64,000 nt of DNA from Gemmatimonadota bacterium (GTDB lineage: Bacteria > Gemmatimonadota > Gemmatimonadetes > Gemmatimonadales > GWC2-71-9): NCBI GenBank assembly GCA_039588295.1, contig JBDHAB010000001.1:192001-256000 (forward strand). The letters are read 5' to 3'. Of the stretch, positions 1-64,000 are shown in pieces; position 1 is the stretch's first letter, and every line of letters starts with the position of its first letter. Below the pieces are notes generated by a model. That model saw only the letters and a program-made list of their open reading frames with translations. It was not told where the DNA came from and ran no database searches. Both the position numbers and the translations under genes were made by a program.

Positions 1-96
1 CGCACGCGCTGGGGTCGGGCAATCCTGAGCCGGCGCCGCAAGAAGGGGCGCAAGCGTCTCACCGTCTCTCTGCCTTCCAAGCACGGAGGGAGTTGA
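1..96 (+). CDS. rpmH: 50S ribosomal protein L34, 3' part (truncated by window edge)
   Basis: Frame 1 reads [31 protein letters not shown], a typical L34 C-terminus; immediately upstream of rnpA. Confidence 0.95.
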   Translation, partial: RTRWGRAILSRRRKKGRKRLTVSLPSKHGGS

Positions 97-437
97 CGCC
101 TGAGGGGGTTCCTCGGGACTGGCGCCTGACACGTAGATCTGACATCACGGCCGTGTTGCGCCAGGGGCGCCGCCGCCGTACCCCGAGACTCGATATTTCG
201 TGGCGCGGTAATGAGGTGGGACATGCGCGGTTCGGCGTGGTCGTTCCACGATTCGGCCGGTCAGTGGTTTCCCGGAATCGCCTTCGACGTCGCCTCCGTG
301 AAATTGTGCGACGGGACATCCTCACGAGACTTGGCTCACACGACCTGGTCGTCCGCTCGCGGACGGCGGCGTACCGCGCCGACTTCCAAGAACTGGTTGC
401 TGACCTCGACGCATGGCTGCGCTCGCTTACCGATTGA
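93..437 (+). CDS. rnpA: Ribonuclease P protein component
   Basis: RL..R.D motif and [14 protein letters not shown] (RNR motif); canonical position after rpmH. Confidence 0.95.
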
Positions 438-652
438 CTAACTCGCCGCGGGCGGTCGTCACGGCGCTCATCCGCCTGTATCAGCTGGCGGTGTCGCCGT
501 TCCCGTCGCCGTGCCGCTACTCGCCGACCTGTTCGACGTACACCCTGGAGGCCGTGCAACGCTACGGGGCGGTAAAGGGCTGCTGGTTGGGGCTGCGGCG
601 TATTCTGCGGTGCCACCCATTCCATCGGGGCGGCATCGACCCCGTTCCGTGA
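434..652 (+). CDS. yidD: Membrane protein insertion efficiency factor YidD
   Basis: [10 protein letters not shown] and [17 protein letters not shown] motifs; TTG start at 434 overlaps the rnpA stop. Confidence 0.93.
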
Positions 653-662
653 CGGACTGCTG

Positions 663-2318
663 ATGGACCGCCGCACGCTGCTCGCGATCGGCTTGATGCT
701 GATCGTTGCCGTCCTGCCGTCGATCCTGTTTCCCCCGACGCGGACGACGCCTCCGAGCGTTGAGGGGGCGGACTCAGCCGCCGTGGTACCGCCCTCGACG
801 CCGGAGAGCACACGCACGGAGCTGCCGCCCGAACCGGCCATCATGGCGCCCGTCCCCGAGCTTACCCAACCCGACTCCGTGGCGCCCGGGGAAGAGATCG
901 TCGTTGAGTCGGAGCTGTATCGGCTCGCGTTCTCAACCCGGGGCGCGCGTCTCGTGGGGGCCGACCTGCTGGACTACCGCACGTTCGCCGCTGGCGACAC
1001 GGGGACGGCTCGGATCGTGCCCGCAGAGTCGGAGTTCCTCAGCTATGCGCTCGTCTTCGGCACGGACACGCTATGGCTCACAGACTGGGAGTTTGAGCCC
1101 TCCGCTTCTCAGGTCACCGTTCGCGACGGCGGGAGCAGCCTCCAGCTGGTGGCCCGTCGTGGCAACCTGGGCGTTGAGCTCACGTATCGGTTCCGACCGG
1201 ACGAATACCTGTTTGATGTGGAGGGCCGTCTGACCGGCATCTCGGCCGGAGGCCTCGTAGTCGTCGGTCTCGGGCCACGCCTGGCGCTGGTCGAGGCGGA
1301 CAGCACGGACGACTTTCGCTCCTATGCGGTGGTCACCAAGGCGAACAAGACGGAACAGGTCACATTCCGCTCGCTCGACCCGGGCGAGCGTCGGGATCTT
1401 GCGGGACCGTTTGAGTGGGTGGCGATCAAGACGAAGTACTTCGTCGCGGCGGTCCTCACGATCCAGGACGGCCAGCCGCAGTTGGGTGGTGCGGTGGCAA
1501 CTGGCGGCCAGCGGTCCGGGCGGAACGCGACGCAGGCTGATGTGCTGATGTCGCTGCCGGTCCCGGCCGGCGAGTTCGGGTTCTCGGTGTATGTCGGCCC
1601 TCAGGAGTATCGCCGGCTTTCTCGGATCGGGCATGACCTCGGGGACGTGAACCCGTACGGGTGGATCTTTCGGCCGATCATCCGCCCGTTTGCCAACGGC
1701 ATCGTCATCGTCCTCCTCTGGATGCACGAGACCTTGAGCCTCGCATATGGGTGGGTGCTGGTGTTGTTTGGCTTGGTGGTGCGTGTCGTCCTCTGGCCGC
1801 TCAACCAGAAGGCGATGCGCTCGAGCATGGCGATGCAGGCAATCCAGCCCGAACTCAAGGCCGTGCAGGAGCGCCACAAGCAGGATCCGCAGCGGGTGCA
1901 GCAGGAGGTGATGAAGCTGTACAAGGAACATGGAGTGAACCCACTGGGCGGCTGCTTGCCAATGCTGATCCCGATGCCGGTCCTGTTCGCGCTGTTCTTC
2001 GTGTTCCGTCAGACCATCGAGTTCCGGGGAGTCCCGTTCCTGTGGCTCCCGGATCTGTCGAGGGCCGATCCGTACTTCATCATCCCGATTGTCATGGGCC
2101 TGTCGATGTTCGCAGTCACGAAGCTCGGCCAGGTCGGGGTGCCGCCCAACCCCCAGGCGAAGATGATGCTGTACGTGATGCCGGCGTTCCTCACGTTCAT
2201 TTTTCTGAGGCTCTCGTCGGGTCTCAACCTCTACTATGCCGTGAGCAACATCGCGAGCATCCCTCAGCAGTGGCTGATAGCCAAAGAACGGCTGCGGCGT
2301 GTAGGGAAGCGCGAATGA
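663..2318 (+). CDS. yidC: Membrane protein insertase YidC
   Basis: N-terminal TM, periplasmic domain, YVGP, NPLGGCLP and FLWLPDLS motifs; synteny. Confidence 0.97.
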   Translation: MDRRTLLAIGLMLIVAVLPSILFPPTRTTPPSVEGADSAAVVPPSTPESTRTELPPEPAIMAPVPELTQPDSVAPGEEIVVESELYRLAFSTRGARLVGADLLDYRTFAAGDTGTARIVPAESEFLSYALVFGTDTLWLTDWEFEPSASQVTVRDGGSSLQLVARRGNLGVELTYRFRPDEYLFDVEGRLTGISAGGLVVVGLGPRLALVEADSTDDFRSYAVVTKANKTEQVTFRSLDPGERRDLAGPFEWVAIKTKYFVAAVLTIQDGQPQLGGAVATGGQRSGRNATQADVLMSLPVPAGEFGFSVYVGPQEYRRLSRIGHDLGDVNPYGWIFRPIIRPFANGIVIVLLWMHETLSLAYGWVLVLFGLVVRVVLWPLNQKAMRSSMAMQAIQPELKAVQERHKQDPQRVQQEVMKLYKEHGVNPLGGCLPMLIPMPVLFALFFVFRQTIEFRGVPFLWLPDLSRADPYFIIPIVMGLSMFAVTKLGQVGVPPNPQAKMMLYVMPAFLTFIFLRLSSGLNLYYAVSNIASIPQQWLIAKERLRRVGKRE

Positions 2319-2350
2319 GGTAGCAGCGGCCTCGCGAGCCGCCTGTCGTT

Positions 2351-3703
2351 GTGCTCTCCGACGTCATCGCCGCCCTCGCCACCCCACCTGGTCGATCTGG
2401 GGTTGCCGTCATCCGGGTCTCCGGTGCTGGCGCCCATCAAGTGGTCCGGCGCGTCGTGCCCACCTTGCGGGTCGAGCCGCTACGCTGCGCGCGGCTCGCT
2501 CGAATCGTCCATCCCTCGAGCGGTGACGCGTTGGACGACGCCCTGTATGTCTGCTTCCGGGGGCCGCGGTCGTATACCGGTGAGGACGTCGTCGAGATCT
2601 CGACGCACGGAGGCCTGCTGGTGCCGGCGGAGGTCCTCGCGGCCCTCTACTCGGCCGGTGCCAGGCCGGCTGCGCCAGGAGAGTTCACGCGCCGTGCGTT
2701 GGCGAATGGGAAACTCGACCTACTCCAAGCCGAGGCCATTGCCGATCTCGTGGACGCCACGGCGCCCGAGCAGCGCCGTGCGGCCTTGGGGCAACTCGAT
2801 CGCGGACTGTCGCGTCGAATTGACGCGTTGCGCAACCAGGTGCTCGAGCTCGAATCGCTGATTTGCTACGAGATCGACTTCCCCGAGGAGGACAGCGGGC
2901 CGGTGCCGGCGGCTCAGGTGGCAGAAGCGGTAGCGAGCGTGGAACGGGCGCTCGACGGGCTCGTTGGGACTGCCGCCGAAGGAGAGCGACTGCGCGAGGG
3001 GGCGTTGGCGGTCGTTGCCGGACGCCCAAACGCTGGGAAGTCCTCGCTCTTCAATGCGCTTTTGGGTACCGAGCGGGCGATCGTGACGGAGATTCCTGGC
3101 ACGACGCGAGACGCGATCGAGGCGCCGGCGAGTTGCAACGGATTTCCGTTTCGGCTCATCGACACTGCTGGGCTGAGGCAGCGCGGCGACACGGTCGAGC
3201 GACTGGGGATCGAGGTGAGCCATCGGTATCTGCGCGCGGCTGACGTCATCCTGTTTTGTGTGGAGGTCGGTCGAGACCTGAGCCAGGATGAGCGGGCGTT
3301 CATTGAAGGGGCTGCGGCACCGGTTGTGGTGATACGAACCAAGGCCGACCAGGTCGACGTATCCCCCGGCTGGCACGCGGGGGATGGCGAGCACTGTGTG
3401 TCGGCCCTCAGTGGTGAGGGACTCCCGGTGCTGCGGGCGGTTTTGGCGGCGCGCGCCTTTGAAGCGCTGTCTCGACACCGTATGGTCGAGCCAGTCGTCA
3501 CACGGGAGCGTCATCGAATCGCGCTCGAACGAGCGCTGGTGGAGGTGCGGAGCTTCCGAGAGGCGCGGGCTGCTGGCGTAGAAGCAGCCGTGGCTGCTAC
3601 CCATTTGCGAGCGGCGGTCACGGCCCTGGAGGACGTGATCGGGGTCGTGTCGACCGAGGATGTGCTTGAGCGGGTGTTCGCGAGTTTCTGCGTGGGAAAG
3701 TAG
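2351..3703 (+). CDS. mnmE: tRNA modification GTPase MnmE
   Basis: IAALATPPGRSGVAVIRVSG, GRPNAGKSS, PGTTRD, DTAG and C-terminal FCVGK. Confidence 0.97.
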   Translation: MLSDVIAALATPPGRSGVAVIRVSGAGAHQVVRRVVPTLRVEPLRCARLARIVHPSSGDALDDALYVCFRGPRSYTGEDVVEISTHGGLLVPAEVLAALYSAGARPAAPGEFTRRALANGKLDLLQAEAIADLVDATAPEQRRAALGQLDRGLSRRIDALRNQVLELESLICYEIDFPEEDSGPVPAAQVAEAVASVERALDGLVGTAAEGERLREGALAVVAGRPNAGKSSLFNALLGTERAIVTEIPGTTRDAIEAPASCNGFPFRLIDTAGLRQRGDTVERLGIEVSHRYLRAADVILFCVEVGRDLSQDERAFIEGAAAPVVVIRTKADQVDVSPGWHAGDGEHCVSALSGEGLPVLRAVLAARAFEALSRHRMVEPVVTRERHRIALERALVEVRSFREARAAGVEAAVAATHLRAAVTALEDVIGVVSTEDVLERVFASFCVGK

Positions 3704-3704
3704 C

Positions 3705-4649
3705 TCAGGCGGTTTGGATACCCCGCGATCGTCGCTCGATCTCCTGGCATTCGATAGCGTCGGCTCTCAGTGCTCGTGCGATCCCCCGGTCGGCGATAAT
3801 CGCTTCGACCATACGGTGACCGAGGTAGTAGCCGGCCCGCTCGGGAACGACCTTCCCGGCCACGAGCCGCTGGGCGGCGGCGACGCCGCCGGCAAGATAG
3901 CGCAACCGATAGCCGAGACCTCGATTGTCGAGTTCCGGCTCGATGGCGCGTAACAAGAAAGCCTCCAACTGCCGTAAGCGTCGGTACTGCCGCCGCGCGT
4001 ACCCCAGGTAGTCCCACGGCTCGAGACCGGGTGTAACAGCCTGAGAAGCGGCGACCGCAAGGCCCTCATTGACCACCAACTCCCGCAGTGTGGTCCGGCT
4101 GCCGGCCTCCCAGTAGTCGTACGTACCGTTCATATCCCCGACGACTTGCGCGAGCTCGCTCCGGCTCGCTGGTGACGTGTACCGCACGGTGTGGGCGATC
4201 TCGTGCGCGATCCACACTGGGATCAGGCTCGGGCGCAGCCCGAGGCCGAGCGACTCATGGTTCGGGCGACCAGTGAAATGCTCGAGGCAGATGAATGCAA
4301 TCCCTCGGCCCCCGACGACCAACTCCCCAGCGTTGGCACCGCCGACGCCAACCATGAGATACACATCGAAGGGCTGGTCCACGTCGAACAGATCTTCGCA
4401 CCGCGCCGCCGTTTCGGCTGCAACCGCCTCGAAATCGTATCCGTCCTGGAGAGCCCTCAGGTCACGACGGTCGGCGGTGACGGTGCGATGAATCACTTCC
4501 TCGGCATGTGGGCTGTCGAGGTCGAGAATGTAGTTGTGCCAGTAGGCGGCGAGGACGGGAAGGTGGTCATCCAGATAGCTGTGGTACGCCTCCTCAGGAT
4601 CTGGTGCGCTCACGGCGGCGAGGAATTCCGGAACGAGATTGATGAGCAT
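3705..4649 (-). CDS. Putative Zn-dependent protease (zincin, DUF2268-like)
   Basis: AHEIAH (HExxH) plus downstream NEGLA and GYYLG motifs; start placed at MLINLVPEFL. Confidence 0.6.
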   Translation of the reverse strand: MLINLVPEFLAAVSAPDPEEAYHSYLDDHLPVLAAYWHNYILDLDSPHAEEVIHRTVTADRRDLRALQDGYDFEAVAAETAARCEDLFDVDQPFDVYLMVGVGGANAGELVVGGRGIAFICLEHFTGRPNHESLGLGLRPSLIPVWIAHEIAHTVRYTSPASRSELAQVVGDMNGTYDYWEAGSRTTLRELVVNEGLAVAASQAVTPGLEPWDYLGYARRQYRRLRQLEAFLLRAIEPELDNRGLGYRLRYLAGGVAAAQRLVAGKVVPERAGYYLGHRMVEAIIADRGIARALRADAIECQEIERRSRGIQTA

Positions 4650-4701
4650 GGAGGCGTCACCAATTTGTGATGCCTCCCGGGAACTGACAAGCCCGAGTGT
4701 G

Positions 4702-6684
4702 TTAGCGGATTTCGATGCGCACGTTTGTCGAACGACCGCGGCGACCAGTGACGCGGTCCCGGACGCCAAGCGACAGTCGATACCGTCCCGGTGGCACGCG
4801 GTCCGGCTGCAAGACGATGCGCTCGATCGTCGTTCGTGCACCGAGGGTGGTGCGGTCGAACGCGAACGAGATTGGCGCACCGCCGTCCTCCGGCTCGAAC
4901 GTGTAACGGACCTCATAGACGCTGCGGCCCTGACGATCGGCCGGCAGATCGTAGATCTCGGCAAAGAGGGAGAGGGGCACTCCCTGGGGGAACGTGAGGT
5001 CGGCCGGCATGGACCGAGCGACATCGTCGCGGGTGAATCCGGTGTCTGGCAGCATGCCGACGAGGAGGCTGGACAGTGTGACCCGGCGGCGCCAGAGTGA
5101 CTCGACATCATAATCCGTGCGGAGTCGAGCAAGGCGGGTGCCCGACCGGCCGTCGATGCCGAGACGGTAGCGACCCGACAGCAGCGTGAGGACCAGGGGG
5201 CTTGGGCCGTGCACGCGACCGACTTCCGTCCACGTTGCATCCCACGCCGCAACGGCGATCGTGTCCACGTTCGTGCCGATGTACACGAGGTGCTCGTCCC
5301 GTTCCGGCCCCCGGAAGTCCGCTACCCACGCCTTGAGCGTGAGGTCCGCCTCCAGTGACGTCTCGTCCTCTTCCAGCATGATGGCGCTGTTGTGGAGTTC
5401 CATCAGACTCGTTGGGAAGAGGATCATGTCACCGCCCAGTTCTGCCGAAGCCCGGGCAAACGTGAGGCTCACCGGGGTGCCGTCTACGAGATACTCCCAT
5501 GCCTCAACGTCACGTTCGTGGTCGATCCAACGCCTCAGAGGCTCGCCGAACCGCAAATACATGAGGCCGCGCCCGTCGAAACCGAGACGCCGATACCGGG
5601 TGAGCGAGTCAGGTTCGGGAATGTCGCGCACATCTACGCCCAATCCGGCTGCCTGTATCTCCTCTTCGAACCGTGACCGTCCGGGGATGGGGCCAGTCGT
5701 GATGGTGAACCCTCGCAACGCTTCGAGGACGCGGGCGGCCGCACCGGCAGCCAGCGTGCGTCGTGCGGGAGAGCGGTGGAATACCGACTGCGGGTGGAGC
5801 AGGCGATAGTGGTCTCTCGCGTGGCGCAGGCGGGCGAAGTGTTCGACGATCCGTTCGTTGGTCGGGGTCGTGAGGTCGGGCTCGCGTCGCGCCCAAAACG
5901 CGCGGAAGAACCACTGCTTGAGTTCGGGTGGCATCGTGGCGTATTCGGCCTCTTCCTCCGGAGCCGCGATCGGTTCGACTTGACGCCACAGGATGTCGAG
6001 CGAATCCGAGGCCGCTCTCGCAATCGCTCGCCAGTAGTGAGAGAGCCCCGTCGCGGTGTCGCCGGTCTCCAATGCTCCCTGGGCGCGCAGTGCCCAGACC
6101 GCGGCATCGTCGCGCCCCCCACCAACCGCGGTGGCGAGGATCGCTTCTGCCTCCGCGTAATGTTCGGCCTGGACCAGGAGCTGCGCGCGACGGATGTCGG
6201 CGGCGCCGACCCCGGCATGGCGTTCCAAGATCGCCGCAGCCCGCAAGAGATCACTCGGGCTGTGGTGGATGGCGCGCCACATCTCCCAGGTGTCGCGGTA
6301 GGTGGGTTCTCTGCGCCAGGTGCCGTGCAGCCCGCTGCGGATGATGGCCTCTCCGTCGGCGCCTGCCAGATAGACCCCAACACGCGCTCTCCAGTACCAA
6401 GGCTCCGGGTCTCGGGGGTTGGCGGCGGCGGCCCGACGCAATAGCCGGAGTGCCTCCCAACGCCCGACGACCGGCCACTCGAGGTGGACCCGTGCGAGGA
6501 GCGTGAGCAGCTGCACGTCGTTCGGGCGCGTTCGGAGCGCCGAGTCCAGCAACGTGCGCGCTTGTTTCAGGCGCCCGTCACTCAGCAACCGTTCGACCCG
6601 CGCCCCGAAGACGGTGTCCGTTGGTGGCAACGCCGAGGCTTGGCCAGCGGAGAGCGAGAAGAGGAGCAGCGAAATGGGGATCAC
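4702..6684 (-). CDS. Secreted TPR and GWxTD-domain protein
   Basis: Signal peptide, TPR-like helices, FWARREPDLTTPTNERIVEHFARL...DGRGLMYLRFGEP pattern of GWxTD domains. Confidence 0.75.
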   Translation of the reverse strand: MIPISLLLFSLSAGQASALPPTDTVFGARVERLLSDGRLKQARTLLDSALRTRPNDVQLLTLLARVHLEWPVVGRWEALRLLRRAAAANPRDPEPWYWRARVGVYLAGADGEAIIRSGLHGTWRREPTYRDTWEMWRAIHHSPSDLLRAAAILERHAGVGAADIRRAQLLVQAEHYAEAEAILATAVGGGRDDAAVWALRAQGALETGDTATGLSHYWRAIARAASDSLDILWRQVEPIAAPEEEAEYATMPPELKQWFFRAFWARREPDLTTPTNERIVEHFARLRHARDHYRLLHPQSVFHRSPARRTLAAGAAARVLEALRGFTITTGPIPGRSRFEEEIQAAGLGVDVRDIPEPDSLTRYRRLGFDGRGLMYLRFGEPLRRWIDHERDVEAWEYLVDGTPVSLTFARASAELGGDMILFPTSLMELHNSAIMLEEDETSLEADLTLKAWVADFRGPERDEHLVYIGTNVDTIAVAAWDATWTEVGRVHGPSPLVLTLLSGRYRLGIDGRSGTRLARLRTDYDVESLWRRRVTLSSLLVGMLPDTGFTRDDVARSMPADLTFPQGVPLSLFAEIYDLPADRQGRSVYEVRYTFEPEDGGAPISFAFDRTTLGARTTIERIVLQPDRVPPGRYRLSLGVRDRVTGRRGRSTNVRIEIR

Positions 6685-7172
6685 AGGAGCCGCCCTAATA
6701 TCTCAGCCTGTTCCGGGAGAAAGCCGTAGAACACGATCTCGGTCAGCGCCTGCGCATCTGGTGAGTCGGCGATGGCGTCTCGCATGATTCGGACGGCCCG
6801 CTCGAATTCAAAGCCGCCGATCCCGCTCCCCAGCACCGGCAGCGCAAGCTGCCGAGCACCGTGCTGCGCGGCGAGCGCGAGACTCGCCAGCGTGCTCTCG
6901 CGAATCGAGCGCTCCGAGACGGGCTCGTCACCCATCGCCGCCGCGTGGATGACCCACTGAACCGAAAGCCGTCCGGCCCCGGTGATCGCGGCCTCTCCCA
7001 CACGGATGGGTCCACGCTGGTCGCACTCGGCTTGAATGGACGGCCCCCCTGCCCGGCGAATCGCACCAGCCACGCCGGCACCGAGCTGCAAGTGGTTGTT
7101 CGCCGCGTTCACGATCGCGTCGCCCTCGTACGTCGTGATATCACCTTGCCGGACGAGCCGCCGCGGCGCCAC
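6681..7172 (-). CDS. Macro domain (ADP-ribose binding/hydrolase) protein
   Basis: GDIT, DAIVNAAN, GAGVAGAI, VIHAA and GSGIGGF motifs. Confidence 0.92.
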   Translation of the reverse strand: MAPRRLVRQGDITTYEGDAIVNAANNHLQLGAGVAGAIRRAGGPSIQAECDQRGPIRVGEAAITGAGRLSVQWVIHAAAMGDEPVSERSIRESTLASLALAAQHGARQLALPVLGSGIGGFEFERAVRIMRDAIADSPDAQALTEIVFYGFLPEQAEILGRLL

Positions 7173-7175
7173 AGG

Positions 7176-8000
7176 TTAATGGTCCCGAAGTTGACGGCTG
7201 ACTTCGTCCAGCAGTCGCCGTTCCTCGGGAGTAAGGCTGGCCAGGCCGCTTTGTGAAATCTTGTCGAGCACCCGGTCGACTTCGTCGTACAGCACCTGCT
7301 CCTCCGGTGGCTCGTCGGCCGGTGGCTCCGGTTCCGGGTGCGCGCGCGGCTTGTGGGGGGGAACCACACGAGCGAGCCGGGGTCGGCTTCGCGCCGTCTG
7401 GACCTGGCGTCGAATGGCACCCTCGCCCCGAAGGTAAATGAACCCGAAGAGGAATCCACCAAGGTGGGCCAGATGCGCGACGCCGTCTCGTGCACCGGCG
7501 ACTGCCGAGACCAAGCTCACGGCGGCGAGGAACACAACGAGCCACTTTGCCTTCACGGGTACGGGCAGTGGAAACACGTAGATTGGCGAATCGGGCCAGA
7601 ACATGGCGAACGCCAGCGCCACGCCGAACACCGCCCCGGATGCACCGAAGACCAACGCCACCGGTGTCGTCAACAGGAGCCCAAACGACAACACGGCACC
7701 ACCAAGCCCGCAGGTGAGGTAGTAGCCCGCAAACCGTGTCCCCCCCATGCGCTCCTCGACGGCAGGGCCGAAGACGAACAGCATCAGCATGTTGAACGCG
7801 AGATGCAGGAAGCCGTCGTGTAAGAACATGTAGGTGAATGGTGTCCACCAGCGTATCAGGATCTGGTCGGGACGGAGCGCGAAGTAGTCCAGCAGCAGCG
7901 GACTCGTGAACACCGTGATCTTCAGGAAGTAGATCACGACGTTTGCAACGAGCAGTCCGCGGACCCAGGGGGTGAGCGCGAAGGGAGACTGGTAACGCAT
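7176..8000 (-). CDS. Rhomboid family intramembrane serine protease
   Basis: TYMFLH...HLAFNM, GASG, AHLAHLGG; C-terminal VDRVLDKIS..G..SLT tail. Confidence 0.93.
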   Translation of the reverse strand: MRYQSPFALTPWVRGLLVANVVIYFLKITVFTSPLLLDYFALRPDQILIRWWTPFTYMFLHDGFLHLAFNMLMLFVFGPAVEERMGGTRFAGYYLTCGLGGAVLSFGLLLTTPVALVFGASGAVFGVALAFAMFWPDSPIYVFPLPVPVKAKWLVVFLAAVSLVSAVAGARDGVAHLAHLGGFLFGFIYLRGEGAIRRQVQTARSRPRLARVVPPHKPRAHPEPEPPADEPPEEQVLYDEVDRVLDKISQSGLASLTPEERRLLDEVSRQLRDH

Positions 8001-8012
8001 GCCGTCTAGTGG

Positions 8013-9047
8013 TTACATCCCCCGGAGCCGAGCTTTGTTCCGTTCCACCCGCTCGAGCGCGAGCCGACAAATCTCGGAGCACAGTTCTCCGAAAGAGATG
8101 TCTACTGCGTTTGCCGACTGGGGTAGGAGGCTGGTCGCCGTGAGCCCCGGCAGGGTGTTGACTTCCAGGCAGTAGGGGGTGTCATCGTGGCCGAGGCGGA
8201 AGTCGACTCTCGAGAAGTCACGGAGCTTGAGCACCCTGTGAGCCGACAGAGCCAGGTACTGCAGCCGCTGCTCGAGGTCCCCCGGGATGTCCGCGGGAAA
8301 GATCTCTTCGGTGAGTCCCGGCGTGTATTTGCACTCGTAGTCGAAGATCTCGTGGCTCGGAATGATCTCACCGACCGCGAGCGCTCGGTCGCCAAGCACG
8401 CCCACGGTGAACTCCCGGCCAGGCGCGAACGCCTCGAGGATCACATCGTCGTCGAACTGCCAGGCAAGCTCGACGGCTGCCGCTACCGCAGTCGGGCTTC
8501 GCACGATCGTGAGTCCGACGGTGGATCCCACCTTGGAGGGTTTGACGACAAACGGAAGCCCGAGGGCGTCGATCTCCTGGGGCGGTGCGGGCCACGAACG
8601 CCAGTCCGGTGTTGGAATGCCGGCTGCACGGAACAGTCGCTTCGCCAGGTCCTTGTCCATTGCTAGGGCGCTCCCCAGGGGGTCGGAACCGGCGTACGGG
8701 ATGTGGGCGGCGTCGAGCAGCGACTGTATTTGGCCTCCCTCTCCCTCGCGGCCGTGCAGCACGGGGAAGACGAGGTCGGCTTCGCGGAGCGCGGGAAGCT
8801 GCACGAGCTCGGGTCCGAGTTCCCGTGCCTCCAGGTCCGCGAGCGACGCCCTCGTGGGTGGTGCCTTCCCAACCGCGGGAACCAACAGGTCTTGTTCCTG
8901 GTCGGGGCGGAGCGTGCCCGTGACGGTATCGACGACCACAACCTCATAGCCGTGTTCGCGGAGGGCTGCCACCACTTGCGTCGCACCGGCAAGCGCCACG
9001 TCGCGCTCCGGGGTGCACCCTCCCGTAAGGACCGTGATGCGCGTCAT
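8013..9047 (-). CDS. ddl: D-alanine--D-alanine ligase
   Basis: VLTGG..ERDV, FPVLHGREGEGG, LAMDK, GSTVG, DYECKY and LEVNTLPG motifs. Confidence 0.93.
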   Translation of the reverse strand: MTRITVLTGGCTPERDVALAGATQVVAALREHGYEVVVVDTVTGTLRPDQEQDLLVPAVGKAPPTRASLADLEARELGPELVQLPALREADLVFPVLHGREGEGGQIQSLLDAAHIPYAGSDPLGSALAMDKDLAKRLFRAAGIPTPDWRSWPAPPQEIDALGLPFVVKPSKVGSTVGLTIVRSPTAVAAAVELAWQFDDDVILEAFAPGREFTVGVLGDRALAVGEIIPSHEIFDYECKYTPGLTEEIFPADIPGDLEQRLQYLALSAHRVLKLRDFSRVDFRLGHDDTPYCLEVNTLPGLTATSLLPQSANAVDISFGELCSEICRLALERVERNKARLRGM

Positions 9048-9436
9048 GTTGAGCGAGGACGGTAGCACACGCGGTAGTGCGGCATCTCCCACACCTCGAC
9101 TTGCTCGACATGCGCCACCGGCGCCACGCGTGAGAGATGGTCCGTGGCCCGCTCGCAGACCACCGTGGCGATGTGCTCCGCGCTGGGAGGGTTGGAGCGA
9201 AACGCCTCGAGTTCGTTGAGGTACTGGTGGTCGAGATCGGCGACGACCGTACGCAGGGCCGCTTCGATCAGGCGGAAATCCACGGCCAGCCCTTTGTCGT
9301 CGAGTGCGCCCGCCGCAACGCGGACGGTGAGCCGAACGCGCCAGTTGTGGCCATGCATGCGTTCGCATTGCGGCACCCCCGGAAGGGTGTGTGCCGCCGC
9401 AAACGCCGCCTCGGCGGAGAGAAGGAAATGTGCCAT
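9044..9436 (-). CDS. queD: 6-carboxy-5,6,7,8-tetrahydropterin synthase (QueD/PTPS family)
   Basis: FAAAH, CERMHGHNW, LDHQYLNE and PSAEHIA motifs. Confidence 0.88.
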   Translation of the reverse strand: MAHFLLSAEAAFAAAHTLPGVPQCERMHGHNWRVRLTVRVAAGALDDKGLAVDFRLIEAALRTVVADLDHQYLNELEAFRSNPPSAEHIATVVCERATDHLSRVAPVAHVEQVEVWEMPHYRVCYRPRST

Positions 9437-9446
9437 GCCCTTCGTG

Positions 9447-10841
9447 CTACCGAATGCCAGCCATGTAGTGCAGTACGTCGTACCGCGTGATGATACCGAT
9501 GAGCGCCCCCTGCTTGGTTACCAGTACGGCAGGGGTCTCGCGCGACAACAGCTCTGCGAGGCGCTCGAACGGAAGGTCGCCGTCGACCACGGGGTACGGT
9601 TCCTCCATGACCTCGCGCACCTGTCGTTCGAGCACGGCGGGTTGGGCGATGGCTCGAGCCATGAGGTCGCCTTCACTGACCGCCCCAACGCACGCCGTGC
9701 CCTCGACGATCGGCAGTTGGGAAACCGCGTACGTTTCCATGAGGTTGAGGGCCTGGCGCACGGTCTGGGCGGGGTCGACCGTGATCAACTCCGGGCTCGT
9801 CTCTGGCTTTGTGCCAAGTAACTCCAACGCTGCCAAGCGTTGCGGATCGAGCATTTGGTTTTCCCGCAACCATTCTTCGTCGTACACCTTGGACAGATAG
9901 CGCTCACCGGTGTCGCAGAGAATGGCGACGACATATGCGTTTGCATCGTCAAGCTGTTGGGCGATTCGGAGTGCGGCGGACACGATGAGCCCCGTGGAGC
10001 CGCCCACGAACAGGCCTTCCTCACGAGTAATACGGCGCGCCATGTGGAAGGCTTCCTTGTCGCTGACGGTCAGGAAATCGTCGAGATAGTCGAAGTGGAG
10101 AGTGTCAGGAATCTTGTCCCCGCCAATCCCTTCGACTTTGTAAGGGTGCCCGTCGGCCAAGTGGCCGGTGCGGGCGTACTCGCCGAAGATTGAACCCTCC
10201 GGCTCGGCAACGATGATCTGAACCTCGGGGTTCTGCTCTTTGAGGTATCGGCCGGCGCCGCTCAGGGTCCCGCCCGTACCGGCGCCGCCGACGAGGTGCG
10301 TGATCCGGCCTTCCGTCTGTGTCCAGAGCTCAGGTCCGGTTGTCTGATAATGAGCCTCTGGGTTGATCTGGTTGTAGAACTGATTCGCCAACACGGCGTT
10401 CGGTGTATGCTCAGCGATCGCCTTTGCCTTCATCACATAGTTCTCCGGGTGGTCCGGAGGAACGGCCGTCGGTGTGATGACGACTTCGGCCCCGAACGCC
10501 CGGAGCAGGCGGACCTTCTCCTGCGACATCTTGTCCGGCATGGTGAAGATGCAGCGGTATCCCTTGAGCGCTGCCGCCAGTGCCAGTCCGACACCCGTGT
10601 TGCCCGACGTGCCTTCGACGATCACACCGCCGGGCTTGAGCAGGCCGCGACGTTCCGCGTCCTCAATGATGACGATGCCAATTCGATCCTTGACAGAGCC
10701 ACCCGGATTGAAGAATTCGGCCTTGCCGAATACGGGTGTGCGAATGCCGGCGGTGACGCAGTTGAGGCGGATCAGCGGAGTCCAGCCGACCGTTTCGAGG
10801 ACGTTCGCATACACCCGACGGTGCCGTTCAGACACGTTCAT
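9447..10841 (-). CDS. Cystathionine beta-synthase (PLP enzyme with C-terminal CBS pair)
   Basis: NPGGSVKDR, TSGNTG, GTGGT, ERYLSK; C-terminal CBS domains. Confidence 0.9.
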   Translation of the reverse strand: MNVSERHRRVYANVLETVGWTPLIRLNCVTAGIRTPVFGKAEFFNPGGSVKDRIGIVIIEDAERRGLLKPGGVIVEGTSGNTGVGLALAAALKGYRCIFTMPDKMSQEKVRLLRAFGAEVVITPTAVPPDHPENYVMKAKAIAEHTPNAVLANQFYNQINPEAHYQTTGPELWTQTEGRITHLVGGAGTGGTLSGAGRYLKEQNPEVQIIVAEPEGSIFGEYARTGHLADGHPYKVEGIGGDKIPDTLHFDYLDDFLTVSDKEAFHMARRITREEGLFVGGSTGLIVSAALRIAQQLDDANAYVVAILCDTGERYLSKVYDEEWLRENQMLDPQRLAALELLGTKPETSPELITVDPAQTVRQALNLMETYAVSQLPIVEGTACVGAVSEGDLMARAIAQPAVLERQVREVMEEPYPVVDGDLPFERLAELLSRETPAVLVTKQGALIGIITRYDVLHYMAGIR

Positions 10842-11233
10842 CCTCCTTGTGGCGAACCATCGGGAATGCGGAACTGGATTGGCTGGAGGAATGCGGTAGC
10901 GACGGTGGCTCCATCACGCTTCGCCGGGGCGAAGCGCATGGCAGCAACCCCGGCGAGGGCGGCCGAGTCCAGCGCCCCGGAGCCACTTCCCTCGGCAAGC
11001 TGCGTGGAATCGGGAACGATCACGCCCTGTTCGGTGACGTAAAGTCGCAACACCACGGTCCCCTCCACGCCGTCATCAAAGAGGGCCGGCGGATACGCAA
11101 CCGGAGACTGAGCGTTCGTTGCCACCGGTGGCTGAAAACCGCGTTCCGTCGGGCCGGACCCTTCACCAGGAGGTGCGCTGCCGTCGCCACACGCGAGCAG
11201 CGCGATCAGGACAACGAGGATTCCACTACGCAT
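10838..11233 (-). CDS. TonB C-terminal domain lipoprotein
   Basis: LLAC lipobox; YP..A...GVEGTVVL, SGSGALDSAAL and F.PA motifs. Confidence 0.8.
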   Translation of the reverse strand: MRSGILVVLIALLACGDGSAPPGEGSGPTERGFQPPVATNAQSPVAYPPALFDDGVEGTVVLRLYVTEQGVIVPDSTQLAEGSGSGALDSAALAGVAAMRFAPAKRDGATVATAFLQPIQFRIPDGSPQGG

Positions 11234-13833
11234 CAGGATCGCTCCGCTTGGCGCTTCAATTCGGCTAGACGGGTGAGGGCTTCGATTGGGGTCATGGCGT
11301 CGGGTTCCAGGGTCCGCAGCTCCTCGAGCAGCGGGTGCTCGGCCGGGTGGAACAACCCAAGTTGCTGGGCGTCCGATATCGGCGGGGCTTCGGCTCCCGC
11401 GAGATGATGCCCCGCTTCCAGCAGCGCCAGGATCGCCCACGCCCGCTCGACGACCTCAGGGGGGAGTCCGGCAAGGCGGCCGACATGGATGCCATACGAG
11501 CGGTCGGATCCCCCGGGTTCCAGGCGATGGAGAAAGATGATGTCGGCGCCCGATTCGCGGACGGCCACGTTGTAGTTGCGCGCGTGCTGAAGTTCTTCGG
11601 TGAGTTGCGTGAGTTCGTGGTAGTGTGTGGCGAAGATCGTCTTACAACCCACATGGTCGTGCAGACGCTCCGTGACCGCCCAGGCGATGGCCACGCCGTC
11701 GAACGTGGCGGTCCCGCGGCCGATCTCGTCCAGGAGCACGAGACTCCGCGACGTGGCGCCGTGGAGGATGGCGCTCGTTTCGTTCATCTCGACCATGAAC
11801 GTGGACTGACCACGCCCCAGACTGTCACTGGCGCCCACGCGGGTGAACACCCGATCGACCACGCCGACGGTCGCTGCGGTGGCAGGGACGAAGGAGCCCA
11901 TCTGGGCGAGGATCACGGCGTGTCCCGTCTGGCGTAACACGGTCGACTTCCCCGCCATGTTTGGTCCGGTGAGGAGTATGACCCGCGCCGCCTCGTCGAG
12001 CCGGATGTCATTGGGGATGAACTTTCCGGGGGGGAGCGTACGCTCGACGACGGGGTGCCGGCATTCCCTGAGCTCGAGACGCATGTCGTCGGTAATGTCG
12101 GGGCGCACGTACCGCTCGCGAGTCGCCGCTTCGGCCAGGGCAGCGTGAACGTCGAGCGCCGCCAAGATCCGGGATACGCGTTGGAGTCGCGGCACCCGGT
12201 CGGCGACGGACCGGCACAGCTCCTCAACCAAGTCGCGCTCACGCTCGAGAGCGCGTTCCTCGGCGCCCAGAACACGTGCCTCGTAGTCCTTGAGTTCCGG
12301 CGTGGCGTACCGCTCGGCATTGGTGAGCGTCTGGCGTCGCTCGTAGTGTTCGGGGACCGCATGCCGATGGGTCTTCGTGACCTCGATGTAGTACCCGAAC
12401 ACCTTGTTGTAGCCCACCTTGAGTGACGGAATACCTGTGCGTTCCCTCTCGGCCGCCTGGAGGCCGGCGATGTAGCGCTTGCCGCCGTCGCGGAGCTCGC
12501 GGGCGTCGTCCAGCTCGCGATCGGCGCCCGGTCGCACGGTGTCTCCGTCACCCAGGCTCGCGGGTAGCGCCTCCAACAACGTGCGCGCGAGCTGCTCACC
12601 GAGGTCGGGCAACAGATCGAACTCAGTGGCCATCCCTTCCAGCTCGGCGCTTACCTCTCGCGACGTCAGCCCGTCCAGAGCGTTCTTGACGTCCGGCAAC
12701 CGCTGGAGCGAGTCCCGTAGGCCACCGAGGTCTCGTGGCGTAGCACGCCGCGCCGCTGCTCTGCTGACGAGGCGCTCGACGTCGCGCACACCATCGAGTG
12801 CCTCGCGGAGCCGCTCCCGCCCGCGCTGGTCACCGGCCAGTATGTCGACGGCATCCAAGCGCGCGCGGATCTCCTCCGCGACACGCAATGGGGCAAGCAA
12901 CCGCTGCCGGAGGAGGCGCGCGCCCATGGGTGTGACGGTGCGGTCGATGATCTCAAGCAGCGTGACCTCGCGGTCGCCCGGCCGCAGGGGCTCGACGAGC
13001 TCGAGATTCCGGCGTGTCATTTCGTCGAGCGGCATCGTGTCGCCCGTTCGACGAATGACCGGCAGGGCAAGCTGTGGGAGCCCGGTCGGCTGCAGCTCCT
13101 TGGCGTATCGGAGGAGCGCGCCTGCCGCACCGATGGCTACGCGATCAGCGGCGGTCACGCCGAGACCGTCCAGCTCGCGCAGTCCAAAATGCCGAGCGAG
13201 GTCGTCGGCCGCCGCATCGGGATCGAAATCCCAGGGGTCTCTGGCCGTCACAACGAGCTCGCCGATGGCTGCCGGGAGCGCTGCAGTGTCCGGAAGGAGA
13301 ATCTCACGGGGGTCGTATCGTGAGAGGACCACGTCGAGCTCCGTCGCGTTCGTGACCTCGAGAAGGAACTCACCAGTGGACAGATCGAGGGCGGCGACGC
13401 CTGTGGGGCTTCCCTCGGTTATTGCGACCATGAAGTTGTTGCGCGAACCGTCCAGCCAGTCATGGGCGAGCACAGCACCGGGGCTGACGACCTCGACGAC
13501 CTCTCGTCGCACCACGCCCTTCGCATGCTTCGGGTCTTCGACTTGCTCGCAAATGGCAACGCGGTGTCCCCGTTCGACCAGACGCCTCAGGTACTCCGCC
13601 GCGGCCTTGACTGGGACACCCGCGAGTGGGACGTACGCCGCACCGCCGCTGTTGCGCGTTGTGAGCGTGATGCCCAGTTCCCGCGCTGCCAGCTTGGCGT
13701 CTTCGTTGAACATCTCGTAGAAGTCGCCCATGCGAAAGAACAGCACCGCATCCGCGTACCGCGCCTTGATGTCACGGTACTGGCGCATGAGCGGCGTGTC
13801 GGTGGGCGGATCCGAGCGTCGCGGTGGACTCAC
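11233..13833 (-). CDS. mutS: DNA mismatch repair protein MutS
   Basis: TPLMRQY, GDFYEMF, TGPNMAGKST, STFMVEM, DEIGRGT and ATHYHEL. Confidence 0.98.
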   Translation of the reverse strand: MSPPRRSDPPTDTPLMRQYRDIKARYADAVLFFRMGDFYEMFNEDAKLAARELGITLTTRNSGGAAYVPLAGVPVKAAAEYLRRLVERGHRVAICEQVEDPKHAKGVVRREVVEVVSPGAVLAHDWLDGSRNNFMVAITEGSPTGVAALDLSTGEFLLEVTNATELDVVLSRYDPREILLPDTAALPAAIGELVVTARDPWDFDPDAAADDLARHFGLRELDGLGVTAADRVAIGAAGALLRYAKELQPTGLPQLALPVIRRTGDTMPLDEMTRRNLELVEPLRPGDREVTLLEIIDRTVTPMGARLLRQRLLAPLRVAEEIRARLDAVDILAGDQRGRERLREALDGVRDVERLVSRAAARRATPRDLGGLRDSLQRLPDVKNALDGLTSREVSAELEGMATEFDLLPDLGEQLARTLLEALPASLGDGDTVRPGADRELDDARELRDGGKRYIAGLQAAERERTGIPSLKVGYNKVFGYYIEVTKTHRHAVPEHYERRQTLTNAERYATPELKDYEARVLGAEERALERERDLVEELCRSVADRVPRLQRVSRILAALDVHAALAEAATRERYVRPDITDDMRLELRECRHPVVERTLPPGKFIPNDIRLDEAARVILLTGPNMAGKSTVLRQTGHAVILAQMGSFVPATAATVGVVDRVFTRVGASDSLGRGQSTFMVEMNETSAILHGATSRSLVLLDEIGRGTATFDGVAIAWAVTERLHDHVGCKTIFATHYHELTQLTEELQHARNYNVAVRESGADIIFLHRLEPGGSDRSYGIHVGRLAGLPPEVVERAWAILALLEAGHHLAGAEAPPISDAQQLGLFHPAEHPLLEELRTLEPDAMTPIEALTRLAELKRQAERS

Positions 13834-14657
13834 CGCTCCTCCACGACAAACGCACTCCCGCCAAATCGGCGGCGCAGCTCGGCGGCAAGAGCCTGTGCCT
13901 CTTCACGCGCACGGTAGCGCCCCACGCGCACCTTGAGCAGGCCGTCAGTATCCTGGACGACGCGGGGCTGATACCCAGACGCGTGCAGGGTACGCATGAC
14001 TTCGTCTGCGGCGGCGGCGCTGCGGACGGCAGCGACCTGCACACTGTAGACGGTGGGGCCTGGTGGGGCTGGCGGTTCGCGCGCGGCCGCGTCTGCAGCA
14101 GCAGAATCACCGGCCAGACCGATGCCGGCGCAGCGCAGCAGATGATAGTCGGCGCGGTGCGCGAGTTCGACGTCCGCCGCAGCCTCCGCTCGCGCCTCCA
14201 AGAGCCGGCGGCAACCTTGGTCGGCCTGGCCCAGCTCGAGCTGCGCGCGGCCGACCCAAAACTTCGCTTCGGTGCGGATGTCGCTGAAGGGATAGTCGGT
14301 GAGGATGCGTTCGGCGGCGCGCAAGGCCCCGGCCACATCCCCCGATGCATAAGTGAGCTGGCCGAGGCGCAGCAAGGCCCGATCCGCCCACGCGGACCCC
14401 GCGTACTCGATGCTCACGCGGCGGAGGTAGTGCAGCGCGATGGCCAGGTCGTCGGAGACCACCCCCGCGGTGTACAGTGCTTCAGGGTAGAGCGAGTCGG
14501 CGGGCGACAGCTCTGCTAGCCGGCCTCGCACGAGGGCTCGCGCGGAATCCCCCTGGCCTTCGGTGGCCAATTGCACGGCGGAGGCGAGCAGTGAATCCTC
14601 CTGAGCCGAGAGGGGTGTGGCAACGAGGAGTCCGGCAAACAACACGATTCGCTTCAT
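13830..14657 (-). CDS. Secreted TPR and SPOR domain protein
   Basis: Signal peptide MKRIVLFAGLL, TPR-like repeats, C-terminal YSVQVAA...KVRVGRY SPOR pattern. Confidence 0.85.
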   Translation of the reverse strand: MKRIVLFAGLLVATPLSAQEDSLLASAVQLATEGQGDSARALVRGRLAELSPADSLYPEALYTAGVVSDDLAIALHYLRRVSIEYAGSAWADRALLRLGQLTYASGDVAGALRAAERILTDYPFSDIRTEAKFWVGRAQLELGQADQGCRRLLEARAEAAADVELAHRADYHLLRCAGIGLAGDSAAADAAAREPPAPPGPTVYSVQVAAVRSAAAADEVMRTLHASGYQPRVVQDTDGLLKVRVGRYRAREEAQALAAELRRRFGGSAFVVEER

Positions 14658-15703
14658 GCCGCCGCCTTTCGCGCGCTCATCGTGAGGAGCATCTCTGTGA
14701 GGATTCCCAGCTCGTCCGCGATCGTGGTTGATTTCAAGGCGCGATCGGCCGCGTAGGCGGCCTGGATCGCCGCGTCCAGGTCGTCGCCGGTCCATCGTCT
14801 GGCTGCGGCATGCCAGGCTGCCGCTTCCGTCTTCCAGCTACCGAGACCCATGGGTCGTGCAGCGCGGAGGTGACCCAATAGATCCTGCTCCGCTCGATGG
14901 TTGGGTACGTTCGTGTCTCGTAACGCATAGGCGAGCCGTACGCCGACAAGCGCCGTCCCCACCATCGTCACAAGCCGCACGCCATTTACGCCGACTGTCG
15001 ACAGCACGCGGGGAAGTTGGCCCAGCGCGCGCCCGTGCTGGCGGTCGACGACTGCGCGTACCCAATCGTGCGGGGTCTCGCCTCGCCCGATCCCGACGAA
15101 CTCCGCCACCCGTGCGGCGTCGACCGGGCCCTCGGCAGCGGCTGCCAGCTTCTCGAGTTCCATGCCGAGATGGCCCAGGTCGGCGCCAACCGCGTCGATG
15201 AGGTGGACGACGGCCTCCTCCTGCAACTCGACTCCTGCCCGCTCCGCTCGAGCGTTCACCCAGCGAATCAGTCGGTCCGGGCTCAGGGCGTCGACCGCGA
15301 TATGGGTCGTGTTGCGGGTCAACGTCGTGTCGGGTTTTTGGCCGGCGCCGTGCACCAATACGAGGATGGTCGACGGCGCCGGTGCGGCGAGATACTTCTG
15401 CAAGACCTGCCAGACTTTGCTGTTCTTCCTCCACAACTCGAGACTCTTGATGATGACGACACGCCGCTCGGCCAGCATGGGCGGTGTCTCGATCAGGGTG
15501 TGGAGCGCTTCGGCGTCGAGGTCGCTTGCCGTGCGGGTGTCGAGGTTGAAATCGCGCGTTGCGGGATCAACCGCCCGATCGACGAGCAACGTGACGAGCT
15601 CGTCTTTCAGGATGTCTTCGTCCCCCGTCAGGTAATACACCGGCGCGAACTCATCGCGTCGCATGTGACGGTATGCAGAGTCAAACGAAAGTGCCGCCGC
15701 CAT
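14654..15703 (-). CDS. holA: DNA polymerase III delta subunit
   Basis: PVYYLTGDE, DFNL, PMLAERRVVI and ELEKL patterns. Confidence 0.9.
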   Translation of the reverse strand: MAAALSFDSAYRHMRRDEFAPVYYLTGDEDILKDELVTLLVDRAVDPATRDFNLDTRTASDLDAEALHTLIETPPMLAERRVVIIKSLELWRKNSKVWQVLQKYLAAPAPSTILVLVHGAGQKPDTTLTRNTTHIAVDALSPDRLIRWVNARAERAGVELQEEAVVHLIDAVGADLGHLGMELEKLAAAAEGPVDAARVAEFVGIGRGETPHDWVRAVVDRQHGRALGQLPRVLSTVGVNGVRLVTMVGTALVGVRLAYALRDTNVPNHRAEQDLLGHLRAARPMGLGSWKTEAAAWHAAARRWTGDDLDAAIQAAYAADRALKSTTIADELGILTEMLLTMSARKAAA

Positions 15704-15755
15704 ACAGCGCGGAAGTTACAGGCGGACGGGGATCGGAGAAAGGCTCGCTGCCGAG

Positions 15756-16265
15756 CTAGGGGCCGACGGTGGCGCGCGTGAGAAAAGTCTGGTCGGCAGC
15801 TCCCGGCGTATGCCACTCGGCGGCGAAGGACGGCACCGTGAGGTCCGCGAAGCTCACGAACGGCACCCCGGCGTTGGCGACTACCGCCGGCAGCGAGGGT
15901 GGCGTTGGCGCCGCGACGGTGCTGGCTTCCCGAACGGCGTCACCCTTGCCTTCCCACAGGAGTAGGGCGAACGCGGTCGCAACCATCAGAGCCACCATGA
16001 GGCCAGCCGGTGCCGGCGTCACGGGCTCCTCGGCCACAGCCGGGGTTCGGGCCAACCGGGTGGTGAGATCCCGTCGAAACCTCGGCGACGGCTCCAGGTC
16101 GGTGAACGTCCGCAGTACCGTGACGCCCCGCGCGACCCGGGCATGGTACTGCATGCATCGCCGACACGTGAAGAGATGCTGCTGCATCTCGCGGAGGCGG
16201 TCGCGGTCGGCCAAGGTGCCGTCGCGGTAATCCGAGTAAAGCTCGAGAAAATCTGAACAGTGCAT
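15756..16265 (-). CDS. Zinc-binding anti-sigma factor (zf-HC2) with TM helix
   Basis: HLFTCRRC (HxxxCxxC), TM segment; downstream of an ECF sigma. Confidence 0.85.
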   Translation of the reverse strand: MHCSDFLELYSDYRDGTLADRDRLREMQQHLFTCRRCMQYHARVARGVTVLRTFTDLEPSPRFRRDLTTRLARTPAVAEEPVTPAPAGLMVALMVATAFALLLWEGKGDAVREASTVAAPTPPSLPAVVANAGVPFVSFADLTVPSFAAEWHTPGAADQTFLTRATVGP

Positions 16266-16404
16266 GTGTCGTCAGGCGGAACTCTAGCGTTTCTACCGGT
16301 GGGCCCTGCGGAAGTTCCCGCCACAGGAGGGACACACAGCGGGGCCGATGAGCACGGCGCTCTGCCGGCCCACCGGCCCCGGGGACGGTCTCTGCTGAGC
16401 GCCG

Positions 16405-17061
16405 CTAGTCCAGCAGCGGTCCGATGATCTGAGCGAACCGATTCCGGGCCCTGTTGAGGCGGCTCTTCACCGTTCCCAGGTTGCAGTTGGTGATGTCGGC
16501 GATCTCCTCATATGTCTTGCCTTCCAGCTCACGGAGCACGAACACCACTCGGTGGTGCTCCGGGAGCTGCGCAACCGAGCTCTCGACCAATTGCCGAAGG
16601 TGCCGCTTCCGATAGAGGTCTTCCGGCCGGAGGCTATGGTCTTCGAACTGGAGTGGTCGGTGGTCGGCCTCCCAGTTCTTCTTGATCGTTTGAAACAGCA
16701 CCAGTGGGCTGCGGCTCCGGTTACGCAATTCGTTCTTCGCGAGATTGGAGGCGATCGTGTAGATCCACGTTGAGAACTTCTTGCTTTGGTCAAACCGATG
16801 GAGATGCCGATGTACCCGGATGAACACCTCCTGAACGAGATCCTCGGATCGCTCCCGATCGCCGATCGTCCGGTAGACGAAGTTGAGTAGCCGTTTCTGG
16901 TAGCGCTCGACGAGTTCATCGAACGCACAATTTCTCCCGGCAAGGTACGCCGCGACCACGCGAGAATCGTCCAACTCGCGGAGCTCGTGTCGATCGAGGT
17001 GTGCCGCTTCCCGGGCCGTCGCGGGGTGCTCCCGCTGCCGGATTTTGACGCCTGCGGTCAT
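16405..17061 (-). CDS. ECF RNA polymerase sigma factor (RpoE-like)
   Basis: EDLVQEVF, FSTWIYTIA and YEEIA..GTVKSRLNRAR regions 2 and 4; start uncertain (17061 or 17097). Confidence 0.93.
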   Translation of the reverse strand: MTAGVKIRQREHPATAREAAHLDRHELRELDDSRVVAAYLAGRNCAFDELVERYQKRLLNFVYRTIGDRERSEDLVQEVFIRVHRHLHRFDQSKKFSTWIYTIASNLAKNELRNRSRSPLVLFQTIKKNWEADHRPLQFEDHSLRPEDLYRKRHLRQLVESSVAQLPEHHRVVFVLRELEGKTYEEIADITNCNLGTVKSRLNRARNRFAQIIGPLLD

Positions 17062-17293
17062 GTTCGAGTGCTCCCCGGTGCCCCTAAAACGGGACACCCT
17101 CAGTCGGACATACAGGGTTCGCTAGAGTGCCCTCCTTCCACTCGCCTGAAAAAGCACGATCCATACCTGCTCAGGTCTCGTCCTCATCTGAATGCGTAAG
17201 CCGTTTTATGTCAATATGTTACATGCATAACCCTCGTGCCCAGCCCGGGCTCCCGGTGTGGTCCAGGCTGTCCCCGCATGGGGACAGGGTGTG

Positions 17294-17851
17294 CTACATT
17301 CCGAGCCGAAAGCCGGCGGCGTAGAGGATCGCGACGATGGTCTTTCCGTCGACGATCTCCCCGTCCCGAATCATGCGCAGCACCTCGCTGAGCGGACGGG
17401 CCCTCACTTGGATAAACTCGTCCCGTTCGTGGTTTGGTTCCCCCACGGTAATCCCCGTGGCCACAAACAGGTGGATTCGCTCATCGGTGAACCCCGGGGT
17501 TGTGTAAACCGTGGTCAGGTACTCGACTTGGGCTGCCTCAGCCCCCGTCTCTTCGAGCAGCTCACGGCGGGCACAACTCTCGGGGTCCTCCCCGGGCTCG
17601 AGAACGCCGGCGGGCACCTCCCAAATCGTGGTCCCCGTTGCGTAGCGGTATTGCTCGAGGAGCAGCACACTCGGGTCCTCGCCCTGCGGGTCCGACAGCA
17701 GCGGGATCACTGCTGCGGCGCCTGGGTGCCGTACGACCTCGAGCTCGAACTCCCTCCCGTTCGAGGGGCGTACGGTGTCCAAATCGACCTTTACGAGTCG
17801 CCCGTCATAGACGCGACGGCTGCTCGTGCATTCCGGCGGGGTGTCCGGCAT
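17294..17851 (-). CDS. NUDIX hydrolase, ADP-ribose pyrophosphatase-like
   Basis: HPGAAAV, EVPAG..EPGE...CARRELLEETG Nudix box, TPGFTDE and IVDGKT. Confidence 0.9.
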   Translation of the reverse strand: MPDTPPECTSSRRVYDGRLVKVDLDTVRPSNGREFELEVVRHPGAAAVIPLLSDPQGEDPSVLLLEQYRYATGTTIWEVPAGVLEPGEDPESCARRELLEETGAEAAQVEYLTTVYTTPGFTDERIHLFVATGITVGEPNHERDEFIQVRARPLSEVLRMIRDGEIVDGKTIVAILYAAGFRLGM

Positions 17852-17947
17852 TTCCTCGCACCCTCCTACTATAGATTCTGAGAGACCCTCGACCGTTGCG
17901 TTGACGGTCGTGACCCTGCTGACGGGGCCTGGGTGAGCGTTGAGTGG

Positions 17948-18115
17948 TTATGCGCTGCGGGTGAAGATGATCAAGAGCCTGCCGCCGCCAACGTGGTGAA
18001 CGGTGTGTTCGGACCACCCCATGCGAGCCCGCTCGTTGAGGAGGTCGGTCAGTGATTCCTCGTCTTCACGGGCTTTCCCCTGCAGCCGAACGATCACGAC
18101 CTGGTATTCTTTCAT
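17948..18115 (-). CDS. Small hypothetical protein (DUF4177-like)
   Basis: MKEYQVV...LLNERARMGW...IIFTR resembles the EY-x-V...LN...GW...F-x-R pattern. Confidence 0.6.
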   Translation of the reverse strand: MKEYQVVIVRLQGKAREDEESLTDLLNERARMGWSEHTVHHVGGGRLLIIFTRSA

Positions 18116-18204
18116 TGAGCCCTCGGGACGTGCCTGGGTCACTGGGCGCCTCGCCACCAATCTTCGCACGCCGCGCGTAGAGGCGAAAGAGGGAGACGAA
18201 CGCC

Positions 18205-18711
18205 ATGAGCCCAAGATCGCCGGCGGACGAGCCGGGCACGTTCTTTCGGGTAGCTATTGGGACGGCGACGATTGGCATGCTGGTCACGGCGATCGCCGTG
18301 GGAGACAACCCGAGGCTCTATGCAGCCGCCGGTGCGTTCGGGGCGGTCTGGTGGGCGTGGGACCTGTTGGTCGCGCACGTATTCCTCCCGCTGGGGGACT
18401 GGATTCGCGATACCCTGATGGCCGGAGGCGTGGGGCTTGGAAACTCGGACCAGCGTCCGTCACTCGACGAGCTGATTGCGCTCCTGGAGGGTCACTTGCG
18501 CAGCGGCACCTCCGAGCAGGTCGATCTCAACGCAGCGATCCGGCTCGAGGAGATCTACCGGACGGTGAAGAAGGATCCGGAGCGTGCACGCGCGGTAATC
18601 GAGCTCGTGCGCCAGCGGTACCCGGATGCGCCGCAGCTCAAGCAGTTTGGACCGACCGACGGGGGCGGCGTGGGTGGAGAGGACCTGTTGGACGGTAGCG
18701 TGTCGGAGTGA
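18205..18711 (+). CDS. Hypothetical membrane protein
   Basis: Two hydrophobic segments followed by a TPR-like helical region; purine-rich GAGGGAG upstream. Confidence 0.7.
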   Translation: MSPRSPADEPGTFFRVAIGTATIGMLVTAIAVGDNPRLYAAAGAFGAVWWAWDLLVAHVFLPLGDWIRDTLMAGGVGLGNSDQRPSLDELIALLEGHLRSGTSEQVDLNAAIRLEEIYRTVKKDPERARAVIELVRQRYPDAPQLKQFGPTDGGGVGGEDLLDGSVSE

Positions 18712-18756
18712 GAGGGCTCCCGCCTCACCACGGTCTGTGTATGTTTCTGCCCTTCG

Positions 18757-18829
<73 letters not shown>

Positions 18830-18835
18830 TTGTGA

Positions 18836-18866
18836 GAGCCCCGGAAACGCGGGGCTTCTTCTTTCT
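18836..18866 (+). terminator. Intrinsic terminator after tRNA-Phe
   Basis: AGCCCCG-GAAACG-CGGGGCT hairpin followed by TCTTCTTT. Confidence 0.7.
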
Positions 18867-18905
18867 CGGAGATTCTGGTCAAGACCCGCCGGCCGCCTCA
18901 TGTCC

Positions 18906-19760
18906 CTACCGCGCCTGCGGCGTGCCGATCGCCGTGGCCAACTCCGCGGCGGCGTCTCGGTCGGCACGATGAAAGTTGAGACGAATCGTGCCGGGTTTGG
19001 TGGGCGGAACGCCCTCGATGAGCTTGATGTCGCTTACCTGCAACGTCAGATTGGCCCCGAAGACACCCCGTTTGAACCGTGCCAACGTGACCTCCGAGAG
19101 CGGGATGATCAAATCCTTGACACCGGAGCGCCACCCGCCGAAGAACGCATCTTTGATCTTGTCAACGGTGGCGGCCCAGCCCTTCTTCTCGTATTGGATC
19201 ACGAGGTCGGCACCATCGAGGCGCACCAGACCCTCGCATTCCGTCCCGTCCGGACTGTGAAACTTGAAGGCGACCTGCGGGGAGACTGCCGCTGGCGTGG
19301 GCGCCAGGTTCTCGACTGACAAAGACGTGGCCGCACCGGCCGCGTCGAAGTCGTCATCCATGATCTCGAACACGAGCGAGTATTCGGCATCCCGGGCGTA
19401 TTCGGGCCCGATCACCACCTCCCCGCGGAGCGACGTGTCGGCCAGACGACGCTCGGCCAACTGCGCCAATCGAAGCAGATCGTCGGAGCTTCCGTACACG
19501 CTCTCATCATCGATGCCGGGGCGCTCCCAGAGCCTGATCTGAAGATCGCCATACGGACCGAGCGGCAGAGGCTGGGCGTCAGGAGACGCCGCCGATGTCT
19601 TGACGTAACGCGCGACGAGTCGTGCGAATCCGATCAGCCCCGATCGCGACCCGCACAAGCGCCAGACCCGCCGGTCCGGGTCCAGTTCATGGTAGAAACC
19701 CAGACGACGCCACTCTTCACCGGTCACCGGCGTGATATCGCGCGGAGGAGTCTTCGTCAT
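18906..19760 (-). CDS. Hypothetical two-domain protein, sole cargo of the tRNA-Phe islet
   Basis: Long ORF; N-terminal EWRRLGFY...LGPYGDL domain and C-terminal beta-rich, possibly PH-like domain. Confidence 0.7.
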   Translation of the reverse strand: MTKTPPRDITPVTGEEWRRLGFYHELDPDRRVWRLCGSRSGLIGFARLVARYVKTSAASPDAQPLPLGPYGDLQIRLWERPGIDDESVYGSSDDLLRLAQLAERRLADTSLRGEVVIGPEYARDAEYSLVFEIMDDDFDAAGAATSLSVENLAPTPAAVSPQVAFKFHSPDGTECEGLVRLDGADLVIQYEKKGWAATVDKIKDAFFGGWRSGVKDLIIPLSEVTLARFKRGVFGANLTLQVSDIKLIEGVPPTKPGTIRLNFHRADRDAAAELATAIGTPQAR

Positions 19761-20134
19761 TGCTCGCTGCCGCCCTCGGGCGAAGTTCGGTTGACGATCC
19801 CGAACGAGAGGTTCCCGACCGGGTTCGCAAAATAGGTTCTTCCGGGATTCCCGGGGAAGGCCGGTCGGTTGGCCACCGGAAACCGGGATGACCTTAGGGT
19901 ACTCCTCCGCCAACTCGGCCTCGGCGGCAACGCACAGCGAGCGGAGACCTGTCTTACGGCCCGTAGATGGGACCCATTGGACAGGCTCGAGACACCCCCT
20001 AGTCGCTCATGTGTGTAGAATGTGTGTGAACGGGGTCACCGGAGCGTATCAGGGACACGTTGAAGCCCCGGAGTGTTCCTTACTTCTGGGTCGGGGGATG
20101 TCCTGTGCACGGCAATTCCAAGTCTTGCGCGGCG

Positions 20135-20174
20135 TGAAAAGCCGCGGGTCGGCGGTTCAATTCCGTCCCTGGCC
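20135..20174 (+). repeat. Copy of the tRNA-Phe 3' half (att-like site)
   Basis: 38/40 identical to 18789-18828, starting at the anticodon loop. Confidence 0.92.
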
Positions 20175-20250
20175 GCTTGCGCGCCTGCAGCGCATACCCA
20201 CCCGTTGTGGACCTTCCCACCCGCGCCAGTGATCCCCAGGAGAGACCAGC

Positions 20251-21168
20251 GTGGCGCACATCCCTGATGGCTTCCTGAGCGCGCCTGTCATCATCGGCAC
20301 GGCGGTGGCGAGCGCCGGGACCCTGGCGTTGGCCGCCCACCGCTCGCGTCGGCGACACGAGGAACGAGAGGCACTCGTGCTCGGAGCGGCCACGGCGTTC
20401 GTGTTCGCGGCTCAGATGCTCAACTTTCCGCTCGGTGCCGGTACGAGCGCGCACTTGCTCGGCGGGGTGCTCGTGGGTGCGGTCGTGGGTCCGTGGTCGG
20501 GGATGCTCGTGATGTTCGCCGTGTTGCTGGTCCAGGCGCTGCTGTTCCAGGATGGCGGGATCTCTGCGCTTGGGGCGAACACGCTCAACGTGGCGGTGAT
20601 CGGTGTTGGGGTCGGCTTCTGTGTCTACCGGTGGCTCCTCGCGCTCTGGGGAGACGGTGTCCGACGTCGCGTGACGGCTGCGTCCGTCGCGGCCTTTGTC
20701 TCAACGGGCCTAGTGGGTGTCGCGGTTGCGATCGAACTCGCGCTCTCCGGCACGGTTCCGTTCACTCCAGCAGTTGTTGCGGTCGGCGGGGGACATCTGG
20801 TCGTCGGGGTCGCGGAAGCTGTGCTGACCGGCGCGATCCTGGGAATGCTAATGCGCAGCCGGCCCGAACTGGTGACGGCAGCGGCTCCGTCGAGTGGCAT
20901 GCGGCGCTGGGCGGTTGGGACGGTAGTGGTGTCGGCTGCTCTGGCGGTGTCGGCCGCGTACCTTGCGTCCGCAAAGCCCGACGCGTTGGAAGCGGCCGCA
21001 TCGTATCTCGGCCTGGGGGCGTCCGGGCCGGTGTCTCGCTCGGCACCCTTTGCCGAGTACACCACGCCGCTCGGTGGTCCGTGGTTCGCTGCCCTCATAG
21101 GAGTAGTCGTCGTGTTCGCCGTCATCTGGATAGTGGTGAAGCTCAACCGGGCAGGTCGGCGCCCGTGA
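20251..21168 (+). CDS. cbiM: Co/Ni ECF transporter substrate component CbiM/NikM with PDGLE-like fusion
   Basis: N-terminal HIPDGFL, FVFAAQMLNFP, GTSAHLLG, DGGISALGAN; PDALE motif. Confidence 0.9.
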   Translation: MAHIPDGFLSAPVIIGTAVASAGTLALAAHRSRRRHEEREALVLGAATAFVFAAQMLNFPLGAGTSAHLLGGVLVGAVVGPWSGMLVMFAVLLVQALLFQDGGISALGANTLNVAVIGVGVGFCVYRWLLALWGDGVRRRVTAASVAAFVSTGLVGVAVAIELALSGTVPFTPAVVAVGGGHLVVGVAEAVLTGAILGMLMRSRPELVTAAAPSSGMRRWAVGTVVVSAALAVSAAYLASAKPDALEAAASYLGLGASGPVSRSAPFAEYTTPLGGPWFAALIGVVVVFAVIWIVVKLNRAGRRP

Positions 21169-21932
21169 GCTTTCACCATCTCGACCAATACGCAACCGTC
21201 GCATCGCCGGTGACCAGGATGCCTCCGACGGCCCGGCTCATCGCGGTGCTCGTGCTCGCCGTGGGGGCCGCGGCGTTGCCGCTGGGTGCGTGGCGGCAAC
21301 TGGGTGTGCTGTTCGCGTTGGTCGCCCTACTCGCGACGGTCGCACGGTTGCCGGCCAAGCTGATGCTCGTGCGCATGACCGGCCCTCTGGGGTTCGTCTT
21401 CCTCGCCTCGGTCGGACTCCTGGTGTTGGTGCCGGGCGACCCCTTGGTGCGGGTCGGATTTCTCCAGGTCAGTGACGCCGGCCTCTTACGGTTTGGGTCG
21501 GTGCTCGGGAGAGCGATCGTCGCGCTTGGCGCGGCGGTCGTCCTCGTAACGACGACCAGCTTCCCGGAGCTGCTCCACGCACTTCGGGAAATCAGACTGC
21601 CCAAGGTCGTTACCACCGCGCTCGGATTGGCGTATCGCCTGCTCTACATCCTCGTCGATGAAGTCGAGCGCCTCCAGCGAGCCGCACGTAGCCGGAACGC
21701 CGGTGCCGGAAGCGCACGGCGCCGACGAGTGCTCGTGGGCGTCGCGGCTGCCGGACTTGCTCGGACGTTTGCGCGCGGCGAGCGCACCCACCGCGCCATG
21801 CTGGCACGGGGCTATCGCGGCGATCTCCCGACGCTCAGCGAACAGCGGTGGGATCGCCGGTCGGTGGTAGCGCTCGTGACGCTCGTGACCCTCGTCGGCG
21901 TCACAACGGTCTCCGCGTACGTGGGCCGGTGA
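21165..21932 (+). CDS. cbiQ: ECF transporter T component CbiQ
   Basis: TT.FPELL.AL, YRLLYILVDE..RL..AARSR and AMLARGY motifs; GTG start overlaps the cbiM stop. Confidence 0.9.
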   Translation: MSFHHLDQYATVASPVTRMPPTARLIAVLVLAVGAAALPLGAWRQLGVLFALVALLATVARLPAKLMLVRMTGPLGFVFLASVGLLVLVPGDPLVRVGFLQVSDAGLLRFGSVLGRAIVALGAAVVLVTTTSFPELLHALREIRLPKVVTTALGLAYRLLYILVDEVERLQRAARSRNAGAGSARRRRVLVGVAAAGLARTFARGERTHRAMLARGYRGDLPTLSEQRWDRRSVVALVTLVTLVGVTTVSAYVGR

Positions 21933-22654
21933 TGGTCCCACTCCTCGAGATCGTGGGACTCGGCTACGCCTATCCTGACGGAACGGCGGCCCTGCAAGAT
22001 GTCTCGCTTGCGATCGCGAGTGGTGACCGGGTGGCGTTGCTCGGACCGACTGGCTCGGGCAAGAGCACACTGCTGCAGCACGCGAACGGCCTGCTCCAAC
22101 CCGCGGACGGGACGGTGGTCGTGGATGGCATCCCCATTCAGGACGACACGGTGCGCGATGTGCGTCGGAAGGTGGGGCTCGTGTTTCAAGACCCCAACGA
22201 CCAGCTGTTCCTCCCGACCCTGCTCGAGGACGTCGCCTTCGGGCCGCTCAATAACGGGCACTCGGTGGTAGAGGCCGAAACGTTGGCCGTCGCGATGTTG
22301 TCGGAACTCGGGCTCGCAGGAGCACGGCATCGGGCCGCCCATCATCTCAGCGGAGGCGAGCGACGCCTTGCGGCGTTGGCGACGGTGCTGGTCAGCCGGC
22401 CCCTTCTCCTGGCGCTCGACGAGCCGACGGGGGACCTGGACGCACGAAGTCGGCGTCGCTTGGTGCATCTGCTCCGCCAGAGACCCGAAACACTGCTCGT
22501 GGCAACCCACGACCTCGAGCTGGCGCGAGCCGTCTGCGGCCGTGGCGTGGTACTGCACGAAGGGCGCGTCGTGACGGACGCGCCCCTGGGTGACCTGCTG
22601 ACGGACCGAGACCTGCTCGAGCGCTACGGCCTCGCCGCGGACCTGTCCGACTAG
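21932..22654 (+). CDS. cbiO: ECF transporter ATPase CbiO
   Basis: GPTGSGKST, VFQDPNDQLF, DVAFGP, LSGGE and LDEP. Confidence 0.92.
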   Translation: MVPLLEIVGLGYAYPDGTAALQDVSLAIASGDRVALLGPTGSGKSTLLQHANGLLQPADGTVVVDGIPIQDDTVRDVRRKVGLVFQDPNDQLFLPTLLEDVAFGPLNNGHSVVEAETLAVAMLSELGLAGARHRAAHHLSGGERRLAALATVLVSRPLLLALDEPTGDLDARSRRRLVHLLRQRPETLLVATHDLELARAVCGRGVVLHEGRVVTDAPLGDLLTDRDLLERYGLAADLSD

Positions 22655-22687
22655 CGACCGGCATCGAGCTTGGGTGATGTCGGCGGC

Positions 22688-23305
22688 TTACCGTGTCTGC
22701 TCTACCGACAACGAGGATACGTGCAGGTTAAGTCCGTGGTTGACCCGTAGGCCGACGATCCCATCGGTGTCGACGCTTGAGCGCGGAAGGCTCGCGACTT
22801 GCTGCGCGTTGACGTAAAAGTCCACGGTTTGAGCACCCGCACGGATCTCGAGCACGTTCTTGGCTGTTCCCTCACCGCCGTCGTGTTCGACGATCGCTTC
22901 ATGCGGCTTCCACGGGGACAGTGTCTCCGTCTGCCGGCCGCGCCGCTGCTTGATGAGGAAACTGCCGTCCTTCCGAATGAGGAAGTAGGTGTACGACTGG
23001 TCCGGGCCGTCCAGGTCCCGACCGCCCAGGAAGACCCCAAACGCCTCCCGCCGTTCTCCCGGGAACAGGAAGATCTCCGACTGGACGTGGTAATCACCCG
23101 TCGCCGTGCGGGCGGGGTCGTACAGGATACAGGCCGGCCCCGTTGTGATGTGCCAGCCGGGCGGCATCTCGACGAAATACAGTGCGGAGTCGGGCGAGTT
23201 GGGTCGGTCGAACCGGATCTTCCATTCGGCTGGGCGTTCCAGGTCTTGGGCGGCTGCGGCCTGTGCGATGCAGAGCAAGGCGGCAGCAAGGAGCAGGGGT
23301 CGCAT
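22688..23305 (-). CDS. Secreted beta-sandwich protein (DUF1080-like)
   Basis: Signal peptide MRPLLLAAALL; beta-strand-rich, FYVN and G.VGLRV patterns. Confidence 0.65.
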   Translation of the reverse strand: MRPLLLAAALLCIAQAAAAQDLERPAEWKIRFDRPNSPDSALYFVEMPPGWHITTGPACILYDPARTATGDYHVQSEIFLFPGERREAFGVFLGGRDLDGPDQSYTYFLIRKDGSFLIKQRRGRQTETLSPWKPHEAIVEHDGGEGTAKNVLEIRAGAQTVDFYVNAQQVASLPRSSVDTDGIVGLRVNHGLNLHVSSLSVEQTR

Positions 23306-23591
23306 ATCTCGATGACCTCGGGAGGCAAGGGTGGACTGGGTTCGAGGAGCTTGGGACACTAGCCGGTCACGGCATATCTCGCCAGTGGACGGAGGCCGCT
23401 GTTCCGGTGCGTCGATTTCGACATGACGGCGTCTCACAACAAGCCCCCGATAGCCTGAAGACGCGACGGGATGGTACACGAACTTGTCGTGTGAGGTGCC
23501 CGCTGCCCTCGGTGGAACAAGTGAGGTGGGCTGGGTGTTATGCGATAACTTCCCGTTCCAGTTGCCATTCTTGCCACGAGGGGGTCCTCCC

Positions 23592-24035
23592 GTGCCCACG
23601 CTTCGTCACGTCACCATTCCGTTAGCGCTCTTCGCCGCCACAGGTGTTGCCTGTGCGGGAGATGGCCCCGCCGGCCCAGGGGGAAACCCGGGTGGTGGTG
23701 GGACGCCCACGTTCGCGGCGGATGTGCAGCCGATCTTCACCACCAACTGCGCGGTTTCCGGATGCCATGCGGGGGCGGCTCCAGCCCAAGGTATGACCCT
23801 CAGCACAGGCCAGGCGTTCGCCAACACCGTGAACGTCGCATCGAACCAAGTTCAGGGCTTGGATCGCATCGAGCCTAATCAGCCGGACCAGAGCTATCTC
23901 GTGCACAAGATCCAGGGCACCCAGGCCTCGGTGGGCGGCAGCGGGAATCGCATGCCACTCGGTGGGGCTTCGTTGTCTCAAGCGGACATCGACACAATCC
24001 GTGACTGGATCACCGCCGGCGCGCAAAACAACTAA
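23592..24035 (+). CDS. Lipoprotein c-type cytochrome with atypical CX4CH motif
   Basis: VAC lipobox, FAADVQPIF...CAVSGCH, SYLVHKI, RMP (distal Met) and IRDWI..GA. Confidence 0.75.
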   Translation: MPTLRHVTIPLALFAATGVACAGDGPAGPGGNPGGGGTPTFAADVQPIFTTNCAVSGCHAGAAPAQGMTLSTGQAFANTVNVASNQVQGLDRIEPNQPDQSYLVHKIQGTQASVGGSGNRMPLGGASLSQADIDTIRDWITAGAQNN

Positions 24036-24071
24036 ACTGCCAACGTCCTCAATCGAGACGGAGGTCTACGC

Positions 24072-25196
24072 ATGTCGCAGCGGACGCGCGGGCTGGCGCT
24101 CGTCGCCCTGGTCGCGGTGGCCGGATTTCTTCCGTGCCGGAGCCTCGTTGCGGAGCCATATCTCGCGCTGCGGACCGGACTCAAGTGTGCGCAGTGTCAC
24201 GTGAACCGGACGGGTGGTGGCGGACGCAATGCCTTCGGCAGCGCGTGGGCCCAAACGCAGCTTCCCATGCACACCGTAGGGATTCGGAGCCGTTCGCTCA
24301 GTGATTGGGTGTCGATCGGCCTTGATCTCCGCGCCGTCGGATCGTGGAATGCGAACGTCGGTGACGGCCTGGAGGGTGCAATACCGCGAACTGCGGTCGA
24401 GATCCCGGAGGCACAGATCCAGCTCGAAGCCCGACTCATCGACGATCGACTCGCGTTCTACGTGGATCAGACCATGGGTCCCGAGCGGGCGTTCGCGCGC
24501 GAAGCCTTCGGTATCGTTGAACGTCTGCCGCTCAACGGCTACGCGAAGGTCGGGAAATTCATGCTCCCGTATGGGTGGCGGATCTGGGACGACGGAGCCT
24601 TCATTCGCGAAGAGACCGGCTTCACGTTTCTCACTCCGGACATCGGGGTCGAGATCGGCATCGAGCCCGGACCCCTCTCGTGGTTCGTCGCGATCTCAAA
24701 CGGGAGCGTGGGGACATCCGAAGGCAACAGCGACAAGATGATCACATCGAGTGCGATGGTGACGTTTCCGCGCTTCCGCTTTGGTGCGTCGGCGTCGCAC
24801 AACAGCGGCGAGGGTCTGGAGACCAACATCGTCGGGGCGTTCGGTGGTGTGTCGGTCGGTCCGTTCTCGGTTCTCGGCGAGGTTGACCTTCTGTTCGATT
24901 CATTCGAGGCGGATCCCTCGGCCAACCAGGACGGCTTCCTGGCGTTCGTCGAGGGGAATCTCCTGGTGCGGAGAGGTCTGAACCTCAAGGTCACGCATGG
25001 GTTCCACGATCCGACGGCCAGCGTTCGAAGCGCGGTGACCGGCACGGCGGAGGACCAGCGGGCGCGAACCCGCGTAGGCGTGGAAGCGTTCCCGATTTCC
25101 TTTGTGCAGGTCGCGGCGTTCTACACGCGCCTCGACAACGCTGGGGAGCCTAACGACATCGACAGGCTGACGCTCGAACTGCACTTCCACTTCTAG
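24072..25196 (+). CDS. Cytochrome c (CxxCH)-outer-membrane beta-barrel fusion, Cyc2-like architecture
   Basis: Signal peptide, AEPYLALRTGLKCAQCH...NAFG, amphipathic beta strands, C-terminal LELHFHF. Confidence 0.72.
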   Translation: MSQRTRGLALVALVAVAGFLPCRSLVAEPYLALRTGLKCAQCHVNRTGGGGRNAFGSAWAQTQLPMHTVGIRSRSLSDWVSIGLDLRAVGSWNANVGDGLEGAIPRTAVEIPEAQIQLEARLIDDRLAFYVDQTMGPERAFAREAFGIVERLPLNGYAKVGKFMLPYGWRIWDDGAFIREETGFTFLTPDIGVEIGIEPGPLSWFVAISNGSVGTSEGNSDKMITSSAMVTFPRFRFGASASHNSGEGLETNIVGAFGGVSVGPFSVLGEVDLLFDSFEADPSANQDGFLAFVEGNLLVRRGLNLKVTHGFHDPTASVRSAVTGTAEDQRARTRVGVEAFPISFVQVAAFYTRLDNAGEPNDIDRLTLELHFHF

Positions 25197-25372
25197 TTCG
25201 AAACCATCCAGAACCAGGCCCGTGTCGCGGCGTTGAGCCCCGGCCACGGGCCTGGGCAGATTTGTGACGCCGAGCTCGGCAATGGAATCCGGGCTGGTGG
25301 TGGTGCATCTTTAAATATTCCCCAATTCGACAACATGACAACGTGTGCCTGGGTGGGAGGAGTGTTCGACGA

Positions 25373-27001
25373 ATGAGTGGAGATATTCAGGTTCCGGTAC
25401 CAGTCAACGAGCCCGTGCGAGACTATGCACCGGGTACGCCCGAGCGAGCCGCGCTCAAAGGGAAGCTCGCCGAGATGTCTTCGCAGCAGATTGAGCTCCC
25501 GCTGCTCATCGGCGGAGAGGAGGTTTGGACCGGCAAGACCTACAAGGCCACGGTGCCCCACGATCGCAAGCGGGTGCTCGCTACGTGGCACATGGCCGGC
25601 GCGGAGGAAGCGAAGCAGGCCGTCCGGTCGTCCCGGCGGGCATGGAGAGAGTGGTCCGAGTGGCCGTGGCAGGATCGTGCGTCGGTGCTCCTCAAGGCAG
25701 CCGATCTGCTTGCGGGACCCTACCGTGACACCATCAACGCGGCGACCATGCTGTGCCAGAGCAAGACCGCGCACCAATCGGAGATCGACGGCGCCTGTGA
25801 GCTGATCGACTTCTTCCGGTTCAACGTGTTGTTCGCTGAGCAGCTCTACGCCGACCAGCCGATGTCCGCCGATGGCATGTGGAACCGGATGGAGTACAGA
25901 CCGCTGGAAGGCTTCATCTACGCGATCACGCCGTTCAACTTCACGTCGATTGCGGGGAACTTGCCCACCGCCCCGGCGCTCATGGGGAACACGGTGTTGT
26001 GGAAGCCATCCCGGCCCGCAGTCTACAGCGCCTACTTCCTCGCGAAGATGTTTGAAGAGGCCGGCTTCCCGCCGGGTGTGATCAACTTTGTACCGGGTCA
26101 CCCCGTGGCGGTGACCGAGGCGGCACTCTCCAATCCGAGCTTCGCGGGCATTCACTACACCGGTTCGACTGCGGTCTTTCAGGGGTTCTACCGCACGATC
26201 GGAGAGCGGATTGCGACGTACAAGACGTATCCGAGAATCGTGGGGGAGACCGGTGGCAAGGACTTCATCGTCGCGCACGCGAGTGCGGACGAGGACGCGC
26301 TCCGCACGGCGATCGTGCGCGGTGCGTTCGAGTATCAGGGGCAGAAGTGCAGTGCGGCCTCGAGAGTATACATTCCGGAGAGCCTCTGGAAGCAGATGAG
26401 AAACCGGCTGCTCGACGAGATCGCCGACATCCGGATGGGGGACGTGGCCGATTTCCGGAACTTCATGGGCGCGGTGATCGACGAGAAAGCGTTCGACGAT
26501 ATCTCGACCTATATCGCCAACGCTCGCAAGTCGAAGGACGCCCGGGTGCTCGTTGGGGGAGAGGCCGACAAGTCCAAAGGGTTCTTCATTCGCCCAACCG
26601 TGATCCTGGCGAAGAAGCCGGACTACGTCACGATGTGCGAGGAGATCTTCGGGCCCGTGGTCACCGTGTACGTCTACCCCGACAACAAGTGGAACGAGAC
26701 CCTGAGGCTCGTGGACGCCACGTCGCCCTACGCGCTGACGGGAGCGGTTTTCGCCACCGACCGCAAGGCGGTTCGGAAAGCACTCGTCGCATTGCGTCAC
26801 TCGGCCGGGAACTTCTACGTCAACGACAAGCCGACGGGCGCGGTCGTTGGGCAGCAACCATTCGGTGGCGCGCGCGCGAGTGGAACCAACGACAAGGCGG
26901 GGTCCATGCTGAACCTCGTGCGCTGGGTGTCGGCTCGGTCGATCAAGGAGACGTTCGTGCCGGCGACGGACTACCGGTACCCGTTCATGGCGGAGAAGTA
27001 G
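25373..27001 (+). CDS. pruA: L-glutamate gamma-semialdehyde (P5C) dehydrogenase
   Basis: NEPVRDYAPG, TPFNFTSI, GETGGKDF, FEYQGQKCSA, EEIFGP and SGTNDKAG. Confidence 0.95.
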   Translation: MSGDIQVPVPVNEPVRDYAPGTPERAALKGKLAEMSSQQIELPLLIGGEEVWTGKTYKATVPHDRKRVLATWHMAGAEEAKQAVRSSRRAWREWSEWPWQDRASVLLKAADLLAGPYRDTINAATMLCQSKTAHQSEIDGACELIDFFRFNVLFAEQLYADQPMSADGMWNRMEYRPLEGFIYAITPFNFTSIAGNLPTAPALMGNTVLWKPSRPAVYSAYFLAKMFEEAGFPPGVINFVPGHPVAVTEAALSNPSFAGIHYTGSTAVFQGFYRTIGERIATYKTYPRIVGETGGKDFIVAHASADEDALRTAIVRGAFEYQGQKCSAASRVYIPESLWKQMRNRLLDEIADIRMGDVADFRNFMGAVIDEKAFDDISTYIANARKSKDARVLVGGEADKSKGFFIRPTVILAKKPDYVTMCEEIFGPVVTVYVYPDNKWNETLRLVDATSPYALTGAVFATDRKAVRKALVALRHSAGNFYVNDKPTGAVVGQQPFGGARASGTNDKAGSMLNLVRWVSARSIKETFVPATDYRYPFMAEK

Positions 27002-27082
27002 GTGGCGGTTGTGATCTAGGTCATTGACTCCTGGGGCTCGGCCTAAATCTTTGAACGGCCCTACGATAGGAAGAATCTTGCC

Positions 27083-28336
27083 GTGTCTACATCGAGACTG
27101 CTGCTAGTCGCCGCGGGCGTGGCCCTTGCGTCCGTGGCGTGCGAGCCGGCCAGCATCACCGACGCGAGGAACCAGCTTGGGCGCGGTGATGAGCGGGTGG
27201 TCGAGTTCGTCCTCCCGGTATCACTCGACACGCTCACGGTGCTCGAGATCCTCGAAGACTTCGTGGACGTGATTCCCATCACCCTCGCCGACGGCGTGTT
27301 GGCCGTCCCGACGGACGACCAGCTCTTCACTGTCGGTACGGGAGCCGCGATCGGCCCGATCTCGGGGATCCTTGACCCTGCGGTGCTGAACTTCGTCACC
27401 GAGCAGTGGCGCGAGGTGAATACGACCTCCCTCAATCTCGGCCAGTTCGATACGGCCGCCCGGGATGCGACCATTAACAGGGGGCTGACCGCGCTGGAAG
27501 TGTCGAACAGTGCCGACGCACCGCTGACCCTGACCGACTTCACGCTCGGTGTCGTGCAGGTGGACGCATCCGGCCAGCCGCTCCGCGACGCGTTTGGCGA
27601 TCTCCTGTATGAAGAGGACACCGGTGTCCCCATCCTAGTCCCGGTCGCCGATCCCGGCGGTCCCACCTGGAGCATCGGGAGGAGTTCGATTCGGGTCGAC
27701 ACGCTGGACGCTCCGCTCCTGGTCGATCGGCTCGTGGATCTGCTGCTGGATGGTGTCCGGGCTGCATTGGTGGGTGCAGGTACCGTGAGTGTAGGGGACG
27801 GCACGGTCGGGACCGTCACGGCGGGTGACCAGCTGCTCGTGACCATCACTCCCATTATCGGGCTCGACTTCACCATCCCGCAGACCGGAGTTGGCTTCGA
27901 CAGCACCACGGTCCAGGACGGGCTGGATCTCGAGCCCGAAGATGCCAACGATATCGTATCGTTGGTCGACTCTGCCGTGGTCGTGTTGACGGTCGACAAT
28001 CAAACCCCCTTTGCGGTCAATGCCACGGTTGCGGTGGTCGAAGGCTCCGTCGTGGGTGACGTATTCGCCGCCCCTGGGGCGGTTCTCCTCGATCCCGTGA
28101 GTGTTGCTGGGGCCACCGTGGACGCCGGCGGTCGGGTGACATCTGCGACGATGGACGTCGCGAGCGTCACGCTCGTCGGGGACGACGTTCGCCCGTTCCT
28201 CGCTGCGCAGTTCACTGCAGGTGTCCAGGTGCAACTGCTCCCGGCCGCGGGGGGCCGGGGCGCGCTGCGTGCCTCGGATCGCGTCATGGTCGAGTCCCAA
28301 GCGCACGTCTTTGTGCGGTCGGGAGGTGCCCCATGA
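27083..28336 (+). CDS. Hypothetical beta-rich lipoprotein
   Basis: VAC lipobox; Val/Thr/Asp-rich beta-sandwich composition. Confidence 0.75.
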   Translation: MSTSRLLLVAAGVALASVACEPASITDARNQLGRGDERVVEFVLPVSLDTLTVLEILEDFVDVIPITLADGVLAVPTDDQLFTVGTGAAIGPISGILDPAVLNFVTEQWREVNTTSLNLGQFDTAARDATINRGLTALEVSNSADAPLTLTDFTLGVVQVDASGQPLRDAFGDLLYEEDTGVPILVPVADPGGPTWSIGRSSIRVDTLDAPLLVDRLVDLLLDGVRAALVGAGTVSVGDGTVGTVTAGDQLLVTITPIIGLDFTIPQTGVGFDSTTVQDGLDLEPEDANDIVSLVDSAVVVLTVDNQTPFAVNATVAVVEGSVVGDVFAAPGAVLLDPVSVAGATVDAGGRVTSATMDVASVTLVGDDVRPFLAAQFTAGVQVQLLPAAGGRGALRASDRVMVESQAHVFVRSGGAP

Positions 28337-29601
28337 AGCGCTCGGGACTGTTCCTCCTGGCCCTGCTTGCGTCGGGGGTGGACCTGGCCGCTCAGGCGGT
28401 GCCGGACCGCTCTCAAGCGGCCCAGTTGCCGATGGCCTATCGCCGCACGCCACAGCTCAGGGTGGATCCGTTCAGACATGTGATGATCCCGCACTGGGGT
28501 CTGGTGATCTCGGGTGGCGCCCTCGCGGGCAACAATACGCTCAACATCGCTGATGTCCGCGCGCTGATCTTCCTGGCCGACCGCGACAGTCTCCTGATCA
28601 GCGACGTGGTGAACACGTTCGGTCTCGTGCCCGCCGGTGCGGGTGTGGTGGGTGATGCCGAGGGCGAAGGAGGAATTCACCTCGGTGGGCCGTTTGGGAG
28701 GCATGTCTCGGTGGGACTTTCGTTCCAGGGTCGCGGCTACGGCGCGTTCCTGGTGGACGACGACGCCGTGGCGCTGCTGCGGGACGGGAATGCCGCCGAC
28801 TCGATCTTCGAGCTGGGGGAGACCCAGGGAGCAGGACTTGGCACGGCCGAACTTGGTGCCCACGCCGTGATACGCCTCGGCCCGCTCGGCACGGAGGATG
28901 GCGTGGAGGTTTCGCTCGGCTTTGGTGGGCGCTATATCCGGCCGCTCGTGTACGGAAGCGCCCAGTCCTCGATCGCGGACAGCCGCGTACTGGTGACCGG
29001 TGACACGGTTGACGCCCAGGTGGACGTGGAAGCGCTCTTCACTCCGGATTTCCAGAGCAACCGAGGGTCCGGCCTCGCGGCTGACTTCCTGGTGCGCCTC
29101 GAGTGGCCGACATCGGGGATTGCCTTTGAAGCGCTCCTCGCCAACCTCGGCAGTGTGACCGTCGAACAGGTCGAACAGCAGGGATTGAGCCTCAACGTTG
29201 TCACGACCGACCTCCAGGTGGTCTCGGATTCGCTCGAGGCGGCGGATTTCACGGTCGAGGACACGGTCGAGGTCTCGGTCAGCCTGCCACGGATTTTCCG
29301 GCTCTCGGCGAGCGCTTGGGCGAATCGCATTCTGCAGCTCGACGTCGCCGCCACCATTCCGGTGGGCGGGGACTTCGAACGTCCCCTGGCTGTCCATCTC
29401 GGCTCGACATGGCGCTTTGTGAATAGCTTCCCCCTGCGCGCCGGCCTGGAGTTAGGTGGGCACCACGGCGTCGGAGTGACCGGCGGATTCGGGATCGAGA
29501 CGCGCAACTTCTACATGCAAACGCTAGGCGGTTCGTTCGGCGGTTTGTTCGAGAGTGCGAATGGCGTGGCGGCGAGACTCGAGCTAGGGTTCTTCTTCTA
29601 G
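28333..29601 (+). CDS. Putative outer-membrane beta-barrel protein (DUF5723-like)
   Basis: Signal peptide, alternating beta strands, C-terminal LELGFFF; overlaps the upstream lipoprotein stop. Confidence 0.7.
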   Translation: MKRSGLFLLALLASGVDLAAQAVPDRSQAAQLPMAYRRTPQLRVDPFRHVMIPHWGLVISGGALAGNNTLNIADVRALIFLADRDSLLISDVVNTFGLVPAGAGVVGDAEGEGGIHLGGPFGRHVSVGLSFQGRGYGAFLVDDDAVALLRDGNAADSIFELGETQGAGLGTAELGAHAVIRLGPLGTEDGVEVSLGFGGRYIRPLVYGSAQSSIADSRVLVTGDTVDAQVDVEALFTPDFQSNRGSGLAADFLVRLEWPTSGIAFEALLANLGSVTVEQVEQQGLSLNVVTTDLQVVSDSLEAADFTVEDTVEVSVSLPRIFRLSASAWANRILQLDVAATIPVGGDFERPLAVHLGSTWRFVNSFPLRAGLELGGHHGVGVTGGFGIETRNFYMQTLGGSFGGLFESANGVAARLELGFFF

Positions 29602-29614
29602 GGTGTTGACGTGG

Positions 29615-29644
29615 CAGCCCGGCAGGCTTCTGCCTGCCGGGCTG
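29615..29644. terminator. Perfect 13-bp inverted repeat (probable terminator or stabilising hairpin)
   Basis: CAGCCCGGCAGGC-TTCT-GCCTGCCGGGCTG; weak U-tract. Confidence 0.6.
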
Positions 29645-29653
29645 TGTTATAAT
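29645..29653 (+). promoter_or_regulatory. Extended -10 promoter TGnTATAAT
   Basis: TGTTATAAT ends 6 nt before the ATG at 29660. Confidence 0.65.
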
Positions 29654-29659
29654 TGCTGA

Positions 29660-30748
29660 ATGCGTACGACAGACAGCCGATCAGTTTCGTGGGCCCCAGC
29701 TGCCCCCTGGGCACTGGTTCTGGTAGTGGCGCTCGCCGGCGCCTGCAGCCCACGCCCGGAGCCTGCGACGGTGGACCGCCCCACCGAGGAGGGTGAGCGG
29801 TTCTTTCGAAACCTCCGCCAGCTCACGTTCGACGGCCAGAACGCCGAGGCCTATTTCTCTCGCGATGGAACGCAGCTGATCTTCCAGCGGACGGACAGCG
29901 ATTCCACATGCGATCAGCAGTACGTCGTCAACGTGGATGGCACCGGCATGCGGCTAGTATCGAACGGACTGGGCCGCACGACCTGCGGCTTCTTCCATTC
30001 CGGGGGCGACCAGCTCCTGTACTCGAGCACGTTCCACGTGGACGAGCGGTGCCCGCCCGAGCCGGATTTCAGCCAGGGCTACGTGTGGGCCATCCACGAT
30101 TTCGACATCTACACGGTGGGGAGTGACGGCGGCGAGCTGGAGCGCCTGTTCCGCTCACCAGGGTACGATGCCGAAGCGACGCTCTCACCCGACGGGGAAA
30201 CGATCGTCTTCACGTCGACGAGGGACGGCGACCTCGATATCTACACGATGAAGGCGGATGGGTCGGATGTCCGCCAGTTGACTAACACAGTCGGGTACGA
30301 TGGCGGGCCGTTCTTCTCCCACGATGGGAGCAAGATCGTGTATCGCTCGTGGCACCCGCAGACGGCCGAGGACATCGCGGACTATCAACGGCTTCTGGGT
30401 CAGAACCTGGTGCGGCCCAGCCAAATGGAAATCTGGGTCATGAACGCCGATGGTTCGAACCAACGGCAGGTGACCGATCTGGGCGGAGCGAACTTCGCCC
30501 CGTTCTTTCATCCGGACGATCGGCGAATCATCTTTTCCTCAAACCACGCGAATCCGCGGTCGAGGAACTTCGATCTGTATCTCGTCGACCTGGACGGCGC
30601 CAACCTGACACAAGTGACGACCGACGAAGACTTTGATGGCTTCCCCATGCTCTCGCGCGACGGGAAGACGCTGGTGTTCGCATCGAACCGGTTTGGGTCG
30701 GTTCCCGGCGAAACGAACATCTTCCTCGCCGACTGGGTAGAACCGTAG
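29660..30748 (+). CDS. TolB-like PD40 beta-propeller lipoprotein
   Basis: LAGAC lipobox, NAEAYFS, repeated SPDG/FTSTRDGDLDIY and GYDGGPFFS. Confidence 0.9.
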   Translation: MRTTDSRSVSWAPAAPWALVLVVALAGACSPRPEPATVDRPTEEGERFFRNLRQLTFDGQNAEAYFSRDGTQLIFQRTDSDSTCDQQYVVNVDGTGMRLVSNGLGRTTCGFFHSGGDQLLYSSTFHVDERCPPEPDFSQGYVWAIHDFDIYTVGSDGGELERLFRSPGYDAEATLSPDGETIVFTSTRDGDLDIYTMKADGSDVRQLTNTVGYDGGPFFSHDGSKIVYRSWHPQTAEDIADYQRLLGQNLVRPSQMEIWVMNADGSNQRQVTDLGGANFAPFFHPDDRRIIFSSNHANPRSRNFDLYLVDLDGANLTQVTTDEDFDGFPMLSRDGKTLVFASNRFGSVPGETNIFLADWVEP

Positions 30749-30769
30749 GGGTCCCTCAACGACCCGGAG

Positions 30770-31555
30770 GTGGTGGTAGCAGTGGCGCGGAAGAAAGTAA
30801 AGCAGCCAGAGAGCTCGCCCTCGGCGAAGGAGTCGGGAAAGCGGCGGGATCGCCCGCCCTCGGCGAAGAAGTCGCCATCGCAGTCGGCGAAAGAGTGGAT
30901 CAAATCTATCGCCATTGCCCTGGTCATCTGGTTCTTCGTCCGCTCGTTGCTCGTTGAGGCCTTTCGGATCCCGTCAGGCAGCATGGAGAACACGCTGCTC
31001 ATTGGCGACTTCCTCTTCGTCAACAAGGCGCTCTACGGTGCCGAGGTCCCCATTGTCGGGACGCGGTTGCCGGCATTTCGGGAGCCCGAACGATTCGACA
31101 TCGTCATTTTCGACTCGCCCGAGGAGCCTGGGGTGAACGTCGTCAAGCGGGTGGTCGGGATCCCCGGTGACACGCTGTCCATGGTGAACAACACCCTGCG
31201 GATCAACGGTCGAGCGGCGGAAGAACCGCACGCGATCCGCAGCGACTCACGGTACGATCCGAAAGACCCACGCATGCGCGACTGGCAGGTGCGACATCTC
31301 GTGGGGCGGGACCGAGCCACCTATCATCCGTCGCTGAAGAATTGGGGCCCGGTGGCAGTGCCGCCGGACTCGTTCTTTGTCATGGGAGACAATCGAGACA
31401 ACTCCTATGACAGCCGATATTGGGGGTTCCTGGGGCGCGACCGCATTGCAGGACGGCCGCTGTTCATCTACTACAGCTTCGACAAGACGGGCTTGATGCC
31501 CCTGCCGTTTCTCACGAGCATCCGATGGGGCCGGATCTTCTCGAGTCCAGGCTAG
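30770..31555 (+). CDS. lepB: Signal peptidase I
   Basis: IPSGSMENTL, VKRVVGIPGD and GDNRDNSYDSR. Confidence 0.95.
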   Translation: MVVAVARKKVKQPESSPSAKESGKRRDRPPSAKKSPSQSAKEWIKSIAIALVIWFFVRSLLVEAFRIPSGSMENTLLIGDFLFVNKALYGAEVPIVGTRLPAFREPERFDIVIFDSPEEPGVNVVKRVVGIPGDTLSMVNNTLRINGRAAEEPHAIRSDSRYDPKDPRMRDWQVRHLVGRDRATYHPSLKNWGPVAVPPDSFFVMGDNRDNSYDSRYWGFLGRDRIAGRPLFIYYSFDKTGLMPLPFLTSIRWGRIFSSPG

Positions 31556-31749
31556 GCGCCCACACCCGATCATTTCCGATTCGTCCGCCAACCGGGGAGT
31601 GAGATCTCGAACTACCCGGTGAAGCCGGGTGTTTTCCCCCTCCAAGATTCTCGCATAATCTGATTTTGCATTCTGGCGATATTGCTTAGATTCCATAAGA
31701 AGCTATGTTTTTTGCAGTCAGCTGTTCTGCAATGGAGCGTATTGCCAAC

Positions 31750-32190
31750 ATGGATCTAACAGACCGGCAGCTCGTTCGACTACTGCAGGGTAACGCCCGG
31801 CTCAGCTACCAGGAGTTGGGTGAAGCCGTAGGTCTGAGCGGGCCCGCCGCGTTCCAGCGGGTCCGGAAGCTCGAGCGCACTGGTGTGCTCGTTGCCTACG
31901 AGGCCAGGGTCGATCCGGCGAAGCTAGGGCGTCCGGCCGTGGCGTTCCTACGCGTCCGTCCCGAGGCGGGGACGAACCTCCAGCGGCTGGTATCCCGCTG
32001 GGAGGCGGCGGACGAAGTGCAAGAATGTCACGTCGTGACCGGCGAAGCCGGCTACCTCCTCAAGCTTCGCCTCGTCATGCTCGCAGACCTCCAGCACCAT
32101 ATCGATGCGGCCCGACAGGCTGGGTGCCTCGTCAGCGCGGAGGTTGTCGTCACCACCGAGTTCGAGCGCTCGGTCGTGCCCGTTCGCTGA
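31750..32190 (+). CDS. Lrp/AsnC family transcriptional regulator
   Basis: D..DRQLV.LLQ.NARLSY.ELGEAVGLS...RVRKLE; ECHVVTG. Confidence 0.92.
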   Translation: MDLTDRQLVRLLQGNARLSYQELGEAVGLSGPAAFQRVRKLERTGVLVAYEARVDPAKLGRPAVAFLRVRPEAGTNLQRLVSRWEAADEVQECHVVTGEAGYLLKLRLVMLADLQHHIDAARQAGCLVSAEVVVTTEFERSVVPVR

Positions 32191-32243
32191 GGGTGCGCGT
32201 CGGGCAGGTCGCTCCGACACACGGCCTCGCTACGGACAGGTCG

Positions 32244-32498
32244 CTAGCTGATCAGCTCTTTTTCCGATGGCTGAGTGAGGCTGCGCGGTACGTATACGGC
32301 ATGCCGCCCGCATTTCCCGCATTGCAGCGTGACATGGCGGTGCGATTCGCGCCGGTCCCTCGGTAGCCTCCGCCTCGGATGCCGGGTGATTCTGGCATGA
32401 CCGCAGGATGGGCAGACCAGCCGTTCGCGGTCACGGTCGGCAAGGATGAGTTGAAGTGCCTCCGCAGCCCGGTACTCTTTTATCCCTCGACGTCCCAC
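32244..32498 (-). CDS. Small zinc-ribbon protein
   Basis: CPSCG...CGKCG cysteine pairs; Arg-rich loop. Confidence 0.6.
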   Translation of the reverse strand: MGRRGIKEYRAAEALQLILADRDRERLVCPSCGHARITRHPRRRLPRDRRESHRHVTLQCGKCGRHAVYVPRSLTQPSEKELIS

Positions 32499-32627
32499 GA
32501 GATCTACTCCAGCTTGTTGCAGCGGACTAAGAATCTACCTCGCAAAACGGGGGAGTGCCAAACGCCGCTCTTGACGCCACGCCTTTCGCGCTCCACACTC
32601 GGAATATCAGCCCAGCTGGAGCGATCC

Positions 32628-32903
32628 ATGAGTTCTCCGGAAGCCCCCGACCAGGGGTTCGTGAGTGTGGCCGACGTTGAGGTGGACGCCGTGCATCCGG
32701 GTCGGTCAGGCTTTGTCCTGACAGGTCGGGGCCGAGATCGTGCGGAGTACAGGCTCGAAATGGAGCTCGAAATGCCGGTCGACCAGCGAACCCGGGCTGT
32801 CTTGGCCGAACTCCTGGCCCAGTCAGATTGGCGGGTGCTCCGGCGCGCGAGCCAGCCATTTAGACCGAAACGCCCGAGTGGGACCAAGAAGTCAGCTGGG
32901 TAG
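32628..32903 (+). CDS. Small hypothetical protein
   Basis: GGAG SD upstream of ATG 32628; protein-like composition. Confidence 0.65.
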   Translation: MSSPEAPDQGFVSVADVEVDAVHPGRSGFVLTGRGRDRAEYRLEMELEMPVDQRTRAVLAELLAQSDWRVLRRASQPFRPKRPSGTKKSAG

Positions 32904-33026
32904 TTGGCTGTCTTAGTTGTTTTCTTACAAGAAGTTACACTTCTACACCACGGTGGGTGTCCGGGTTGACTCTAGCCCTGGCACTGGCTAGCTTGCCCGC
33001 CACATTTCCCTCTGAAGGAACACCCC

Positions 33027-33458
33027 ATGGCGCGCGAGCTTGGCGGATCGCAGATCTCAGCCCTCTTAGAGTCGGTTCCGGGCATTGTCAATGTGCTTCG
33101 GAGCCCGGTCGCGGACGCGCTCGTGGACATGATCCGAGCTGGGGCGGGACTCGACGAGTTTCGCCTAGAAGCAGCGCAGGAACTCATTCAGTATGCAGTG
33201 CGTCGTGGTCTCATCGGTGCCGGTGAGGGCGAGCAAGTCCTGAAGGACGTCGAAGCCGTGGCACCCCGATCGCGGAGGCGTGGTGCGGGTGCACGCGGGA
33301 AGACCCGGGCGGGCGCTAAGCCGGCAACAAAGCCGCGGGCTCGCAAGCCGGTGCCGAAGAAACCCGAGGGGAAGGCTCCGTCGAAGAAGACGGCGACGAA
33401 GCGGAAGGCGCCAAAGAAGCCGGCGAGACAGACCACCAAGAGGGCAAAGCGCCGGTAA
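33027..33458 (+). CDS. Hypothetical protein with histone H1-like Lys/Ala/Pro-rich tail
   Basis: Helical N-terminal domain, then KPATKPRARKPVPKKPEGKAPSKKTATKRKAPKKPA. Confidence 0.75.
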   Translation: MARELGGSQISALLESVPGIVNVLRSPVADALVDMIRAGAGLDEFRLEAAQELIQYAVRRGLIGAGEGEQVLKDVEAVAPRSRRRGAGARGKTRAGAKPATKPRARKPVPKKPEGKAPSKKTATKRKAPKKPARQTTKRAKRR

Positions 33459-33470
33459 CGCCGCTCCGCA

Positions 33471-34067
33471 CTACCAGCGAAACGCGCGCCGCAGCACGAC
33501 CGTGCCACTTCCGGGCTCGGTCTCCGTGAACAGCAAGGCCCCGGCCGGCGGATCGTACTGCGCGGTCCAGATCGTCGAATCGGGAAGCCAGGTGAAGGTG
33601 ACCGTGCGGGTGCGGCGATCCCATTCGCCGCTCTGCCAGCGTCCGTTGGGGAGACGACGCCAACGTGCTTCGCCGCCACGACTCATCCTGAGCTCGATCT
33701 GCCGCCGGTTACCCGTTCCGGATCCATGCCACTCGCCATGTAATGGTCGCGCCAGGAGGCCCTGCGGCGCCATGGTGAGGATGGCTCCTTCAGCCGTCTG
33801 CAGCAGCAGGCGGTCCCGCACGAACCAGTATGAGACGGAGAATGAGCTGTCTCCGGTCACCGCCAGAGAGTCCCGCGTGACTCTGAACGCAACGGGTCGT
33901 TCGTCGTTCACCACGAGGAGCGTGTCAGCATAGAAGTCGAGCACGAGTGGTCGCCCTTGGTGGGTCCCGACCCAGCGCCGCGTCAGGGCCGGCTCTTGCC
34001 CGAGCGCGAGTGCCGGCCAGGAACACGCAAGCCCCAATGCGCAGACCATTTGTAACCAACGCTGCAT
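33471..34067 (-). CDS. Secreted hypothetical protein
   Basis: Signal peptide (..ALA-LG); beta-rich mature part; GAGG SD. Confidence 0.7.
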   Translation of the reverse strand: MQRWLQMVCALGLACSWPALALGQEPALTRRWVGTHQGRPLVLDFYADTLLVVNDERPVAFRVTRDSLAVTGDSSFSVSYWFVRDRLLLQTAEGAILTMAPQGLLARPLHGEWHGSGTGNRRQIELRMSRGGEARWRRLPNGRWQSGEWDRRTRTVTFTWLPDSTIWTAQYDPPAGALLFTETEPGSGTVVLRRAFRW

Positions 34068-34210
34068 TGCGTACCTCGTTTCCCGAACCACGGATGCTCC
34101 GGAACAGTTTATACACCGTACGGGTCCAAGGATAGGCGCCACCGGCATCGCGGTGAGGTGGATGGAGGCACTCCTTCGCGGGCTCGAAGTTGGGATTATC
34201 TTCAAGTGGT

Positions 34211-34831
34211 ATGACCACGTCAGCGACGACACACTCGACGCATAGTTGGCCCGGCAGGGCGGAAGCGCTGAGCCACTTCTTCCTGCGGGCAGGAGAAGCT
34301 CCGCGCCTCATCGCCTACGATGAAGACATGGGCTGCCCGCTCCACAATGCGTTGGCTGCGCTCGAATGGACGCTGGCGGTCGGCGTACTCAAAGACACCG
34401 ACCTGATCCACGCCGCCCGTCTGGGGGGTGAGACGGCCGCCGCTGTGGTGGAACGCCGTCACGACGGGCAGCGACGTTACGTCTACTTGGGGCCACGTAT
34501 GGATGCCCCGCCGGCAGATCCGTACGAGGGATCGCTGTTGTACGACGAGCCCGGCGTCCGTGCATATCAGTTTGTGCAGCGGGCGCACGCGGTGGCGCAC
34601 TTCCTCCGGGCGACTCAGGGGGCGGGAAGCGTGTTTTCCATACTGTCCCGTCGCGCGCCGGAGCTGCGCCACGCCCGACGGTGGCTCGCCGTCGTGTTCG
34701 AGAACCCGCCGGACGCGGTCTCAAACCTGTTGCTCGCTGGCTGGTTCGCGACCACTGGGGGTGGAGTCTTGTTTGCCCCAGCGGCGGTCGGTCAGCCGTA
34801 CGTATACCAAGAAGTGGGAAGTGAGTCATGA
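34211..34831 (+). CDS. Hypothetical protein with internal duplication
   Basis: Protein-like ORF overlapping the start of the next gene; repeated RA.A..HF.LRA motif. Confidence 0.7.
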   Translation: MTTSATTHSTHSWPGRAEALSHFFLRAGEAPRLIAYDEDMGCPLHNALAALEWTLAVGVLKDTDLIHAARLGGETAAAVVERRHDGQRRYVYLGPRMDAPPADPYEGSLLYDEPGVRAYQFVQRAHAVAHFLRATQGAGSVFSILSRRAPELRHARRWLAVVFENPPDAVSNLLLAGWFATTGGGVLFAPAAVGQPYVYQEVGSES

Positions 34832-35382
34832 ATCGTTATCGCGTCCTCTGTGCCGCTTGGGGTCTCGTCGCGGTGTGCACCACGGTGCCTGTGGTGCGTG
34901 CGCAGGAGCGCCAGGACGCGGCGCCTGCGGATAGTCTTCGGGCCGAGTACCGCGCGACCCTCCTCGAACTGCGCGACTCTGTGGCCGTGCTCCGCGCCGA
35001 TCTCGATCGATTCGGGCGCGACCTTCAGATGGCGGGCAACCTGACGGTTCTGAGTCGTGCGGGACGCCTGAACGACCGGTGCGTGAACTTGGGTGTGACC
35101 CTGGGGGATGCAGAGCCGGTCTTTCGCAAAGGGGGCGACTCCCCCCGCCTGCGGGACGCCGCACGCACGCTCGTCCGGCGGATGCGAGACCTCCGGCGAA
35201 CACTGCGTCTCCAGTGTGCCGAAGGGCTCGCGCCCACCGGTCCCGGTGTGTGGGCGGACTCGCTGAAGGCCTGGGGTCCCCATCGCACGAGTCAGCTCGC
35301 TCGTGTGCTGGCGGCGTATGATGGTGCGGCCGCCGCCGTGGCCCGCGCCGGAGAGTTCAAGCTCCAGCCCGAGACGCAATAG
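34828..35382 (+). CDS. Secreted helical hypothetical protein
   Basis: Signal peptide ending VRA-Q; coiled-coil-like; two Cys in the mature part. Confidence 0.7.
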   Translation: MNRYRVLCAAWGLVAVCTTVPVVRAQERQDAAPADSLRAEYRATLLELRDSVAVLRADLDRFGRDLQMAGNLTVLSRAGRLNDRCVNLGVTLGDAEPVFRKGGDSPRLRDAARTLVRRMRDLRRTLRLQCAEGLAPTGPGVWADSLKAWGPHRTSQLARVLAAYDGAAAAVARAGEFKLQPETQ

Positions 35383-35532
35383 GCCCCCCGGAGGGTGTGG
35401 AGTCAGTGTGTACGCCGGTTATGCACACGCTCCACACCGCGTGGAAACTTGTGATCCCGACCAGCAAAACCGAGCGATTTTTCCTCCACACACCGTCCAC
35501 ACAAGTCACGTAAGCCGAAGAAACAGCGGCGC

Positions 35533-35560
35533 TTGCGCGGTTTCGTGGGCCTACTACATT
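35533..35560 (+). promoter_or_regulatory. Putative sigma70 promoter of the intergenic RNA
   Basis: TTGCGC (35533-38), 16 nt spacer, TACATT (35555-60), just upstream of the first helix. Confidence 0.5.
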
Positions 35561-35567
35561 TGAACTC

Positions 35568-35997
35568 CGTTGCTCAGGGGAAGGGTTGAGACCCCATAAG
35601 TCCCAGCCACGCCTTGAGTGGCAGGCCCAAGGAGAGAATTCCGGGGAGGCCGCCGACGCATTCAAGGGCTTCGGGCGTCCTATGATCCGGGTGATCACCT
35701 CCCTTGAGCCGACGAGGCCAGTCGCGTGCCTCGTCCGCACCGAAGTGGCGCCTCGGTGTGCAGTGCGAGAGGCCGGTCCGCGACCCGGCTGACTCGAAGC
35801 GCCCGCACTGGCGAACCTTGCAGCGAGGCCAAGCTGCTTGGGGATGGAGGCCGGAGCTCCGGCGCGCCCAACCGCGGATGCATCAGTCCGAGCGGCGGCG
35901 GCGGGAAGAAGAACAGAGGGAGTAAATCCCCTGGCTCCGGGTAGCCAGCGCGTGGGGCGGCTCGTCACTTTCGGGTGTTCGGGCCGCCCCTTTTTTT
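35568..35997 (+). ncRNA. Candidate large structured non-coding RNA, family unrecognised
   Basis: About ten adjacent helices, loop-loop complementarity GTCGCG/CGCGAC, flanking promoter and terminator, no credible ORF. Confidence 0.65.
35954..35997 (+). terminator. Rho-independent terminator
   Basis: GGGGCGGCTCG/CGGGCCGCCCC stem with TTCG loop followed by T7. Confidence 0.88.
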
Positions 35998-36026
35998 GCC
36001 CAGATGAGCGCTCGCACCCTGGGTGG

Positions 36027-37466
36027 CTACCCCTTGACCACCCCGACGGGGACGAGCTTGGCGACCTTCTTGCCGATTCCCGCCCCGTGCACGACGTCCA
36101 CAACTTGGCGGACGTCCTTGTAAGCCTCCGGAATCTCTTCGTCGACGGTGCGGCGGCTCGCCGCTCGGACCAGGATTCCGTGCTGCTCCAGTTCCCGCAG
36201 CACATTACGGGGTCTTGCGACCTTCCGGGCTTGGTGCCGACTCATGCGGCGGCCGGCACCGTGGCAGGTCGATCCAAACGTCTCGCTGAACGCGCCGGTC
36301 GTGCCCACGAGCACGAACGAGTACCGCCCCATGTCGCCCGGAATGAGGACAGGCTGTCCGATGTCTCGATACCGCGGTGCCAGGTCAGGGTGGCCGGGGG
36401 GAAAGGCACGGGTGGCACCTTTGCGGTGCACGCAGACGCGTTGACGCCTCCCGTCGACTTCGTGGGTCTCGAACTTGGCAATGTTGTGCGCCACATCGTA
36501 CACGAGATCCGCGCTGTCGCTGACCTCCTCGGAGAACACCTCGGCCAACGACCGGCGTACGTAGTGACTCATGAGTTGCCGGTTTGCGAACGCGTAGTTC
36601 GCCGCAGCGTTCATCGCACCGATGTAGGCCTTGGCTTCCGGACTGTGCAGCGGTGCACAGCACAGCTGTTTATCTGGGAGCTCGATCCCGTATCTGTCCG
36701 CCGCGCGGACCATGGTGTCGAGGTAGTCGTCGCACACCTGGTACCCCAAGCCGCGGGATCCCGAATGAATGAAGAACGTGACGGAACTTGGGGTGAGTCC
36801 GAGCCTCGTTGCCGCGTGGTCGTCAAACACCTCTGCCACGTAGCCCACTTCGACGAAGTGGTTGCCACTACCGACCGTGCCGAGTTGTGCCTTGCCACGC
36901 TCCTTGGCGCGGCGGCTCACAGCATCCGGGTTACCGGACAAGGTCCCGTTGGCTTCGATGCACTCCAGGTCTCGGCGCGTTCCGAACCCCTCGTCCACGG
37001 TCCACCGCGCTCCGTGCTCGAGCACTCGATCCAGGGCGGTTGGTGAGAGCTTGACGTCGGAACGTGAGGAGCCGACCCCTGACGGAATTGCCGCGTACAG
37101 CGAGTCCACGAGACGCCGGAGTCTCGGACGGACCTCGTCAACCGTCAGCTGGCTCCGCAACAGTCTCACACCACAGTTGATGTCGTATCCCACGCCCCCC
37201 GGTGAGACCACACCGTTGTGTTCGTCGAACGCGGCGACGCCGCCAATCGGGAACCCGTATCCCCAGTGAATGTCTGGCATCGCGATGGACGGTCCAACGA
37301 TTCCCGGCAGGTGGGCGACGTTGACGACCTGCTGAACGCACGGATCGCCCTCGATGTCGCGCATCAACTCGGTGTCGGCGAAGATCAAGCCGTCTGTGCG
37401 CATGCCGCCGGTGCGGCGAACCCGCCAGCGGAATGCATCGACCCGCTGTACCTCGATGGGCTGCAT
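36027..37466 (-). CDS. rtcB: RNA 3'-phosphate/5'-OH ligase RtcB
   Basis: MPDIHWGYGFPIGG, VGYDINCG, GSGNHF, HSGSRG, HNIAK, HRKGAT and HGAGR. Confidence 0.97.
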   Translation of the reverse strand: MQPIEVQRVDAFRWRVRRTGGMRTDGLIFADTELMRDIEGDPCVQQVVNVAHLPGIVGPSIAMPDIHWGYGFPIGGVAAFDEHNGVVSPGGVGYDINCGVRLLRSQLTVDEVRPRLRRLVDSLYAAIPSGVGSSRSDVKLSPTALDRVLEHGARWTVDEGFGTRRDLECIEANGTLSGNPDAVSRRAKERGKAQLGTVGSGNHFVEVGYVAEVFDDHAATRLGLTPSSVTFFIHSGSRGLGYQVCDDYLDTMVRAADRYGIELPDKQLCCAPLHSPEAKAYIGAMNAAANYAFANRQLMSHYVRRSLAEVFSEEVSDSADLVYDVAHNIAKFETHEVDGRRQRVCVHRKGATRAFPPGHPDLAPRYRDIGQPVLIPGDMGRYSFVLVGTTGAFSETFGSTCHGAGRRMSRHQARKVARPRNVLRELEQHGILVRAASRRTVDEEIPEAYKDVRQVVDVVHGAGIGKKVAKLVPVGVVKG

Positions 37467-37577
37467 CGACGCCTCCTACCTGCAATATACGGGTCGATGT
37501 GCGGAGGCACCGTGTCAGAGTGTTCGGCGGCGCGGGGGGCAACGGGAGGGACGGGAGATGATCCCGGCCGGTCGCGG

Positions 37578-37991
37578 TCAGACGTCGAACAGGATCTCCG
37601 CATGCCACCCTGCATCATCGTGCGCCACGGTGAACCCGTGCCGGGTGACGGCCTTCACTTCGGGCTGCGGCTTGTGGACCACTGGATCGCAGCGCTCACC
37701 TCGAACGAGGACGGCGAGCAGGGGTGGTCCGGGCTGTACGACCTGCAGATCGGCGGGCAGGAATCCCTCGGTTGCGGAACGGTACAGCAGGTCCTGGAGC
37801 AACCGGAGGAGCATGTCGGCTGGGTCGTCACCCTCGACTTCGATGCGATGCTGTTCCCGAGGAACGACTGGGCTGTGACCGGTCAATAAAAGACGCATGA
37901 CTGCGACGCCGTCGGCCAGCACTTCGTCGAATGTCGCTGCGTCAATGGCGACCTTGATGTCGGCGGTGTGCGGTAGAAACCGGTACGTCAC
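37578..37991 (-). CDS. Archease (RtcB cofactor)
   Basis: YRFLPHTAD N-terminus, EVKAVTRH, C-terminal ILFDV; adjacent to rtcB. Confidence 0.93.
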   Translation of the reverse strand: MTYRFLPHTADIKVAIDAATFDEVLADGVAVMRLLLTGHSPVVPREQHRIEVEGDDPADMLLRLLQDLLYRSATEGFLPADLQVVQPGPPLLAVLVRGERCDPVVHKPQPEVKAVTRHGFTVAHDDAGWHAEILFDV

Positions 37992-38054
37992 GTTTCGCTC
38001 CCGTCACCGTGAAAGCGGTACGGTCGATCTGCGCGGGGTGCAACATCGTGTGGC

Positions 38055-38264
38055 ATGTCGCCCTGGTTCACGATGCCTTCGGGATGCGAAGCGACCCATT
38101 CTGCGGCCACTGCAGAGGCCAAGGCGGCGATCACCGCCATCCGGTGTGCGTTGCATCTCCTCGAGAGCACGGCACCTTCGGGTCGCGAGCGCCGGCTGCT
38201 GGTCGCGATCCACGATGAGCTCGCACAGATCCATCAGGCGCTGCGGTTGCTGAGCGGTAGGTAG
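38055..38264 (+). CDS. Possible small helical-hairpin protein (DHp/HisKA-like, no phospho-His)
   Basis: AKAAITAIRCALHLL...LLVAIHDELAQIHQALRLL amphipathic pattern; fills the gap between two minus-strand genes. Confidence 0.4.
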   Translation: MSPWFTMPSGCEATHSAATAEAKAAITAIRCALHLLESTAPSGRERRLLVAIHDELAQIHQALRLLSGR

Positions 38265-38284
38265 GCCGATCGACAATACGCGCT

Positions 38285-39271
38285 TCACGTGATACTCGGT
38301 GCACCCCAATCGCTCCGCAGACGAGAGACTCGCCGATGGTCCAACGAGCGCTGCAAGGTGGAGACGGTCCCCTCGGGAAAGTTGCCGTCGTCGCGCAGTG
38401 CCTCCGCAACGGATGCGGTCTTGGCGCTGGCGTTGTCGGCCCAATGCAGCACCTCGGCTTCGAGCATCATCGGGGTGATGGGGCTGCCAAACTCTTTCTT
38501 ACCGTGATGCGAGAGAATCAAGTGCAGGAGGATGTCGCGTTCGACCGCCGTGCACGGTGCCGGAGACTCTTGGGCCAGGCGTCGGTCGAGCATGAGCGCT
38601 CCCAGCACCACATGACCGAGCAGATACCCAAGCTCGGTGTGCTCGAAGACGCCGTCCCAGCGGTAGGAATCCAGCTTCCCGATATCATGCAAAAGGACCC
38701 CGGTCAGGACCAGTTCCTGGTCGGCGCCGCATGCGCGAGCGATGGTGCGGGCAATGGCGGCTACCTCTGTCGTATGCTTGAGGAGACCACCAATCACGGC
38801 GTGGTGACCGAAGACCGCCGCGGGACACTGCTCATACCGCTGGCGAAACGCATCCTCTTCGTAGAATAAGTCGACCACCGCCCGCAGGCGCAGCTTGCGC
38901 ATCTCCTGCCGCCAGCTGTCCAGCGTGTTCCAATACCGGTCGACGGAGCCCACCGATGGGAGCAGGGCTGTCCGATCGACGGCGTCTGGCGGCACGTGCC
39001 GCAGCGTAGTGATGCTCAGCTGCTTCCGGTCGCGGTATGTCGTTACCTCACCGACCACGTGGACGACATGCCCCCGTCTGAGGCCGGAAACCTCATCTTG
39101 GCGCTCGGGCCAGAATGGCACAGTGCCGATGCGTCCACTCGCATTGCCGAGCGTCAGTATCGTGAACGGATCACCACCTCCCGTCGTGCGAGCGTCGACT
39201 TCGAGCACCAGGAAGGAGCCCTCCAGGCGCGTACCGAGGGTGAGGGAGGGAATGTGGATGGGAGTCGGCAT
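38285..39271 (-). CDS. OB-fold and HD domain 3'-5' exoribonuclease, YhaM family
   Basis: N-terminal OB fold; PAA..HHA..GGLL.HT, LLHDIGK, GHVVLG, HLILSHHG and WAD. Confidence 0.9.
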   Translation of the reverse strand: MPTPIHIPSLTLGTRLEGSFLVLEVDARTTGGGDPFTILTLGNASGRIGTVPFWPERQDEVSGLRRGHVVHVVGEVTTYRDRKQLSITTLRHVPPDAVDRTALLPSVGSVDRYWNTLDSWRQEMRKLRLRAVVDLFYEEDAFRQRYEQCPAAVFGHHAVIGGLLKHTTEVAAIARTIARACGADQELVLTGVLLHDIGKLDSYRWDGVFEHTELGYLLGHVVLGALMLDRRLAQESPAPCTAVERDILLHLILSHHGKKEFGSPITPMMLEAEVLHWADNASAKTASVAEALRDDGNFPEGTVSTLQRSLDHRRVSRLRSDWGAPSIT

Positions 39272-39303
39272 GTCAGAAACCTAGGTGCAATGGGCCCTCG
39301 AGC

Positions 39304-40764
39304 CTAGCCGCGCTGCTGCCAACGATTCAGCTGCGGCAGAGAGAAATCGGGTTCGAGGGCCGGATGCATGACGGCGTCGTACTCGAGGCTCGGAACGAGG
39401 TGTCGAATAGAATTGGCATAGTACTCCAGCAACGGTCGCTGCCGCGGCAGAATGACGAATGCGTCCCGTTGTCGAACCACCAGTCGGCGCATACTCAGCA
39501 TGCGCCAGGCGCGGTCCAGAATGACGTCCACCGGGCGTTGTGGCTGAACTAATGTCGCACCCTTCCGCAGCAATGCGTCGCGGAACTCGTCGACGCGCTC
39601 GAGTAGTTGAGCCTCGGGTACGAGCGTGTCGTTGAACGACAGGAGGGCCGCCGCGACGAGGGGCACGGGGGTCACGGGCATGATGTCGGCCACTCTAGCC
39701 ATCACGTGGTCGCCGAGTTCCTGGATGTGCGGTAGGCGCTCCTCCTTTGAGGGTGCCAGCGCGTCCGGCCGGTCGCGAAGCCATGCGCGCAACGACATCG
39801 GTTTGCCGAAGACGACATGGACACGCCCGTAACGGCGGAGATTCGCCGTGAGCAGTCGTACGAGGTTGGCCGACACGTAGTACAGCAGCCCGAGCATCTG
39901 GCGAAACCGGCCCGGTCGTGCGTCGCGATCGAGGAGCTCGAGAATCAGCGTGCGATCCTCCAAAACCCGATCGTAGTTCATCGCCACCGGCACGAGGTGA
40001 ATGTCGCGGGCGGGGTCGAATTCAGGGAGGACGGTGGCGATGGAATCGAGGAGCCCGAGCTTCGCGGGTCGGAACCGGCCGTCACGAGATAGGCCTCCTT
40101 CGAGGAAGATGCCCTGCGTGACGCCGTTTCGGGTAATCAGCTGCACGTAGCGTCTGAGAACCGTGTGGTAGAGCGGGTCGCGGAAACCCCGCCGTACGAA
40201 GTAGGCTCCAAAAGACTTGAACACATACTCCAACGGCCACACCCTAGCCCACTCACCGACGGCGTAGCTGATGCTGACGGCCCGCGCCAACACGTAGGCG
40301 AGCACCACGTAGTCGGCGTTCGAGCGGTGGTTCATGAGATAGACCACGACGTCGTCGCGAGGAATTCGGTCGAGCGCTTCGCGGTCCGCGTACTCGGACT
40401 CGACCCGGTATAGGAGATGGATGAGCGCTCGGGCGACGTTGTAGCCGAACTTGTAGTACGACAGCACGTTGAACTGGGGTACAATTTCGTCGACATACCT
40501 CTCGACCCGCACGCGAGCGTCGAGTTCACTCACCCCATGCTCGCGTGCGTGCTCCCCCATGGCGAGGCGCACTACCGGGTCACTGAGAAGGCTCTCCCGA
40601 ATACGGCGCTTGCTTACCAGCTTGTAGCGATCGAGGCGCACCCGGAAGTCGTGGACCGCGCGGAGCACCGCGCGGTTCACCCAGTGGCGGATGGCACGCC
40701 GGGTGCGGCGGATGGTCCACAGTGTCAGACCGGCCGTCAGTACGGCAGCAGCCGCGAGGAGCAC
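39304..40764 (-). CDS. Glycerol-3-phosphate acyltransferase family protein
   Basis: NHRSNADY (HX4D), GAYFVRR and FLEGGLSRDG; start uncertain. Confidence 0.88.
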   Translation of the reverse strand: MLLAAAAVLTAGLTLWTIRRTRRAIRHWVNRAVLRAVHDFRVRLDRYKLVSKRRIRESLLSDPVVRLAMGEHAREHGVSELDARVRVERYVDEIVPQFNVLSYYKFGYNVARALIHLLYRVESEYADREALDRIPRDDVVVYLMNHRSNADYVVLAYVLARAVSISYAVGEWARVWPLEYVFKSFGAYFVRRGFRDPLYHTVLRRYVQLITRNGVTQGIFLEGGLSRDGRFRPAKLGLLDSIATVLPEFDPARDIHLVPVAMNYDRVLEDRTLILELLDRDARPGRFRQMLGLLYYVSANLVRLLTANLRRYGRVHVVFGKPMSLRAWLRDRPDALAPSKEERLPHIQELGDHVMARVADIMPVTPVPLVAAALLSFNDTLVPEAQLLERVDEFRDALLRKGATLVQPQRPVDVILDRAWRMLSMRRLVVRQRDAFVILPRQRPLLEYYANSIRHLVPSLEYDAVMHPALEPDFSLPQLNRWQQRG

Positions 40765-40784
40765 CCAATCGGTAATGGAGAGAA

Positions 40785-41825
40785 TCAGGCTCCCTCCGGT
40801 AGCGCTCCCGTGCGTTCGAGTTGGTAGGCCATGGCCTTCAGGCGGGCAATGCGAACCGCCATGGGGGGATGGGTCGCCAGGGCGTTTGCCACGAATCCTT
40901 CCTTGCTCGATACACGACGTCCTAAGGGATCAGCGATGCAGAGATGCGCGGTGCCGCGCTTGATCGCGGCGGTAGGAGCAACCGCGTCTTCGATCTTGCG
41001 CAGGGCTGCTGCGAGCGCACCCGGGTTGCGGGTGAACTGCGCGGCCGTGGCGTCGGCGAGGAACTCGCGCTTTCGGCTCACGGCGAGCGCCAGGAGCCGC
41101 GAGACGATCGGTGCGAGAATGAGCGTGATGAGCCAGACGACGAGCACGACGAGCGCGAGCGCGCCGGCGCCACCTTTCTTTCCCCCTCCTCCTCCGCCCC
41201 CGCGTCCGCCGCCCCGTCGGCTGAAACTCCCGAATCGAATGAGCCGCCACGAACCCTCGGAGAGCAAGGCGATCACACCGACCAGTGCCGCGAGCAAGGT
41301 CATGAGTTTGACGTCGTGATTCTGGATGTGCGCCATTTCGTGGGCGACGACGCTCTGGAGCTCGTCACGGTTCAGGGTCTGGAGCAGCCCCTCGGTGACG
41401 GCGACGTGCGCTTCCTGCGCGTTGGTTCCCGTGGCGAAGGCGTTGGGGTCTTGATCGGGGACCACCCAGATCGTCGGGCGTGGCAGACCCGAGGCAATGG
41501 CCATTTCCTCCACGACGTTCACCAGCTGATGCTCTTCGGGATTGCTCGACTCGAGCAGCTGCCAGGCCCCGGTCGACCAGAGCACCTGTTTCGGTCCGCG
41601 CCTGAAGGCGAACCAGGCCATGCCGAGACCCGCCAGCGTCGTGCCGATTCCAAACCATGGGATCGCGTGATGATAGGCATTGGGTGGTGCGTCGACGGTG
41701 CCAAGGTAGAATGCGAGGTCGCCGCCGAACCCAACCCAGGCAAAGAACCCGACAAAGATGGCTACCAGGATCGCGGAGCGGCGGCGATTCGCTTTCTGTT
41801 GTGCGAAGAGGTTCGTGTCACTCAC
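40785..41825 (-). CDS. htpX: M48 family metalloprotease HtpX-like
   Basis: PNAFATG, AHEMAH, SRKREFLADA and THPP..RI; downstream of lemA. Confidence 0.9.
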   Translation of the reverse strand: MSDTNLFAQQKANRRRSAILVAIFVGFFAWVGFGGDLAFYLGTVDAPPNAYHHAIPWFGIGTTLAGLGMAWFAFRRGPKQVLWSTGAWQLLESSNPEEHQLVNVVEEMAIASGLPRPTIWVVPDQDPNAFATGTNAQEAHVAVTEGLLQTLNRDELQSVVAHEMAHIQNHDVKLMTLLAALVGVIALLSEGSWRLIRFGSFSRRGGGRGGGGGGGKKGGAGALALVVLVVWLITLILAPIVSRLLALAVSRKREFLADATAAQFTRNPGALAAALRKIEDAVAPTAAIKRGTAHLCIADPLGRRVSSKEGFVANALATHPPMAVRIARLKAMAYQLERTGALPEGA

Positions 41826-42412
41826 TGCTTGGGCTTCGAGGACAGGTCGACCTTTGGCACCTCACGTTCCTGCTCGTCGCTGATCTCCCACAATTCGACG
41901 ATCTCCGCACGGGCCAGCCCAGCGATCAGGTTCCAGGGAAACTGCTGCTGGCGCACGTTGTACGTGGTGGCCGTGTCGTTGTACAGTTGGCGGGCGAACG
42001 CGACCCGATTCTCGGTCGAGGTGAGCTCTTCCTGCAACTGACCGACATTCGACGTTGCTTTGAGGTCCGGATACCGCTCGACGACGAGGTTGAACCTCGA
42101 GAGCGCAGCCGAGAGCGTGGCCTCCGCGGCGGCGAGTTCCTTGATGCCACCGGTGGGCGTCGCGCCCGCCTGAATCTGCACCGCCTGGTTGCGAGCCTGG
42201 ATCACGGACTCGAGCGTCTCACGCTCGAACTCCATGGCGCCCTTGACCGCCTCGATGAGGTTGGGAATCAAATCGTGTCGTCGCTTGAGTTGCACGTCGA
42301 TCTGCTTCCAGGCGTTCAGCGTCTGGCCTTTGAGCGCGATGAGCGCGTTGTAGGCCGAGATCGCCCAGACGACGACGACCACGATCAGGATGAGAAAGAT
42401 CCAAGTTGCCAT
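41822..42412 (-). CDS. lemA: LemA family protein
   Basis: IDVQLKRRHDLIPNL, ERYPDLKA and ENRVAFARQLYN. Confidence 0.95.
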   Translation of the reverse strand: MATWIFLILIVVVVVWAISAYNALIALKGQTLNAWKQIDVQLKRRHDLIPNLIEAVKGAMEFERETLESVIQARNQAVQIQAGATPTGGIKELAAAEATLSAALSRFNLVVERYPDLKATSNVGQLQEELTSTENRVAFARQLYNDTATTYNVRQQQFPWNLIAGLARAEIVELWEISDEQEREVPKVDLSSKPKQ

Positions 42413-42441
42413 GCTCGACTCCGGTTTGGCGGTCTACGTAG

Positions 42442-43137
42442 TCATGCGGAGTGGCCACTTCGCTCGGACGACGAATCGTCGCTCGTGGCGTCCGAGACAC
42501 GGTGGAGCGGCGAGAGAATACGCCCGATGGCGAGGCGAATCGCATCTCCAATCTGTGTTCGGAGATCCTCGCGCGTGGCCGCCGGATGATTCTCGCGAAT
42601 GTGCAGCTCGAGTCCGTCGTCAACGGGCATCCGTTGCCATACCGTAACAACAGCCTCGTCCTCGTCCGTCCCTGGTCGGCTCCACACTCGAAAGATCTGC
42701 CCCGCCCGCCCCCGCGGTTGGTCTTCCTCAGAGAAGAGCGGGAGTGCTGCGGGTGCTGGGAGTTCCGACCCCAGCGCCGCGGCGACGCGGCGCTCCAACA
42801 CATCGCCGGCGGTCGCGGACAACTCCTTGGCAATCCCCGCGAGGGTCGATCCCTCCATCTGCCGCAGCTTGATGGCGAGCACCTCGAGGAGATGACGGTA
42901 CGAATACGTCGCTGCAGTCCCTCGTCCTTCAGGTGGCGTCACCAAATTACGCGCGACATAGAACCGAATGGTGCGCTCAGTCGGATGAGCGCTCGCCGCT
43001 GCGTTGATGGGCCGTACGCCTGCTGCGTCGAGAATGGCGGCCGTGAGTGCGGTGAGATCGCGAAGACTCCATGGTGCGAGCCGCCGGTACTCTCTCAGGC
43101 TTGCTAGCGGGTCCTGGACTTGTCCGCCGCCAGTCAT
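42442..43137 (-). CDS. MerR-type HTH transcriptional regulator
   Basis: TERTIRFY...PPEGRG..ATY..RHLL...IK..Q..G..L..I. Confidence 0.8.
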   Translation of the reverse strand: MTGGGQVQDPLASLREYRRLAPWSLRDLTALTAAILDAAGVRPINAAASAHPTERTIRFYVARNLVTPPEGRGTAATYSYRHLLEVLAIKLRQMEGSTLAGIAKELSATAGDVLERRVAAALGSELPAPAALPLFSEEDQPRGRAGQIFRVWSRPGTDEDEAVVTVWQRMPVDDGLELHIRENHPAATREDLRTQIGDAIRLAIGRILSPLHRVSDATSDDSSSERSGHSA

Positions 43138-43293
43138 CGATCTGAGGCCCTCCGTTCGCGAACGGCACGCAGGATGAGCATGCGTAGTATGGGTGGTGGC
43201 CGTGGGGTGGGCAAGGGTGATGTGGGAGGGTTCCGATCCTGACCTGCAACACTCGGGTTAGGTGGGGGTATCGCCGGCGCACGAGGTTGGCGC

Positions 43294-43722
43294 ATGCGAC
43301 GCGGCGTTACCCTCTTGGAACTCGTGACGGTGCTCGCCGTCATCGGCATCGTCACCATCGTGGCCCTGCCGCACCTCTCCTCGTGGTGGGATCGTCTCGC
43401 TACCGCCCGAGCCGCGCGCGAGCTCGCAAACTTCTACACCTACAGTCGGTTCGGCGCGATCTTTCACGGTACGCGGGTACGCCTGGAGTTCGGCGCAGAT
43501 ACGCTGCGTGCAGTGTACGAGGGGGTGCGCGACTCCGTGTTTCTCGTGCGGCCGGGACCCAGCCGGCACGGCGTCTCCCTGACCGCCAGCCGCCGTGTCA
43601 TCCGCGTCCATCCGAACGGGATCGGTCGGGGAGGGGCAAACACCAAGCTGGTAGTGCGCCGCGGTGCCGCGGCGGAATCACTCACCACGTCGCGGCTCGG
43701 ACGTCTGAAGCGTTGGAATTGA
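43294..43722 (+). CDS. Prepilin-type N-terminal methylation domain protein (FimT/GspH-like)
   Basis: MRRG-VTLLELVTVLAVIGI class III signal peptide. Confidence 0.85.
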   Translation: MRRGVTLLELVTVLAVIGIVTIVALPHLSSWWDRLATARAARELANFYTYSRFGAIFHGTRVRLEFGADTLRAVYEGVRDSVFLVRPGPSRHGVSLTASRRVIRVHPNGIGRGGANTKLVVRRGAAAESLTTSRLGRLKRWN

Positions 43723-43749
43723 TCGCCGTTGGTGGCGACGCTGGCAGCG

Positions 43750-44814
43750 TCAGCGCCGGCCCAGCGTCCAACGCATGACCGGGCCGTCCTCCGCCGGCCA
43801 GACCGTAGGGCCCAGGGCCGCAGCCGGCGCCTCTACGTCAGCACGGATGCCTCCGTCAGTGAGGCCGATCGCGACGAGCTGCCCGGGTCCATCGTCACCA
43901 CCGGTGACGACGAAGACCGTGCGACTGTCGATGCCCACCGCCAGGCCCCTGGGTTCCGACGAGGTGCGAACGTCGGCCACACGCGTCCGGCGTCGTACGT
44001 CGAACACCACGATCCCCAGCCCAGCGGGACGCATGATGACCGCAACCCGTCCGTCCGGCGAACGAACGAAATCCGTGCCACCGGTTCCGACATCGGCCGA
44101 GTCGAACGGTGTGAGGCGCGGGCGATCGACGTACAGGAGCTGCCCCGATCGGTGGCAGAGCACGTACACGATGGTGCCGTTGGGCGCCAGGCTGAGGGCC
44201 GTGGCTCCGCACGGCAGACCGTTCTCGGACCCAAGGGTCGTCGACCGCACTGCCGAGCGCAGCCGTTTGTCGACTTCAATGAGCTGGTCGCCACCGCACA
44301 GCACGTAGAGTTTGTCGGTCGCTTTCACCGTAGCGATGCCGCGGAGTGAGTCGGTGCAGACGTCCACGCCCACCGGCGCGGTGGCGAGGTCCGCGGAAAG
44401 GAACTGGACCGCTGACGCGATCCCGTCGCCGGTTTGTTGAACGGTGCCAACGAGCAGCGTCCTGCCGTCGGGGAGCACGCTGACCGCGGCAAGATCGCCG
44501 TGAGGCACCGCAGCACGGTCGAGCACGGTGCCATCGCTCACCCGTATCCGTTCGAGCGTGCTGGACCGTGGCCCGCGCCAGCCAACGTACAGCGTGCTGC
44601 CGTCCAGTCCGGGCCAAAGCCCAGACAGCTCACGAGTCGAGTCGCGGACGCCGCCCGGCACGACCGTGTCGAGCACAGAGAGATCGGGGCGGAAGAGCGT
44701 GACGACTCGCGCGGTGGGATCGGCGAGCGCGACCCAGCGGGGTTCGGGCGAGCACCCCAGGACAAGGAGCCCGGCGTACGGTACGAGAATCGTGAGCCGG
44801 CGAACGACGTGCAT
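43750..44814 (-). CDS. YncE-like beta-propeller lipoprotein
   Basis: LVLGC lipobox; repeated DGSTLYV/PDGRTLLV/PNGTIVYV blades. Confidence 0.75.
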   Translation of the reverse strand: MHVVRRLTILVPYAGLLVLGCSPEPRWVALADPTARVVTLFRPDLSVLDTVVPGGVRDSTRELSGLWPGLDGSTLYVGWRGPRSSTLERIRVSDGTVLDRAAVPHGDLAAVSVLPDGRTLLVGTVQQTGDGIASAVQFLSADLATAPVGVDVCTDSLRGIATVKATDKLYVLCGGDQLIEVDKRLRSAVRSTTLGSENGLPCGATALSLAPNGTIVYVLCHRSGQLLYVDRPRLTPFDSADVGTGGTDFVRSPDGRVAVIMRPAGLGIVVFDVRRRTRVADVRTSSEPRGLAVGIDSRTVFVVTGGDDGPGQLVAIGLTDGGIRADVEAPAAALGPTVWPAEDGPVMRWTLGRR

Positions 44815-44839
44815 GAGGCGGCGGGCCGGCCGAGCCAGC

Positions 44840-45541
44840 TCAGCCGCCGGTTGAACGTCCAGTGCGGCGTTCGGCCTGTTGCCGGAATGCCTCGATCGCC
44901 GACCCGTGATCCAGGTACTCTTGACGGCCCGCGCTGATCTCGCGCTGGTAGTTCTCGAGGAATCGCTCGTGTGCGGCACGGCTCGCCGCACTGTCACCCT
45001 GCACTTGTGCCACCGAGTTGCGGAGCATCGCCGCCAGAAGGTGACCCGGGACCGCGCTCTCCATGGAATCCACCCGTGCCATTGCCTCTTCGGCGTTGCC
45101 CGTGATGGCGCTGACGAGCCCCACATGGTAGTGCGCGTCGGGGTCGAGGTCACCCAAGATGCCGTAGGCCTGAACCGCCATGGAGGCAAACTGGTTGACC
45201 CTGCCGAAATCGCCCTGCTCGTGCGCGGTCATGACCAGATTGAACAGGCGATCGGCCTGCTGCCGGGGGGAGAGATTGCTGATGTCCGGGGCGGCCCCGG
45301 TAGCGCCGGCTGCTGCGAACGGCGCCCCACCCGGTGCCACGGCCGGCTGAGATGACCGACCGGCGCTGTAGGCAACGACCGCGACCACGATCACCACGAC
45401 CAGCGCTACCAGACCGAGCAGCGGGGGCGGTATCGGTTTCCGTTCGGTACCCTGCTTGGCTCCGCACGCGTGGCAGAATTGGGCGGTGGCGTTGATCGAG
45501 GCCCCGCAGTTGCCGCACGTCTTCTTGGCAGTCGCGTTCAT
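44840..45541 (-). CDS. Zinc-ribbon, TM and TPR-like protein
   Basis: CGNCG...FCHACG, TM helix, helical C-terminus. Confidence 0.8.
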   Translation of the reverse strand: MNATAKKTCGNCGASINATAQFCHACGAKQGTERKPIPPPLLGLVALVVVIVVAVVAYSAGRSSQPAVAPGGAPFAAAGATGAAPDISNLSPRQQADRLFNLVMTAHEQGDFGRVNQFASMAVQAYGILGDLDPDAHYHVGLVSAITGNAEEAMARVDSMESAVPGHLLAAMLRNSVAQVQGDSAASRAAHERFLENYQREISAGRQEYLDHGSAIEAFRQQAERRTGRSTGG

Positions 45542-45683
45542 CGAAAGAGTCCCTGGGTCTTCGTTGTACGACATATCGCTCGGAGGCGAGTAATATAGTA
45601 GAGGCACCACCAGATAGTCCGTGGCGTGTGCGGGCGAGCATCCACGCTGGCGTGGTCACGCGGAGGAGATTACTGTAGCGCAC

Positions 45684-45986
45684 ATGACGTCGGATTCAGG
45701 AGATCAATCCAAGCCTACACGATTCGACCCTCCGTGGAGCCAGATCAAGGCTCGGCAGATGGGGGAGTTGCAGCGGGGCGAAGACCGGTGGGACGTTCTG
45801 TTGGAGACCGTGGTCGACTCCTCGGTGGACGCGATCCGGGGCCGGATCCATTTCATTTGCGGCAACGTGCATCGCCTGTCCGGGTGGATCTTCTTGGAAT
45901 GGGCCGAGAAGGAGATCGAGATACGCTTCACGGAGTTTTCGGCGCAAGAGCTGTGGACGCTCCTGGGCTCCCTCGAGGAGTCGTAG
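45684..45986 (+). CDS. Small hypothetical protein
   Basis: Protein-like ORF directly upstream of the HAD gene. Confidence 0.6.
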   Translation: MTSDSGDQSKPTRFDPPWSQIKARQMGELQRGEDRWDVLLETVVDSSVDAIRGRIHFICGNVHRLSGWIFLEWAEKEIEIRFTEFSAQELWTLLGSLEES

Positions 45987-45990
45987 CGCT

Positions 45991-46857
45991 ATTCCCACTG
46001 AGATCCTCGGAACCCCGATCGACGCGGTGTTGCTCGATGTCGACGGAACGCTGCTTTCAGAGTCCGGCGCCGTCCCAGGCGCCGCGCGAGCGGTCCAGAG
46101 TCTACGTCGCCGTGCCGTACCGTTTCGGGTCCTGACCAACATCACGCGCCGTTCACGATCCGCTGTCGTGGAACGTCTGCGTCGGCACGACATTGATGTG
46201 CGTGCCGAGGAGGTGTTCACGTCTGTGCTGGCCGGCGCCCAGTGGCTCAGGCGGAGGAGCATACGGGTAGTGGCGCCCTACGTGGCGGAGGAGGCCCTCG
46301 CCGATCTCGCGGAGTTCACACTGGTCGGTGGGATGAGCCGTCGCACGGGAGCCGACGCACCCCAGGCGGTCGTCGTCGGCGATCTGGGTGAGAGTTGGTC
46401 ACATGCGCTGCTCAACGAGGCGTTCCGCCATGTCATGAATGGAGCGCAGTTCGTCGCGCTGCAGCGGGGACGCTATTGGCTCGGCCCCACGGGCCTGGAA
46501 GTGGACGCCGGTGCCTACGTTGCCGCGCTGGAGTACGCGACGGAGAAGCAGGCAGTCGTGTGTGGCAAGCCGAATACCGAGTTCTTCCTGGGCGCCGTCG
46601 CATCGCTGAAAGGCGAAGATCTCGCCGCCGCCGCCGCCGCGGATGGCACGCGACGCGGTGGACCGTCGCGGCAACCTGACCGGGTGCCTGGGGTCGTCAT
46701 GGTCGGCGACGATCTCTGGTCGGATGTGTATGGCGCGCAGCAGGCGGGGCTCGGAGGTTGGCTCGTCCGGACGGGCAAGTTTCGCACGGACGTATTGGCG
46801 GAGAGCGATGTACGGCCCGACCGTGTGATCGAGTCGGTAGCGGAACTCGTCGATTGA
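45991..46857 (+). CDS. HAD-IIA hydrolase (LHPP/HDHD2-like); start uncertain (ATT 45991 or GTG 46027)
   Basis: LLDVDG, LTN, GKP, MVGDD..SDV.GA and RTGKF motifs. Confidence 0.88.
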   Translation: MPTEILGTPIDAVLLDVDGTLLSESGAVPGAARAVQSLRRRAVPFRVLTNITRRSRSAVVERLRRHDIDVRAEEVFTSVLAGAQWLRRRSIRVVAPYVAEEALADLAEFTLVGGMSRRTGADAPQAVVVGDLGESWSHALLNEAFRHVMNGAQFVALQRGRYWLGPTGLEVDAGAYVAALEYATEKQAVVCGKPNTEFFLGAVASLKGEDLAAAAAADGTRRGGPSRQPDRVPGVVMVGDDLWSDVYGAQQAGLGGWLVRTGKFRTDVLAESDVRPDRVIESVAELVD

Positions 46858-48440
46858 GGATCGTACGCAGCACGCGGTTCGCGACACTGGCGGCGCTGCT
46901 TCTGCTGTCGTGGCCGTCGTCGCCGCTTCGTGCCCAACAGGTGCCGCCCGGCGACCCGGTAATCGATCGCGTTGTCGTGCGCACGCACAACGTGTTCGAC
47001 AGCACCGAGGCTCGGGGCAACTTCCTCTTCCGCTTGGCCAATGCGCTCCACTTCACCACACGGTCGTCGGTCGTGCGGCACGAGCTGCTCTTCAAGGAAG
47101 GTGATCGATACGACGCGGCCAAGGTGGCGGAGACACTGCGCAACCTGCGTGCGCGGGGGCTCTTTCGTGATGTGCGCATTGAAACACAGCCCTCCGACAG
47201 CGGGGTCGAGGTGCTCGTCGAAACGGCTGACGGATGGACGACCGAAGCGGTGCTCAACGCCAGATTCACCGCCGGAGAGTTCTCCTGGGCGTTGGGCGGA
47301 CGCGAACGCAATGTGCTGGGAACGGGGGCGGAGCTCGGGGTGGTCTACCGTGATGAGCCGGATCGCACAGCGCTGCAGTTGAGTGGTGCGGTCCCCCGGA
47401 TTCGTGGCACGAGGTTCGAGGTTCGGGGATTCTTCCACGATCTCAGCGACGGTGATGTTGGAGGCTGGTCGGTAGCGCTTCCGTTTCGATCGCTAGCCGA
47501 TCGCAACGGGTTCGCGCTCACGGGTTTTGTAGGGCGGCAGCGCATCCTCCAGTTTCGCGACGGAGATTCGCTGGAGACCTATCGACGGCGGGTGTTCCTG
47601 CAGCGCGGAGAGGTAGCCTACGCGCCCTACGCAAGTTCGGCCGGATACGTCCGTGTCGGTCTGGCCGCGCAGATCAAGCGGGAAGAGTACTTGCTGTGGG
47701 GCGAGGTGGCCTCGCAGGTGCCGGACACGGTGACCGGTGCGGTCGGGGCGTTCGCCGAGGTGCTACTCCCGCGCTTCAAGGTGGTCACGCATTACGACGG
47801 GTTCGCGCGCGAGGTGGATCTCGATCTGAGTACGCGACTTGCGGTCGGGGCGTGGATTGCACCGAGTGGGCTTGGCTACCGCGAAACGGGAATTGGGCCG
47901 AGCGCCTATTTGCAGACCGGCGTGTCGTGGGGGAGGAACTTTGCGAAGCTCCAGGCGTGGGCCAACGGCCTGTTCACCGACACCGGCCTCGATTCCGGGC
48001 AAGTGCGTGCCGCTCTTACGCTGGCCTCGCAGGTGATTCCCAAAAACGCAATCGTGTTCCACATCGAGGCGGGATCTCGTCGCGGCACGCCGCCCGGTAG
48101 CGAGTTCGACCTGGGTCACGGTCAGGGCCCCAGGGTGTTCGGTCCGCACGCGTTCACGGGCGACCGGTCACTCTGGGGTACACTCGAGCACCGCGCCTTC
48201 CTCGTCGACGAGTTCGCGGGCGTGATCGGTGTCGGGTTGGCGGGGTTCGTGGACTACGGGGGAGCGTGGTATGCGGACCAGGAAGCGCGCGTTGGAGGAG
48301 ATATTGGACTTGGGCTCCGGTTCGGTGCCACGCGCTCGACGGGGCAGAACATCGGACGCCTCGATGTCGCGTACCGGTTTGGCGACGGCTGGGAGGGGAG
48401 CCGCTGGGCGGTGAGCTTCGGACGAGGCTTCGCGTTCTAG
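46854..48440 (+). CDS. Omp85/BamA-TamA family outer-membrane protein (POTRA and barrel)
   Basis: Signal peptide, ELLFKEGD.Y...ETLRNLR POTRA, ERNVLGTG, G.GLRF, C-terminal F. Confidence 0.85.
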   Translation: MRIVRSTRFATLAALLLLSWPSSPLRAQQVPPGDPVIDRVVVRTHNVFDSTEARGNFLFRLANALHFTTRSSVVRHELLFKEGDRYDAAKVAETLRNLRARGLFRDVRIETQPSDSGVEVLVETADGWTTEAVLNARFTAGEFSWALGGRERNVLGTGAELGVVYRDEPDRTALQLSGAVPRIRGTRFEVRGFFHDLSDGDVGGWSVALPFRSLADRNGFALTGFVGRQRILQFRDGDSLETYRRRVFLQRGEVAYAPYASSAGYVRVGLAAQIKREEYLLWGEVASQVPDTVTGAVGAFAEVLLPRFKVVTHYDGFAREVDLDLSTRLAVGAWIAPSGLGYRETGIGPSAYLQTGVSWGRNFAKLQAWANGLFTDTGLDSGQVRAALTLASQVIPKNAIVFHIEAGSRRGTPPGSEFDLGHGQGPRVFGPHAFTGDRSLWGTLEHRAFLVDEFAGVIGVGLAGFVDYGGAWYADQEARVGGDIGLGLRFGATRSTGQNIGRLDVAYRFGDGWEGSRWAVSFGRGFAF

Positions 48441-48461
48441 GGTACACCCGACGGGAGCGCT

Positions 48462-48791
48462 CTACCAGGCAATCTGGACCGCAGTACCCGCCGCGCTGAC
48501 CATCAGCATGTTGCCGCCCTGGCCGACCTGAATGGTCTCATAGTCGATGTCGACGCCGACGACCGCGTTGGCACCCAAGGCCTCCGCCTCCATTGCCATT
48601 TCGTCGATCGCCGTGTCTCGAGCCTTGCGCAGCTCTTCCTCGTAGGCGGCGGATCGTCCGCCGACGATGTCGCGGATCCCGGCGAAAAAGTCCTTGAAGA
48701 TATTGGCGCCCAGGATCGCTTCTCCGGTCACGATACCGTAGTAATTGCCTATTTCGACGCCCTGCACCGTCGGGGTTGTCGTAATGAGCAC
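48462..48791 (-). CDS. YbjQ/UPF0145 family protein
   Basis: [25 protein letters not shown] and [13 protein letters not shown]. Confidence 0.92.
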
Positions 48792-48808
48792 GGGCTCTCC
48801 TCCAATTT

Positions 48809-49369
48809 TCAGGTTCTGAGACGATGGAGCGCGATCGCGCGTGCGATCGCGCGTCGCAGCGCTCCATCCACGCCTCGCTGTCCGATATCGGTGACGAGGC
48901 ACCACAAGGCCTTGGCCGTCCCGGACGACGGGGACGACGCTGACGCGACTCCGTGAAACATGAGATCGTGATGTAGATGGCCGGGCTCACCCATGGCCGG
49001 CGGGATCTCGTGCACCTCGATGCTCACGAGTTCCAGCCGGTCATGCTCCGAGACGACCACGCCAGTTTCCTCTTGGACTTCTCGGAATGCGGCGTTCACG
49101 ATGGACGTGTCGTGCGGCTCGATGTGCCCACCGGGCTGAAGCCAGCGACCGAGCCGCTCGTGGTATGCCAACAGCACGTGCTGTCTCGTGGAATCGAGCA
49201 CCACGGCGCTCGCCGTGATGTGCCCTGGCTCGTAGGTGGTTCTGGCAAACGGATCTCGAGTAGTGCGCAGGAGATCGGCGGTGCGCCGTGCGTCGTGCGT
49301 CGCGCGTGCGTCGCTGGCGGCGTCGAACGCCTCCACGACAGCGAGTACCTCTCGACGCGAAACAATCAT
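48809..49369 (-). CDS. NUDIX hydrolase
   Basis: GHITASA and WLQPGGHIE...[10 protein letters not shown]. Confidence 0.88.
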
Positions 49370-50037
49370 GCTTCGACTGGGCGCACGCACTCGGGACCGT
49401 CGTTGTGCGGGCTGTTTACGAAGGTGCTGACTGGATGCGCGGCCATCTCGCTCGCGGGATACGGCCTGAGGAGATCACGGAGATGCTCAACGTCTTGGTT
49501 GGCCGGATCGAGCCACGCGTCATAATGCTGTTGGAGTAAGATCACCGGCATGCGATTGTGAATCGGCTGGAGCAGCTCGTTGGGCTCGGTCGTGATGATC
49601 GTAAACGTCTCGATCGGGCGGTGCCCCTCGTCGCTCCAGCGTTCCCACAGTCCGGCAAAGGCGAATACACCGCCGTCGTGCAGACGGAGGTAGTATGGCT
49701 GCTTGCCGTGATCGGTCTTCATCCACTCGTAGAACCCGTCCGTGGGGATCAGACATCGTCGGTACCTGTACGCCGCCTCGAAGGCCGGTTTCTCCGACAG
49801 GGTCTCCGCCCTCGCGTTGATCAGGCGGTTGCCGATGGTGGGGTTCTTGGCCCAAGAGGGAATGAGCCCCCATCGGAGCAGGTGGAGCCGCCGCTCACCC
49901 GAGGGACGCTGACGCACGGTGGCGGCGTCCTGTGTGGGCGCGAGGTTGTAGCGCGGCGGCAGGGCGGGAACGTTCAGGAGTTTGAACACTTCCCGATCGA
50001 GGTCAGCAATCTGTGCCTGCGTGAATCGGCCGCACAT
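49366..50037 (-). CDS. SOS response-associated peptidase (SRAP/YedK)
   Basis: MCGRF (Cys2), INARAET, RCLIP.DGFYEW and IHNRMPV. Confidence 0.95.
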   Translation of the reverse strand: MCGRFTQAQIADLDREVFKLLNVPALPPRYNLAPTQDAATVRQRPSGERRLHLLRWGLIPSWAKNPTIGNRLINARAETLSEKPAFEAAYRYRRCLIPTDGFYEWMKTDHGKQPYYLRLHDGGVFAFAGLWERWSDEGHRPIETFTIITTEPNELLQPIHNRMPVILLQQHYDAWLDPANQDVEHLRDLLRPYPASEMAAHPVSTFVNSPHNDGPECVRPVEA

Positions 50038-50146
50038 GGAAAGGAATCAACTTTTCAACCAGGTGACTTCCAAGATACTGCCCCAGTTTGCCCCCGGCGA
50101 ACGCACCGCGCAAATTCGACTGTCCCGTCTCAGCTTGGAGTGACGC

Positions 50147-51121
50147 ATGCGATGCTATCGGCTGCTCTTCCCGCTCTTCCTCATGGCGGTCCCCGTCTTC
50201 CAGCTCGGTGCTCAGGACACGGTGCGATTCACGCCCACGGTTGGATACTCGACGTTTGCCGTGCGTGAGCCCGTGCTGCGGATCGAGCCGGGATCCGTCT
50301 TGATCTCCAACACGAATTTCGGCGGTTACTACACGGAGGAGGGCGGTGCCTTCCCCGGAGAAGTTGGGCCGATTTACGTCGAGGGGGCGACCACCGACGA
50401 TATGCTGGTCGTGAAGATCCACTCGGTGCGGCCGAACCACGATCTCGCTGCGTCGCGGCTGTACGCGAACTTCGGTGGCCTGACCCAAGATCGGTGGGTA
50501 CGCACGCTCAACGACCCCGCGCCCGAGCGGCGTTACGTGTGGAGGCTGGACACCGAGCGCATGGTGGCGCGCACCCGGCTGCAAGGCAGCGCGATCGAGG
50601 AAATCGAGATCGATCTTCGTCCCATGCTGGGGCGCGTTGCGGTGGCGCCGAGAGGCAGCGAGGCGTTCGGTGGTCTCTGGCCGGGCGACTTCGGTGGCAA
50701 CATGGATGCCGTGGAGGTCCGGGAAGGCACGACGGTGTACCTCCCCATCTTCCATGACGGAGCCTATTTCTACTTCGGCGACGGCCACGCGCGGCAGGGC
50801 CACGGTGAGGTTTCGGGCACCGGCCTCGAGACGTCGATGGACGTCGTGCTCGAGATCGATCTCATCAAGGGCGAGCGCATCGACTGGCCACGCCTCGAGG
50901 ACGACGAGTACATCATGGTCGCGGGGAGTGCGCGGCCGCTCATCGACGCGTTTCGGATCGCCCACGTGGAGCTCGTGGAATGGCTCGCGGAGTACGGCTT
51001 CGAGCGCTGGGATGCGTACATGCTGCTGGGCCAACTGGCCGAGAGCTCTGTCGCCAACATCGTCGATCCGGCGTACACGGTCGTGGCGAAGTTTCCCAAG
51101 CGATACCTCCCTGAGCAGTAG
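50147..51121 (+). CDS. Secreted acetamidase/formamidase family protein
   Basis: Signal peptide, GPIYVEGA, GGNMD and GDGHARQGHGE. Confidence 0.88.
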   Translation: MRCYRLLFPLFLMAVPVFQLGAQDTVRFTPTVGYSTFAVREPVLRIEPGSVLISNTNFGGYYTEEGGAFPGEVGPIYVEGATTDDMLVVKIHSVRPNHDLAASRLYANFGGLTQDRWVRTLNDPAPERRYVWRLDTERMVARTRLQGSAIEEIEIDLRPMLGRVAVAPRGSEAFGGLWPGDFGGNMDAVEVREGTTVYLPIFHDGAYFYFGDGHARQGHGEVSGTGLETSMDVVLEIDLIKGERIDWPRLEDDEYIMVAGSARPLIDAFRIAHVELVEWLAEYGFERWDAYMLLGQLAESSVANIVDPAYTVVAKFPKRYLPEQ

Positions 51122-51174
51122 ACCGGCTCAGGGCACCACCTATCTCGTTGCTGTCAAAGGTGATAGACGAGCCC

Positions 51175-51220
51175 TTGACACATCCGACCCACAATGCTAC
51201 TGTGTTGGTAGACCAATACA
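51175..51220 (+). promoter_or_regulatory. Sigma70 promoter with overlapping YtrA-type operator
   Basis: TTGACA, 17 nt, TACTGT; imperfect palindrome TGTGTTGGTAGACCAATACA at 51201-51220. Confidence 0.75.
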
Positions 51221-51228
51221 CTTATCAG

Positions 51229-51609
51229 ATGTTCAGCCAGATCGATCCCCGCAGCCCGACGCCGCTGTACGACCAGATTGCCTCGCGCATTCGGGTCGCC
51301 GTGGCGGCCGGTGAACTGCACTCCGGTGACGCACTGCCTTCCGTGCGCCAGCTGGCGAGCCAGCTGCGCGTGAATCCCGCCACGGTGGTGCAAGCCTACC
51401 GAACGCTCGAGTCAGAAGGGTTCGTCGAGATGCGCCAGGGGTCCGGAACGTTCATCCGAGAAATCGGTTCCAGTCGACGCGCGGAGGAGCGCGTGGAGCA
51501 GGCGCGCAAGATCGTGCGGAGGATGTTGACCGATGCGGCGCGGCGCGGCCTTTCTGCGCGTGAGGTGGAGCGGGCGTTCAAGACCGAGTTGGGTTCGGAG
51601 GTGTCATGA
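51229..51609 (+). CDS. GntR (YtrA subfamily) regulator
   Basis: PLYDQI, LPSVRQLA..LRVNPATVVQAY and G.GTF; short C-terminus; precedes an ABC ATPase. Confidence 0.93.
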   Translation: MFSQIDPRSPTPLYDQIASRIRVAVAAGELHSGDALPSVRQLASQLRVNPATVVQAYRTLESEGFVEMRQGSGTFIREIGSSRRAEERVEQARKIVRRMLTDAARRGLSAREVERAFKTELGSEVS

Positions 51610-52508
51610 GCAGCGCGATCGAAACGCGTGGCGTGCACGCCCGTCTCGGCAAGACGTTCGAGATCCGGGAGCTGTCGCTCAACGTGCCGACCGGATCGAT
51701 CTACGGGTTCTTGGGTCCCAACGGTTCGGGCAAGACCACGACCATCCGGCTCGTGCTGGGACTGTTGCGAGCGAGACGGGGAACCATCACCGTGCTGGGC
51801 CGCACGATTCCGGCCGACACACCGCGGGTGTTGGCCCGTACCGGCTACGTTCCCGAGCGGCCGCATCTCTATACCGGACTCACGATTGGCGAGGCCATCC
51901 GCTACCACGCGGCGTTCTACTCGACGTGGGATGCGCGCCGGGCGCAAGAACTGGAGCGCCGGTTCACCCTCAATCGATCGCTTCGTCTCGGGCGGCTCTC
52001 GAAGGGCGAGACGGGCAAGCTCATGATGCTCCTCGCCCTGGCGCAGAACCCCGACCTCCTCGTGCTGGATGAACCAACCGACGGGCTCGACCCCGTGGTG
52101 CGCCGCGACGTGCTGTCGGCGCTGTTGGACTACGTGTCCCAACGGGATGCGACGGTGTTCGTCTCGAGCCATCTCGTGCATGAACTCGAGCGCGTGTGTG
52201 ACTGGATCGGAGTGATGGATAACGGACGCATGGTTGCCGAAATGCCGATGCAGACGTTCAAGAATGGCATCAAGCGGCTGCGGGTGGCCGAGGCCCCGTC
52301 GCTCGTGAGTGACACACCGTTCGTCCTGTTGGCACGAGAGCCCGGGGATGGCGTGAGCGCCGGTGAAGTTTGGGTGGTTCGAGGCTGGCAGACACCGATG
52401 AAGCAGTACTTCGATGGAATCGGAGCGACATTGCGCGAGGTGGTGGACTTGGACCTCGAGGAAGGCTTCGTCGAGCTGCTGCGCACGTTCCGGACGCCGA
52501 GCGCGTAG
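51606..52508 (+). CDS. ABC transporter ATP-binding protein
   Basis: GPNGSGKTT, LSKG, LDEPTDGLD and SSH. Confidence 0.95.
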   Translation: MSSAIETRGVHARLGKTFEIRELSLNVPTGSIYGFLGPNGSGKTTTIRLVLGLLRARRGTITVLGRTIPADTPRVLARTGYVPERPHLYTGLTIGEAIRYHAAFYSTWDARRAQELERRFTLNRSLRLGRLSKGETGKLMMLLALAQNPDLLVLDEPTDGLDPVVRRDVLSALLDYVSQRDATVFVSSHLVHELERVCDWIGVMDNGRMVAEMPMQTFKNGIKRLRVAEAPSLVSDTPFVLLAREPGDGVSAGEVWVVRGWQTPMKQYFDGIGATLREVVDLDLEEGFVELLRTFRTPSA

Positions 52509-52519
52509 GGAGATCGCCG

Positions 52520-53176
52520 ATGTTCGCGCAAATACTGTACACGCAGTGGAAGTGGTCTGGAAAAGGGATCCTCCTCGCCGCGCTGGTCGCGTTTGCGCTC
52601 CCGATCCTCACCGTGCAAACGGCGGGCACGGCGGACCCGACGTGGCTCGACGCTCGGAGGCTGCTGGCGGAGATGGAGGGCTGGAGTCGCTGGTATCCGC
52701 TCCTCGCGCTGGCGATCGGACTCCTTGCCGGCACGACGGCATGGACCAATGACCACCGAATGAAGCACGTGTATGCGCTATCGCTACCGGTACCCCGGTG
52801 GCACTACGTCCTGCTGCGCTACGGTGGGGGGCTCGTGCTCCTCATCGCCCCGATCGCGCTCTTTGCGATTGGTGCGCTCGTCGCCAGCGCCACGGCGACG
52901 ATCCCGCCGGGGCTGCACGCGTATCCGGCTGCGATTGCCTTGCGGTTCGCCCTCGCGGTGCTTCTGGCCTACTCCATTCTCTTTGCGATCTCCGCAGGGA
53001 CGACCCGCACGGCGGGCTACGTACTGAGCATCGTCGGTGGGGTTGTGGTGTTGCAGCTCATGTTCGAGTTGTCCGGCGCGGGTGGGAACTTCGTGACGCC
53101 CCTGTTCGATCGCATGGTCACCTGGCCTGGACCGTTCGAGATCTTCTCGGGCCGCTGGATGCTGATCGATGTCTAG
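52520..53176 (+). CDS. ABC transporter permease
   Basis: About five hydrophobic segments; SLPV.R motif; operon context. Confidence 0.8.
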   Translation: MFAQILYTQWKWSGKGILLAALVAFALPILTVQTAGTADPTWLDARRLLAEMEGWSRWYPLLALAIGLLAGTTAWTNDHRMKHVYALSLPVPRWHYVLLRYGGGLVLLIAPIALFAIGALVASATATIPPGLHAYPAAIALRFALAVLLAYSILFAISAGTTRTAGYVLSIVGGVVVLQLMFELSGAGGNFVTPLFDRMVTWPGPFEIFSGRWMLIDV

Positions 53177-54260
53177 CGAGGCGCGACGGACAATTACGGT
53201 CGCGCTTGCGCTGGTGGTAAGCGCGGCTGCGTCGGTCCCGGTCAGCGCCCAGACGGTCGACGAGCATCGAACGCGCGTGGATCGACTGGCCGACCGGCTC
53301 GAAGCCCTGCGCACCCAGGTGCTGAGCGCCGAGTCTCAGGTGCCCTTGGACACCGTCGCCACGGGCCGGATTCATGTGGTGGCGCTGCCCGACCGCCGCA
53401 CGTTCACGCAGGACGTCGCGCGGCTCGTGTGGGACTCCCTGCGGATCACACTCCGCGCCGACACGTCACTCGTGACGGACCTGTATGTCTACCTGCACGA
53501 TGCCCGCGCCCCTCGCCTGAGCGTTGGCGATCTCAGGTCACACTTCATCGAAGAGGCCGCGACCACCGAAGTGGTCGCCGGCCAGTTGGTGGGGATGGCC
53601 ATGTCGGACCTATGGGCCGGGGCAGATGCGGATCTCCGGGGCTGGCTGGGTACGGTGTGGTCGTTCGATTCGTTGTCCAGCGTGCCCGCCGAGGTCGTGT
53701 ACAGGGAGCTGGTGATCGCGCCGTGGCAGGTGACGGATGCCTGTCGGCGGGGCGATCTCGCGTCGTGCCGACGTGTCTTGGGACTCGAGAGCACCGAGGA
53801 TTCGGTGTCCTACTGGTACACGCCGGAGGAGCAGCGGAGAGTCGTCGAACAATTCGATCGATACTCACCCGCACTCTGGCTTCGCACGATGCCAGCGTTT
53901 CAGGCATGCGTCGGAGGCACGGACGCGGCGTGTACCGAACTGCTCAACGAGCACTTCTACTTGATCAGGGCTCCTTTGTCCGCGAGCGCACGGGAGACCT
54001 TGCTGCGCCTTGCGCTCCAATACGGCGGAGAGGGTGCCCTGGGGCGACTCGTGGGTAGTGAGGGTCTTCGGCTCGACGAGCGGCTCGGCCGTGCCGCGGG
54101 AATCGCGGCGGACACACTGCTCGTTCGGTGGCGCGAGCGGATCCTGGCCGCGGCACCCGAACCGACGATTCTCACTCGCCGCTCGGGGTGGTTTGCGTTC
54201 CTGTGGGTCGTGGCGTTGGTGGTTCTCTCCGCGAGGAGCACGCGATGGCGCACCGACTGA
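53169..54260 (+). CDS. Exported, C-terminally membrane-anchored hypothetical protein
   Basis: Signal peptide, CRRGDLASC motif, C-terminal TM. Confidence 0.72.
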   Translation: MSSEARRTITVALALVVSAAASVPVSAQTVDEHRTRVDRLADRLEALRTQVLSAESQVPLDTVATGRIHVVALPDRRTFTQDVARLVWDSLRITLRADTSLVTDLYVYLHDARAPRLSVGDLRSHFIEEAATTEVVAGQLVGMAMSDLWAGADADLRGWLGTVWSFDSLSSVPAEVVYRELVIAPWQVTDACRRGDLASCRRVLGLESTEDSVSYWYTPEEQRRVVEQFDRYSPALWLRTMPAFQACVGGTDAACTELLNEHFYLIRAPLSASARETLLRLALQYGGEGALGRLVGSEGLRLDERLGRAAGIAADTLLVRWRERILAAAPEPTILTRRSGWFAFLWVVALVVLSARSTRWRTD

Positions 54261-55414
54261 GTCGATGGCTCATTGCGGTCGTTCTCGCCTGCGCGGCCGT
54301 CGCGGTGATCCTCCTGCCCCCGCACGCCCCCACGGACGAGAACGAGCGGATGCGGCTCCCTCCGTCTTGGGTGTATGGGCGCGCACAGCGGCAGTTGGGG
54401 CAGGCGGTCGAGATCCTGCGGCTCGCGCGTCTCGATCAGTCGTTAACGTCACGCGTCGGGCTCGAAGACACCGGCGGGGGCTTACCTGCCATCATCGTCG
54501 ATCCCAACGTCCCGTCGAGAATCGCGGACCTCCTCGACCACATCGTCGCCGCTTCATGGCAGCGGATTGTGCCGGTCGACTCGTCGATCGCCTTCGCGGT
54601 CGCAGTGTCGGTAGACACCATTCAGGTGGTGGAGGGCTATGAGAGAGAGGCGTGGTGGGGTACGCGGGTCTCCCACCTGCTGCCGGTGGAGCCGGACGAC
54701 CGAGACTGCGTGTCCGTTGCGAGCTTTGGCAGGAAGGACGCAAGGTCCTTCGCGAGCGGGCGTTCGTTGGACGGATGGGAAATGCAGTGGTTGCGTGAAA
54801 GCATCGTGGGCGCGTGTGGCTACTACGCGGTGTTCGGCAAGCCTGGCGACGGCATCGCCCGCTGGCTCGAGTCGTGGGAGTACTCACCGATTCTCTCAAC
54901 GTCGTGGTTGGCGGGCGAACAGCCTGGAGCGAGCCGCGACTGGCGCTTTCGGAACTTTCGCGGTCTCCACACCGAGTTCGTGGGCTGCGCGGCAGGTGAT
55001 CTCGCCAGGTGTCGGGCGGCGATGCACAGCACACCCGGAGAAGGACGGGTCTTCGTGCGTCGTGCGGACTTCACGCTTCCCGGTATGGTCGGCGCGGACC
55101 CGTACAGATCCCGATACCCGCCACGAGACGCGCTGGGGCCGGCGGCCGACCGCTACTTCGCCGACATGGTGGTCGAGTTCGGGCGAGACCGGTTTCGAGC
55201 GTTCTGGACCTCGGAGGCCGCAATCGAGGATGCGTTCGCGCAGGCGATGGGTGTTGCCCTGGACGAGTGGACTAGGCAGTGGGCGCGGACCTACATCGGC
55301 GTCCCGCAAACGGCCCGCAGTATTCCGCTTGGATCGACCCTGCTATCCCTCGTGATCGCAGGCGTGTTTGTCGGCGGTGCCGGGGTGCTCGCGTTGCGCC
55401 GGCAGGTGAGCTAG
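54245..55414 (+). CDS. Exported, C-terminally membrane-anchored hypothetical protein (probable paralogue of the upstream gene)
   Basis: N-terminal hydrophobic segment, CAAGDLARC motif, C-terminal TM. Confidence 0.72.
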   Translation: MAHRLSRWLIAVVLACAAVAVILLPPHAPTDENERMRLPPSWVYGRAQRQLGQAVEILRLARLDQSLTSRVGLEDTGGGLPAIIVDPNVPSRIADLLDHIVAASWQRIVPVDSSIAFAVAVSVDTIQVVEGYEREAWWGTRVSHLLPVEPDDRDCVSVASFGRKDARSFASGRSLDGWEMQWLRESIVGACGYYAVFGKPGDGIARWLESWEYSPILSTSWLAGEQPGASRDWRFRNFRGLHTEFVGCAAGDLARCRAAMHSTPGEGRVFVRRADFTLPGMVGADPYRSRYPPRDALGPAADRYFADMVVEFGRDRFRAFWTSEAAIEDAFAQAMGVALDEWTRQWARTYIGVPQTARSIPLGSTLLSLVIAGVFVGGAGVLALRRQVS

Positions 55415-55436
55415 CCCGCGGCGCACCGCGAGCCCG

Positions 55437-57170
55437 TCAGGTTCGGCTCCGTGCGCATTCGTCCGCTTTTGCCAGGGCCACTTCGAGGTCCGTTCGCGAT
55501 TGAGCGATTCCCATCGCGGACGCTCGCTCGACCGCCACACGCAACGCTTCCATCACCGTTTCGGCCATTCGCAGCTCTCCGGTCATCGCTTGTCGTTTGA
55601 CTTGAATCTCGTCCTGGCTGCGTGCGAGTGACCGTGGCGATTCCAGCGTTCGGCTCCCGCTCTGTTCGTCCGACAGGTGGTCGAGTCGGCTGAGCTGTCG
55701 TGCAACGGAGCGAACTCGGGCAACCACCTGGTCGGCGGCAGCGACGATTGCCGGAAACTGCTCGCGCTCCGACCGCGGCATGTTCGCGACCAGCCCGGCG
55801 ATGACGGCGCGCTCGCTCCGTACGAGCTGGACGGAGTCCCCATGGACGCCGAATGCCCCCGATCGCGGCACGGGGGTGAGGGCCCCAGTGACCGGGTTCA
55901 CCGGGGTGGATGCTGGGTCGGGATGACCGCGCATGATGTCGCGCCATGCATAGCCGGCGGTCCACAGCCGCGCGTACATCGACGCGAGCGGCAGAGCGGA
56001 CAGCGCGGCAACGACCGGTGCAAAATCCAGGGAGCCGTTCAGCAGCAGATCGACCGCGAGGAGGCCCGAGTTCCCGATCACGAACAGGCCGAGCGCGCGG
56101 CGTAGCGAGGTGATCGGACTGGTAGGAGCCTTGGCGCTCGTGATCGCCGCCCGAATGCCGGACGTGAATACGGATGCAGCCGGTTGTGCGGTGTCCGGCC
56201 GGACAGCGGCGGTCAGTTGCGCCGCCGTCGCGAACCGATCGTCCGGCTCTTTGGCCAGGCAGCGTGCCACGACGGCCGCGAGGTCGGCCGGGCAATCCGG
56301 TCTCGCGAGTGTGACGAGCGGTGCCTCTTCAGTGACGAGTTTGACTACCAGTCCCTGGAGCGTCGACGCCTTGAAGGGCAGCTCGCCCGCGAGCATTTGG
56401 TAGACCACTACGCCGAGCGCGTACACGTCCGAGCGGCGGTCCACCTCACGTTCGCTGGCCTGTTCGGGACTCATGTAATCCGGTGTGCCGAGCAGAATGC
56501 CGGTTCCCGTCAGGGCGGTCCCCTCGGCTTCGGCTGCCCGCGCGATGCCAAGGTCCATCACGAGCACCCGCTGTTCGTCACCTTCGAGCATGATGTTGTC
56601 CGGCTTGATGTCGCGGTGGACCATGCCTGCTTCGTGTGCGTGATGCAGCGCACCAGAGGCCTCGAACGCGATCCGACGAATCTCTGAGATGGCCAGACGG
56701 CTCTCACGCCGAAGACGCTGCCCGAGCGTTTCTCCCTTGACCAGGGGCATCACGAAATACGCGAGCCCCTCATGCTCCCCTACCGAATAGATGGGGATGA
56801 TGTTGGGGTGGCGGAGCTGTGCCATCGCCTCGGCTTCCCGTTGAAACCGCTCGCGCACGATGTCACTGGCGCGGAGGTCGTAGCGAAGGGTCTTCACCGC
56901 TACCTCGCGCTTGAGCCTCAGATCCCTGGCAGCGTACACCTCGGCGAAGCCACCGCGGCCCAGCAGGGAGCCGAGCGCGTACTGGTCTCCGACGGCACGC
57001 TGCAGGTGGGCGCGGTGTTCCTCATGGGCGCGTTGCTGAGGGGTCAGAGCCGGAGTTGGAGCTGGCGCTTGCATGGCGTCGGGGCGTGGCGCTCCGCACT
57101 CGGGGCAGAACTTGCCCTGCCCAGGGAGTGTCGCCTGGCAGATGGGACAGCGTTCGAGGGCGTCGGTCAT
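55437..57170 (-). CDS. Ser/Thr protein kinase with N-terminal zinc ribbon, TM hairpin and coiled-coil tail
   Basis: CPIC...CPECG; GRGGFA, VAVK, HRDIKPDN, DLG and GTPDYMSPEQ. Confidence 0.93.
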   Translation of the reverse strand: MTDALERCPICQATLPGQGKFCPECGAPRPDAMQAPAPTPALTPQQRAHEEHRAHLQRAVGDQYALGSLLGRGGFAEVYAARDLRLKREVAVKTLRYDLRASDIVRERFQREAEAMAQLRHPNIIPIYSVGEHEGLAYFVMPLVKGETLGQRLRRESRLAISEIRRIAFEASGALHHAHEAGMVHRDIKPDNIMLEGDEQRVLVMDLGIARAAEAEGTALTGTGILLGTPDYMSPEQASEREVDRRSDVYALGVVVYQMLAGELPFKASTLQGLVVKLVTEEAPLVTLARPDCPADLAAVVARCLAKEPDDRFATAAQLTAAVRPDTAQPAASVFTSGIRAAITSAKAPTSPITSLRRALGLFVIGNSGLLAVDLLLNGSLDFAPVVAALSALPLASMYARLWTAGYAWRDIMRGHPDPASTPVNPVTGALTPVPRSGAFGVHGDSVQLVRSERAVIAGLVANMPRSEREQFPAIVAAADQVVARVRSVARQLSRLDHLSDEQSGSRTLESPRSLARSQDEIQVKRQAMTGELRMAETVMEALRVAVERASAMGIAQSRTDLEVALAKADECARSRT

Positions 57171-57316
57171 CGGTGTGCAGCAGTCCAAGCCTCAGGCAAT
57201 GTACGGCGCTGCCTTCGTGCCGCGAGATTCTCTATCGTACCCGGGTGGAGGCGATGGTGTTCGCCGGGTGCGAGGGCTTGAGAATGCCCCCCGGCGGGGC
57301 GAGCTTTGACGCAGTT

Positions 57317-57388
<72 letters not shown>

Positions 57389-57446
57389 CTGGACCCACCT
57401 CCTCTCGTCTCCTAGCTTAGCTCAGGACCAGACGGGAGTCGTCGTA

Positions 57447-60362
57447 ATGACGGACCTGCTGGACCGCCTCAAGACTGCCCTCGCCGACCGCTACGCCATC
57501 GAGCGCGAGTTGGGTCGTGGGGGGATGGCCGTCGTCTACCTCGCCAACGACAGCAAGCTCGGTCGCCCCGTCGCCCTCAAGGTGCTCCGTCCCGAGTTCG
57601 CTGCCTCACTCGGCGCCGAGCGGTTCCTCCGCGAGATCGAGATCGCGGCGAAGCTCACCCATCCCAACATCCTGGCACTCCACGACTGCGGTGAGGCCGA
57701 GGGCCAGTTGTACTACACAATGCCGTTCGTGGAGGGTGAGTCTCTCCGTGATCGGCTGAACCGCGAGAAGCAGCTTCCCATTGACGACGCGCTCCAGATC
57801 ACCAAGGAGGTGGCCGACGCGCTCGGCTATGCCCATTCGCTTGGCATCGTGCACCGCGACATCAAGCCCGAGAACATCCTGTTCACCGCAGGCCATGCGG
57901 TGGTGAGTGACTTTGGCATTGCGCGAGCGGTGACGGAGGCGGCAGGAGAGACGCTCACTGAGACTGGCCTCGCGGTTGGCACCCCGGCGTACATGAGTCC
58001 TGAGCAGGCGGCGGGCTCGAAGGGTATCGATGCGCGGACGGACATCTACTCGCTCGGCTGCGTGTTGTACGAGATGTTCGTGGGGGAGCCACCGTACACT
58101 GGCCCCAGTGCCCAGGTGATTCTCGCGCGCAAGTCGGTCGAAGCGGTGCCGAGCCTCAGCGTCGCACGGGAGACCGTTCCCGACCAAGTCGAACACGCGG
58201 TCACTAAGGCGCTGGCCAAGGTTCCAGCAGACCGATTCGCAACGGCCGCACAGTTCTCTGATGCGTTACACGGAGTATCGCTCGCACCTGCGCCGCCGCG
58301 TCGGCGAAGAATCACGGTAGCTGTGGTCACTACTCTCTTCATCGCGGCGGCAGCAGTCCTTTCGCTCCTCGCTGTCAAGCGCGAGAGGTCTGCCGATCTG
58401 GATCCCAATGCCATTGCGGTGCTGCCGTTCAGGGTCGTGGGCGGCAGCCCCGCTGTCGGTGCACTCGCAGGGGCGATACCGGAGTTGTTCCACACGCAGG
58501 TCACTGGTGAGTTCGGGCCGTGTGCCAGCTACCCGCCGACAGTCATTCATGCCTGGCAGCGCGCCGGCGGCGGGCTCGGCGAGCCACTGGAAGCCGTTGC
58601 GGAACTCGAGCTGGCGCGAGCCGTGGGTGCCGGGCTCCTGGTCAGCGGTTCGGTCATCGGGACGGACACGAGCATCATCATCACGGCCACGATGCGCAAT
58701 GTCGCGAGCGGTGATATCCGTGTGCCCCCGACGAAGGTCGAGGGTCAGTACGAGCGGCGGTTTGCACTGGTCGACCAGCTCGTCGTACAGCTCCTGTCCA
58801 GGGACTTCGGCGAGGCGACCGAGCACCTCCAGGAGTTTGCGCGCCACCCATCCGAGGCTGTCCAGGCCTACTTGGCCGGGCGAAAACACTGGCAGGATTT
58901 CGACTGGGTAGCGGCGGAGGCGAAATTCGGTGAAGCGCTCCGGTATGACTCGACGTTCGTGCTAGCCGCGCTCTACAAGTTCGCTGCGACGGAGTCGGAC
59001 ACCGCGGCTGCACGGCTCGCGTGGGAGGGGCAAGACCGGTTGACCCCCACCGACCGAGTGTATCTGCACGCGATCGCCGGTCGCCTCTTCGGCGTCACAC
59101 GGACAAGGCGAGAGGAGATTGCTGGGCTCGAAGAGGCAGTGCGCCTCGGGCCCAACAGAACTGACCTGCTGACCGCGCTAGGAGTCCGGTACGCGAATCT
59201 TGGGACGTTTGTGGTGCCCGATTGGATCGGCCGTGCCCGGCATGCTCTGGAGCGTGCCGTTGCGCAGGACTCGGCGAACGCGTTGGCACTGCTGCTACTG
59301 CTGGAGCTAGCGGTCTTCGAAAGGGACACCGCACGGGTGGGTCGTCTGGCAGATGTCTATTGGGACATTGGTGCGGGGACGAAGTGGGAGCCCTACGCGC
59401 GCTGGTTAGTCGCGGAAGCCCTCGGCGACACGGCTGAGGCCCGCCGTCGCTGGGCGCGACTGGGACCAAGAGGAGTGTACAACTACATGTTGGCCTCGTC
59501 CTCCTTTGGCCTGGGTGTCGACCGCCTAGCACGCCAGCACCTTGCGGTAACCTACGTGGGATCCATGATGGAATTCAGGGGGAAAACGCTGTGGGCCCGT
59601 TATCGGGGGTGGTACGACGAATGGCGCACGTATCGCGAGTCCTACTTCAACGCCAGCGCACCCGTGACGGCGGCAGCGTTCCGCATCCGCGATGCGCTGT
59701 TCTTCGGGGAGTGGAACGAGGCAGTTCCCGCTGCCGTGCGTGTCTTCACAATCATCGCCGACGGCGATTCCAGTCCGCCACCCCCGTCCCACGTGAGCGG
59801 AGTCGCTCACTGCTGGAGCGCACTGTGGCGGCTCGATCGAGGTGATACCGACGCTGCGCATGCTGCCATTGGGTACCTGCGCCACGAAGCTCGCTTCCCG
59901 GAACGCTACACGGTCTGTGCCGCGCTGCTCGACGCGCTCCTCGCCAGGGCCGAGGGGCGGGATCCACAGGCTGCTGTCTTGCGCCTGGACTCGCTGGCTC
60001 GGGAGGGACCGCAGGATCTCTATCTCGGCTGGTGGTTGACGGAGCATGACCACATGTCAGGGCTCAGAAACCTGCTCGACGTTCGGCTGCTCCTGGAGAT
60101 CGGCGATACTACACGGGCGCTGGAGGCAACTCGTCGCGGGCAAGGAGGCGGTGCGTGGCGGTCCGTTTGGACTGAAGGCTACCTGCTGGATCTGCTGCGG
60201 GAAGAGGGCCGGCTGGCAGCGGCTGTGGGCGACACCGCCGCCGCGACGCGCGCGTACCAGCACTACCTCACATTACGCGAGGATCCCGATCCGCCCTGGC
60301 GGGAGGAATGGCAGCAGGTGCGGGCCGAGGTGGCGGCGCTGGTCGGCGAGCCGCGACGCTGA
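57447..60362 (+). CDS. Ser/Thr protein kinase with TM, TolB_N-like and TPR-like domains
   Basis: GRGGMA, VALK, HRDIKPEN, DFG and GTPAYMSPEQ; IAVLPF motif; helical repeats. Confidence 0.94.
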   Translation: MTDLLDRLKTALADRYAIERELGRGGMAVVYLANDSKLGRPVALKVLRPEFAASLGAERFLREIEIAAKLTHPNILALHDCGEAEGQLYYTMPFVEGESLRDRLNREKQLPIDDALQITKEVADALGYAHSLGIVHRDIKPENILFTAGHAVVSDFGIARAVTEAAGETLTETGLAVGTPAYMSPEQAAGSKGIDARTDIYSLGCVLYEMFVGEPPYTGPSAQVILARKSVEAVPSLSVARETVPDQVEHAVTKALAKVPADRFATAAQFSDALHGVSLAPAPPRRRRITVAVVTTLFIAAAAVLSLLAVKRERSADLDPNAIAVLPFRVVGGSPAVGALAGAIPELFHTQVTGEFGPCASYPPTVIHAWQRAGGGLGEPLEAVAELELARAVGAGLLVSGSVIGTDTSIIITATMRNVASGDIRVPPTKVEGQYERRFALVDQLVVQLLSRDFGEATEHLQEFARHPSEAVQAYLAGRKHWQDFDWVAAEAKFGEALRYDSTFVLAALYKFAATESDTAAARLAWEGQDRLTPTDRVYLHAIAGRLFGVTRTRREEIAGLEEAVRLGPNRTDLLTALGVRYANLGTFVVPDWIGRARHALERAVAQDSANALALLLLLELAVFERDTARVGRLADVYWDIGAGTKWEPYARWLVAEALGDTAEARRRWARLGPRGVYNYMLASSSFGLGVDRLARQHLAVTYVGSMMEFRGKTLWARYRGWYDEWRTYRESYFNASAPVTAAAFRIRDALFFGEWNEAVPAAVRVFTIIADGDSSPPPPSHVSGVAHCWSALWRLDRGDTDAAHAAIGYLRHEARFPERYTVCAALLDALLARAEGRDPQAAVLRLDSLAREGPQDLYLGWWLTEHDHMSGLRNLLDVRLLLEIGDTTRALEATRRGQGGGAWRSVWTEGYLLDLLREEGRLAAAVGDTAAATRAYQHYLTLREDPDPPWREEWQQVRAEVAALVGEPRR

Positions 60363-60510
60363 CGCCCCGCGCCTGGGAAGCTCCTTGGGAAGGTTTTGCC
60401 GCAAACGGACGCAAAGAGATGCAACGATATACAAAGGGTCGGTCGCGTAACCGCCTGAGACGGATACTAGACGCAAACGACAACAACTAGACGCAAAGAC
60501 TCGGCGAGAA

Positions 60511-60554
60511 CTGCAAAACCTCCATTCGGCGGTTCGAGTCCGCCCGGTGCCTCT
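60511..60554 (+). repeat. Copy 1 of the tRNA-Cys 3' half (att-like)
   Basis: 43/44 identical to 57347-57390, beginning at the anticodon loop. Confidence 0.93.
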
Positions 60555-60557
60555 CGG

Positions 60558-60585
60558 AAACGGGCCCGCAGTCGCGGGCCCGTTT
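60558..60585. terminator. Terminator-like hairpin after tRNA-Cys copy 1
   Basis: AAACGGGCCCGC-AGTC-GCGGGCCCGTTT, perfect 12-bp stem. Confidence 0.7.
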
Positions 60586-60645
60586 GCCTGCGCCACCGGG
60601 CTGCTTCGGTCCTCGCCACTCCTCTGGCGACTCGTGGCATTCGGA

Positions 60646-60667
60646 TCGAGTCCGCCCGGCGCCTCTG
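60646..60667 (+). repeat. Copy 2 of the tRNA-Cys 3' end (att-like)
   Basis: 22/22 identical to 57370-57391; CATTCGG also shared just upstream. Confidence 0.85.
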
Positions 60668-60705
60668 AGGTAAGGCCCTGCAATGCGGGGCCTCAGTGGT
60701 TTCGG

Positions 60706-60754
60706 CGCTTGTCGGTAGGCAGTTGTCAGTTCTTAGTCTTCAGTCTTCAGCAAG
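60706..60754 (+). repeat. Degenerate 7-nt tandem repeat
   Basis: CGCTTGT CGGTAGG CAGTTGT CAGTTCT TAGTCTT CAGTCTT CAGCAAG. Confidence 0.6.
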
Positions 60755-60804
60755 CCGTTAGCTATCGGCCTCTTACCGCTTCTCCCTCCACCGCCCCACC
60801 GCTG

Positions 60805-63465
60805 TCAATTGTCAGTCACCGACCGCCGCCGGACTTCGTCGGTCCAGTTGAGTACGAGCACCATCTCCGACAGGCGTCCTTGATGAACCATTACAAACCG
60901 GCCGTCCGGCCCCACATCATAGTTGGCATGTGGGTCAGCCGGCTCGTACTCGCTGGCATCGAACAGCGCCTGGCGAGAGAGAACGCGGAACTCAGGGTCC
61001 GTTGCAACACTGAGGGCCACGAGCTGGGAGCCTCGCTGCTCGAATCCTACGTAGTACAACTCACGCCCGTCCCGCGACCATACGGCCTCGCGACCACCGT
61101 TTTGCGAGACAAGCACCTTTGCGCCCGGGCCGGGATAGGGACGCACATAGACCTCGTTCTGGCCGGATTCGTCGGACGTGTAGGCAAGCCATTGCCCATT
61201 CGGAGAAAGGGCAGGCCATCCCTCATTGAAAGGCGTGGCGAGAAGCGCCTCGGGTTCCGGAGCTCCCAGGTTGAGTATTGTACCGATATCCCAACTCCCG
61301 TCCGTCCCTAGAGGGATCGTGAGCACCCGGTTACCGTCGGGCGTGAATGTACCCGCAGTCGTAGGTGCGTCACCCACGAATAACCGCTCGGCAACGCCAG
61401 AACCGTCAGCGTTCTGAAGAAAGACACCGACCACTCCGTTGGGGGCAGAGGCATACGCGACTCTCCGACCATCAGGCGTCCATACCGGATCGTGCCCATC
61501 GTTAGCAAAGGTGAGACGCGTGAGCGTGTTCTGCCGGAGATCCAGCGTCCACACATCACGGCTTCCTTGATAGCTGAAGTCGACCGCGATGTAGCGTCCG
61601 TCCGGTGATAGGCGCGGACTGTGAAATCGGCGCCGAAGATCCGAGACGACTGCCCGGGTGCCCTGACGATCAACCAACGCGAGACTGAACGGCGACTCGG
61701 GGACATACACGAGCGACCCGGTCTCCGAGACGGAAAGGTGTGCCGGACCGCCGACCGAGATCCGCACATCTTGCGCGAGTGTCACCGGCGATCCCGTGAT
61801 CGCCAATTGGCCGACGTCAAACGCCGCAGCAATCAACGCCCCGTCAGGTTGCGCCCACAAGAGGTAGCCGTCGTCGTATGCCATAGCGTTGATCGCCGAC
61901 TCAATGAGGACCGTCCGCTTACCAGACTCCGTGTCGATAGCGATCCCGTGCCCGTTCGTGGAACCCTGCGTCGCCGCGGTGAGCAGCACGGTCCTCCCGT
62001 CCGGCAAGATGTCCGACACGTACAACGCGGTCTCTCCCCGTGTCGAGTCCGGCTCGGCAACGACCGACAAGGAGCCGTCCACACCGAGACGCCGCAGCAC
62101 CCCATCCCCAGTAACAGTCAGCAACGATCCATCGTCGAGCCAGAGCGATGACGGAAAGCCTGAGAAGGGCGCATTCTGTACGGTCACCGGTGCGCCGCCC
62201 GTTACCGCGACCTTCTTCAGTGCGTTCCCCGAGTAGAATGCCACCCATCGGCCGTCGGGCGTGAAGAACGGACTGATCGCCCCCTCGGTGCCAGGCATCG
62301 GTGTCGGTGTCAGTTCGTCCAGACGGCGGAGGTAGAGCTGCGTGCCCCCAGTGCTCACGCCCACGTAGGCGACCGCGTCGCCTTGAGGCGAGAGCGTCAG
62401 CACCCGATACGGAACACCGGGCAGCCGATGCGTGCTGTCTGTCGCGATCGTGAACCGACCTACCAGATTTGTGTCGGACTGTGCTCGGCTCATCACGCGA
62501 CCCGCCACAAGCCCGACGGCAAGCGTGAGACCTGCGAAGGTCCACGGGATCCATCGACTCGTCGCGGATGGAGCGGCGCTCGCAACGCGAGGGGTCACCG
62601 TGGGTGTCGCACCCTCGGAACCGATGCTGAAGCCCGGGTCTTTGAGCGCCGTTGCGAACTCGGCTGCACTGGCGAACCGATCGGCTGGCAACTTGTTAAG
62701 CGCCTTCCCAATGGCCGCCGCCACGTGCGATGGTACCGTGTCGCGCGAGGCCGTCACCGGCGGCGCCTTCTCCGTGATCACCTTTGCCACAATCGCCTGC
62801 GCCGTGCTCCCCGTGTACGGCGGATCGCCTGTCAGCATCTCATAGAGCATGGCGCCGAGACTGTAGACATCGCTGCGTGCATCCAGCTCCCGATCCCCCA
62901 TCGCTTGCTCGGGACTCATGTAGTGCGGTGTCCCAATCGACAGCCCCGTCTCGGTCAACCGCGCCCCGCCCGCATGACTCACGGCCAACGCAATGCCAAA
63001 GTCCGCCACCAACGCCTGCCCATCATGGAGCAGGATGTTCGCCGGCTTGATATCGCGATGAATCACATCGTGGCGATGCGCGTAATCGAGCGCCGCCGCC
63101 ACCGAGCGCGTGAGCTCCACTGCCTCCTCGATCCCGAACTGCTTCTCCCGATCCAGCTTATCCCGCAGGGTGTCGCCCTCGACATACGGCATCACATAGT
63201 AGAGAAACGTCTCCGCTTCCCCACTGTCGTAGAGCGGCAGGATGTTCGGATGCTGCAGATTGGCCGTGACCTTGATCTCGGCCAAGAACCGCTCGGCCCC
63301 AATGACCGCGGCCAGCTCGGGCTTCAAGACCTTGAGGGCCACTTTCCGATCGTGCTTCAGATCGTGGGCGAGAAAGACGGTGGCCATGCCGCCTTCGCCA
63401 AGCTCGCGCTCGATCGCGTAGCGGTCGGCGAGGGCGGTTTTGAGTTGGGAGGTGAGTTCGGGCAT
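60805..63465 (-). CDS. Ser/Thr protein kinase with TM and PD40/TolB-like beta-propeller
   Basis: GEGGMA, HRDIKPAN, DFG and GTPHYMSPEQ; repeated SPDG/TPDG blades. Confidence 0.95.
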   Translation of the reverse strand: MPELTSQLKTALADRYAIERELGEGGMATVFLAHDLKHDRKVALKVLKPELAAVIGAERFLAEIKVTANLQHPNILPLYDSGEAETFLYYVMPYVEGDTLRDKLDREKQFGIEEAVELTRSVAAALDYAHRHDVIHRDIKPANILLHDGQALVADFGIALAVSHAGGARLTETGLSIGTPHYMSPEQAMGDRELDARSDVYSLGAMLYEMLTGDPPYTGSTAQAIVAKVITEKAPPVTASRDTVPSHVAAAIGKALNKLPADRFASAAEFATALKDPGFSIGSEGATPTVTPRVASAAPSATSRWIPWTFAGLTLAVGLVAGRVMSRAQSDTNLVGRFTIATDSTHRLPGVPYRVLTLSPQGDAVAYVGVSTGGTQLYLRRLDELTPTPMPGTEGAISPFFTPDGRWVAFYSGNALKKVAVTGGAPVTVQNAPFSGFPSSLWLDDGSLLTVTGDGVLRRLGVDGSLSVVAEPDSTRGETALYVSDILPDGRTVLLTAATQGSTNGHGIAIDTESGKRTVLIESAINAMAYDDGYLLWAQPDGALIAAAFDVGQLAITGSPVTLAQDVRISVGGPAHLSVSETGSLVYVPESPFSLALVDRQGTRAVVSDLRRRFHSPRLSPDGRYIAVDFSYQGSRDVWTLDLRQNTLTRLTFANDGHDPVWTPDGRRVAYASAPNGVVGVFLQNADGSGVAERLFVGDAPTTAGTFTPDGNRVLTIPLGTDGSWDIGTILNLGAPEPEALLATPFNEGWPALSPNGQWLAYTSDESGQNEVYVRPYPGPGAKVLVSQNGGREAVWSRDGRELYYVGFEQRGSQLVALSVATDPEFRVLSRQALFDASEYEPADPHANYDVGPDGRFVMVHQGRLSEMVLVLNWTDEVRRRSVTDN

Positions 63466-63466
63466 C

Positions 63467-63501
63467 CAGTCGTCGGTCGTTAGTTGTCGGTTGTCGGTTG
63501 T
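63467..63501 (+). repeat. 7-nt tandem repeat (5 units)
   Basis: CAGTCGT CGGTCGT TAGTTGT CGGTTGT CGGTTGT. Confidence 0.75.
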
Positions 63502-63803
63502 CGTACGCCCTGCGTCTTGCCCTTTATCCCTTGCAAGTCACCACTGCGCACTCCGTGCACACACCCCAGGCGCCACCACACATGATGACGGAAGGCGGGG
63601 ACCCCCGACGCTCGCAGTGGATCGGAACCGGCTTTGGCCGAGGACATCTCGGCGCGCGAGATCCCTTGGCAAAACCGGGCGGCTACCGTATCGGGAATAA
63701 CCGACCAAAGCTATAGGCTTTCCGTCTTCTCGGCCAGGGAACCACCATCCCGTGAACAAGTAAACCCCGTTAAGCAATTCGCCCCCAAGTACAGTTGAAC
63801 CGC

Positions 63804-64000
63804 TCATGCGTCCGGCGAGCGGTCGGCGGCTTGATGACCCCCGGGTTTCTCTCGCGCCTCGAGGACGGCCTGCGCGGTCAGGAACTCACGCAGGTGCGTG
63901 ACTGCATCGTCCAGATCCGGAACAGGCTCAGGAATGTGGCGTTCGAGGGATGCTAGGGTGGGAAGACCGGCGAGCCGCATCTGATCGACTTCGACGGCCA
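63804..64000 (-). CDS. 3' end of an unidentified CDS (truncated by window edge)
   Basis: Open frame ...AVEVDQMRLAGLPTLASLERHIPEPVPDLDDAVTHLREFLTAQAV...DA*. Confidence 0.55.
   Translation of the reverse strand, partial: AVEVDQMRLAGLPTLASLERHIPEPVPDLDDAVTHLREFLTAQAVLEAREKPGGHQAADRSPDA

Follow-up and report, generated by a model that had tools for sequence, protein, structure and literature searches.

The 64,000-nucleotide stretch of Gemmatimonadales DNA analysed here (the window) almost certainly contains a stand-alone, non-coding gene for a structured RNA of ~430 nt, in which a constant 95-nt core, predicted to hold two pseudoknots, is accompanied by optional 5' and 3' domains (Table 1). A preliminary description of the same DNA had put forward an independently transcribed large structured RNA outside Rfam, and this was supported by a conserved promoter and terminator, covariation, the absence of a conserved reading frame, RNA contigs confined to the interval and the lack of any Rfam match. 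The ~430-nt unit proposed there corresponds to the full-length form; the constant unit is the core.

Table 1. Features of the RNA gene and its neighbourhood (positions in the window)
Feature	Position	Strand	Basis
Orphan protein gene P0001, 206 aa, candidate partner	34211..34831	+	co-occurrence, linkage
184-aa gene without family, optional, between orphan gene and RNA	34828..35382	+	
TCCACA/TGTGGA box cluster, putative DnaA boxes	35395..35505	.	enrichment, likeness to dnaA boxes
27-bp imperfect palindrome, abuts -35 element	35510..35536	.	alignment conservation
Sigma70-type promoter	35533..35560 (-35 at 35533-38, -10 at 35555-60; 16-nt spacer)	+	sequence, conservation
Optional 5' domain	35570..35710	+	helix scan, 95 full-length homologues
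5' domain hairpin	35588-92/35600-04	+	
5' rod	35626-32/35703-09, 35640-45/35686-91, 35648-54/35674-80	+	
Putative K-turn in 5' rod	G35646, A35647; bulge 35681-83; G35684, A35685	+	consensus match
Constant 95-nt core	35711..35803	+	covariation, natural short forms
Hairpin A	35711-18/35728-35	+	covariation
PK1, loop A-loop C, six pairs	35721-26/35779-84	+	covariation
Hairpin B	35736-43/35753-60	+	covariation
PK2, loop B-tail strand after hairpin C, five pairs	35747-51/35799-803	+	covariation
Hairpin C	35764-69/35793-98 plus 35772-76/35785-89	+	covariation
Optional 3' domain	35804..35952	+	covariation
3' closing helix	35804-12/35944-52	+	
3' hairpin	35816-25/35832-41	+	
3' helix	35851-56/35935-40	+	
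3' helix with inner stem	35858-62/35902-06	+	
3' GNRA-like hairpin	35914-21/35927-33	+	
Intrinsic terminator	35954..35997	+	z -6.15; covarying pairs 35963/35981, 35964/35980
rtcB, convergent, incidental neighbour	36027..37466	-	Pfam RtcB

The fold model was derived from an alignment of 138 de-duplicated homologues that reach the 3' end (effective number 75, mean core identity 71 %), and pairing was counted in 37 sequences less than 80 % identical. Because the structure comes from the same family, these counts lean towards the model: within the core, 95.1 % of 1398 cells were paired, with two-sided change in 28 of 38 pairs, and within the 3' domain 90.7 % of 1541 cells were paired, with two-sided change in 35 of 42 pairs. 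None of 500 shuffles reached the values for either region, and slid controls gave 33–44 % and 34–46 %, respectively. Thirteen predicted helices are backed by compensatory changes in the alignment, including two pseudoknots that were absent from the preliminary fold. Among the 138 sequences, the PK1 pair 35721/35784 was G-C in 102 and A-U in 27, and the PK2 pair 35749/35801 was C-G in 96 and U-A in 41. There is little variation in four of the six PK1 pairs, so that support for PK1 comes mainly from one covarying pair and rare two-sided changes. Both PK1 loops have a self-complementary 4-nt centre, and the unpaired residues C35761, G35791 and A35792 were invariant in 37/37 sequences.

Small ribozymes are of similar size and contain nested pseudoknots. 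This likeness and the invariant unpaired residues would suit a core that acts as a trans-acting ribozyme or as a ligand-binding RNA. Passages of PMC10861870 argue that most large bacterial ncRNA classes of established function are catalytic. We nevertheless regard such a role as unlikely, given that no Rfam family matches and that no regulated same-strand gene follows in the window. Constitutive self-cleavage at the core borders is improbable because RNA contigs bridge both of them (e.g. those matching 35573-35848 and 35641-35940).

Five stems of the preliminary fold held in 95 full-length homologues, with paired fractions of 0.99 for 35711/35735, 0.99 for 35736/35760, 0.97 for 35771/35790, 0.96 for 35820/35837 and 0.95 for 35918/35930. 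The 145-nt 5' rod of that fold did not (35572/35709, 0.50 and 0.35; 35612/35667, 0.46), and three further stems, 35761/35810 (0.79), 35838/35871 (0.71) and 35931/35948 (0.75), were unsupported in the same homologues and had been mis-paired, their strands covarying with other partners. Besides the two pseudoknots, the earlier fold had missed what we take, from its consensus, to be a K-turn in the 5' domain. The K-turn residues were conserved in 91, 95, 95 and 95 of the 95 homologues, and the motif was found in 75 of 95 homologues compared with 24 of 1900 shuffles. In the 3' domain the junction strands are purine-rich and near-invariant; ten residues (G35813, A35814, A35815, G35842, A35844, U35845, G35908, A35912, A35913 and C35914) were identical in 138/138 sequences, a set chosen for reaching the 3' end. 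At least 93 of these 138 also share a palindromic centre in the loop at 35826-31. Folding energy was less informative, the whole sequence being only weakly better than its shuffles (z -1.90, 4/100 shuffles as good), with z values of -1.66 for the core, -2.77 for the 3' domain and +0.15 for the 5' rod. The case for the structure therefore rests on comparison of homologues and not on energy.

The RNA is modular. Among 93 copies sized by script, four were 171–180 nt, eight were 289–328 nt and 81 were 370–437 nt long. Some genera have the same promoter and neighbours but just the core and a short hairpin followed by the terminator, while others have lost only the 3' or only the 5' domain, independently. 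The K-turn-bearing 5' domain is absent from the short forms, and a covariance model of the 3' domain (R2) matched 56 of 73 genomes of the own family compared with 72 for the core, the domain being reduced or lost in several genera. The core is retained in the shortest natural forms (~170 nt) and wherever the 5' and/or 3' domains have been lost, which indicates that it is the unit under constant selection.

Promoter-like hexamers had been claimed at the locus, and homologues bear them out: the -35/-10 pattern is retained in 117 of 122 main-type copies, which are defined by an upstream motif. The pattern was present in 17 of 31 other copies, ten of the 31 having at least two boxes. A simple promoter scan listed no promoter here. 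The proposed terminator likewise stood, and its shape is conserved in homologues. Among sequencing runs, 20 of the 22 listed contain part of the stretch (18 recorded as RNA, 15 studies), and contigs of eight runs from seven studies were mapped at 80 % likeness. Metatranscriptome contigs covered the RNA interval, and were confined to it, in 8/8 runs. In each of the first four runs, summed contig depth reached 264 to 106,404 within 35532-35953 and never exceeded 8.1 in any of the remaining 28 bins of 33000-39300; these depths are sums over relatives, from runs preselected for containing the stretch, and carry no information on strand, ends or level. Contigs of the four further runs covered only 35564-35962, with none over the promoter or beyond. 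RNA contigs start in bin 35564-35584 and none lie in 35480-35563; the one that matches 35573-35848 does so with three differences. The interval is thus present in RNA libraries, and the depths suggest high abundance, contig depth not being a measure of level. Contigs of run X1 end at ~35948 and continue into adapter; the terminator varies among relatives, so no 3' trimming is claimed. A circular RNA was considered from back-joints 35948->35634 and 35948->35711 and rejected, each joint being found in one contig of run X2 and in none of the other seven runs.

A minus-strand open frame of 282 codons crosses the region and rtcB abuts the gene here, from which a coding sequence, a riboswitch or leader, or an RtcB-linked Y-like RNA might be read; we give these readings next to no credence. 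Homologues have no conserved reading frame: core lengths of the 138 sequences fall into the three classes modulo 3 as 44, 35 and 59, and 21 homologues are without any open frame. The earlier statement that no same-strand gene follows for a riboswitch to control was upheld, since the RNA ends in a terminator, the downstream genes vary in identity and strand, and no regulated gene follows on its strand in the window. The link to RtcB and Y RNA was dropped. Contrary to its earlier use as an informative neighbour, rtcB flanks the RNA at only five of the RNA-bearing loci in the set L001–L087, the gene for the 206-aa protein being informative instead, and ARAGORN found no tRNA-like gene at the RNA. 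In the window, rtcB belongs to a row of genes convergent on the RNA, with archease (37578-37991, minus strand) and a YhaM-like HD nuclease (38285-39271, minus strand).

The RNA was compared with known families. Rfam 15 found two tRNAs only in the window; the best score in the region, 21.4 bits on the terminator, fell short of the cut-off of 45, and the best E value at 20 homologue loci was 1.1. It had been claimed that the RNA is not RNase P RNA, tmRNA or SRP RNA, and indeed none of these matched at the locus and their genes lie elsewhere in the genome: RNase P RNA (RF00010) at C1:186671-187036 with 297.5 bits, SRP RNA (RF00169) at C8:65897-65996, and a partial tmRNA match at the end of contig C13 with 45.2 bits, just below the cut-off of 47. 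ARAGORN reported no tmRNA in the window. The tmRNA gene is apparently split over the contig ends of C13 and C52 (near 17300), the C52 piece being recognised by eye; past the 3' end of the gene lie a box cluster and an AT-rich tract. OLE RNA gave no Rfam match.

6S RNA and Ms1 are abundant stand-alone RNAs with a sigma70-type promoter. The RNA at this locus shares the stand-alone arrangement and promoter type, and a role as an RNA polymerase decoy would accord with its apparent abundance. The Rfam 6S model (RF00013) matched neither the locus nor the own genome, nor any of 75 genomes of the two RNA-bearing families besides the own genome, nor any of 73 other genomes in the own family. However, two profiles built from 6S matches of the phylum identified a separate 6S-like gene in the own genome at C4:79304-79468 (plus strand; E ~1e-8), preceded by promoter-like hexamers and followed by a T-run. 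Genome G133 supplied one row of the first profile, and the second, without it, gives the same match. Because the Rfam model finds none of the 73 own-family genomes while the phylum profile finds the gene, the model likely needs extending. The existence of this gene led us to reject a replacement of 6S by the present RNA. The core is moreover a pseudoknotted three-hairpin unit and not a rod with a central bubble, such a rod not being conserved here, and we consider a polymerase decoy improbable, a shade more so than a ribozyme or ligand-binding RNA.

The raiA motif RNA (RF03072) was compared as well. As described in passages of PMC12968392 and PMC10861870, it too is stand-alone, abundant and structured, with two pseudoknots and optional peripheral stems, and one of its pseudoknots is similar in sequence. 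A distant, rearranged raiA RNA might therefore be imagined, in that a hairpin loop pairs with a downstream strand through a similar 6-nt sequence; the six-bp pseudoknot similar to raiA PK1 joins two hairpin loops here. Model searches were negative in both directions and homology was rejected: RF03072 did not match the locus or the homologue loci, and the best E values of the core model R1 and of R2 were 0.12 on 80 and 0.37 on 60 raiA-pattern loci, that is, none below 0.1 (19 of 20 such loci checked are raiA by Rfam). A conserved P1 stem joins the 5' and 3' ends of raiA according to PMC12968392, whereas no such covarying end-joining pairs were among the top 90 here. Unlike raiA, which is found in Bacillota and Actinomycetota, this RNA is without P1, has a core of three adjacent hairpins and occurs in Gemmatimonadales; descent from raiA is very unlikely.

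No description of this RNA was found in the literature, in which subscription papers and bioRxiv supplements were scarcely covered, and motif lists there could contain it; passages of PMC9331176 concern a scan of known riboswitches only. The RNA counts as new in that no tested RNA family matches and its topology could not be placed.

The RNA has a narrow and nearly complete distribution. R1, for which 27 candidates were scored per genome and which, being built from members, could miss very divergent copies, matched 72 of 73 own-family genomes, 2/2 of the sister family, 0/31 of family f2 and 0/43 in nine other families; outside the two families the core was found in 0/74 other genomes of the phylum. 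By BLAST, the element was present in 35 of 36 own-family genomes and 10 of 12 from family f3, two f3 matches and all three f2 matches being short or weak, and a larger draw gave 99/125, 3/3 and, for f2, 0/70. R1 had no match in f2 genomes near syntenic genes (best E 0.15), and R2 gave weak matches of 21–25 bits in 3/31 f2 and 1/16 f7 genomes. In collection-wide pattern scans, matches were placed in Gemmatimonadales by database record. Gemmatimonadota made up 79 of 80 among the matches listed in one scan and 61/61 in a second, whose pattern caught only a variant. A single Bacteroidota pattern match had no profile match, 18/18 pattern matches from outside Gemmatimonadota did not score with R1 in a scan that covered 15 of 64 parts of the collection, and viral contigs held no copy by core pattern and none by protein. 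In one own-family genome, G029, the RNA and the orphan protein are both absent, as is a third neighbour, which makes a gap in the assembly more probable than joint loss. Genomes G021 and G209 supplied rows of the homologue alignments behind the 95- and 138-sequence, promoter, sizing and K-turn counts and were excluded from alignments A1 and A2, and G098 is one genome in the larger BLAST draw and in the R1, R2, protein-presence and linkage tallies; the results do not hinge on these three genomes or on G133.

Two or three matches were found in 20 of 75 genomes, at least one of which (G077:C7) is weak and does not look real. The own genome (G000) has a second, shorter copy (L068, C10:49302-49588), divergent from a gene with an aminoacyl-tRNA editing domain (PF04073), in which the PK1 pair set is changed and the 5' rod absent. 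A class of paralogues (L070, L072, L077, L098, L099, L103, L115 and L147) has a medium-sized 5' domain that appears to retain the K-turn, and repeated TTCA-like words upstream in place of the box cluster, perhaps for another regulator. Two outlying copies were noted: L638 (1570-1666 of a metagenome contig), strongly diverged and full-length, which scores 52.6 bits, lies beside the orphan gene and would be useful for deeper covariation, and L389 (G035:C164:3644-3740), a weak core match of 40.9 bits with promoter- and terminator-like flanks, in which PK1 and PK2 are altered and look compensated, possibly a remote paralogue.

The orphan 206-aa protein and the RNA core occur in exactly the same 75 of 150 genomes, and in 74 of these 75 less than 1 kb separates the orphan gene from an RNA copy, the distance being 90–962 nt (median 391); in the 75th, a contig begins 0.6 kb from the RNA. 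The gene is upstream on the same strand in 71 of the 74 linked genomes and downstream and convergent in three, where it sits at the RNA 3' end, away from the boxes. Of 80 metagenome contigs selected through the protein, 59 contained the core, including 46 of the 47 that extend at least 1100 nt downstream. Given the distances, many loci probably have no room for the 184-aa gene that lies between the two here, which has no Pfam or NCBIfam match. Other neighbours do not track the RNA: a YhaM-like gene was present in 40 of 73 own-family genomes and also in 16 of 31 of f2, and a gene for a 225-aa protein in 16 of 73 own-family genomes. The YhaM-like gene is often the direct downstream neighbour of the RNA in relatives, yet 33 of 73 own-family genomes lack it and RNA-less families have it, and a link to this nuclease was rejected.

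The orphan protein has no Pfam or NCBIfam family, and a remote-relative search returned 130 clusters, read as the same family and fragments. It is modelled (pLDDT 85) as a compact alpha/beta protein, a two-fold repeat of a strand-helix-strand-helix-three-strand unit. No solved relative was found, the best Atlas score was 0.77, and Foldseek gave no match at E 0.001, a result that does not prove the fold new. The best fold-search Z score was 6.1 over 68 residues and an AP2-like fold reached 5.6, Z values below 8 possibly reflecting a common arrangement only. The protein is acidic (pI 5.0–6.3, net charge -2 to -10), and its alignment has six invariant and five nearly invariant arginine columns.

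The shared range, the adjacency in two orientations and the invariant arginines favour a partnership of protein and RNA. We tentatively propose, short of holding it probable, that the core binds the 206-aa protein to form an RNP, probably an abundant one, whose level is likely adjusted to growth state by way of DnaA boxes at the promoter. Hairpins A and B would stack into a rod, and hairpin C would clamp both of its ends, by a loop-loop kiss at one and a loop-tail pseudoknot at the other, so that the double-pseudoknot core would offer the protein encoded beside it a compact, nuclease-resistant docking unit. The optional 5' K-turn might recruit an L7Ae-family protein, as OLE RNA does with OapC, and the optional 3' domain might add tertiary or RNA-RNA contacts. 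An L7Ae-family gene was found in 5/5 genomes and also in genomes without the RNA. The particle would serve as a scaffold or decoy when replication slows, its output tied to DnaA. The partnership and the role are the weaker step and set the confidence of the whole explanation, which stays somewhat below an even chance. Counting against the partnership are the acidity of a protein without a recognised RNA-binding fold, a locus (L650) that has the protein and a box remnant with no RNA within 2 kb, and extra RNA copies located away from the protein gene. The shared range of protein and RNA, one clade, may also reflect a single gain.

Upstream of the core, at least two TCCACA/TGTGGA boxes occur within 420 nt in 118 of 122 main-type copies, compared with 0.17 per 420 nt genome-wide. 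Around dnaA, clusters of these boxes were found immediately downstream of the gene as well as at or near its promoter in 5/5 genomes, two of them without the RNA and the protein, from which we infer that those before the RNA promoter are DnaA boxes. Judged from these motifs, the RNA gene is likely under the control of the replication initiator DnaA. In the own genome dnaA (C1:190421-191870) is located immediately to the left of the window and ~35 kb away from the RNA, and a box cluster and AT-rich tract downstream of it mark a likely replication origin; yidC is at the window start (576-2312). In a weight-matrix scan of the own genome the palindrome at the RNA scored 42.8 and the next best site 13.0. 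A similar palindrome was seen by eye upstream of an RpoD/RpoS-like sigma-factor gene (C3 near 107750), and both adjoin box clusters.

The RNA may instead act without a dedicated protein, folding or assembling by itself like raiA, ROOL and GOLLD, with PK1 possibly intermolecular and the protein a promoter regulator or a partner of the box cluster. The self-complementary centres of the PK1 loops and the palindromic loop of the 3' domain are compatible with self-assembly, and kissing loops join ROOL and GOLLD monomers in the account given in part of PMC12286853; the palindromic loop, however, is lost in paralogues and short forms. The acidic protein, and L650 with its protein and boxes but no RNA, also fit an RNA independent of the protein. 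A regulator role would agree with the boxes that precede the sigma-factor gene in 3/3 protein-bearing genomes (L603, G000:C3:106000-108300; L604; L608) and in none of three orthologues from f2 genomes without the protein, and with the weak AP2-like match, although at that Z score the match may be a common arrangement only. Against it stand the three genomes with the protein gene at the RNA 3' end, away from the boxes, and the boxes around dnaA in genomes that lack the protein. We regard a protein-independent RNA as possible and on the unlikely side, and continue with the RNP as the preferred reading.

Among known systems, OLE RNA offers a parallel for such a particle. In OLE-bearing genomes oapA adjoins the RNA gene, and OapC belongs to the L7Ae family. 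Two OLE-like features were found here, a K-turn consensus and a tightly linked protein gene (74/75 genomes, 46/47 contigs), which make the RNA a candidate RNP. Passages of PMC12286853 describe OLE as a large structured RNA with associated proteins and a K-turn bound by OapC. This RNA differs in being smaller, with a 95-nt pseudoknotted core and an optional K-turn domain, and in its neighbour, predicted to be an acidic alpha/beta orphan, unlike the membrane protein OapA. GOLLD and ROOL are likewise large RNAs with kissing loops (PMC12286853, in part), whereas this RNA has no Rfam match, was not found in viral contigs and keeps a stable chromosomal neighbourhood. In contrast to raiA, for which the gene context gave no strong protein-partner candidate according to passages of PMC10861870, gene context supplies such a candidate here.

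Few bacterial RNAs are both large and highly conserved, and every class that has been worked out has brought new biochemistry to light. The present RNA is nearly universal within its clade and offers three handles that were lacking for raiA, ROOL and GOLLD at their discovery: natural deletion forms from which a 95-nt minimal unit is defined, an orphan protein neighbour that withstands rearrangement, and a conserved promoter with DnaA-type boxes. In vitro work or a laboratory host would allow tests of its structure, binding and regulation, with no need to grow the source organism. It is possible, if rather doubtful at present, that the RNA and its neighbour represent a new bacterial RNP class, in which a 95-nt double-pseudoknot module of undescribed topology, with optional K-turn and 3' domains and a protein of unrecognised fold, would be one of the most plentiful RNAs in a lineage common in soil and sediment and, through a connection to DnaA, would couple the chromosome cycle to growth arrest.
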